Assembly: GCA_026625185.1 (NCBI GenBank)
Contig: CP113000.1
Location: forward strand, 3,132,651 to 3,164,650
Length of the DNA stretch: 32,000 nt
Reading direction: 5' to 3'
Source of the DNA: Thermodesulfobacteriota bacterium
Lineage (GTDB): Bacteria > Desulfobacterota > WTBG01 > JAGOGO01
The position numbers and the translations under genes were made by a program. The notes below the pieces were generated by a model, which was given only the letters and a program-made list of their open reading frames with translations, ran no database searches and was not told where the DNA came from. Numbering within the stretch: the first letter of the stretch is position 1; each line of letters opens with the position of its first letter. Below are positions 1 through 32,000 of the stretch, in pieces.

Positions 1-994
1 CCAGTCCCTCGATGCTTCTAAGCATTGCAATCTGAGTATCGTAAGGCAGGCTGGTTGCGACACCATTAGGATAGTATTCATTGGTTTGGATCCCATCGGG
101 TTCTAAAAAGATCTGGTGTCGTTCCTTATCAGAGAAACGAACTATCTTATCTTCAATTGAAGGACAATATCTCACCCCAGTACCCTCAATAATCCCTGTA
201 TAAAGAGGTGACCGATCAAATCCGGTCTGAATTATTTTGTGGGTTTTATGATTGGTATAGGTAATATAGCAAACTGCTTGATTATTCAGTTGATTAATTG
301 TTGAAAACGAAAAAGGAATTGGTGCATCATCTCCCGCTTGAGGGGTAAGTCTTGAAAAATCAATGCTTTTCCCATCAAGACGCGGAGTGGTACCCGTTTT
401 GAACCGTCCAATTTCAAAGCCCAGTTCTTTAAGCTGTTGAGGAAGAGCAATCGAGGGAAAATCTCCCATCCGACCAGCCGGAAAGTTTACTAAACCGATG
501 TGAATAAGACCATTAAAGAATGTTCCGGGTGTTATTACTACCGACTTTCCAACGAAACCTTCTTCAGTGTGAGTCTTTATCCCATAGACCGTGCTGTTTT
601 TTATGAGCACATGGTCAACCATGGATTGTTTAAGGTCTAAGTTTGGCTGTCTTTCTAAGACCGTTTTCATATAAAGTCGATAATCTTGCCGGTCTATTTG
701 GGCTCGGGAGGAGCGGACTGCTGGACCTTTTTTAGTGTTTAACCGTCGAAATTGAATGCCCGTGTGGTCCGCCGCTTTTCCCATTTCTCCGCCTAATGCA
801 TCAATTTCTTTGACTATTTGTCCTTTCGCAAGACCGCCGATAGCAGGATTACACGACATGAGGCCGGCATTGTCTATATTCATGGTGATCAGCAGAGTGG
901 AACAGCCTATCCGGGAAGAGGCTAACGCAGCTTCACACCCCGCATGCCCCCCCCCAATAACAATAACATCATATTCTTTCGGATAAAAAATCAT
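1..994 (-). CDS. mnmG: tRNA uridine 5-carboxymethylaminomethyl modification enzyme MnmG/GidA, N-terminal part (gene continues past the window start)
   Basis: Absent from the ORF track because it is open at the window edge. My reverse-complement translation from the ATG (994-992) reads MIFYPKEYDVIVIGGGHAGCEAALASSRIGCSTLLITMNIDNAGLMSCNPAIGGLAKGQIVKEIDALGG... This is the FAD-binding GGGHAGCEAA N-terminus typical of MnmG. The frame stays open to position 1. Confidence 0.9.
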   Translation of the reverse strand, partial: MIFYPKEYDVIVIGGGHAGCEAALASSRIGCSTLLITMNIDNAGLMSCNPAIGGLAKGQIVKEIDALGGEMGKAADHTGIQFRRLNTKKGPAVRSSRAQIDRQDYRLYMKTVLERQPNLDLKQSMVDHVLIKNSTVYGIKTHTEEGFVGKSVVITPGTFFNGLIHIGLVNFPAGRMGDFPSIALPQQLKELGFEIGRFKTGTTPRLDGKSIDFSRLTPQAGDDAPIPFSFSTINQLNNQAVCYITYTNHKTHKIIQTGFDRSPLYTGIIEGTGVRYCPSIEDKIVRFSDKERHQIFLEPDGIQTNEYYPNGVATSLPYDTQIAMLRSIEGL

Positions 995-1099
995 CCTGTC
1001 GCACCTATGACAATGTTTTTTAATCAGCTTGATTAATTTTTAAATTTCAATATATTCAATAATATCAAAGAAATTTAAAAAAACAACGTTAAATTACTA

Positions 1100-1128
1100 T
1101 TGACAATTTAATAAATAACAACTAAAAT
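1100..1128 (+). promoter_or_regulatory. candidate sigma70-type promoter upstream of dnaJ
   Basis: TTGACA (1100-1105), 17 nt, then TAAAAT (1123-1128), inside the very AT-rich ~290-bp divergent mnmG/dnaJ spacer. This is a sequence match only. Confidence 0.3.
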
Positions 1129-1248
1129 TATTTGTTTAAATAAATCAAAGCAATCTAGTCTATTTTATTACTCTATTTTCCCAAGCACCCACTTCCCTTC
1201 TTAATTTTCTCAAAAAATATAGAAAATCAAAAATAAGGGGAGTGGTAA

Positions 1249-2388
<1,140 letters not shown>

Positions 2389-2620
2389 AAAGCAGGAATA
2401 ACATCTTTATAAAAAGATTTTCGTTTTTCTTCTTGTGAATTTCTGGCCACGTAAAATCTTCTGACCTTCTGGAAGTCTTAACGTAACCCACGTAAAATTT
2501 ATCATTTCTCGCCAAAGTGATTAAAATAAAGTTTTCGGTGAGGCCATCCATGGATGGATACTGTTTTTTAAGGAAGATTATTCCCAGGAAGAGACCTCTG
2601 TTGATATTAAGGAGCGATGT

Positions 2621-2881
2621 ATGCGGTATTGGTTTTTGATAATCATTTTAATTATTACTTTTGCTTGTTCAAAGCAGGAGAGTAAAATTTCCTTGTCCAA
2701 TCCTGAGGAGCCCACCCGGGAAGAATTGCGCAACGCTATGCGTTTTCACGGCATCTTGATTGCGAAACAAGATGAAAACCACGAATGGTATTTTATGCGC
2801 GAGGGAAAGCGTTGTCCACTCTTTGCTTATTTAAAAAAACAGCGCAATAAACAAAACAACGCATCTGAAAATAACTCTTAA
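2621..2881 (+). CDS. small hypothetical exported protein (possible lipoprotein)
   Basis: A strong SD (AAGGAG) lies 6 nt before the ATG. The N-terminus is hydrophobic (MRYWFLIIILIITFAC) and ends in Cys, a non-canonical lipobox. No recognisable domain. Confidence 0.5.
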   Translation: MRYWFLIIILIITFACSKQESKISLSNPEEPTREELRNAMRFHGILIAKQDENHEWYFMREGKRCPLFAYLKKQRNKQNNASENNS

Positions 2882-2994
2882 GCTTTTCCGGATTTCGCTC
2901 TCACTGAGAAAAGTCTTAGAATCCACCTGATCGGTCAAAATGAAAGGGGGCAAAACTTTTTTGTATCGGACCGCTTATAAGGGAAAGGTTGTTT

Positions 2995-4224
2995 TTAGTG
3001 ATTTTCCAGTTCAAAGATGTGATCTAATACTTGAACCCTTACTTTTTCTCCAGCCTTAATTTCCTTCTTATCCTCAGTTACCACCATTAATCCATTGGCC
3101 TGAATCATGGATTTAAGAATACCTGATCCTTGATCACCAGTGGTGGTAGCGCAGAGGACTCCCTCTCGAAAGCCTAAACGAACCCTGATAAAAAAACGGA
3201 GGTCCTTTTTTGTTTTCACATCATCAACCAAAACTGCTTCAATCTGAGATCGGAACAGATGCGTGTGCCCCATTTTTTTAAGCAGCGCGGGCCGAACAAA
3301 CTGTTCAAAACAAACCATGCAAGAAACCGGGTTGCCGGGCAGTCCAAAAATTAGTTTATCAGCAACAAGACCAAACGCTGTGGGTTTTCCGGGTCTCATC
3401 GCTACGTTCCAGAATTTTAATTCGCCACCTATATCCTCCAAAACATCTTTGACAAAATCATATTCTCCGACGGAAACGCCGCCGGTGGTAAGCATAACAT
3501 CAGCAGAAAGCCCCTGGGTGATTTTTGCCAAAATCTCCCTTTTATCATCCCTTGCAATCCCCAACATGAGGGGCACAGCTCCGCATTCTTTAACCTGGGC
3601 AGCGAGAGAATAGGTATTGCTGTTTATAATTTTCGACGAGTCTCCCTCTTCATCTATATCGATTAACTCATCTCCAGTAGAGAGAATCGCTACCGTGGGT
3701 ACCTGATAGACCGCAATAAAACTTTTCGAAAAAGAAGCAAGCATACCAATATGAGGGGGCCGGATAACTGTTCTCGCCTGAATAACCTTTTCCCCTCGCA
3801 TGACATTCTCGCCCGCGAGTCTGATATTTTCTCCTTTGTTCGGAGGTGCCAAAATGTAAACGTTATCTCCTGAAAACGAGGTGTCTTCCTTTCTCACTAC
3901 CGAATCTGCTCCTGGGGGGATCGGAGCGCCGGTCATAATATGGGTAGCTTGCATAGGTCCTACTTGGTTTTTGGGTAAAAACCCGGCCGGGAGCTCCTCA
4001 ATGACTTTTAATGTGGTTGGTTTATCAAAAGAAGCATTTTTTATATCATCAAACCGGACCGCATACCCATCCATCGCTGAGTTGTTCCATGGAGGGATGT
4101 TAAATGGGGCAATAATCTCTTCCCCGATCACTCTTCCGAGTGACGTGAGCAGATCAACCTTCTCAAGACTCATGACGTGAGTATGGCTCAAAACAATACG
4201 TTGGGCTTCATCAACGCTAATCAT
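2995..4224 (-). CDS. moeA: molybdopterin molybdenumtransferase MoeA
   Basis: MoeA-type sequence (NSAMDGYAV, TGGVSVGEYD, LPGNPVS). The ORF track extends to a TTG at 4257. I prefer the ATG at 4224 (MISVDEAQRIV...), which resembles typical MoeA N-termini. The start remains uncertain. Confidence 0.9.
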   Translation of the reverse strand: MISVDEAQRIVLSHTHVMSLEKVDLLTSLGRVIGEEIIAPFNIPPWNNSAMDGYAVRFDDIKNASFDKPTTLKVIEELPAGFLPKNQVGPMQATHIMTGAPIPPGADSVVRKEDTSFSGDNVYILAPPNKGENIRLAGENVMRGEKVIQARTVIRPPHIGMLASFSKSFIAVYQVPTVAILSTGDELIDIDEEGDSSKIINSNTYSLAAQVKECGAVPLMLGIARDDKREILAKITQGLSADVMLTTGGVSVGEYDFVKDVLEDIGGELKFWNVAMRPGKPTAFGLVADKLIFGLPGNPVSCMVCFEQFVRPALLKKMGHTHLFRSQIEAVLVDDVKTKKDLRFFIRVRLGFREGVLCATTTGDQGSGILKSMIQANGLMVVTEDKKEIKAGEKVRVQVLDHIFELENH

Positions 4225-4276
4225 GGCTACACCAGAATTCCTCATTACGAGTGACAAAAAAATATTTGCGGAATTT

Positions 4277-5200
4277 TTAGTATCTTCTTTTTTTCTTGCC
4301 CTTAAACTTATCTTCCCACAATATTACCACGGGACTTGCAATATAAAGGGTAGAATACGTTCCCGAAATACATCCAACCAACATGGCAAAAGCAAAATCA
4401 TGGATAACCCCGCCACCAAATAAAAGCAATGCTACAACACCCAATAAAACTGTTCCGGTTGTGATAATTGTGCGGCTGAGTGTTTCATTAATGCTCTGGT
4501 TAATAATCTCCGGTAACAAAGCATTCGGAGCTTTACGGCGATTTTCTCGAACCCGATCATAGATGACAATCGTATCATTAATCGAAAAACCAATAATGGT
4601 TAGTAACGCAGCAACTATGGTAAGATCTATTTCCCGGTTAGTAATTGAAAACGCTCCCAATGTTATCATTACATCATGTGCCAGGGCAACGATTCCACCC
4701 AGGCCAAAGCTAAAATGTTTAAAGCGAAAAGCTACATAGATAAGCATCATCACCCAGGAAATGACCACCGCCCATAACCCTTTTTTCCGGAGGTCTTTAC
4801 CGACTTTGGGACCTACGGTCTCAACTTTTCGAATCTCAAAGCCCCCTTTCCCAAATTTTTTTGATAACACTTGACTGAGTGATGCCTGAATGTTTTCAAT
4901 ATCAAGGTTTTCTTTGCCTGATTGAATCTGGAATTCATTCTGACCTTTTTCAATAAACTCTTGAACAGTACAATTAGTTAAATTTAGGGTTTGAATTCCA
5001 CTCTTGATTTCAGCAGCAGTTACCGGTTGAGAAAATTTTGCCCTGACGGAGATTCCACCGGAAAAGTCAACCCCGTAGCGGGGTCCATTATGAATGATTA
5101 AGGAGATGATAGTGATCAGGATCAAAATACTTGAAAAAGCAAGGGCGTAAATTTTTTTCCCGATAAAATCAATATTAGTTTTAATCCGAAAAAATTCCAT
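4277..5200 (-). CDS. secF: protein translocase subunit SecF
   Basis: Multi-TM protein of 307 aa (GVDFSGG, FSINDTIVIYDRVREN) directly downstream of secD. Confidence 0.95.
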   Translation of the reverse strand: MEFFRIKTNIDFIGKKIYALAFSSILILITIISLIIHNGPRYGVDFSGGISVRAKFSQPVTAAEIKSGIQTLNLTNCTVQEFIEKGQNEFQIQSGKENLDIENIQASLSQVLSKKFGKGGFEIRKVETVGPKVGKDLRKKGLWAVVISWVMMLIYVAFRFKHFSFGLGGIVALAHDVMITLGAFSITNREIDLTIVAALLTIIGFSINDTIVIYDRVRENRRKAPNALLPEIINQSINETLSRTIITTGTVLLGVVALLLFGGGVIHDFAFAMLVGCISGTYSTLYIASPVVILWEDKFKGKKKRRY

Positions 5201-5220
5201 AGTAACTATCCTTTCCGTTT

Positions 5221-6822
5221 TTAGATGCTTACGCTCTTAACCTTTTTGACTAAAACAAAATAATCAAACACCACCCGGGTTACGAATATAGCCGTGAAGA
5301 AACTCGCCATAATTCCAACGCACAAAGTCACGGCAAACCCTTTCACCGGACCCGTGCCAAACTGAAAAAGAATGGCAGCGGCAAGCACGGTGGTAAGGTT
5401 GGAATCGAAAATCGCGGAAAAAGCTTTCGCGTAACCTGCGTCTACCGAAGCCCAGATGGTTTTCCCGGCGCGCAGCTCCTCCCGGATACGTTCAAAGATA
5501 AGGACATTAGCGTCCACCGCCATACCGAGGGTGAGCACAATTCCCGCGATACCAGGAAGAGTGAGAGCAGCCTCAAAACCTGCTAATACCGCAAAAATAA
5601 TAACCATGTTGAGGACAAGAGCAAGATCAGCAATCAAGCCGGATAATTTGTAATAAAAAACCATAAATAATAATACGAGGAGGCTTCCGATAACGGTAGC
5701 GCGAATCCCTTGATCAATAGAATCCTTACCGAGTGAGGGCCCCACGGTTCGTTCTTCTAAAATTTTGATTGGCGCTGGCAGAGATCCTGCTCGTAAAACG
5801 ATCGCCAGGTCTTTGGCCTCCTCTAAGGTAAAGCTTCCCTCAATCTGCGCCCGGCCTCCTCCAATCGGTTCCCGAATGACCGGAGCTGATTTAACAACAT
5901 TATCGAGAACAATGGCGAGCCTTTTCCCCACATTATTTGTGGTTACCGTTTTAAAAATCTTTGCCCCTTTAGCATTAAACTTAATTGAAACATAGGGTCG
6001 ATTATACTGGGCGCTATCAATTTGGGGTTGGGCGTCAACCAGCATATCTCCGGTCAAAAGTGTTCTTTTCTTTACCAGTAGAGGTGTCCGGGCGGTCACT
6101 ATTCCGGTTTCTTTATCCACTGTTTCTTCATAAAGAATTTCATTTTCCGGAGGAACTCTTCCTTCGAGCGCTTTCTGCACACTGTCTTCATCATTTACCA
6201 GCTTGAACTCTAACATCGCCGTCTGTTTGAGTAACCTTTTTGCTCGTTCCGGATCACTGAGGCCGGGCAATTGAATGAGAATCCGGTCCTCCCCCTGGCG
6301 CTGAATATTTGGTTCGGTCACCCCAAACTGGTCAATCCGATTCCGGATAGTCTCGAGAGCTTGTTTTACTGCCGAGTCCTTGACCGAGCGGATTTCATTT
6401 TTATCCAACCCGAAAAGCGGCCGATAAAAGTTCTCGCCGGTTTCAGGTTTCAGGCTGGAGAGCGCGGGGAAGTTTTTTTTCATGACCTCGGCAAATTTTT
6501 CATTGTTAGATTGATCCAGTAATTCGACGGCAATGGTTTGACCCTTACGGAGGGTAATCTCAATAAAAGGTATCTTTTCTTCATCGAGCACCTCTTCCAG
6601 CGTCTGGACATACTGACTGAGAGTATTTTCAATCGCTTTATCCGTTTGAACTTCTGTAATGAGGTGCATTCCTCCTTGGAGGTCTAATCCAAGATGAATT
6701 TTATCTACATTATCCTTCCACCATGGAGGGAGATTATCGGTAATCGAAGGAATTAAATAAAAAATGCCGGCCACAATAGAAAGTATAACTAAAACAGCTC
6801 GCCACGTTAAATTCCTCACCAT
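5221..6822 (-). CDS. secD: protein translocase subunit SecD
   Basis: 533 aa with LGLDLQGGMHL and MAVDANVLIFERIREE motifs, in the classical yajC-secD-secF order. Confidence 0.95.
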   Translation of the reverse strand: MVRNLTWRAVLVILSIVAGIFYLIPSITDNLPPWWKDNVDKIHLGLDLQGGMHLITEVQTDKAIENTLSQYVQTLEEVLDEEKIPFIEITLRKGQTIAVELLDQSNNEKFAEVMKKNFPALSSLKPETGENFYRPLFGLDKNEIRSVKDSAVKQALETIRNRIDQFGVTEPNIQRQGEDRILIQLPGLSDPERAKRLLKQTAMLEFKLVNDEDSVQKALEGRVPPENEILYEETVDKETGIVTARTPLLVKKRTLLTGDMLVDAQPQIDSAQYNRPYVSIKFNAKGAKIFKTVTTNNVGKRLAIVLDNVVKSAPVIREPIGGGRAQIEGSFTLEEAKDLAIVLRAGSLPAPIKILEERTVGPSLGKDSIDQGIRATVIGSLLVLLFMVFYYKLSGLIADLALVLNMVIIFAVLAGFEAALTLPGIAGIVLTLGMAVDANVLIFERIREELRAGKTIWASVDAGYAKAFSAIFDSNLTTVLAAAILFQFGTGPVKGFAVTLCVGIMASFFTAIFVTRVVFDYFVLVKKVKSVSI

Positions 6823-6853
6823 CTTTTCAACTCCTTGTTTGTGTTAAACTGCC

Positions 6854-7177
6854 TCATTCTGATTTTATTTCACTGTATCCCAAAACCTGATCGCGAGAAA
6901 CTTTTATTTTTACATTGGGGGCAATTTCCAGAGTAACAATATTATCTGTAAGACCGGTAATTTTTCCATGGATACCGCTGCTGGTTACCACGGTTTTCCC
7001 CTTTTCCAGTTCTTTTAAAAAATCCCGGTGCTTTTTGATTTTTCTTTGTTGAGGAAGAATCAGGAGGAAATAAAAAATGACAAAGATAATGATTAAAGGA
7101 AGAAATTGCATTAACCCTGCCGGTTGTCCTCCACCGCCATTTCCTGCAGTACCTAAAGCATAAGCGATACCAAACAT
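6854..7177 (-). CDS. yajC: preprotein translocase subunit YajC
   Basis: 107 aa with a single TM segment followed by the QQRKIKKHRDFLKELEKGKTVVTSSGIHGKI core. Located upstream of secD. Confidence 0.9.
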   Translation of the reverse strand: MFGIAYALGTAGNGGGGQPAGLMQFLPLIIIFVIFYFLLILPQQRKIKKHRDFLKELEKGKTVVTSSGIHGKITGLTDNIVTLEIAPNVKIKVSRDQVLGYSEIKSE

Positions 7178-7275
7178 TACTATACCTCCGCCGGTTAAAA
7201 AGTTAATCAGTTATTACTCAATATTTTTTGTTCTAAGAAACCTCTTGGTTAGGAAACCCCACCGGGGGTAAAATC

Positions 7276-8448
<1,173 letters not shown>

Positions 8449-8505
8449 TCAGAAGCCAGGAGTCAGAAACCAGAAATAATTTTTAGCCTCCTGAATTCTG
8501 ACTCC

Positions 8506-9552
8506 TCAAAGTATCAACATCGCATCCCCATAACTATAAAATCGATACTTTTTTGTAATCGCCTCATGATAAGCTCTAAAAATCATTTCCGTGCCCGCAA
8601 AAGCCGAAACCAGCATCAACAAGGTAGACCGAGGCAGATGGAAATTGGTAATCATTCCCTTAACCGCCCGGAACTCATACCCCGGATAAATAAAAAGGTC
8701 AGTAAAGCCGCATAAGGTGTTTTTTTTGCTTATCCAGGTTTCGAGGGCTCGCGCTGACGTGGTACCACACGCGATAATCCTTTGTCCATGTTCAATACCA
8801 CTCGTAATCTTTTTCGCAGTCTCAGGGCTTATTTTATAATATTCGCTATGCATCCGATGGACTTCAACCTTATCTACCCGGACGGGTTGAAAAGTACCTA
8901 CCCCCACATGAAGCGTGAGAGAGACGACCTCAATCCCCTTTTTTTTTATCCGGTTTATAACCCGGTTGGTAAAATGCAGGCCGGCTGTCGGAGCAGCGGC
9001 AGAGCCACGATTCCGGGCAAAAATTGTTTGATAACGAGCGCGGTCAAAAGGTTCCTGGTTGTCATGTTCTCTTTTAATATAAGGAGGAAGCGGTGTTTTT
9101 CCGATCCGTTCTAAAACTTCCTCAAGATCACCGGCGTAGATTAACTCAATATCCCAAAGCCCTTCTTTTTTTTGCTTAACCACCCGGGCGTTAAGCTCTG
9201 GCCCAAAGAAAAGGGTTGATCCGATCTGCGGATTTTTTGAACAATCGATTAGCGCTTCCCAAATATTTTTTTCTTTAGGGTATTCCAAGGCATTTAGGGG
9301 CTGGAGAAGCAAAACCTCCACCTTCCCTCCTGTCTCCTTATGGCCAATAATCCTTGCCGGCCTTACCTTGGTGTCGTTTACAACGACAATATCTCCAGAA
9401 TTTAAGTAATTATCAACTTCCGCAAAAATAGCGTGTTCAATTTTCTCTTCTTCACGAAAAACAACCATGAGCCGGGATGCATCCCTCTCTGGAGCGGGAG
9501 CCTGAGCTACAAATTCTGGAGGCAAGTGATAATCAAATTCATTAACCAGCAT
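8506..9552 (-). CDS. queA: S-adenosylmethionine:tRNA ribosyltransferase-isomerase
   Basis: N-terminus FDYHLPPEFVAQAPAPERDASRLMVV and the PTAGLHFT motif. The gene sits upstream of tgt, as in the E. coli queA-tgt-yajC-secDF cluster. Confidence 0.95.
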   Translation of the reverse strand: MLVNEFDYHLPPEFVAQAPAPERDASRLMVVFREEEKIEHAIFAEVDNYLNSGDIVVVNDTKVRPARIIGHKETGGKVEVLLLQPLNALEYPKEKNIWEALIDCSKNPQIGSTLFFGPELNARVVKQKKEGLWDIELIYAGDLEEVLERIGKTPLPPYIKREHDNQEPFDRARYQTIFARNRGSAAAPTAGLHFTNRVINRIKKKGIEVVSLTLHVGVGTFQPVRVDKVEVHRMHSEYYKISPETAKKITSGIEHGQRIIACGTTSARALETWISKKNTLCGFTDLFIYPGYEFRAVKGMITNFHLPRSTLLMLVSAFAGTEMIFRAYHEAITKKYRFYSYGDAMLIL

Positions 9553-9565
9553 AAGAATATTTAAA

Positions 9566-9703
9566 GTAAACCGCGTTAGAAGGGTTTCACACGGGGCATT
9601 TACCAGGTGTGAAAAGTGTAAAAATTTTTAAATTTATCCCGTGCTTCTTCACACTTTAGATAGTTGATACCAAAAAGGCCTTTCTAACGGGGTAAAAGTT
9701 TTT
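9566..9703 (+). repeat. intergenic repeat family 1, full-length copy A (core 9571-9692, terminal inverted repeats)
   Basis: The left end CCGCGTTAGAAGGG (9571-9584) is the inverted complement of the right end CCTTTCTAACGGGG (9679-9692). The internal blocks TTTCACAC, CATTTACC, GTGTAAAAAT, ATTTATCCCGTG, TTCACAC and TAGTTGATACC align with copy B (11546-11670) and partly with copy C (15594-15656). Confidence 0.85.
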
Positions 9704-9851
9704 AATTCTTAACAAATTAAGGTATTAATTTCAAGGAGAAAAAACAGGGAAAGACAAAAAATAAGATCAAATACTTAAAAACTTCGTTCTGAGCCTATAT
9801 TGTTGGGGGGTTATTTCAAGAAATAATGAACGAAACGCGAAATGATGAGGC

Positions 9852-10349
9852 CTATTTCTTAGGTTTTGTGGTTCCTTCCCAGATAAATCTCCCGCTTTTT
9901 CCTCCAGATTTTTCCTTCAGGTGGATATCGGAAATAGTCATACCCCGGTCAACTGCTTTGCACATATCATAAATCGTGAGCGCAGCTACTGCAACCGCGG
10001 TAAAAGCCTCCATTTCCGCTCCGGTTTTTCCCTTGATTTTAACCGTGGCTCTAATATCAATCCGGCTTTTTCCCCTCACCGGGGAAAAGTCAACCTGAAC
10101 ACTGGTTATTGCAAGAGGATGACACAGAGGGATTATGTCAGGAGTCCTTTTCGCCCCCATAATTCCAGCAATCCGGGCCGCTCCTAACACATCTCCTTTG
10201 CTGATCTTTTTATCTATTATAAGGCGGAAAGTTTCGGGTTTCATAAATATAGAGCCACATGCAGTTGCTTCCCGCAAGGTCTCATCCTTTTTACTCACAT
10301 CCACCATTATTGCCTTCCCGTGATCATCAAAATGGGTTAATTTCTTCAT
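9852..10349 (-). CDS. moaC: cyclic pyranopterin monophosphate synthase MoaC
   Basis: 165 aa of MoaC-type sequence ([42 protein letters not shown]). SD GGAGGG upstream. Directly downstream of moaA. Confidence 0.95.
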
Positions 10350-10436
10350 CTTCCCTCCATTTTGCCGGGGATCAGGGCTCAGTGGTCCGGGGTCAGCATT
10401 TCCTGATCCACACTCCCTGATCCCTGATCTTTGTTT

Positions 10437-11423
10437 TTATCCTCCGATCAGACTCATTGTCCGCTGGCACTTCTTGAAATGCGCTTCATGAATCTGATGT
10501 TGCTTGGGTTTTTTCTCGAGAGCATGGAGAAGTTTTTCGCGTAATTTTTCGTCATCGCAGCCGTTCCTTAAGAAAGGTTTAAGGTCTATCTCATCATCAT
10601 GAAAAAGACAGGTGCGCAAGTGTCCGTCTGCGGTTAAACGAATCCGGTTGCACAGGTGGCAAAAATGGCTGCTTATAGGATTTATGAAACCAATTTCTCC
10701 GAGGGAGTTTTTTAATTGATACCGAACTGCCGGGCCATCATTTTTTTCATCAGGCAAGGGAATTAATGTTCCCAGCTCTTGAATTTGTTCCTTAATGTGA
10801 GAGTTAGGATACACCAGCTCATGGTTCCATCGGCTCTCCCCAGCCGGCATATATTCAATAAATCTGACGACCAACGGAAAGTCGAGGGTAAGGCGGGCAA
10901 AATCGAAAACTTCCTTTTCATTTGTCCCGTTAATGATAACCACATTCAGTTTTACCGGAGATAATCCCACTGTTATGCATTCCTGTATCCCTGCCCAAAC
11001 ATCATGAAACTTATTTCTCCGGGTAATGCGAAAAAAGGTTTCCGGGTCGACCGCGTCCAAGCTGATATTGATCCTCTTTAAACCAGCAACTTTTAAAGGA
11101 CGGGCAAAATCCTTAAGCAAAACCCCGTTGGTGGTCATACTCAGATCTCTAATACCGGGTATTGCGGAAAGCTCGGTGATAAAATTAACAATACCTTTTC
11201 TCACCAATGGTTCTCCTCCGGTGATTCGAACCTTGTTAATTCCTTCTTGAGCATAGACCCTTACCAAACGAAGAATTTCTTCATATCGTAGAATATCCTC
11301 ATGATCAATAAGCGGTATTCCCTCTTCCGGCATACAGTATTGACATCGGAGGTTGCACCGGTCAGTAACCGAAATTCTTAAATAATTAATGGTGCGTTGA
11401 TATCGGTCTTTAAGAATTTTCAT
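10437..11423 (-). CDS. moaA: GTP 3',8-cyclase MoaA (radical SAM)
   Basis: INYLRISVTDRCNLRCQYCMP radical-SAM cluster motif and a C-terminal CxxCxR...C cluster (CHLCNRIRLTADGHLRTC). The track start at 11429 is a TTG. The ATG at 11423 (MKILKDRY...) is more likely. Confidence 0.95.
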   Translation of the reverse strand: MKILKDRYQRTINYLRISVTDRCNLRCQYCMPEEGIPLIDHEDILRYEEILRLVRVYAQEGINKVRITGGEPLVRKGIVNFITELSAIPGIRDLSMTTNGVLLKDFARPLKVAGLKRINISLDAVDPETFFRITRRNKFHDVWAGIQECITVGLSPVKLNVVIINGTNEKEVFDFARLTLDFPLVVRFIEYMPAGESRWNHELVYPNSHIKEQIQELGTLIPLPDEKNDGPAVRYQLKNSLGEIGFINPISSHFCHLCNRIRLTADGHLRTCLFHDDEIDLKPFLRNGCDDEKLREKLLHALEKKPKQHQIHEAHFKKCQRTMSLIGG

Positions 11424-11433
11424 AAGCAAAAAT

Positions 11434-11465
11434 AAAAAAAGCCGCCTTCCTTGCTAGGAACCGGC
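11434..11465 (-). terminator. hairpin plus U-tract between the riboswitch aptamer and the moaA start (candidate attenuator)
   Basis: The minus strand reads GCCGGTTCC-TAGCAA-GGAAGGCGGC followed by TTTTTTTATTTTT. The stem is GCCG/CGGC plus TTCC/GGAA with a small internal loop. Confidence 0.5.
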
Positions 11466-11477
11466 TCATTAACTTTT

Positions 11478-11700
11478 CTCCTTTCCAAGCACGGGAGGCA
11501 ACGCCGTTTCCAGCGATACCCTAACGGCCTTTTACCCTGAGTAAACCCGGTTAGAAGCTTTCACACTGGACATTTATCCCGTGGGCAGCAGTGTAAAAAT
11601 TATTTTATTTTTCCCTGCGCTTTTTCACACTGTTAGCTAGTTGATATCCAACAAGACATTTCTAACGGGGAAAAAACTTTTAGGCACAAAGGCTCGGAGG
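11478..11700 (-). promoter_or_regulatory. molybdenum-cofactor (Moco) riboswitch candidate, interrupted by repeat copy B
   Basis: The minus strand reads ACCUCCGAGCC...[insert]...GGCCGUUAGGGUAUCGCUGGAAACGGCGUUGCCUCCCGUGCUUGGAAAGGAG. The blocks CCUCCGAGCC, CUGGAAACGG, GCCUCCC and GGAAAGGAG match my recollection of the conserved core of the Moco RNA motif. The position immediately 5' of moaA-moaC is the canonical one. Not verified with a covariance model. Confidence 0.65.
11546..11670 (+). repeat. intergenic repeat family 1, full-length copy B, nested in the moaA leader
   Basis: The ends CCCGGTTAGAAGC (11546-11558) and TTTCTAACGGGG (11659-11670) are inverted complements. The internal blocks are collinear with copy A. 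Confidence 0.85.
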
Positions 11701-11948
11701 TATAATAATAATAATGTATCTTTTTCATAATCAAAGTCAAGAAAATAAAACTTTAGGAAAAATCCCGCCTTCCGGAAAAATTATTTACTTTCAGGTACAT
11801 TCAAATTAATGATGCTTTTTATACCAAGTTGCATTTAAAAATAGATCGAGTCAGGGACGAGGAATCGACGCAGGCGCACATTTAAGTACGTCGAGGAGTA
11901 TGACGAGGGGACAACAAAGATATACAAATGAAGGCGACTTGGTATTAA

Positions 11949-13262
11949 TCAGATCTTTTTAAGCAACGTAATTGATTCCAGATGAAAGGTTTGGGGAAAC
12001 ATGTCAAACGGTTGAGTCATTTCTACTCCATAAGAGCCATACTTTTTAAGAAATTGAATGTCGCGGACAAGGGTAGCCGGCTCGCAAGAAATATATATTA
12101 TGTTTTTTGAGTTTAACCGGATAATTTCTTTTAAAATTTCCTTTGCTCCTTTCCGAGGAGGGTCCATTATTATCAGATCAAAGGATTCTTTTCTCAATGA
12201 TTTTATTCCATCTTTTACTGAGCCGGTTATCCATTGAATGTTTTTCCGAACATTCCGTAAGGCATTGGCTTTCGCGTTTTCCACCGCATAAGGGTTACTT
12301 TCTATTGCTAAAACATTTTGCGCCACGAAACTCACCGGGATGGTGAAATTTCCCATGCCGGCGTAAAGTTCTAATACTTGTTGAGCTCCCAGGTGTTGGA
12401 TCCAGCTTAAAACAATGGACATTATTATCCGGTTAACCTCAGGGTTTACCTGACGAAACACCTCAGGCCAAGCCTCAAGAACAAGATATCTTTCCCCATC
12501 TTTAAACGGCAGGGAATATAAAACCCCGGAAGGCGCTTCCGCTTCTTTCCACAAAATAACCGGCCTTCTTTCTTTCCGAGCAACTAAGTAAAGCCCCTTA
12601 ACCAGAGGAATCTCTTGAACTATTTTCTCTAACGTCTTTTCCACATTATCGGGAAGTCTTGTCGCGCTAAAAAAAGTGATCAGGTTTTTTTCACCAGGAA
12701 AATCACAGGAAATAGCCACATCAGTCACCTGGTTAGCGTCGGCTCTTTTTAGCATTCCGCTTATCTCTGCCAAAATTGACCGGACCAGAGGATGAAGCAC
12801 AAGACATTGATTTACGGGTACTACTTTATTGTCTCTGGGGGTCATAAACCCGACTAAAGGTTTTTCGCGCCAGTCAACGTGTAACTGACTATGAGAGCGA
12901 TAACCAAATTCATTCGCGGAAAATAAAAGTTCTTTTACTTTTTGTTCGTTAATTTTCACGTGATGAGTAAGCATTTCCCGAAAAATTTCTTCTTTTAACG
13001 TCCTTTGAAAAAATATCGGAAGGTGTTGCAGCTGACACCCGCCACAAGCGCCAAAAAAAGGACACGGAGGTTCCCGGCGCAACAAAGATGGTTTGATTAA
13101 TTTAATGATTTCCGCCTCATCGTAATCCCGGTGAGCACGGGTAATGTTGACTTCCGCTTGATCTCCCGGGGCGGCAAAGGGAACCAAAACCACCTTTCCT
13201 CCTCTGCGGGCAATCCCCATACCTCGGTGTCCCATTTTTTGTATATCCACGACAAAATTCAT
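11949..13262 (-). CDS. 23S rRNA (uracil-5-)-methyltransferase RlmD/RumA-family RNA methyltransferase
   Basis: N-terminal TRAM-like domain, a Cys cluster (CPFFGACGGCQLQH), SAM-binding ELYAGMGNF, DPPRKG, and the catalytic ISCEPATLVRD motif. Confidence 0.88.
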   Translation of the reverse strand: MNFVVDIQKMGHRGMGIARRGGKVVLVPFAAPGDQAEVNITRAHRDYDEAEIIKLIKPSLLRREPPCPFFGACGGCQLQHLPIFFQRTLKEEIFREMLTHHVKINEQKVKELLFSANEFGYRSHSQLHVDWREKPLVGFMTPRDNKVVPVNQCLVLHPLVRSILAEISGMLKRADANQVTDVAISCDFPGEKNLITFFSATRLPDNVEKTLEKIVQEIPLVKGLYLVARKERRPVILWKEAEAPSGVLYSLPFKDGERYLVLEAWPEVFRQVNPEVNRIIMSIVLSWIQHLGAQQVLELYAGMGNFTIPVSFVAQNVLAIESNPYAVENAKANALRNVRKNIQWITGSVKDGIKSLRKESFDLIIMDPPRKGAKEILKEIIRLNSKNIIYISCEPATLVRDIQFLKKYGSYGVEMTQPFDMFPQTFHLESITLLKKI

Positions 13263-13354
13263 TTATTCCTTTTACGCAACTGTTGTTACCGCACGGTTGA
13301 TTTTTGGCTCAGTTAACGGCATAATGATATTTTAAGTTTATTCACGGAGGAAAG

Positions 13355-13750
13355 ATGAAAACAGAAAATTTTTTTCCAAAAGTAATTGTTTTCTTCATGG
13401 CGGTTTTCCTTTTCGCTGCTACCCTGAGTGCTAATGAACCCGTGGTTATGCTGAATGCCCAACCAGTCGGCGACCTAGCGACCGATTATGAAATTACCAT
13501 TACGGTTTACCATGAAGGGAAAGGGCGTTCTCACTATTTGGAAGGAGTAATCCTATTATTAAATGAAGTGCCGATTAAAGTTTGGCAATATTCGCAAAAG
13601 GATAGTCCTAAGGATTTCCCCTTAATTTTAAAGAAAAGAATAAAAATCTCTCCGTCTGGTCCTTCCATGATAGCGGCAAAAGCCACCTGCACCTCTGATG
13701 GCGAAAATGATCGGACTTCTCTCCAAATAGTTCCGGGAAAAAGTTATTAG
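13355..13750 (+). CDS. hypothetical secreted protein
   Basis: SD GGAGG before the ATG and a clear signal peptide (KVIVFFMAVFLFAATLSANEP). No domain I can name with confidence. Confidence 0.6.
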   Translation: MKTENFFPKVIVFFMAVFLFAATLSANEPVVMLNAQPVGDLATDYEITITVYHEGKGRSHYLEGVILLLNEVPIKVWQYSQKDSPKDFPLILKKRIKISPSGPSMIAAKATCTSDGENDRTSLQIVPGKSY

Positions 13751-13826
13751 ACGAGAGGATATCAAGGGCGACAAACCAGCAGACCGGGAACCATTTCCGT
13801 GAAATAAATAAAGCGGTGGTGATTTG

Positions 13827-14321
13827 TTAATCGTCTTTGAGCGCTTTAAAGTGAGGTAAGAGTTTGTTATACGTATCTTCCAGGTGTTCAGGCATCACGC
13901 GCACATCGCCGAAAACAGGCATAAAATTAGTATCTCCATTCCATCGGGGCACAATATGGATATGGAGGTGATCTTCTATGCCTGCACCCCCTGCCTTCCC
14001 CATATTTATCCCCACATTAAAACCTTCCGGTTTTAAGCAGGTACGAAGAATGCTCATCGACTTCTTGAGCATCATGAACATATCAAGCACCATATCTCCA
14101 TCTAAATCTTCTATGGCGTGAAGATGTTTAAAAGGAGCCACCATAAGGTGACCATTGTTGTAAGGATAACGATTCATGATCACAAATGATAAAGAGCTTC
14201 GTAAAAGAATCAATTTTGTTTTATCCTGGGTTTCGTCTTTACCAAGGCAGAATATACACTCTTTTGTTTTTTTGCTTAGAATGTATTCCATCCGCCAGGG
14301 AGCCCAAAGATTTTTCCTCAT
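13827..14321 (-). CDS. HIT-family nucleotide hydrolase/transferase
   Basis: Histidine-triad motif HLHIHIVPR, with the upstream NRYPYNNGHLMV segment. Confidence 0.88.
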   Translation of the reverse strand: MRKNLWAPWRMEYILSKKTKECIFCLGKDETQDKTKLILLRSSLSFVIMNRYPYNNGHLMVAPFKHLHAIEDLDGDMVLDMFMMLKKSMSILRTCLKPEGFNVGINMGKAGGAGIEDHLHIHIVPRWNGDTNFMPVFGDVRVMPEHLEDTYNKLLPHFKALKDD

Positions 14322-14333
14322 AGTTAAAACTCC

Positions 14334-14810
14334 TTAAACCTCAATTATTTTTCCCGTTATCCGATCGCTTGTTTCTAACATGCCGATTGTATTCATTTCC
14401 GAAAAGCGTTTTTCGGTAGCTGACCCAGGATTGAAAAAAAGAACTCCCTTGATAACCTGATTCACCGGATAATGAGTATGCCCGTAAACCAAGCAATCTA
14501 TCTCGGTAAACTCCTTGCTAATGCGATTTTCCAGACCTACAGGACTCCCCCAGCCATGGATAAGTCCTATTTTAAACGAGTTGACTTTAATAATCTTTTT
14601 CACTGGAAAGTGATTCCTTACCCGCGCAGAGTCCATATTGCCAGCCACCGCCTCAATTTTTTTTGTTAAAAAAGCATCCAACACCTCCATCTCCACAATA
14701 TCACCGGCATGTATGACCATGTCTACATCACCAAAATGCTTATCAATAATCCGTTTTAGCTCTAAACAACAGTTGTGAAGATGAGTATCAGAAATAACGC
14801 CAATCTTCAT
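14334..14810 (-). CDS. YfcE/MJ0936-family metallophosphoesterase
   Basis: MKIGVISDTHLH, HAGDIV, GNMD, GHTH and FNPGS motifs, 158 aa. Confidence 0.88.
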   Translation of the reverse strand: MKIGVISDTHLHNCCLELKRIIDKHFGDVDMVIHAGDIVEMEVLDAFLTKKIEAVAGNMDSARVRNHFPVKKIIKVNSFKIGLIHGWGSPVGLENRISKEFTEIDCLVYGHTHYPVNQVIKGVLFFNPGSATEKRFSEMNTIGMLETSDRITGKIIEV

Positions 14811-14969
14811 TTTGTTAAGCTCCTCACCTTAGATAAAAAGATATTAAAAACCTCTATACAAACTTTATGAAAAATTTTCAAGCTCTTTTAAACGAAGGCT
14901 ACCCAAAAAAATCACTTTAATCCGTCACTATCTTTTTAGGTTTTTCTATGGTTTGTTTATGTGGTTTTT

Positions 14970-15512
14970 TTAGAAAATAATGTTACTATTCGGTAGGTTA
15001 TTCAAAGAAAAACGAATCCCGGACTCTATACCCGTCCGAGAAGCGAAAACCCTATTAATCATAATGAGGATGGTGTTAAGTCGCTCCAAATGAAGAAAAT
15101 CGGTTTGAGGCAAAAGCTCCAAATAATAAAAAGTAAAATTTTTTGGACAGCAGTCCCGTATTTCTTTATCGCCTTCCGTAATAAAAAGCGGAAGTCCATG
15201 AGTGCGGCAAACAATGGGGCGGCGTTCATATAATACACATGCTCCGTGGTCAAGCAAAACACACGGAGTATAGTCCCCAACCCTTTGAGCAGCCCGGTTG
15301 CGAACGATCTTTTTCATTGAAGCGGGTAAAAGAGAAAACCCTTTCTGAAGAAAGGAGTATTCGATGGAAAGCAGGTTTAAATTCTGCTGACAACAATCAC
15401 TGCACCCGTAACCACAGCTAATATGTTCCCGATATTCTTGGATGAGCCGGGAACTAAATTCATCAACTTTGTTTAACAGCTTTTGGTAGTTGCAAAATAT
15501 TTCTTCGGCCAT
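14970..15512 (-). CDS. YkgJ-family cysteine-cluster (Zn/Fe-chelating) protein
   Basis: CGYGCSDCC and C-terminal Cys motifs typical of the UPF0153/YkgJ family. The track start at 15572 adds a hydrophobic, improbable extension. The ATG at 15512 (MAEEIFCNYQ...) is preferred. Confidence 0.7.
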   Translation of the reverse strand: MAEEIFCNYQKLLNKVDEFSSRLIQEYREHISCGYGCSDCCQQNLNLLSIEYSFLQKGFSLLPASMKKIVRNRAAQRVGDYTPCVLLDHGACVLYERRPIVCRTHGLPLFITEGDKEIRDCCPKNFTFYYLELLPQTDFLHLERLNTILIMINRVFASRTGIESGIRFSLNNLPNSNIIF

Positions 15513-15588
15513 GGCATACAAAAAAAGAATTGGAACAGGAAAAGAAGTAAAAAAAAATATTTTATCATGCAAATTGAATTTCCGGAAG

Positions 15589-15656
15589 TTAAACCCCGTT
15601 AGAAGGATTTCACACGGAACATTTACCCCGTGCTTCTTTGTCCTGTTAGGAGATGG
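15589..15656 (+). repeat. intergenic repeat family 1, short copy C
   Basis: AAACCCCGTTAGAAGGATTTCACACGGAACATTTACCCCGTGCTTCTTT matches the left end of copies A and B. It then jumps to their second ATTTATCCCGTGCTTCTT block, as if ~40 nt between internal direct repeats had been deleted. The right end is divergent. Confidence 0.7.
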
Positions 15657-15738
15657 AAAAATAACTTTCCTTTTAAATCTGGAAGAGCTACTCTAAGGTA
15701 AAAGAACACTTAAAGAAAAATTCCAAAAACCTTGTCCT

Positions 15739-17316
15739 ATGTATGACCTGATAATCAAAGAAGGCTTAATAGTTGATGGAACCAACTGCCCAGGAAGAAA
15801 GGGAGATGTTGGAATTTTAAAAGATCGAATTGTTTTTATAGGTGAATTACCTCATGATCAGGGGAAAAAAATTCTCTCTGCAGAAGGTAAAGTTGTTGCT
15901 CCTGGTTTTATTGACATCCATTCCCATTCTGATTTCACTCTCCTTGCAGATCCGCGAGCGGATAGTAAAGTTTACCAGGGAGTAACCACAGAACTCATTG
16001 GGCAGTGTGGTGTGTCTGCCGCTCCTCTGGAAGGCGCGGTTCGAGAACGAAGAAAAACTGAGTTGACTGATTTGGGGATTCCCCTCACCTGGACAAAACT
16101 CGATGAGTATTTTCTCCGTCTGGAAGAAGTCCAGCCGATTGTCAACATCGCCACCTTAGTTGGCCATGGCAACCTTCGGGGGTGCGTGGTCGGTTATGAA
16201 AACCGCCTCACGTCTCAAAGTGAATTAAAAAAAATGGTGGCTCTTCTGTGTCAAGGTCTTAACAGCGGAGCTTTTGGTATCTCAACCGGTCTCATCTACC
16301 CCCCCGGTGTTTATTCGTCAATTGAAGAGCTGCGTGTATTAACAAAAGTGGTCGCTGAATCTGGTGGTCTGTATGCCACGCACCTCCGAAGCGAAGGAGA
16401 GGGACTGGTGGAAGCAATCCAAGAGGCTCTTCATATTGCTGAGACAGGTGGAGTCTCCCTCCAAATCTCCCATCTCAAGACCCACGGGGGGAAAAATTGG
16501 GGGAAGCTGGCAAAAGTTTTTCATCTGATCGAAAATTTACGGGCAAAAGGTTTTAATATTCATGCTGACCGGTATCCATATACTGCCTCTTCCACAGATT
16601 TGGATGTGCTCCTGCCTTCGTGGGCATGGGAAGGCGGCAACCAGAAAGAATTAGCCCGTTTGTCTGACCCGGACACCAAAAAGAAAATGACCGAAGAGAT
16701 TTTATCGCAAAATCCCGAACCTGATTTTTGGGAAAAAGTGATAATCGCGTCAGTTAAAAAAGAAAAAAACCGCTGGGCGGAAGGGAAAACACTGGCGGAA
16801 ATCTCTTCAGACAAAAAATGTGCTCCCTGGGAGATGCTTTATGACCTTTTGCGGGAAGATGAACTCGGAGTGAGCGCCATCTTTTTCTTGATGAGCGAAG
16901 ATAATCTTAACCAAATTATTCTCAAAGAGTATGTGATGATCGGGACCGACAGTTCCACCCGCTCGGCCTCCGGAATCCTACGACGAGGGAAACCCCATCC
17001 CCGCGGTTTCGGCACCTACCCACGCATCCTCCGTCATTTCACCGGACAGGGGAAGCTTCTATCCCTTGAAACTGCTGTCCACAAAATGACCGGACTCCCG
17101 GCAAAAAAGCTGGGTTTGAACGACCGGGGAACAATTCACCCCGGCTGTTACGCGGATCTGGTTGTCTTGGATCCTAAAACCGTCTGTGACCGTTCTGACT
17201 ATGACAATCCCTTCCAGTATCCGGTTGGTATCGAACATGTTTTCATCAATGGCGAGGAGGTTATCTCTCAGGGAGCAGTTACCGGGAGGAGGCCGGGAAG
17301 AATTCTGCGGAAATAA
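15739..17316 (+). CDS. N-acyl-D-amino-acid deacylase (D-aminoacylase) family amidohydrolase
   Basis: 525 aa with N-terminal DLIIKEGLIVDG..., a metal-binding DIHSHSD motif and the overall D-aminoacylase architecture. Confidence 0.88.
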   Translation: MYDLIIKEGLIVDGTNCPGRKGDVGILKDRIVFIGELPHDQGKKILSAEGKVVAPGFIDIHSHSDFTLLADPRADSKVYQGVTTELIGQCGVSAAPLEGAVRERRKTELTDLGIPLTWTKLDEYFLRLEEVQPIVNIATLVGHGNLRGCVVGYENRLTSQSELKKMVALLCQGLNSGAFGISTGLIYPPGVYSSIEELRVLTKVVAESGGLYATHLRSEGEGLVEAIQEALHIAETGGVSLQISHLKTHGGKNWGKLAKVFHLIENLRAKGFNIHADRYPYTASSTDLDVLLPSWAWEGGNQKELARLSDPDTKKKMTEEILSQNPEPDFWEKVIIASVKKEKNRWAEGKTLAEISSDKKCAPWEMLYDLLREDELGVSAIFFLMSEDNLNQIILKEYVMIGTDSSTRSASGILRRGKPHPRGFGTYPRILRHFTGQGKLLSLETAVHKMTGLPAKKLGLNDRGTIHPGCYADLVVLDPKTVCDRSDYDNPFQYPVGIEHVFINGEEVISQGAVTGRRPGRILRK

Positions 17317-17506
17317 ATTCTTGCGCAAAAAAGGGCCAGAACCTTGAACTTCTGACCCTATGGAAGCGCCCGCAAATTTTTAAAATATTTCTTTATTTAG
17401 GCGGCCAAGGATAGATTTCTTTTACCTCCAACTTGACCACTTAGTTCGCCTTACGATCAACTTACCCCAATTAGCAAAAACTTTGTTAAGTTGATTGTGA
17501 AAAGTT

Positions 17507-17612
17507 AGCTCCGGGAATAGTTCACTTTAAGCCTGTTTTGTACTGTTTTAGTCTGTCTACTATATAAAAACCATACAGTGGAGGGGGCCTGATTTTGAGC
17601 CCCTTTTATTGG
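17507..17612 (+). repeat. repeat family 2, copy D1 (ends in a plus-strand hairpin plus T-tract)
   Basis: Aligns over ~106 nt with 20353-20459, about 70 percent identical by hand alignment. The 3' end is GGGGC-N10-GCCCC followed by TTTTATT (17584-17610). Confidence 0.8.
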
Positions 17613-17627
17613 AATAAAAGTAAAAGG

Positions 17628-19175
17628 TTAAAATGGTAAATTTACTTTCTCACTTTTTTTGAGAACTATCACGGCGGCTGTTCCTTCTACAGGGCATTTA
17701 TTTTCACAGATGCCACAACCAATACAAAATCTATCTATTAGGTATGGTTGTTTTATAGTTACGGTTTTTCCTTCAGGATTAAAAACTTGTGCTTCTCGCA
17801 ATTTAATGGCTTTATCCGGTGTGGGACAATGTTCTTCACAGACAATGCAAGGAATCCCCTTGGCATAAGGGAGACAGCGATTCTTGTCAAAATAGGTCGT
17901 GCCTATAACCGTCTTTTGTTTTTCTTTCAAAACCAACCTGTTAATAGCGCCCGTCGGGCAAACTTGGCCACAAAGGGTACAGTTAAACTCACAAAAACCA
18001 ATCCTTGGAATAAGTCTTGGAGCAAAAATCCCTTCTGCACCGGCTTCGAAAAGGCTAGGATGAAGCGCATTCGTTGGGCAGACTTTCATGCACCCTCCAC
18101 AACGGATACAACGATTTAAAAATTTTCTCTCATTGATGGCGCCTGGTGGGCGAATGAGGGAGGGATTAGCCATTTTGGTATCCGCTCTAACCTTAAAAAA
18201 GGCTGGAAGGATGATGCCTGCAAATAATGTCCCAACAAAAGCTCTTCGGGAAACTCCCAAAGAGGGAAGTTTTTCCGAAGGCCTTTTAAATTTAAAAGAG
18301 ACACTTTTATTCAGGCATAGATCCCGGCAATCCAAACAGAGATTGCAGTCTTCGGGGATGATCCTCATTTGCGAATCAATTGCCTCCATACGGCATACCT
18401 TGTTGCAACTCTGACAGTCGTTACAGGTTTCTTGGATGTACCCCCGTAGAAAAGAAAATCTTGATAAAAGGGCTAATAATCCCCCCAAAGGGCAGAGGTT
18501 TCGGCACCAAAAACGTCTTTCAACCTTTTCCAAGGCAAAAATCAGCAAAAAAATTATAAGAGACATCGAGGTCAGGGTATAAACCTTTTGATTATAAGGA
18601 AGGATAAATTGTTTAAGCTGAGCATAAATAAGTTCACTTGCTTTTGTTATCCAACCAGGAGCAACTTTATACAGGAAATCAAACGGGGTGCTTACTATCC
18701 AATATAAAAACGGATCCAAAACTATGGTCATGCTTCTTACTAAGATAGAAAAGGGATCAAAATAACCGACCAGCGGAAGGCCAAAAAAGGCAAACGTCAG
18801 GATAAGGGTAAGAAGAAGATATTTCCAAGATTTAAATCGCCCCCTCGACCCTTTCTTTTGCTGAGGGATTAGGCCATGGCATAAATCCAGTAAGCTCCCC
18901 AAGGGACAAACCCAACCACAGAAAAACCGACCAAAAAGGAGAGTTAAAAAAACAACTATCACCGAATACAAAACGAGGGTAATGATTACCTCAGCGCCCA
19001 GCATCACACTGGCAGCCACTAATGGATCAAGGCGAAAGAATATATTGACCGCATAAGGGAGTTGGTCAGTGCCGGCATAATCGGTTTTGCGGAAAAGGAT
19101 GAGAAAGAGGATGACAAAGAAGAGTTGCGAAAGTCTTCGTAGGGAAGAAAGAGAAAAATTTCTTCTTGAACGCAT
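17628..19175 (-). CDS. membrane-bound polyferredoxin (NapH/MauN-like N-terminus plus multiple 4Fe-4S domains)
   Basis: Several TM helices carry two CxxxCP(L)G motifs (FFCGWVCPLG, FWCRNLCPLG). The C-terminal half has about six CxxCxxCxxxC(P) clusters (CIRCGGCMKVCP, CTLCGQVCP, CIVCEEHCP, CIGCGICENKCP and others). Confidence 0.85.
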   Translation of the reverse strand: MRSRRNFSLSSLRRLSQLFFVILFLILFRKTDYAGTDQLPYAVNIFFRLDPLVAASVMLGAEVIITLVLYSVIVVFLTLLFGRFFCGWVCPLGSLLDLCHGLIPQQKKGSRGRFKSWKYLLLTLILTFAFFGLPLVGYFDPFSILVRSMTIVLDPFLYWIVSTPFDFLYKVAPGWITKASELIYAQLKQFILPYNQKVYTLTSMSLIIFLLIFALEKVERRFWCRNLCPLGGLLALLSRFSFLRGYIQETCNDCQSCNKVCRMEAIDSQMRIIPEDCNLCLDCRDLCLNKSVSFKFKRPSEKLPSLGVSRRAFVGTLFAGIILPAFFKVRADTKMANPSLIRPPGAINERKFLNRCIRCGGCMKVCPTNALHPSLFEAGAEGIFAPRLIPRIGFCEFNCTLCGQVCPTGAINRLVLKEKQKTVIGTTYFDKNRCLPYAKGIPCIVCEEHCPTPDKAIKLREAQVFNPEGKTVTIKQPYLIDRFCIGCGICENKCPVEGTAAVIVLKKSEKVNLPF

Positions 19176-19186
19176 AGGATTTCTTA

Positions 19187-20101
19187 TCAGACACGTATTA
19201 TTTTTATTTTTTTCAAATCCATCTCCCCTAGGCCCAATTGATAGGCTGCGATAGTGGAATCGATTGCCTCAGGCGCCATCTGGAAAAGAGTTGTGGTATA
19301 AGCATCAGCCGCTACCGTATCCCGTGAAGCAATGAGGGTATTTATAACCTTGACATCGTTTAGACTGCCCCCTGAGGGGCCATTTCGGAAAATGATTCGG
19401 GTGGCATCAATGAGGGTTAGGCGTGGTTTTATTACTGTATTGAGGTCAGCAATACGTTGTGCTAAAGAAAGGTGTATGAAACCTCTTCTTCCCCCGATGA
19501 CCCCCATAATATTTTTAAGCCCCAAGGACAATCCGATACTTCCGTGTTGTTTGGCCACCGGAACATTAATGTAACAATCGGCTTCGAGGGCATCTTTGTA
19601 AAATTCCCACTCAGTAATTGATTTTCCCTTGTCAATCCGGACCGGAATAAATTTTCGTTGATCAATATAAGGGCAACTAACTCGGCGATCCCCTAGGGAT
19701 TCTACCGCCGCCTTAATTCCACTAGTTGCGTAGCAGCGACGCTCTTCATTTACCGGCCGGTCAAAAACCATTACCTGGGAGGCACCAGCCTCAAGGCAAA
19801 TGGCGACCAAGCTTTTTACTATTTCTGGATGGGTATTAGCCCCCTGTTCTGGAGTGCGGTCCCAGGCTATATTGGGTTTGATGACCACCCGTTCGTCTTT
19901 TTTAACTAAAGCCGTGATCCCTCCTAAGGGGTCAAGGACTTTCGAGACCAGCGTAGAGTAATCTTTTCCCTCGGCACAGGAGAGGAGGGTTGTGCGGACT
20001 TCGGCTTTGGCTGAGGGAACAACTTGTTGCAGTATTGGCAACGAGAAACTAATACTGCCAGTCCACCGACCTAATTTTTTTAAGAATTCACGTCTGTCCA
20101 C
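19187..20101 (-). CDS. DUF362-domain protein with twin-arginine (Tat) signal peptide
   Basis: The N-terminus MDRREFLKKLGRWTGSISFSLPILQQVVPSAKA is a Tat-type signal. The remainder resembles the DUF362 family. GTG start. The stop lies 11 nt before the polyferredoxin ATG, so the two genes look like an operon. Confidence 0.8.
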   Translation of the reverse strand: MDRREFLKKLGRWTGSISFSLPILQQVVPSAKAEVRTTLLSCAEGKDYSTLVSKVLDPLGGITALVKKDERVVIKPNIAWDRTPEQGANTHPEIVKSLVAICLEAGASQVMVFDRPVNEERRCYATSGIKAAVESLGDRRVSCPYIDQRKFIPVRIDKGKSITEWEFYKDALEADCYINVPVAKQHGSIGLSLGLKNIMGVIGGRRGFIHLSLAQRIADLNTVIKPRLTLIDATRIIFRNGPSGGSLNDVKVINTLIASRDTVAADAYTTTLFQMAPEAIDSTIAAYQLGLGEMDLKKIKIIRV

Positions 20102-20352
20102 TTTTGCTCGAGTGAGAGTAAATTCCGCTATTCCGGGCCGGTTACAAGGGGTTTTATTTTTTTGTAAAGGGCTTAAGTAAAAAAATAAGAGAGTTTAATT
20201 TAAAAAATTATATTAAAAATGTTTAGTTCAAACCAGTTACCCTTTTAAATTATCAATGTATGTTTCCAGATTTAAACCGACACTTTGAATAGCGCCAACG
20301 ATTTAAAGCTTTTTAATAAACTATACCATTTTATTAATTTTGTTCAAATAAT

Positions 20353-20459
20353 AGCACCCGGAAATGGGTCACTTTTAACCTGGTTAGGGTTGTTTCTGAC
20401 TGTCTACTTGACAATTACCTTACACTGAAAGGGTCTTAATTTGAGGCCTTTTTTATTGG
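20353..20459 (+). repeat. repeat family 2, copy D2 (ends in a plus-strand hairpin plus T-tract)
   Basis: Collinear with D1. The 3' end is GGTCT-N7-AGGCC followed by TTTTTTATT (20432-20457). There is no plus-strand ORF upstream. Confidence 0.8.
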
Positions 20460-20617
20460 CACTCTTTTTTAGATTACCGTTTAGAGCTGCCCTTCCCCTT
20501 CTTTTATCTCCCACTGTTTTCCTCCGGAATGATGGTCATTGGGCCATTCGGGGTGAAATTTTTACCAACGATTGAATGGTGCTTGGATTTTCATTGACTA
20601 TCGGAAGCAACCAAAGC

Positions 20618-20971
20618 CTATCGCTGCAATAACCTACCACCTTCGCTCGTTCCATAAGGATCACCGCGGGAGACATCCCAACAGTTGTCTTGTTTTCCTG
20701 GACAAATGACAGTGTAGGTGCCACGCTTGCCACAACCTTCAGCGCCAATGGTGAACTGTGCTCGCTCGACTCCGCCAAAGACGATAGGCGGGAGGACATC
20801 TTTTGAAATAACGGTTACAGTTGCATCCGGGCAATTCATCTCGAACTGAGCCCGGGACTGCGCCACCTGAAGCGCTTTGGGTTCTTTCTTGTCAAGAAAC
20901 TGCTGAGTGGTTTGGCAACCAGTCAGAAACCATAACGCAATAAAGGGCAAAAAAATAAATGATTTTGCCAT
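20618..20971 (-). CDS. hypothetical Cys-rich lipoprotein
   Basis: SD AAAGGAG, a signal peptide with the canonical lipobox LTGC (FIALWFLTGCQ), and four further cysteines. No recognisable family. Confidence 0.7.
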   Translation of the reverse strand: MAKSFIFLPFIALWFLTGCQTTQQFLDKKEPKALQVAQSRAQFEMNCPDATVTVISKDVLPPIVFGGVERAQFTIGAEGCGKRGTYTVICPGKQDNCWDVSRGDPYGTSEGGRLLQR

Positions 20972-21791
20972 GCCTGGGCTCCTTTCTTTTTTTATTGGTC
21001 ATTTAATAACCTTGCTTTTTAGTAACCGTCAGGATCTCAATTACTGCTTCGGCCGGATCTTTAACCGTTTTTCGGTCCATCAAGTTAAGAACCCATTAGC
21101 TTTAAAACATGAGCTTTTTATTGCTTCCTCTTTTTCCTTCTCCTCTCTTCCCTCTCCCATGACTTAACCTTCATCTTATTTTTTCTACCCAGGAGGGGAA
21201 TAAATGATATAAAAGTTGGAATTTTCCCCTACCCTCCCCCTACGGGTCATAGCTTAAGGAAAAATCCCAACCTCTGGGAATTTTCCCGATCAAAATGAAG
21301 TGATTCACCTCTTGACCGAAACAATTTTTTTCAAATAAAATAAGTTAAAGGAATTTCCCCCAAAGGACATCAGGTCGATAACTAAAGAGGGGCTATGAGG
21401 ATACAAGAAGTCTCCTAGAAATAGAAACATCTTGACAAAGTCCTCTCGAGCGAGGATTTTTGCTTTTAAATTCCGGTTTGGTGCTTGGCCCATGACCTTT
21501 GCCAGGCAGTCAAGAAAAAGATAGAAGAAAAACCGGAGACTAGTGGCAATACGCTGACACAGTGATGCGCTATTATTTATTGAGGAAATAAACAAGCCGA
21601 AAAAGGAGATAAAAAACCCTGCTCAGCCTCCTAATTTTTCCCTTCATCCGCAAGGTAACTCTTCCTGAGAAATCGGGAGGGGTTTTCTATTTTTTTCTCC
21701 CTTTTATTCTGCCTTCCCCACAAACAGGGATGATGGTCATCAGATCATTAAGGGTAACAGGCAAGTTATAAACATCCTCTATGTTCCTTGT

Positions 21792-22469
21792 TCACCCTTC
21801 TTTGCGTTCCTTTACAAAAGCTTGGAGTTCTTTTATTCCACCTTTGCGACTGCACCACCCGCAAAAAAACAAATTTTCTCGAGCTTCAATGAATAGAACA
21901 TGATTTTTGTTTGGACACCCTGCAAACCATTGAGTAGGGCTCTTACCGGTAGGGTTTGGGGAAAGTCCCAGGTCTCGAGCAACTTTGATAATCTCTGTTT
22001 CCGTTTCTTTTGCCTTCTGGGAATTTTCTAGCAAGTCATGCTCAATACGCCCCACCAAACCCTCAAAGGCATATTTATTAAGAATCCCACCGGTCAGGAA
22101 TTTTTGAGGCCAATAAAAACCGGTCCGCACACGGAAAAGACGATCCAGGAGATTTAAACAAGCGAAAAAGGGCTCACCTTTTTTTGGAAGTGCGAAAACT
22201 CGGCCAGCACCCAAAAGTTTTTTTATTTCAAAATCTTTAGGAGTAGCAGTTCCATCAACAATGTCTTGGACAATCGAAGAAATGTAACCAGCAGTTATCC
22301 AAAGTTCGTCACTTGTTTCGGTTCGGCGAAAGAATGCGGCTTCTTCAATTATATCGGCAGTTATATCTAGATTGTAAGCGCAAGCTAAAAGAAGGTCCTC
22401 AGGTAGGCTCGCGATTTTCTCAGCTTTTTTAAGCCAGGGATCTACAAAAATGTCGTTGTTGTCGTTCAA
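21792..22469 (-). CDS. hypothetical protein with C-terminal CHC2 (primase-type) zinc finger
   Basis: TTG start preceded by GGAGG at a 7-nt spacing. The C-terminus GCPNKNHVLFIEARENLFFCGWCSRKGGIKELQAFV follows the C-x-H...C-x2-C...G-G pattern of the DnaG/phage-primase zf-CHC2 domain. No Toprim or primase catalytic motifs. The ~175-aa N-terminal region is unrecognised. Confidence 0.7.
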   Translation of the reverse strand: MNDNNDIFVDPWLKKAEKIASLPEDLLLACAYNLDITADIIEEAAFFRRTETSDELWITAGYISSIVQDIVDGTATPKDFEIKKLLGAGRVFALPKKGEPFFACLNLLDRLFRVRTGFYWPQKFLTGGILNKYAFEGLVGRIEHDLLENSQKAKETETEIIKVARDLGLSPNPTGKSPTQWFAGCPNKNHVLFIEARENLFFCGWCSRKGGIKELQAFVKERKEG

Positions 22470-22561
22470 GGTTTTGCCTCCGTTATGATTAAAAATGTCA
22501 TCTCTTTTTTTGGAAAAAATATCTCATTGGCTTTTCAAAGTCAATAGCAAACTCGGTTAAA

Positions 22562-22783
22562 ATGAAGGGGAAAGAAAACAAAGAAATAATAGCCGATGAT
22601 GATTATAAACCCCATTTTGATAAAATTCACCAAGTTTTAAAAAAAATGCACATCACGATTTTATCCGATGGTATCATATGGCATACAAATTATATAAAGG
22701 GGATTTCCGAATTGTTGTATTATGCTTTTGAACGTGAGGAAATTGAAGGTAAAATTTCAACAGGAGTTTTTTTAACATGGTAG
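22562..22783 (+). CDS. hypothetical small protein (73 aa)
   Basis: ORF in the AT-rich stretch, divergent from the zinc-finger gene. No clear SD and no recognisable domain. Confidence 0.35.
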   Translation: MKGKENKEIIADDDYKPHFDKIHQVLKKMHITILSDGIIWHTNYIKGISELLYYAFEREEIEGKISTGVFLTW

Positions 22784-22908
22784 AACGACTTGATTTAATC
22801 CAGGCAATGGAGGATGAGCTTTTTCCCAGGTTCGGATCAACCATGAATAGCTTGAAGTTCCGTGACTGTTCAAAAAACCACCGCAAAACTTACCAGAGGC
22901 ACTTATAA
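22777..22908 (+). CDS. hypothetical small protein (43 aa), start overlaps the preceding stop
   Basis: Below the track length cutoff. I read ATG at 22777, within ATGGTAG where TAG is the stop of the 73-aa ORF. Translation: MVERLDLIQAMEDELFPRFGSTMNSLKFRDCSKNHRKTYQRHL, stop at 22906-22908. Confidence 0.25.
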   Translation: MVERLDLIQAMEDELFPRFGSTMNSLKFRDCSKNHRKTYQRHL

Positions 22909-23003
22909 GGGGCTAAGAAACTCTTATCTCAAGTTGATTGAATGTAAGAGATCGAGGTCTTTAGTGGTTGGAAAAGACACTTTAACCATGCTACACTGAA
23001 CCC

Positions 23004-23186
23004 ATGAACAAACGGTCGTTATCCCGATACATCATTGGAGTTGTTATCGTCTGGGCCGTAATTCTTTGGGTGGTGTTGTTTGCGAATAATGCTAACTTTC
23101 AAATTTTCGCATTTCTCGGCGCTGAATTCTTGTTTGGTATGCTTGCGATGTGGTGCATCTATGTCATTGGAAATACATTCCTTTAG
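23004..23186 (+). CDS. hypothetical small two-TM membrane peptide (60 aa)
   Basis: Two hydrophobic helices (YIIGVVIVWAVILWVVLFA and FAFLGAEFLFGMLAMWCIYVIG). No SD seen. Confidence 0.35.
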   Translation: MNKRSLSRYIIGVVIVWAVILWVVLFANNANFQIFAFLGAEFLFGMLAMWCIYVIGNTFL

Positions 23187-23279
23187 TGGGGTTTTATATT
23201 GGCTAACAAAGAATTTAAATAGCCCTTCAAGCAGATTAATTTTGGGAGAATGGTTTTTGTCTTTTTGGGAGAGATGCAG

Positions 23280-23537
23280 ATGAAATGTCATGGTGTTTCA
23301 GAAAGAGCTTACCTAACAGCAATCAAGAACATCTTAATCAAAGACTTAAAGTTAGAAGTTATGGAGATTTACGGAGACGACAGAAAAGATGGCGTTAGGA
23401 TAAAAGCCAGAGTTGAAAATAATGGTAAAAGATTGACTAAATCAGAAGAGCAAGTTGTTCTTGATAAGCTTAAGTTATCAAAAATAGTACTAAAAGCTGA
23501 ATTTTCTGGATTATGGCTACTAATAAAGTCTTGGTGA
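23280..23537 (+). CDS. hypothetical protein (85 aa from the third in-frame ATG; track ORF starts at 23250)
   Basis: GGGAGA lies ~7 nt upstream of the ATG at 23280 (MKCHGVSERAYL...). The protein is Lys/Glu-rich with no recognisable domain. Confidence 0.35.
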   Translation: MKCHGVSERAYLTAIKNILIKDLKLEVMEIYGDDRKDGVRIKARVENNGKRLTKSEEQVVLDKLKLSKIVLKAEFSGLWLLIKSW

Positions 23538-23769
23538 GAGTTCAAAAAGCTCATTAAGCTATTTATGGAAGAGTAAATCTTAATCTCAACATTGAACAAT
23601 TCGGGGATAGGCTTACAACCGAACAACGGTCTTCATGAACCGTCTTCCCCGGCTTTAATACCAGGCCGTGACAAGAGACGGAGAATGCAGAAGATTGTTA
23701 AGCTTCCTGAAAAACCAAAAAAAACAACATGGCCGGTAAACGTGATTTTTCTATTAATAAATAAAAAAA

Positions 23770-23841
23770 CTGGGGTGGGAGGATTCGAACCTCCGATTGC
23801 GGGATCCAAAATCCCGTGACTTACCGCTTGTCGACACCCCA
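23770..23841 (-). tRNA. tRNA-Gln (anticodon UUG)
   Basis: The minus strand reads TGGGGTG TC GAC AAGCGGTAA GTC A CGGGA TTTTGGA TCCCG CAATC GGAGG TTCGAAT CCTCC CACCCCA G. This is a full cloverleaf, collinear with E. coli tRNA-Gln (U1-A72 pair, discriminator G). The anticodon loop UU-UUG-GA gives UUG. CCA is not encoded. Confidence 0.93.
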
Positions 23842-23885
23842 AAAATAATCCGGGATTATATACCACAATTTTTATTAGAATAAAA

Positions 23886-24752
23886 CTACAAAAGCGCCTT
23901 GGCAACGGAAATTTTCCAGTTTAGTTCGTGATAATGTTTGACTAATTTACTTTCCGCACTTCTTGCTTCCGCCTCATCAAAAAACAGCCCAAAAACCGTT
24001 GGCCCACTTCCTGACATCAAAGCACCCCAGGCCCCAAGATTTTCAAGGGCTTTTTTTATCTTGGCAATCTCAGGAAAATGAGGGATGACAACACGCTCAA
24101 AGTCATTATAAAGAATTTCTTTTCCCAATTTCAGCAGATCAATCTTCGTTGAGAACTTAAAAAGCTCATCCTGTGGTTGCAACCTAAAGTGATGATAAGC
24201 CCAGGCAGTAGAAACAAGGATTGGCGGGGTTACTAATAAAGCCCAAAAAGGGGGGGATAGTTCAATCGGGAAAAGTTTTTCCCCAATCCCGGTCGCAAGA
24301 GCCGGCCCGTTAGAAAAAAAGAAAGGAACATCCGCTCCAATTCTCACCCCAAGCTCCATGAGGTGGCGCGTGGAACACTTAAGGTCATAAAGCTCATTAA
24401 TCCCTTTCATGGTTGCCGCCGCGTCACTGCTCCCGCCCCCCAAACCCGAAGCAACCGGAATACGTTTTTTGAGACTGATCGTCACTCCTCCCGCTACCCT
24501 AGCTTCGCTAATAATCAGGGAAGCTGCTTTAAAGGCTAAGTTTTTGTTATCTAGAGGAAGGTCGCTGCTGCTGGAGGTTAAGGTTATCCCTGACGGTGTT
24601 CTTGATAAGGATAGGGTATCATAAAGCCCAACCGCACCCATGATACTCCGGATCTCATGAAAACCATCTTTTCGCTTACCAATGATTTCGAGACGCACGT
24701 TAATTTTTGCCGGCGCCACAAGATTGTTGGAATCAACATTAGTCATACTCAA
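23886..24752 (-). CDS. ispE: 4-diphosphocytidyl-2-C-methyl-D-erythritol kinase
   Basis: APAKINVRLEIIGKRKDGFHEI and the GHMP-kinase motif PVASGLGGGSSDAAA. Confidence 0.93.
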   Translation of the reverse strand: MSMTNVDSNNLVAPAKINVRLEIIGKRKDGFHEIRSIMGAVGLYDTLSLSRTPSGITLTSSSSDLPLDNKNLAFKAASLIISEARVAGGVTISLKKRIPVASGLGGGSSDAAATMKGINELYDLKCSTRHLMELGVRIGADVPFFFSNGPALATGIGEKLFPIELSPPFWALLVTPPILVSTAWAYHHFRLQPQDELFKFSTKIDLLKLGKEILYNDFERVVIPHFPEIAKIKKALENLGAWGALMSGSGPTVFGLFFDEAEARSAESKLVKHYHELNWKISVAKALL

Positions 24753-24889
24753 GATTTAAGTTCTAAGTTTTAAGCTTAACTACTCACGCACCCGATTCAA
24801 AAGGGGAGAAGTTATGATGTTAGGAGGTTAGGAAGCACCCCATTTCTTACCTTCTTATCTACCATCTTCTAAACTCCCGATAAAATAAC

Positions 24890-25321
24890 CTACTGCTTTT
24901 TAACTTCATTCACATACTTAAACCTTAGTTCAGTGAGGAGGTGCGTAATAAGGTTTTCCTCTTCATCAGATAAATTTCCCTTGGTTTTATCTTTGAGCAT
25001 GGAAATAATATCAATTGTTTGTTTAGCCAGAGGAAAATTCTTGTCAATTGTTTTGGTATAAGGATTTTCCATCAATCCTAAGTGCAAGATAACGTTTGAG
25101 CTTAATGAAAAAATAAAGGTCGAAAAATCAATGTCCGGCAAAGGGGTACCCTCAAAAAGTTTATTTTCCTGTTTCTCTCGAGAAGGTTCGGAACCCACCG
25201 GAGCTTCCTTCTTTTCTTTCGCGCCCACATCCCCCTCCGATTTCACCCCGCCTGAGTCATCAACGACAAAACGGCGTTTATCACTTACGGTAAAAGATTC
25301 TTCTTTTTTTTCCTCTGTCAT
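24890..25321 (-). CDS. DUF1844-domain protein
   Basis: Acidic, Lys-rich N-terminus followed by the conserved FSTFIFSLSSNVILHLGL...NPYT...DLPLAKQTIDIISMLKDKTKGNL-type core. Confidence 0.75.
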   Translation of the reverse strand: MTEEKKEESFTVSDKRRFVVDDSGGVKSEGDVGAKEKKEAPVGSEPSREKQENKLFEGTPLPDIDFSTFIFSLSSNVILHLGLMENPYTKTIDKNFPLAKQTIDIISMLKDKTKGNLSDEEENLITHLLTELRFKYVNEVKKQ

Positions 25322-25498
25322 GACTCAACTCCTTTTTGCGTATAGCGTGCTTTTATTTTTTTCTTTACATAAGAACTTCTAAAATTTAATAATATCATGA
25401 CAAAAAAATCTAAGCAATCTTTAATTGTTAGGAGTTTTTTTGCCGATAAAGTTAAAGCGAAGAGCGGGAGAAAACCCAGATCAAAAAAATTTTAATGG

Positions 25499-27745
25499 TC
25501 ACCGCAGGATTAACGTTCCTTGCTCCATGTCTAAAGCAAATGTGTTTTTTTCCTTCCACCTTAAGGTAAGAGGAATGTTTACCAGTTCATCGATGGTCCG
25601 TTTTAAAAAACGTGCTCCATACTTGATGTTAAAACCTTTTAGAGCCAAATACTCAACCGCTGGTTCTGAGAATTCCAGTTCTTTCCCTTGGTCCTTCAGC
25701 TGTTGATTGATCCGGTTAAGATACCTGGTGGCAATTGCTTTGACTTCATCCAAACGTAAAGGAGAAAATACTATTATATCATCAATCCGGTTTAAAAACT
25801 CCGGGGAAAAGTTATGTTCCACTTCTTTGATCACTGACTGCTTAACCGCCCTGACTTCTTCCGGATCGCTCAGAAATCCCAAGGGGTGAGTAAAACGCTT
25901 AAATTCATCTGAACCAAGATTAGAGGTCATGATAATGAGGGCGTCACTAAAGTACACCCGTTTTCCCCGCCCATCAGTAAGAAAGCCCTCATCAAAGACC
26001 TGAAGAAAAAGATTAAGAACATGGTGACTTGCTTTTTCCATCTCATCGAGAAGAAGCACGGTATAAGGATTATCCCTAACCTGATTAGTTAAAATTCCTC
26101 CCCGCTCTGAACCAACTATGCCCCGCGGCATTCCGATTAATTTATCTACTGCTACCGTTGAGTCTTTATATTCGGACATATCGATCCGCACCATCTTTTT
26201 TTCATCGCCAAAGAGAAATTCAGCCAGAGCCTTGGCTAATTCGGTTTTCCCTACACCGGTGGGACCAAGAAAAAGCAGAACCCCATCCGGGCGATAAAAA
26301 TTTTCTTTTAAAGGTCCTTTACTCAATCTAAGTCTGCGGGCCAGAGCACTAATCGCTTCTTTCTGCCCTACCACCCTTTGCGAAAGTGCGGCTTCTATGT
26401 TCCGAAGCCGCTCGATGGTGTCCCGGTGGATCATATCCAGAGGGATATTCGTATCCTGAGCAATCACGGTCATTACTTTTTCCGGATTCACTTCCCGGTT
26501 AGGATCAGAGATTTCCGCTTTAACACATGCGGTGTCTAACCACCGAATCACTTTATCCGGCATCCGCAAATGATGCAGGTAACGAGGAGCCATGCTCAGG
26601 GCGCACGCAATCGCCTCATCAGTGAGTTCTACTCCATAATTCATTTCCATCCGGGTTCTTACCTTCGTGATTATCAGCCCCGTTTCTTCAAGCGATGGCT
26701 CTTTTAACTGGATTACCCGGAAACGCCGATCCAAGGCTTCATCTTCCTTAATGTAGGTTTTATACTCTGCGGCAGTTGTAGCCCCAATGATCTGGACCTC
26801 CCCACGTGCCAGGGTTGATTTGAAAATATTGGCTGCGTCGCTCGGTACTCCTAGAGCTGAACCGGCGCCAATGAGAGAATGAGCTTCATCAATAAAAAGG
26901 ATAATATTCCCTTTGGTTTTTACTTCATTAATAATTTTCTCCATCCGATCTTCAAACATTCCCCGAAACATTGTCCCTGCCACTATGGTGTTCATCTGAA
27001 GATTTACCAGTTGAAACTTACGCAATTTTTGGGGCACTGATTCCGGTTTTAATTCAATACGACTGGCTAATCCTTCCACTAAAGCGGTCTTCCCCACCCC
27101 AGGTTCACCAATGATAATTACCGAATTAGCCCGCTCCCGGTGGCAAAGAATTTCAATCATGTAGTTGATTTCTTTTTCACGGCCCACAAGGAGAGACAAT
27201 TTCCCAAACCGCGCCAGTTTATTAAGGTTTACCCCAAAGTAGCGAAGCAGGGGAGGAAGTTCGAACTTCTTGGTCAGTATTTCTTTTTTTTCAGTATAAA
27301 TTTTTGATTTGCTTTCAATTGCCCGGAGCAACCTCTCCGGTGATACTCCCAAGCTTTTAAAAATTCTTGCCGGGACGCCATCGGTTTCTTGAAATAACGC
27401 TCGGAATAAATCCACCGGCTCGATAATATCCCGGCCGGTTTGTTGGGCTCCTTCCCATGCATGTCGCAATATGGTTTTTGTAGTGGAAGGAATTTTCATT
27501 TTAACGCCTATCGCCGTTTGAGAAACACCCAGATGGTCTTTAACAAAACCAATTATGTTGGCAGGATCTAAGTTTAATTCGGCTAAGACAGCATTAAAGA
27601 AAAAACTTTCCACACACGCGTAAGCCAAAAAGATATGCTCTACCCCCAGATGATGATTTCTTTTTTTTGACTCCTCGAGCGCAGTATTAATAACGTGAAA
27701 AGCTTTTTCGGAAAGAAAATTTCGATAATGGGTGAGGTCAATCAT
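25499..27745 (-). CDS. ClpA/ClpC-family AAA+ unfoldase (two ATPase domains, no middle domain)
   Basis: Clp N-domain, Walker A motifs GEPGVGKTA and GPTGVGKTE, and a PLGF tripeptide loop in D2 of the kind that contacts ClpP. The track start at 27766 is a TTG. The ATG at 27745 (MIDLTHY...) is preferred. Confidence 0.88.
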   Translation of the reverse strand: MIDLTHYRNFLSEKAFHVINTALEESKKRNHHLGVEHIFLAYACVESFFFNAVLAELNLDPANIIGFVKDHLGVSQTAIGVKMKIPSTTKTILRHAWEGAQQTGRDIIEPVDLFRALFQETDGVPARIFKSLGVSPERLLRAIESKSKIYTEKKEILTKKFELPPLLRYFGVNLNKLARFGKLSLLVGREKEINYMIEILCHRERANSVIIIGEPGVGKTALVEGLASRIELKPESVPQKLRKFQLVNLQMNTIVAGTMFRGMFEDRMEKIINEVKTKGNIILFIDEAHSLIGAGSALGVPSDAANIFKSTLARGEVQIIGATTAAEYKTYIKEDEALDRRFRVIQLKEPSLEETGLIITKVRTRMEMNYGVELTDEAIACALSMAPRYLHHLRMPDKVIRWLDTACVKAEISDPNREVNPEKVMTVIAQDTNIPLDMIHRDTIERLRNIEAALSQRVVGQKEAISALARRLRLSKGPLKENFYRPDGVLLFLGPTGVGKTELAKALAEFLFGDEKKMVRIDMSEYKDSTVAVDKLIGMPRGIVGSERGGILTNQVRDNPYTVLLLDEMEKASHHVLNLFLQVFDEGFLTDGRGKRVYFSDALIIMTSNLGSDEFKRFTHPLGFLSDPEEVRAVKQSVIKEVEHNFSPEFLNRIDDIIVFSPLRLDEVKAIATRYLNRINQQLKDQGKELEFSEPAVEYLALKGFNIKYGARFLKRTIDELVNIPLTLRWKEKNTFALDMEQGTLILR

Positions 27746-27798
27746 TGCTGTTTCTGTCAACCTCAAGCGGATTTAAAAGAGTGGTATGGGTTGGAATG

Positions 27799-28401
27799 TT
27801 ATTGAGTTACAGTTTGCCCTTCTATTTTTTGCATTTCTTTCCACGTATAGTAAATCCTTTGAATCACCGTAACATGAGTAAAGACAGCCAACACCCAAAG
27901 CGCAACCGGCATAATATTAAAAATGCTGCCGAGAGCAAGCAAGATCATTCTTTCGGCTCTTTCCATTAGTCCAATATTACACTGTCTGAGAAAAATCTCC
28001 GCCTTGGCCCGAGAATACGGTATCAACAAGGAACCCATCAGTACTATCAGCGTAAGGAAGATGTAGCCCAATGCTTCATGTCGAATATAGTACCAGATAA
28101 TCCCACTCAGGAGAAACGTATCGGAATAGCGGTCAATAACTGAATCTAAAAAACCGCCAAATTTTGTAACCCGGTTTGAAACGCGGGCCACTGCCCCATC
28201 AAAAATATCAAAAAATCCTCCTAAACATATGAGACAGCCCCCCGTTATCCAATGTCCCATTCCTAAATAAAAACCTGCCCCGATATTAATAAAAAGACCG
28301 GCAATGGTTAAAAAATGAGGGTTTATTTTTTTCCCAAAAAGAGTCTGGGCAATCCGGGAAAGAACATTATCTAAACGATGTCCCAACTTTTCACTAATCA
28401 T
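27799..28401 (-). CDS. CDP-alcohol phosphatidyltransferase family protein
   Basis: The signature D-x2-DG-x2-AR-x8-G-x3-D-x3-D is present in FDIFDGAVARVSNRVTKFGGFLDSVIDRYSD. Multi-TM, 200 aa. Confidence 0.88.
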   Translation of the reverse strand: MISEKLGHRLDNVLSRIAQTLFGKKINPHFLTIAGLFINIGAGFYLGMGHWITGGCLICLGGFFDIFDGAVARVSNRVTKFGGFLDSVIDRYSDTFLLSGIIWYYIRHEALGYIFLTLIVLMGSLLIPYSRAKAEIFLRQCNIGLMERAERMILLALGSIFNIMPVALWVLAVFTHVTVIQRIYYTWKEMQKIEGQTVTQ

Positions 28402-28488
28402 TTAAATGCAGTAGCCGGTAAAGGTTATCGTCATGAAACGTTTTATAGATTATTGTATCCACTTTCGTCAATAACTCAAGCATAAAAT

Positions 28489-28535
28489 AAAAAGCTGCCG
28501 ATTATCTTAAAACAAAAGGTAATGGCAGCTTTTTG
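28489..28535 (-). terminator. rho-independent terminator downstream of dnaK (symmetric A/T flanks, possibly bidirectional)
   Basis: The minus strand reads AAAAAGCTGCCATTA...TAATCGGCAGCTTTTTTATTTT, starting 15 nt after the dnaK stop. Confidence 0.55.
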
Positions 28536-28549
28536 AGTTTAAGGATCAA

Positions 28550-30442
28550 TTATTTTTCTTCAAATTCGGCATCGACCACATCTCCTTCGCTCTGTGGTCG
28601 TCCTCCTTCTGATGCTCCTCCTGCCTGATTTTGCTGCTGTTTATTGGCGGATTGATAAATAACCTCCGCTAAACGATGGGAAGCTTTATTGAGTTCTTCG
28701 ATTTTATTTTTTATACTGCCGGCGTCTCCACTGTTAATCGCATCCTTAGCGGCCTGGATAGCATCTTCTACTGCTTTCACGTCAGGTTCAGGCAATTTAT
28801 CCCGGTTTTCCTTGAGTATTTTTTCAGTGTTATATACCAGTGAATCGGCTTGGTTTCTAAGTTCTATTTCCTGTCGTCTCTTTTTATCTTCCTCCGCATG
28901 CTGTTCAGCATCCTTTACCATTTTATCAATTTCATCTTTGTGAAGGCCACTTGAGGCAGTAATAGTAATTTTTTGTTCTTTTCCCGTCCCCATATCTTTT
29001 GCCGAAACATTTACAATACCATTGGCATCAATGTCGAAGGTGACCTCAATTTGGGGAATGCCTCTGGGGGCCGGGGGAATCCCAACTAAATGAAATCGTC
29101 CCAACGTCCGATTGTCCCGGGCCATCTCCCGTTCACCCTGGAGCACATGGATTTCAACACTCGTCTGACTGTCCGCCGCTGTAGTAAATATTTCGCTCTT
29201 TCGGGTGGGGATGGTAGTATTCCTCTCTATCAGCTTTGTGGCCACACCGCCTAATGTTTCGATACCCAATGAAAGAGGAGTCACATCCAACAAGAGCACA
29301 TCTTTGACCTCTCCTGCCAGAACCCCAGCCTGAACCGCAGCTCCTAAAGCTACCACTTCATCAGGATTAACCCCTTTGTGCGGCTCTTTCTCAAAAAGTT
29401 CTTTCACCAATTGCTGAACTTTCGGTATCCGCGTTGAACCGCCAACCAATACTGCTTCATTAATATCCGCTGGTTTTAAACCTCCATCTTTTATCGCCTG
29501 CAGGCAAGGACCGCGCGACTTTTCAATAATATCCTCTATCATCTGCTCTAACCTGGCCCGCGTTAACTTCATCAAGAGGTGTTTGGGGCCGGAAGCATCC
29601 GCCGTGATAAAGGGGAGGTTAATTTCGGTTTCCAGGGTCGTAGATAACTCCATTTTTGCTTTTTCGGCTGCTTCTTTCAGCCGCTGCAACGCCATGCGGT
29701 CTTTGCTTAAATCTATCCCCTGTTCTTTCTTGAACTCAGCCACCAACCAGTCAATAATTCGTTGGTCAATGTTGTCTCCTCCCAGATGAGTGTCACCATT
29801 GGTCGATTTAACCTCGACAACATTATCACCTACCTCGAGGGTGGAAATGTCAAACGTACCGCCGCCAAAATCATACACTGCAATGATCTCGTCTTTTTTC
29901 TTATCCAAGCCGTAGGCTAATGCAGCAGCGGTTGGCTCATTGATAATTCTTAACACATTAAGCCCGGCAATTTTCCCTGCATCTTTAGTTGCTTGGCGCT
30001 GGCTGTCGTTGAAATAAGCCGGAACCGTTATTACGGCATCATTCACTTTTTCTCCCAGGTAAGCCTCTGCCGAGTGTTTTAACTTTCCAAGTATCATCGC
30101 GGAAATTTCAGGAGGGGAATACTGTTTCCCCATTGCCTCGACCCGGGCATCGCCATTAGAGGCGCGCACTACCTTGTAAGGAACCATCTTTATTTCTTCA
30201 GTAACTTCATCGTGCCTTCGGCCCATGAAGCGCTTGATCGAATAGATTGTGTTTTCCGGGTTCGTTGTTGCTTGTCTTTTTGCCACCTGGCCGACCAGAA
30301 TCTCGCCATCCTTGGTAAAAGCAACCACTGAGGGGGTCAAACGGCTGCCCTCTTCATTTACAATTACCTTTGGTTCTCCGCCTTCAATAACTGCCACTAC
30401 CGAATTAGTTGTTCCTAAATCAATGCCGATAACCTTAGCCAT
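28550..30442 (-). CDS. dnaK: molecular chaperone DnaK (Hsp70)
   Basis: [18 protein letters not shown]..., DLGGGTFD and the rest of the Hsp70 sequence. GGAGG lies 7 nt upstream of the ATG at 30442. The track ORF adds 7 unlikely codons (to 30463). Confidence 0.97.
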
Positions 30443-30537
30443 GTAAATACCTCCTTTTTCCATTTTTTCAATTTTATTTAGATTAGTTATCTTTTGCCTT
30501 TTGAAAAATTTTTCTTTTGGAAGGTAATCATTTTTCG

Positions 30538-31917
30538 TTAAATGTCAACCAGTGAGGAGATGTTATTTTCTACTTCCCGACCGTAGGCAAAAGGTTCAAA
30601 CTTAGTAAATGCATCCAAAAACGCTAATTTTTTAAATCCGATGGGACCATTACGCTGTTTTCCAATGATTATTTCCGCAATCCCTTTATCAGGACTGTTA
30701 TCATCATAAACCTCATCCCGATAAATAAAAATGATAACATCCGCATCCTGCTCGATTGCCCCTGATTCCCTGAGATCAGCCAGCTGGGGCCGCTTGTTTT
30801 GTCGGTCTTCAACCTTTCGATTCAACTGCGAAAGCGCTATAACCGGAATATTAAGTTCTTTTGCTAACCCTTTAAGTGAGCGAGATATAGAGGAAATCTC
30901 CTGTTCCCGGCTTTCAGCGCCTCCTTTTTTTTCCATTAACTGGAGGTAGTCAACAATAATTAACCCTAATTTTTGATCCTTCTTAAGCCTCCTGGCTTTA
31001 GCTCTCATCTCAAGGACATTAATTCCGGCGCTATCATCAACAAAAATTGGGGCTTCTGAAAGTGTCCCTGCAGCCCGGGTAAGTTTAGGCCAATCACTCT
31101 CAGTTAAAAAACCGCCTCTCAGTTTATGGGCATTAATTTTTCCTTCTGAACACAGCATGCGGATGGCAATTTGTTCTTTAGACATTTCTAATGAAAATAT
31201 TGCCACCGGAATATTCTTTTCTACTGCCGCATTGCGGGCAATATTGAGGGCAAAACTCGTCTTTCCCATGCTCGGGCGACCGGCAATAATAATCAGATCT
31301 GAGTCTTGAAAACCTGAGGTTAACGCATCTAAATCATGAAACCCTGAAGGCACACCCGTTATAAGCTCATGTCTTTCATAGAGTTTTTCGATAGTCAAAA
31401 AACTGCTCTTCAGTATCTCGCGAAGAGGATAAAAAGAGGGTTTGATTTGATATTCACTTATGCGGAAAATGCTGTTTTCCGCAAAATCAAGGAGATTATC
31501 AATATCCTCGCCGTGTTCGTAGCCGCGGCTAACAATTTCGGTAGCCGCAGTAATTGTTTTTCTCAAAATAGATTTTTCTCGCACAATCTTGGCATAATGA
31601 AGCACGTTTGCTGAGGTAGGAATGTTATCAACCAGAGAAGAAAGATAAGACGCCCCCCCGATATCATCCAGTTGTTTTTTCTGAGTAAGGTTTTCGGTTA
31701 AGGTAATCAAGTCTGATGGTTCATTTTTATTGTAAAGTTCAATCATTCCGGTAAAGATTTTTCGGTGAGCTTCGCGGTAGAAATCATACCCATCAATGAT
31801 CTCGATAATCTGATGAAACGCTTCATTATCTAAAAGAATTGCCCCAAGGACAGCTTGTTCAGCTTCAATGCTTTGCGGAGGGATTTTATTGAATAAAGAA
31901 TCGTCGTGTGCCTTCAT
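30538..31917 (-). CDS. dnaB: replicative DNA helicase DnaB
   Basis: [19 protein letters not shown]-terminus, Walker [14 protein letters not shown], and the IIVDYLQLM and SQLNR motifs. The track start at 31956 is a TTG. The ATG at 31917 (MKAHDDSLF...) is preferred. The size is normal, so no intein. Confidence 0.95.
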
Positions 31918-32000
31918 GTGACAAACCTTTTCTTTAAAAATAGTTTGAGCCCTCAACTATTAAGCCAGTTGAACCCAAAAAAGAATGTGGCTCAATCTCC

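Follow-up and report, generated by a model that had tools for sequence, protein, structure and literature searches.

A family of MITE-like intergenic repeats in uncultured Thermodesulfobacteriota, with one copy inside a Moco riboswitch

Repeat copies beside the moa genes

The window, a 32,000-nt stretch of Thermodesulfobacteriota DNA, contains three copies (A, B, and C) of an unannotated repeat within 6 kb, all on the + strand, all outside ORFs, all in the leaders of minus-strand genes, and all in one orientation. Copy A (9571..9692; 122 nt) is a full-length, long-form element of a window-specific subfamily. It lies in the queA leader, past the moaC stop and 18 nt upstream of the ATG of queA (14 nt when the flanking TAAA is counted), and the two copies of its 4-bp target-site duplication, TAAA, are at 9567..9570 and 9693-9696. 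Copy B (11546..11670; 125 nt) is also a full-length, long-form element and sits within a Moco riboswitch, in the loop that caps stem P2; it is flanked by TAAA at 11542-11545 and AAAA at 11671-11674, the duplication having one mutated base. The coordinates, strand, and location between ORFs originally given for A and B were confirmed. The statement that all three copies are intergenic is true in the sense that each lies between ORFs, but copy B lies inside the riboswitch.

Copy C (approximately 15594..15649) is a short-form copy reduced to its left 56 nt, preceded by a target TAAA at 15590-15593. The original prediction extended this copy to 15656 and gave all three copies the same two ends. 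Copies A and B do carry terminal inverted repeats (CCGCGTTAGAAG/TTTCTAACGGGG and CCCGGTTAGAAG/TTTCTAACGGGG, respectively), but copy C retains only its left part of about 56 nt; its right inverted repeat is absent, and the last 7 nt of the proposed interval (15650-15656) are outside the element DNA. The left-end block TTTCACACNGNNCATTTAYC occurs three times in the window against a chance expectation of 0.27, and the 12-nt end motif was present at 5/5 expected ends. As had been proposed, the elements have no coding capacity: no ORF of more than 35 aa was found inside them, and 35 aa is also the maximum for ORFs that touch A or B.

Copies A and B share subfamily-specific features and are 80% and 72% identical to the family consensus, respectively. 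Their DNA fold z-scores are about -2.5 (copy A, -2.5), and those for copies from other MAGs range from -8 to -15. All three window copies are old and diverged, and A and B are probably no longer mobile. Copy C was first interpreted as a deletion between two internal direct repeats; it does carry the short-form junction, with the segment between the two CATTTACCCCGTG repeats missing, but it was further shortened by a deletion of approximately 8 kb relative to locus L067. In the corresponding position, adjoining the CxxCxxCC gene, L067 and L145 hold a complete 99-nt counterpart with TTTA on both sides. Copy C is a remnant at the breakpoint of this deletion.

Anatomy and distribution of the family

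The element ends are terminal inverted repeats of 12-13 bp (CCCCGTTAGAAGG ... CCTTCTAACGGGG), which reach 26 bp and are perfect in a minimal 58-nt form. All full-length copies end in CCCCGTTAGAAG(G) / (C)YTTCTAACGGGG, an invariance that is partly an ascertainment effect because the copies used for end statistics were picked with a regular expression demanding the end motifs. Between the ends, elements have two or three palindromes: H1 (TTTCACACGGGG-CATTTA-CCCCGTGTGAAA), H2 (GTAAGAAT...ATTTTAC), and H3 (CCCTGTTAGATAT-TTG-ATATCTAACAGGG). Element length ranges from 58 to 140 nt, with size classes of about 134, 99-101, and 58 nt, and the 75 full-length copies among the metagenome loci listed fall into clear length classes. 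The short form would have arisen by deletion between the two CATTTACCCCGTG direct repeats and a second form of approximately 100 nt by loss of H3. Copies are also found nested within one another, and nested and tandem arrangements occur in L014, L018, and L021.

A strict pattern scan identified 26 loci in four MAGs labeled Thermodesulfobacteriota or "delta proteobacterium," and a metagenome scan identified at least 120 loci. Using nhmmer, 39 copies were found in the first set of loci together with the window, and 152 non-overlapping copies (E <= 1e-8) were found in 1.1 Mb of loci. These 1.1 Mb are the element-bearing loci with their flanking DNA, and density estimates are biased because the loci were chosen for holding an element. 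The 152 copies adjoin many different genes, occur in either orientation, and are outside ORFs in 149 cases. The hosts are uncultured sulfate-reducer-like bacteria. The existence of many further copies in related genomes bears out the suggestion of a dispersed, possibly mobile family.

Insertion sites and the nature of the element

Relatives of the window were compared at the insertion sites of A and B. L031, L033, and L034 have a clean empty site A between almost identical flanks, and the MoaA proteins of these relatives are 90-95% identical. The sample record of L031, a close relative, is labeled ORM2. Site B is empty in L033, L034, and L035, three of the four relatives compared, and in L031 it is occupied by a copy of a different subfamily at the same TTTA. 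At both sites, a single TTTA (minus-strand reading of TAAA) is present when the site is empty and TTTA is present on both sides when it is occupied. The original prediction had proposed a search for target-site duplications and empty sites, and both were found in close relatives; the outcome that would have spoken against mobility, a lack of additional copies together with matching sequence at the corresponding loci of relatives, was not what we observed. The empty-site comparison also shows that the flanking (G)TAAA, previously counted as part of the element end, is duplicated target. The duplication is 4 bp, TAAA, and the preferred target is RG|TAAA. Of 88 non-redundant element candidates, 61 are flanked by identical 4-mers, and in eight of the 61 the matching 4-mer is not TAAA (TGAA in four, CAAA in two, TGTA, and TCAA). 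The left and right 4-mers deviate identically in these eight copies, as would be expected of duplicated target and not of an element-encoded end.

We conclude with high confidence that the repeats are copies of a dispersed, mobile, non-coding MITE family. The elements show these features of MITEs: terminal inverted repeats, target duplication, small size, no coding capacity, dispersed copies, and presence/absence polymorphism. The family is new, though of an ordinary kind. Its movement would depend on a transposase acting in trans, probably a DDE enzyme, that binds the terminal repeats, and insertion at RG|TAAA would proceed via a 4-bp staggered cut that leads to duplication of TAAA. We infer the transposase family and the cut-and-paste step, since no autonomous partner was found. 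The original prediction had called for a search for an autonomous transposase bounded by the family ends. In the 1.1 Mb of loci and flanking DNA, no IS had ends like those of the family, no pair of inverted ends spaced 0.7-3.5 kb apart enclosed a transposase, and none of the multi-copy, non-syntenic proteins was a transposase. IS1380-like elements, with 'CC' ends and 4-5-bp duplications, are a possible lead for the IS family.

Three other explanations were weighed against a MITE family. One is that the repeats are REP/REPIN-like or IS200/IS605-derived palindromes that a tyrosine HUH transposase (RAYT or TnpA) mobilizes in single-stranded form; the enzyme would recognize subterminal hairpins H1 and H3 and insert the element beside a fixed TAAA without true duplication. 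Such a mechanism also predicts an empty site with one TAAA, and it fits an element made of hairpins, the minimal form of which is one perfect 26-bp hairpin, as well as the nearly constant flanking tetranucleotide and a few compensatory changes in the hairpin arms. We nevertheless consider it unlikely: true terminal inverted repeats are present, whereas IS200/IS605-derived elements have none; the flanking 4-mer is a direct repeat (TAAA...TAAA), whereas REPIN doublets are inverted; eight copies share an identical left and right deviation from TAAA; and no RAYT/Y1 gene was found among the ORFs examined beside copies, a non-exhaustive set.

Still less probable is a structured cis-regulatory or small RNA module (a terminator, an attenuator, or a switch with exclusive hairpins) kept for its RNA function, close to the switch-like RNA that was initially suggested. 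The sequence does fold into stable stem-loops, the three window copies share one orientation in gene leaders, and copy B is certainly within a transcribed leader, but the corresponding loci of close relatives are without the element, and these empty sites largely refute the explanation. There is also no orientation bias with respect to transcription among the 109 copies with genes on both sides (++ 36, -- 32, -+ 30, +- 11), and covariation is weak, with 90.4% of cells paired compared with 90.0% in shuffles and most changes breaking pairs. The mutually exclusive 1:2 and 2:3 hairpins of the original prediction survive only in part. The 1:2 hairpin is common to the whole family, but the 2:3 alternative is not a conserved feature because it depends on CACAC, which is confined to the window subfamily, where the family consensus is CACCC. 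In line with the earlier view that the repeat belongs to no described family, the element itself has no Rfam match: copies A and C were unmatched even at E <= 10, and over B only the surrounding Moco riboswitch was detected. No plasmid or literature match to the element was found.

Least credible of all, to the point of near dismissal, is local segmental duplication or gene conversion limited to the 6-kb region, without a genome-wide element. It would account for three copies so close together and for the subfamily features shared by A and B, but it is refuted by the 26 loci in four MAGs and the at least 120 metagenome loci; more than 150 copies are spread over unrelated gene neighborhoods across several MAGs and many metagenomes, and each insertion has its own target duplication.

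The MITE family resembles several known groups of small repeats. Correia elements (CREE/NEMIS) of Neisseria are non-coding sequences of approximately 100-155 bp that end in inverted repeats and duplicate a short A/T-rich target. They are present in hundreds of mostly intergenic copies, fall into two main size classes by internal deletion, and are often co-transcribed with neighboring genes as long hairpins. The present family is similar in size, inverted repeats, target duplication, intergenic copies, and size classes due to internal deletion, but it has no sequence similarity to Correia elements, its duplication is the 4-bp TAAA instead of TA, its terminal repeats measure 12-13 bp and reach 26 bp in the minimal form alone, and its hosts belong to another phylum. 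In type II prokaryotic MITEs, similarity to the parent IS is confined to the terminal repeats (PMC10969869). Our elements are likewise small and non-coding, with inverted repeats and a duplication, internal sequence unrelated to a transposase gene, and copies that far outnumber any parent IS; they differ in that no parent IS was found. Pneumococcal BOX elements and enterobacterial BIMEs/REP clusters (reviewed in PMC3184786 and PMC10969869) share with the family a construction from a few palindromic modules of varying presence and number, nested or tandem arrangements, and a very stable predicted single-strand structure. BOX, however, is made of boxA/B/C modules of unrelated sequence, and REP/BIME sequences have no target duplications and are tied to RAYT transposases, whereas the present family has terminal inverted repeats and a target duplication. 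A REP/REPIN structure (5' GT[AG]G-type tetranucleotide, inverted doublets, no duplication) does not fit the co-varying direct-repeat 4-mer that is single in empty sites. IS200/IS605-derived elements have subterminal hairpins that differ between left and right, and they insert 3' of a fixed tetranucleotide without duplicating it; this does not fit the terminal inverted repeats, and the matching variant 4-mers argue for a real duplication.

These findings leave the general understanding of MITEs unaltered. The family accounts for many unannotated, palindromic intergenic blocks of approximately 100-140 nt in an uncultured Thermodesulfobacteriota lineage, and the consensus and the RG|TAAA target rule can be used to mask such blocks. 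The elements also mark recent change, as seen in insertion polymorphisms between genomes with 90-95% identical proteins, in nesting, and in the deletion breakpoint at copy C. A second MITE family occurs in the same genomes, and the only IS seen, an element in L077 with DDE_Tnp_1 and ends unrelated to the family ends, is nested in one element copy; these other elements behave likewise.

Copy B within a Moco riboswitch

The Moco/Tuco riboswitch aptamer (RF01055) that hosts copy B is located at 11462..11711 on the - strand, in the moaA-moaC leader, and was identified by cmscan with a score of 64 bits (E = 2e-13), well above the gathering score of 36. The match covers model positions 1-135 and accommodates an extra 132 nt in the terminal loop of P2. 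Insertion-free relatives have the same core sequence and score 84 bits over 121 nt, compared with 64-67 bits for sequences with the insertion. The host agrees with the Moco RNA motif in its full-model match, its position before moaA-moaC, and the terminator-like hairpin that follows, and differs from it in the P2-loop insertion and the lack of P3, an optional hairpin that is absent in this lineage with or without the insertion. In the minimum free energy fold, P2 is kept and the element forms a distal extension; the inverted repeats of copy B are predicted simply to lengthen P2 and leave the aptamer intact.

Two diverged lineages that carry an insertion, those of the window and L031, have kept the aptamer core as it is, and this, like the P2 stem kept in the predicted fold, is indirect support for ligand-dependent regulation that may persist. 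A more speculative proposal, which we regard as doubtful, starts from the different subfamilies that the window and L031 hold at the same TTTA: the distal loop of P2 would be a permissive landing site colonized at least twice. With an unaltered aptamer in either case, the riboswitch might go on functioning despite a 100-130-nt hairpin on P2, and the mobile element would be a tolerated, or even kinetics-modifying, riboswitch module. As no partner IS was found, the family would on this proposal be moved by a not-yet-recognizable transposase. In two reviews of MITEs (PMC10969869, PMC3184786), riboswitches come up solely as motifs that MITE-type repeats contain or create, and neither mentions a MITE inserted in a riboswitch aptamer, a limited search that is no proof of novelty. 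Copy B offers a natural experiment on the amount of additional RNA that can be accommodated in the P2 loop of a Moco riboswitch.

A promoter-like site was seen on the upstream side of the riboswitch (11740-11711), and the genes downstream are moaA (TIGR02666) and moaC (TIGR00581). Between the aptamer and the moaA start, the sequence reads as a terminator-like hairpin followed by a U-run (GCCGGUUCCUAGCAAGGAAGGCGGC UUUUUUUAU; 11432..11465, - strand). This hairpin is presumed to be the expression platform, and it is conserved in L031, L033, L034, and L035.

Distribution of the repeat family

The three repeats at 9566–15656 named in the original prediction were recovered both by reading of the sequence and by a repeat search of the window, which returned a 43-nt repeat in three copies (at 9567, 11541 and 15590) and, for the right end, a pair of 35 nt (at 9670 and 11648). 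The left-end block occurs three times in the window versus 0.27 times expected by chance. As predicted, copies A (9571–9692), B (11546–11670) and C (15594–15649) all lie between ORFs and have no coding capacity, the longest ORF being at most 35 aa. Copy A separates queA (8506–9552, minus), a neighbor of tgt (7276–8430, minus), from moaC (9852–10349, minus). Copy B lies between moaA (10437–11429, minus) and rlmD (11949–13262, minus), and copy C lies between a gene for a CxxCxxCC protein (14970–15572, minus) and an amidohydrolase gene (15739–17316, plus). A 12-nt end motif is present at both ends of copies A and B but only at the left end of copy C, which therefore lacks the right end that all three had been said to share. 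The window sequence is also contained in an 837-kb metagenome contig and in MAG GCA_029216075.1, and the same copies are unchanged in four assemblies with identical QueA (A, B, and C in L001–L003; A in the 5-kb L004).

Many further copies were found in related genomes by pattern scans and nhmmer. A strict left-end pattern identified 26 loci in four MAGs, labeled Thermodesulfobacteriota or uncultured delta proteobacterium, and a second pattern identified at least 120 loci in metagenomes. An nhmmer profile detected 39 copies in the first set of loci and, across the full 1.1 Mb, 152 non-overlapping copies, 149 of which lie outside ORFs; about one quarter of the loci carry two or three copies. No Rfam family matched the element when the whole window was searched at the gathering score or when 9300–16000 was searched at E ≤ 10, and nothing relevant was retrieved from the PLSDB plasmids (distant blastn of the consensus), the IMG/VR viral contigs (pattern scan) or the literature (searched with the end sequence), in line with the earlier statement that the repeat was not recognized as any described family.

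Target duplication and insertion into a Moco riboswitch

The orthologous region was fetched from relatives with MoaA proteins 95, 93, 90, and 83% identical. At site A, three of the fetched loci (L031, L033, and L034) are nearly identical in sequence to the window apart from a clean gap at the element. In the minus-strand reading the empty site is ...CTTTTA followed directly by CTATAAAT, and the occupied site in the window is CT[TTTA]CCCCG...GCGG[TTTA]CTTTAAAT. Site B is empty in L033, L034, and L035 (AAGTT[TTTA]CTCAGGG) and occupied in the window and in L031, with flanks TTTT/TTTA and TTTA/CTTA, respectively. Comparison of the empty and occupied sites therefore defines the element proper as CCCC...GGGG and the flanking TAAA as a 4-bp target duplication. 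Both of the checks proposed for mobility, target-site duplication and empty sites in relatives, thus gave positive results at sites A and B.

Identical 4-mers were present on both sides of 61 of 88 non-redundant element candidates. Where the left 4-mer was not TAAA, the right one often carried the same deviation (TGAA in four cases, CAAA in two, and TGTA and TCAA), as predicted for a duplicated target. The bases before the target are A or G (68 and 23%) and then G (79%), giving a target of RG/TAAA. A 5-bp duplication, GTAAA, was rejected, since the right side reads GGGG followed by TAAA even in copies whose left TAAA is preceded by C, A, or T.

A cmscan search placed a Moco/Tuco riboswitch aptamer (RF01055) upstream of moaA-moaC at 11462–11711 on the minus strand, with a score of 64 bits and a 132-nt insertion in the terminal loop of P2 that corresponds exactly to copy B together with its duplication. 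Relatives without the insertion have a 121-nt aptamer of 84 bits with the same core. A promoter-like site lies at 11740–11711, and a terminator-like hairpin (11465–11432, minus) is kept in all relatives. In the minimum free energy fold, the base of P2 is kept and the element extends the stem distally, its inverted repeats closing the extension. The riboswitch is predicted to control moaA-moaC, and its unchanged core and the intact moaA suggest that it may still work with the insertion. In this lineage the optional P3 hairpin is absent both with the element (11462–11711, minus) and without it (L033 5848–5968); P3-less Moco variants were proposed to sense tungsten cofactor.

In L031, the TTTA that is occupied in the window holds a short-form copy of the canonical type, and the window copy belongs to the subfamily of A and B. 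Common ancestry of the two copies is unlikely; because different subfamilies occupy the same TTTA within near-identical flanks, independent insertion or conversion is probably a better explanation than descent.

Modular structure, rival readings, and the remnant at copy C

The element is modular, with a long-form consensus of CCCCGTTAGAAGGCTTTCACACGGGGCATTTACCCCGTGTGAAAAAGTGTAAGAATTTTTAATTTTACCCCGTGCTTCTTCACCCCGTTAGATATTTGATATCTAACAGGGCAAGCGGGGCATTTCTAACGGGG and outer inverted repeats CCCCGTTAGAAGG and CCTTCTAACGGGG. It contains the internal palindromes H1 (TTTCACACGGGG-CATTTA-CCCCGTGTGAAA), H2, which is weaker (GTAAGAAT...ATTTTAC), and H3 (CCCTGTTAGATAT-TTG-ATATCTAACAGGG), the last enclosed by the stem CCCCGTGCTT/AAGCGGGG. 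The complete long form is ~134 nt, the short form (~99 nt) lacks the segment between two CATTTACCCCGTG direct repeats, a further form (~101 nt) lacks H3, and a minimal form of 58 nt, found in L028, is a single perfect 26-bp hairpin. These length classes bear out the guess that the short form arose by deletion between two direct repeats. Nested and tandem arrangements were seen in L014, L021, and L018, and in L014 and L021 there are copies with TCCCGTTAGAAAATTTTCTAACGGGA units inside their H1 loop. A 24-nt "ends-only" unit at L016 986–1013 (TTTA/CCCCGTTAGAAAGATCTAACGGGG/TAAC) resembles these; the ends-only units in the three loci may be footprints of excision or the products of extreme deletion.

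Long forms have a mean identity to the consensus of 91%, compared with 80% for copy A and 72% for copy B. These two copies share a deletion in the H3 right arm that is specific to their subfamily. Copies from other MAGs fold far better than shuffled sequences (z = −8 to −15), and copies A and B barely better (−2.5 and −2.8). The window copies are therefore old.

The original prediction had offered a structured RNA as an alternative, and the hand-drawn four-stem structure does show a small excess of double changes (14 versus 7.8 in shuffles). Most substitutions break pairs, however, and pairing is 90.4% versus 90.0% in shuffles. RNAalifold recovered only the invariant outer stem, and orientation relative to the flanking genes is unbiased (++ 36, −− 32, divergent 30, convergent 11). 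Together with the lack of an Rfam match, these data argue against a selected RNA structure, and the element is most likely not an RNA gene. The insertion in the riboswitch loop and the nesting in the H1 loop had also raised the idea that hairpin loops are targeted. This was rejected because the targets are no more structured than controls: reconstructed targets averaged −4.0 kcal/mol versus −4.8 kcal/mol for control RGTAAA sites, and an enclosed loop contained the TAAA at 22 of 57 targets versus 244 of 505 controls.

Copy C had been read as a short form, and a short-form copy of the full 99 nt, flanked by TTTA at either end and adjoining the CxxCxxCC gene as in the window, does occupy the site in L067 and L145. 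In L067, this copy and the amidohydrolase gene are ~8 kb apart. The segment between them, which has six ORFs (a T2SS/T4P ATPase and a response-regulator HD protein among them), is missing from the window. At the window junction, the amidohydrolase side (L067 up to ~2767) runs directly into the element interior (L067 ~10768) at a short CYAACA microhomology, with the last codons of the neighboring L067 gene kept. Copy C (15594–15649) is therefore a truncated remnant at a deletion breakpoint rather than a simple short form. Intermediate versions of the region (window 15573–15738 versus L067 2673–10893, ~8 kb missing) occur in L145 and L005/L033, and the amidohydrolase/CxxCxxCC spot is a rearrangement hot spot with copies of the element at its edges.

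Classification, partner search, and other repeats

The terminal inverted repeats and fixed-length duplication point to a transposase that would act in trans with a 4-bp staggered cut. The autonomous transposase with the same ends that the original prediction proposed to seek was not found in the fetched loci: no IS with matching ends was detected among inverted end pairs, orphan ends, adjoining ORFs, or multi-copy proteins. Inverted end pairs 0.6–4 kb apart enclose housekeeping genes, orphan ends adjoin them, and the multi-copy non-syntenic proteins included no transposase. The only IS met in this search, ~1.9 kb long, interrupts a long-form copy in H3 at L077 1975–4027, the same genomic site as an intact long-form copy at L107 6149–6283. 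It encodes a 553-aa DDE_Tnp_1 transposase (2149–3810), and it was considered as a full-length parent. That reading was rejected because the IS carries inverted repeats of its own (CTGATTTTTAACAGTTA/TAACTGTTGAAGATCAG) and a separate TTAGA duplication within H3. It is not the partner of the family.

Under the definitions in PMC10969869, the family has every sequence feature of a MITE except an identified parent IS. Membership of the REP/REPIN or IS200/IS605 groups was rejected on the basis of the target duplication. It is like the Correia elements in its two size classes and, probably, in co-transcription, and like BOX and BIME repeats in its modular build, but it has no sequence in common with any of them. 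The family is a MITE of known type, previously unrecorded in Rfam, PLSDB, IMG/VR, or the literature searched, and is of interest mainly for the copy inserted in the riboswitch loop and for the clean differences in occupancy between relatives.

Other repeats were observed in the same genomes. Directly after the rlmD stop codon lies a second MITE-like element (11822–11944), 123 nt long and unrelated to the first. Its inverted repeats are TACCAAGT...ACTTGGTA, and it has a TTA/TAA duplication (TTA at 11819–11821 and 11945–11947). It is absent at the rlmD site in L031, L033, L034, and L035. In L107 it follows a cation-efflux gene, a site at which the syntenic L077 lacks it, and blastn found copies or partial copies in about 25 other loci. 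At L150 11113–11312, a main-family copy holds a nested third element of ~145 nt with inverted repeats CAGGCTGTTGAAAAACTA.../...TAGTTTTTCAACAGTCTG and a CTAA duplication; other elements seem to find targets in the GTTAGA/CTAAC core of main-family copies. Between moaA and moaC, L031 has a spacer of 237 nt (2899–3135), compared with 87 nt in the window. The additional ~150 nt gave no nhmmer match to the main family and may be yet another inserted element. Another intergenic repeat on the plus strand (17511–17612 and 20358–20459, ~100 nt each and 71% identical) had no Rfam match at E ≤ 1. Each copy ends in a terminator-like GC hairpin and T-run, and one further partial copy was found in L141. The repeat could represent a small RNA gene or, alternatively, a shared 3′ or leader element.

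What the first reader, a model, noticed from the sequence alone, without database searches (positions are those of the whole stretch)
11478..11700. Putative Moco riboswitch upstream of moaA-moaC carries a nested copy of the repeat element inside one of its helices
Read on the minus strand, the moaA leader has the blocks I remember as the conserved Moco RNA motif core. These are CCUCCGAGCC at 11700-11691, and CUGGAAACGG, GCCUCCC and GGAAAGGAG at 11512-11478. Between them sits the complete 125-nt family-1 element (11670-11546). GCCUUU (11693-11688) can pair with AAAGGC (11532-11527), so the element lies in the distal part of a helix. Because its own termini are self-complementary, it could simply extend that helix and leave the aptamer foldable. 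A dispersed palindromic element sitting inside a riboswitch aptamer is unusual. It raises the question of whether the switch still works or has been disabled or rewired.
Basis: partly seen in the sequence, partly recalled or inferred. Interest (0 to 1): 0.7.

Follow-up and report, generated by a model that had tools for sequence, protein, structure and literature searches.

The report
Mobile repeat nested inside a Moco riboswitch
A 125-base mobile DNA repeat has landed in the tip of one outer hairpin of the RNA switch controlling molybdenum/tungsten-cofactor synthesis genes, and the switch's core is intact by sequence and predicted fold; close relatives carry the same switch without the insert or with a different version of it.

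Summary
On the minus strand, 11711-11462 is a full-length match to Rfam RF01055, the Moco/Tuco riboswitch aptamer (64 bits against a gathering score of 36, E 2e-13). It has no P3 stem. A terminator hairpin with a U7 tract follows, then moaA and moaC.

The covariance model puts a 132-nt insertion in the apical loop of P2, three base pairs beyond the tetraloop receptor. The insert (11670-11546) looks like a MITE. It has 11-nt terminal inverted repeats (CCCCGTTAGAA/TTCTAACSGGG) and a 4-bp target duplication (TTTT/TTTA). Two further copies lie in the window.

Related metagenomic genomes (moaA 91-94% nucleotide identity) have the identical aptamer with an empty site (AAAAGTT-TTTA-CTCAGGG), scoring 77-84 bits. 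Two other lineages carry structurally different variants of the element at the same TTTA. This points to recurrent insertion or gene conversion.

The probabilities of the native helices in predicted folds do not change with the insert. Aptamers in filled lineages differ at 1.7-3.3% of positions, against 7-13% at moaA third codon positions. The switch is therefore probably still functional, but this is untested.

The same termini with a TNNA duplication occur in genomes of many phyla. No transposase partner was found. I found no published case of a MITE inside a riboswitch aptamer helix.

The parts
11713..11740 (-). Promoter-like site: -35 TTGACT (11740-11735), 16-nt spacer, -10 TACATT (11718-11713)
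   Evidence: Consensus scan, (9 of 12 matches; the number of such sites in the region is not above shuffles). The TTGACTTTGA box is conserved in all close relatives. Consensus match only, not shown to function.
11462..11711 (-). Moco/Tuco riboswitch aptamer (RF01055), P3-lacking form, including the nested element
   Evidence: cmscan 64.0 bits, gathering score 36, E 2.3e-13, model 1-135 of 135. The MFE fold reproduces P1, P2, P4 and P5.
11676..11693 (-). P2 5' strand: GCCUUU (11693-11688), tetraloop-receptor half CCUAAA (11684-11679), apical stem AGU (11678-11676)
   Evidence: CM alignment and fold. Receptor position in a P2 bulge as described in PMC2408646.
11671..11674 (-). Left target-site duplication (TTTT, one change from TTTA)
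   Evidence: Comparison with the empty site AAAAGTT-TTTA-CTCAGGG in L004.
11546..11670 (-). Nested 125-nt MITE-like element, long form. TIRs are CCCCGUUAGAA (11670-11660) and UUCUAACCGGG (11556-11546), 10 of 11 complementary. It has an internal hairpin CAGUGUGAAAAA...UUUUUACACUG and a subterminal hairpin CACGGGAUAAAUGUCCAGUG.
   Evidence: Absent from L004, L125, L130, L140 and L143-145.
11542..11545 (-). Right target-site duplication (TTTA)
11527..11542 (-). P2 3' strand: ACU, receptor half CAGGG, then AAAGGC (11532-11527)
11496..11521 (-). P4 hairpin with GAAA tetraloop (11510-11507)
11478..11495 (-). P5 with the conserved core CCUCCC...GGAAAGGAG; the P1 3' strand GGAG is at 11481-11478
11434..11467 (-). 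Intrinsic terminator (expression platform): GAGCCGGUUCCUAGCAAGGAAGGCGGC followed by U7 (11440-11434)
   Evidence: Hairpin -13.8 kcal/mol. Conserved in all close relatives. L123 carries a differently spelled stem (GCCGUUUU/GAAAACGGC) at the same place. The simple scanner missed it because of the internal loop.
10437..11423 (-). moaA (GTP 3',8-cyclase), 328 aa
   Evidence: TIGR02666 389 bits, cut-off 284.
9852..10349 (-). moaC (cyclic pyranopterin monophosphate synthase)
   Evidence: NF006870 235 bits, TIGR00581 213 bits.
9567..9696 (-). Second long-form copy of the element (9692-9571) with a perfect TTTA/TTTA duplication, between moaC and queA
   Evidence: The site is empty in L002 and L004.
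15594..15665 (-). Third, degenerate copy (left end decayed or rearranged)
   Evidence: nhmmer E 6e-14. Orthologous copies occur at the same site in L136, L143 (internally deleted) and L145 (with a nested mini-element).

Best explanation
The moaA-moaC operon of this uncultured Thermodesulfobacteriota genome is preceded by a genuine riboswitch of the Moco RNA motif family, P3-lacking subclass. It is most likely an OFF switch. When the cofactor is bound, P1 and the GGAAAGGAG core are locked into the aptamer, the downstream hairpin with its U7 tract forms, and transcription stops before moaA. Without ligand, UGCUUGGAAAGG can pair with CCGGUUCCUAGCA (the terminator's 5' arm and loop) and let the polymerase read through.

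A non-autonomous transposon (MITE-like; 11-nt inverted termini; 4-bp duplication of a TTTA target) inserted into the U-rich apical loop of P2, three base pairs beyond the tetraloop receptor. Its ends are self-complementary, so in the RNA it forms an autonomous hairpin that prolongs P2. It leaves every conserved junction, the P4 tetraloop/P2 receptor pair and the expression platform untouched. The switch is therefore probably still working.

Shown: family membership, position of the insert, its mobile nature, the empty and filled alleles, and the predicted fold. Inferred: the OFF logic, the antiterminator, and retained function.
For: - RF01055 hit at 64 bits with the insert in the P2 loop. Natural empty alleles that are identical in sequence score 77-84 bits, so the loss of about 20 bits is the insertion penalty alone.
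- Mobile nature: TIR and TSD, with empty sites for two window copies. The same termini occur in more than 118 loci, with a 4-bp flanking repeat identical in 70 of 111 copies, against 0-1 in shifted controls.
- Fold: the MFE of the 250-nt RNA keeps P1, P2, P4 and P5. Mean pair probabilities are the same in filled and empty alleles (P1 0.96 in both, P2 0.98 in both, P4 0.88 in both, P5 0.89 in both).
- Constraint: aptamers of filled alleles differ at 2-4 of 121 positions, against 6.7-13% at moaA third codon positions. Empty alleles differ at 3-6 of 121, against 4-9%. By inspection of the sequences, the window-vs-L131 changes lie in linkers or keep pairs (G-U to A-U, U-G to U-A).
- The inserts are not brand new. 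TSDs and TIRs have decayed: TTTT/TTTA and CCGGG in the window, CTTA in L131, TCTTG in L136. The three C-to-U changes in L136's left TIR keep the G-U wobble pairs of the RNA helix.
- moaA and moaC are intact.
- Terminator: -13.8 kcal/mol followed by U7.
- P2 apical length varies naturally in the family (L133, L124).
Against: - There are no expression or ligand-binding data of any kind.
- MFE folds of growing transcripts show that, between about 100 and 178 nt, the A/U-rich 5' part of P2 pairs with the A/U-rich interior of the long-form element (9-17 non-native pairs). The native P2 becomes the MFE only at about 186 nt. This is a possible kinetic trap for a transcriptional switch.
- One filled lineage (L136/L142) has lost a G in the conserved AGGG junction and has two terminator changes. 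This could be early decay.
- The sequence-conservation argument is weak statistically: few substitutions, and the age of each insertion is uncertain.
- The receptor half-site here (UCAGG) departs from the canonical UAUGG, though it does so in empty alleles too.
Confidence: 0.7

Rival explanations
1. The insertion has killed the riboswitch. The aptamer looks intact only because the insertion is recent, and moaA-moaC is now expressed constitutively or permanently attenuated.
For: Predicted transient misfolding between the 5' strand of P2 and the element interior during transcription. A G deletion in the conserved junction and terminator changes in the filled L136/L142 lineage. A 20-bit lower CM score.
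Against: Three host lineages carry an insert, and in each the TIRs or TSDs have already mutated while the 121-nt aptamer is as conserved as in empty alleles. The thermodynamic fold is unchanged. The insert lies in a loop whose length varies naturally.
Confidence: 0.15
2. The switch has been rewired. The element brings a new input, such as an internal promoter giving a leader that lacks the 5' half of the aptamer and therefore cannot sense ligand, or a binding site for a protein or sRNA.
For: A promoter-like match lies inside the element and points toward moaA: GTGAAA-18 nt-AATAAT, 11628-11599. All element copies seen in this clade sit in the same orientation as the riboswitch strand.
Against: The promoter-like match is weak (9 of 12), and the number of such matches in the region is at shuffle level (8 against 6.2 +/- 2.6). 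It lies in the long-form-specific segment, which the L131 and L136 inserts lack, so it cannot explain those.
Confidence: 0.08
3. The extra sequence is a lineage-specific expansion of P2 rather than a mobile element, and the short alleles arose by deletion.
For: The MITE transposase is unknown. If excision is precise, some empty alleles could in principle be excisions.
Against: The same element occurs elsewhere in the window with its own TSD and empty sites, and in hundreds of unrelated loci with 4-bp duplications. The outgroup L141 is empty and lacks the TTTA target. Empty alleles retain exactly one TTTA.
Confidence: 0.02

Closest known systems
Moco RNA motif / molybdenum-tungsten cofactor riboswitch (Rfam RF01055; Regulski et al. 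2008, PMC2408646), P3-lacking subclass
   Same: Full-length CM match. P1, P2, P4 and P5 are present, with a GAAA tetraloop on P4, a receptor-like bulge in P2, and the conserved CCGAGCC / AGGG / GCCUCCC / GGAAAGGAG core. It lies upstream of molybdopterin-synthesis genes (moaA-moaC) and has an intrinsic terminator as platform, one of the two platform types described in the paper.
   Different: It carries a 125-nt transposon in the P2 apical loop. The receptor 3' half is UCAGG rather than UAUGG. The ligand (Moco or Tuco) is unknown; the paper links P3-less forms to tungsten-cofactor users, which I could not check for this genome.
Bacterial MITEs (Correia, RUP, Nezha, Chunjie; reviewed in PMC3184786 and PMC10969869)
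   Same: Short, non-coding, with terminal inverted repeats, a target-site duplication, multiple copies, filled and empty sites between relatives, and stable hairpins when transcribed.
   Different: Termini are CCCCGTTAGAA with a 4-bp TNNA duplication. The nearest deltaproteobacterial example, Chunjie, is 178-235 bp with 21-bp TIRs and 9-bp repeats. The distribution here spans many phyla, and no autonomous partner was found.
BOX element between the two T-box riboswitches of the Streptococcus pneumoniae trp leader (Croucher et al. 2011, PMC3049150)
   Same: A dispersed repeat is co-transcribed within a riboswitch leader, and regulation appears to survive.
   Different: The BOX element sits between two complete aptamers. 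It is not inside a helix of one aptamer.
piggyBac / IS1380-type transposons (recalled from memory, not tested)
   Same: A 4-bp duplication of a T..A tetranucleotide, and termini beginning CCC.
   Different: The target here is TNNA rather than TTAA. No transposase was identified, so any relationship is only a lead.

Membership tests
RF01055 Moco/Tuco riboswitch aptamer | Covariance-model score at or above the curated gathering score | tested here: met
   64.0 bits against 36, E 2.3e-13, model 1-135. Relatives score 50-88 bits.
RF01055 Moco/Tuco riboswitch aptamer | Helices P1, P2, P4 and P5 (P3 optional) | tested here: met
   CM alignment. Independent MFE and pair probabilities of 0.86-0.98. 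P3 positions are deleted, which makes this the P3-lacking class of PMC2408646.
RF01055 Moco/Tuco riboswitch aptamer | GNRA tetraloop on P4 and tetraloop receptor in a P2 bulge | tested here: inconclusive
   The GAAA loop is present (11510-11507). The 5' half of the receptor, CCUAAA, is present, but the 3' half is UCAGG instead of UAUGG. Docking is not testable here.
RF01055 Moco/Tuco riboswitch aptamer | Location upstream of Moco/Tuco biosynthesis, transport or user genes, with an expression platform | tested here: met
   moaA and moaC lie directly downstream. A terminator hairpin with U7 sits between the aptamer and the ATG.
RF01055 Moco/Tuco riboswitch aptamer | Cofactor-dependent gene control | not testable with these tools
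   Needs a reporter, transcription or probing experiment.
MITE (non-autonomous TIR transposon) | Terminal inverted repeats | tested here: met
   CCCCGTTAGAA / TTCTAACSGGG: 10 of 11 pairs in the riboswitch copy and 11 of 11 in L131 and most other copies.
MITE (non-autonomous TIR transposon) | Target-site duplication and empty sites in relatives | tested here: met
   TTTA duplication, with empty sites for two window copies. The 4-bp repeat is identical in 70 of 111 copies, against 0-1 in shifted controls.
MITE (non-autonomous TIR transposon) | Small, non-coding, multi-copy | tested here: met
   90-127 nt. Three copies in 32 kb.
MITE (non-autonomous TIR transposon) | A full-length insertion sequence with the same termini that encodes the transposase | tested here: inconclusive
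   TIR pairs 0.5-5 kb apart enclose no transposase. No ORF family recurs next to the copies except housekeeping genes. The window has no transposase among the ORFs checked. Only about 8 kb per locus could be examined.

The most novel reading that the evidence does not exclude
The P2 tip of this riboswitch is not just a tolerated landing site but a recurrently used, possibly selected one. Three sister lineages carry three structurally different variants of the element at the same TTTA, in the same orientation. Each variant is closest to a non-orthologous copy. The element may have been co-opted as a peripheral module: a strong helix clamping the otherwise 3-bp apical stem next to the tetraloop receptor, or a delay or binding module. 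That would be a mobile element domesticated as part of a riboswitch aptamer.
Probability: 0.12. Interest if true: 0.7.

Novelty: new variant of a known kind. Interest (0 to 1): 0.5.

Why it matters
Riboswitch aptamers are usually treated as compact, tightly constrained units. Here nature provides matched alleles of one switch: empty, and filled with elements of 90, 99 and 125 nt. These alleles allow a direct test of how much foreign structured RNA a peripheral helix tolerates, and whether co-transcriptional folding survives it.

There is a practical point too. Annotation pipelines that cap hit length or penalise insertions could miss such interrupted riboswitches.

As a by-product, the element belongs to an apparently undescribed family of small transposons with CCCCGTTAGAA ends and TNNA duplications. 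The family is spread across Patescibacteria, Omnitrophota, Planctomycetota, Desulfobacterota, Nitrospirae and others, and its transposase is unknown.

Tried and rejected
- Rfam scan of a free-standing copy of the element (9540-9730) at E up to 10: only noise hits between 10 and 17 bits. The element is not a known RNA family.
- Search for the autonomous transposon. TIR pairs 0.5-5 kb apart are just neighbouring small copies; for example, the ORF between the L096 pair is a Peptidase_M23. Clustering 844 ORFs from 118 loci gave only ABC ATPases, EF-G, proteases and the like.
- The same TIR pattern in IMG/VR: 0 hits. A canonical copy against PLSDB plasmids: no match.
- Literature: the TIR strings match only unrelated primers and aptamers. 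No paper describing a MITE inside an aptamer was found. Chunjie is a different element.
- A single ancestral insertion with neutral drift is rejected as the simple reading. Riboswitch-resident copies are 73-80% identical with 10-46 gap columns, although the host moaA genes differ by only 7-13% at third positions. An orthologous copy at another site is 93% identical between lineages.
- The CCCCGTTAGAA-like match at 24305 lies inside an ORF and has no partner, so it is chance.
- Other Moco riboswitches in the 118 cross-phylum loci: none by core-motif regex.
- Look-ups of the window's 328-aa MoaA and of P0124 found no record.

Full report
**What is in the sequence.** Read on the minus strand, the interval between rlmD (13262-11949) and moaA (11423-10437) holds, in order:
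- a promoter-like TTGACT...TACATT;
- a hairpin followed by U7.

Rfam's cmscan at gathering thresholds finds only two things in the 32-kb window. One is tRNA-Gln at 23769-23842. The other is RF01055, the molybdenum/tungsten cofactor riboswitch aptamer, at 11711-11462 on the minus strand. It scores 64.0 bits against a gathering score of 36 (E 2.3e-13) and covers model positions 1-135. The alignment deletes P3 and places 132 unaligned nucleotides in the hairpin loop of P2. The downstream genes are moaA (TIGR02666, 389 bits) and moaC. queA and tgt follow.

**The insert is a small transposon.** The 125 nt at 11670-11546 begin with CCCCGUUAGAA and end with UUCUAACCGGG, giving 10 of 11 complementary positions. 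A second copy lies between moaC and queA (9692-9571). A decayed third copy lies at about 15665-15594.

I fetched relatives through MoaA homologues and through a metagenome scan with the aptamer core. The window's MoaA is 93% identical to that of L004. L004's leader is identical to the window's leader minus the element and one copy of TTTA, apart from one nucleotide. It reads ...CCUAAAAGUU-UUUA-CUCAGGG... and scores 84.4 bits.

The junctions in the filled alleles are:

| Allele | Left flank | Right flank |
|---|---|---|
| window | TTTT | TTTA |
| L131/L002 | TTTA | CTTA |
| L136/L142 | TTTA | TTTA |

The moaC-queA copy has a perfect TTTA/TTTA duplication, and its site is empty in L002 and L004. 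The element therefore has inverted termini, a 4-bp target duplication, several copies and empty sites, which is the standard evidence for a MITE.

**Where it sits in the RNA.** P2 runs as follows:
- GCCUUU (11693-11688) pairs with AAAGGC (11532-11527);
- then comes the bulge that holds the receptor for the GAAA tetraloop of P4, an architecture described by Regulski et al. 2008;
- then a 3-bp apical stem (AGU/ACU), capped in empty alleles by a U-rich loop.

The target TTTA is that loop. The insert therefore lies three base pairs beyond the receptor, in the hairpin cap and not in a junction. The length of this position varies naturally: L133 and L124 carry unrelated P2 extensions of about 20 and 33 nt.

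ViennaRNA's MFE for the 250-nt RNA keeps P1, P2, P4 and P5 and folds the element as a branched hairpin on top of P2. Mean pair probabilities of the native helices are the same in the empty allele and the three filled alleles, except for small drops in P2 and P5 in L136. P1 is 0.94-0.96, the base of P2 0.91-0.98, P4 0.88 and P5 0.73-0.89.

**Expression platform.** GAGCCGGUUCCUAGCAAGGAAGGCGGC folds at -13.8 kcal/mol and is followed by U7, 11 nt before the ATG. It is conserved in the clade. The more distant L123 has a differently spelled stem at the same place. UGCUUGGAAAGG, which is part of P5 and the core, can pair with CCGGUUCCUAGCA, the terminator's 5' arm and loop. This gives the usual OFF-switch logic. 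That logic is inferred, not shown. None of these switching sequences touches the insert.

**Is the switch still under constraint?** Among filled alleles the 121 aptamer positions differ at 2-4 sites (1.7-3.3%), while moaA third codon positions differ by 6.7-13%. Among empty alleles the figures are 3-6 sites and 4-9%. By inspection of the sequences, the window-vs-L131 changes lie in linkers or keep base pairs.

The inserts themselves have aged. TSDs and TIRs carry substitutions. In L136 three C-to-U changes in the left TIR keep G-U pairs in the RNA.

There are points against retained function:
- L136/L142 has lost one G of the conserved AGGG junction and has two terminator changes.
- MFE folds of growing transcripts show the A/U-rich 5' half of P2 pairing with the A/U-rich interior of the long-form element. 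This lasts from about 100 nt to about 178 nt, and native P2 becomes the MFE only at about 186 nt. It is a possible kinetic hazard.

I put retained function at about 0.7.

**One insertion or several?** On moaA trees, the window and L131 are sisters, L136 is unresolved, and the empty alleles group together. The outgroup L141 is empty and lacks the TTTA.

The three riboswitch-resident copies are structurally different:
- The window has a long form with about 36 extra nt in the subterminal hairpin loop. It shares this with its own moaC-queA copy (81% identity, 5 gap columns).
- L131 has a 9-nt GCTCYGCTTGCC segment. It shares this with a non-orthologous copy in L136 (84% identity, 0 gap columns).
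- L136 has neither feature.

The window and L131 copies are only 73% identical, with 46 gap columns, although their hosts differ by 6.7% at third positions. For comparison, a truly orthologous copy at the 15.6-kb site is 93% identical between L136 and L145. The simplest reading is recurrent insertion into the same TTTA, or replacement by gene conversion from other copies. I cannot separate these two. Precise excision in some empty lineages also cannot be excluded.

**The element family.** They come from MAGs of Patescibacteria, Omnitrophota, Planctomycetota, Deltaproteobacteria/Syntrophia, Nitrospirae, Elusimicrobia and others.

Across 111 copies the four bases on each side are identical in 70 cases, against 0-1 in shifted controls. 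T is at the first position in 97 copies and A at the fourth in 100, so the target is TNNA.

Interiors are heterogeneous. Minimal forms of 32-52 nt exist, and L058 has a tRNA-like sequence, recognised by eye, between the termini. A deltaproteobacterial subfamily shares a subterminal hairpin with some compensatory changes and a TTTA|...|TTTACT flank. The window's copies are a divergent branch of it.

I found no transposase partner, no copy in IMG/VR, no plasmid match, no Rfam family and no paper containing the terminal sequence. The resemblance to piggyBac/IS1380 (CCC ends, 4-bp T..A duplication) is from memory only and is untested.

**Comparison with what is known.** The riboswitch is a member of RF01055. 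Its P3-less form upstream of molybdopterin-synthesis genes matches the class that Regulski et al. associated with tungsten-cofactor users. I could not check tungsten genes in this genome.

In the library searched, I found no report of a MITE inside a riboswitch aptamer helix. The nearest case is the BOX element between two T-box riboswitches in the pneumococcal trp leader, where regulation appeared to survive.

**Verdict.** This is a known riboswitch class in an unusual state, interrupted by a transposon in a peripheral loop, with natural empty and variant-filled alleles. It is a new variant of a known kind and of moderate interest. The open question is function, which needs experiments.

Noticed in passing
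L005-L122 (e.g. L109:6124-6231, L116:95-193, L058:5057-5166): The termini CCCCGTTAGAA/TTCTAACGGGG with a 4-bp TNNA duplication occur in MAGs of many phyla (CPR/Patescibacteria, Omnitrophota, Planctomycetota, Desulfobacterota, Nitrospirae and others). Interiors are unrelated, minimal forms are 32-52 nt, and one copy encloses a tRNA-like sequence (recognised by eye). No transposase partner was found, there is no hit in IMG/VR or PLSDB, and no literature match.
   Followed up: partly
window 9567-9696 (-): A second long-form copy lies between moaC and queA with a perfect TTTA duplication. The site is empty in L002 and L004. Its target (AAAAACTTTTACT) closely resembles the riboswitch target (AAAAGTTTTTACT).
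   Followed up: yes
window 15594-15665 (-); L136:7265-7363; L143:~6053-6079; L145:1929-2056: An older insertion is shared by riboswitch-filled and riboswitch-empty lineages. It is decayed or rearranged on its left side in the window, internally deleted in L143, and carries a nested mini-element in its hairpin loop in L145.
   Followed up: partly
window 11575-11610 and 9600-9635 (-): The long form differs from the short form by about 30-36 nt inserted in the loop of the subterminal hairpin and flanked by TAAAT on both sides. This looks like a nested insertion or duplication.
   Followed up: no
L002:2898-3136: L002 has about 150 extra nt between moaA and moaC that are not related to the element family.
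   Followed up: no
L136:11542-11755 and L142:233-446: In this filled lineage the conserved UUAGGGUAUC junction has lost one G, and the terminator has two substitutions. The changes appear in two independent metagenome assemblies.
   Followed up: partly
window 11701-11711 (-): The window's leader has one extra AUU unit in the UUAUUAUUAU run at the 5' end of P1, compared with all relatives.
   Followed up: no
window 2995-4257 (-): moeA (molybdopterin molybdenum/tungsten transferase) lies 7 kb away, next to secDF. The gathering-threshold Rfam scan of the window found no second riboswitch.
   Followed up: partly
window 11599-11628 (-): A promoter-like GTGAAA-18 nt-AATAAT lies inside the long-form-specific part of the element and points toward moaA. 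It is a weak match at chance level.
   Followed up: no
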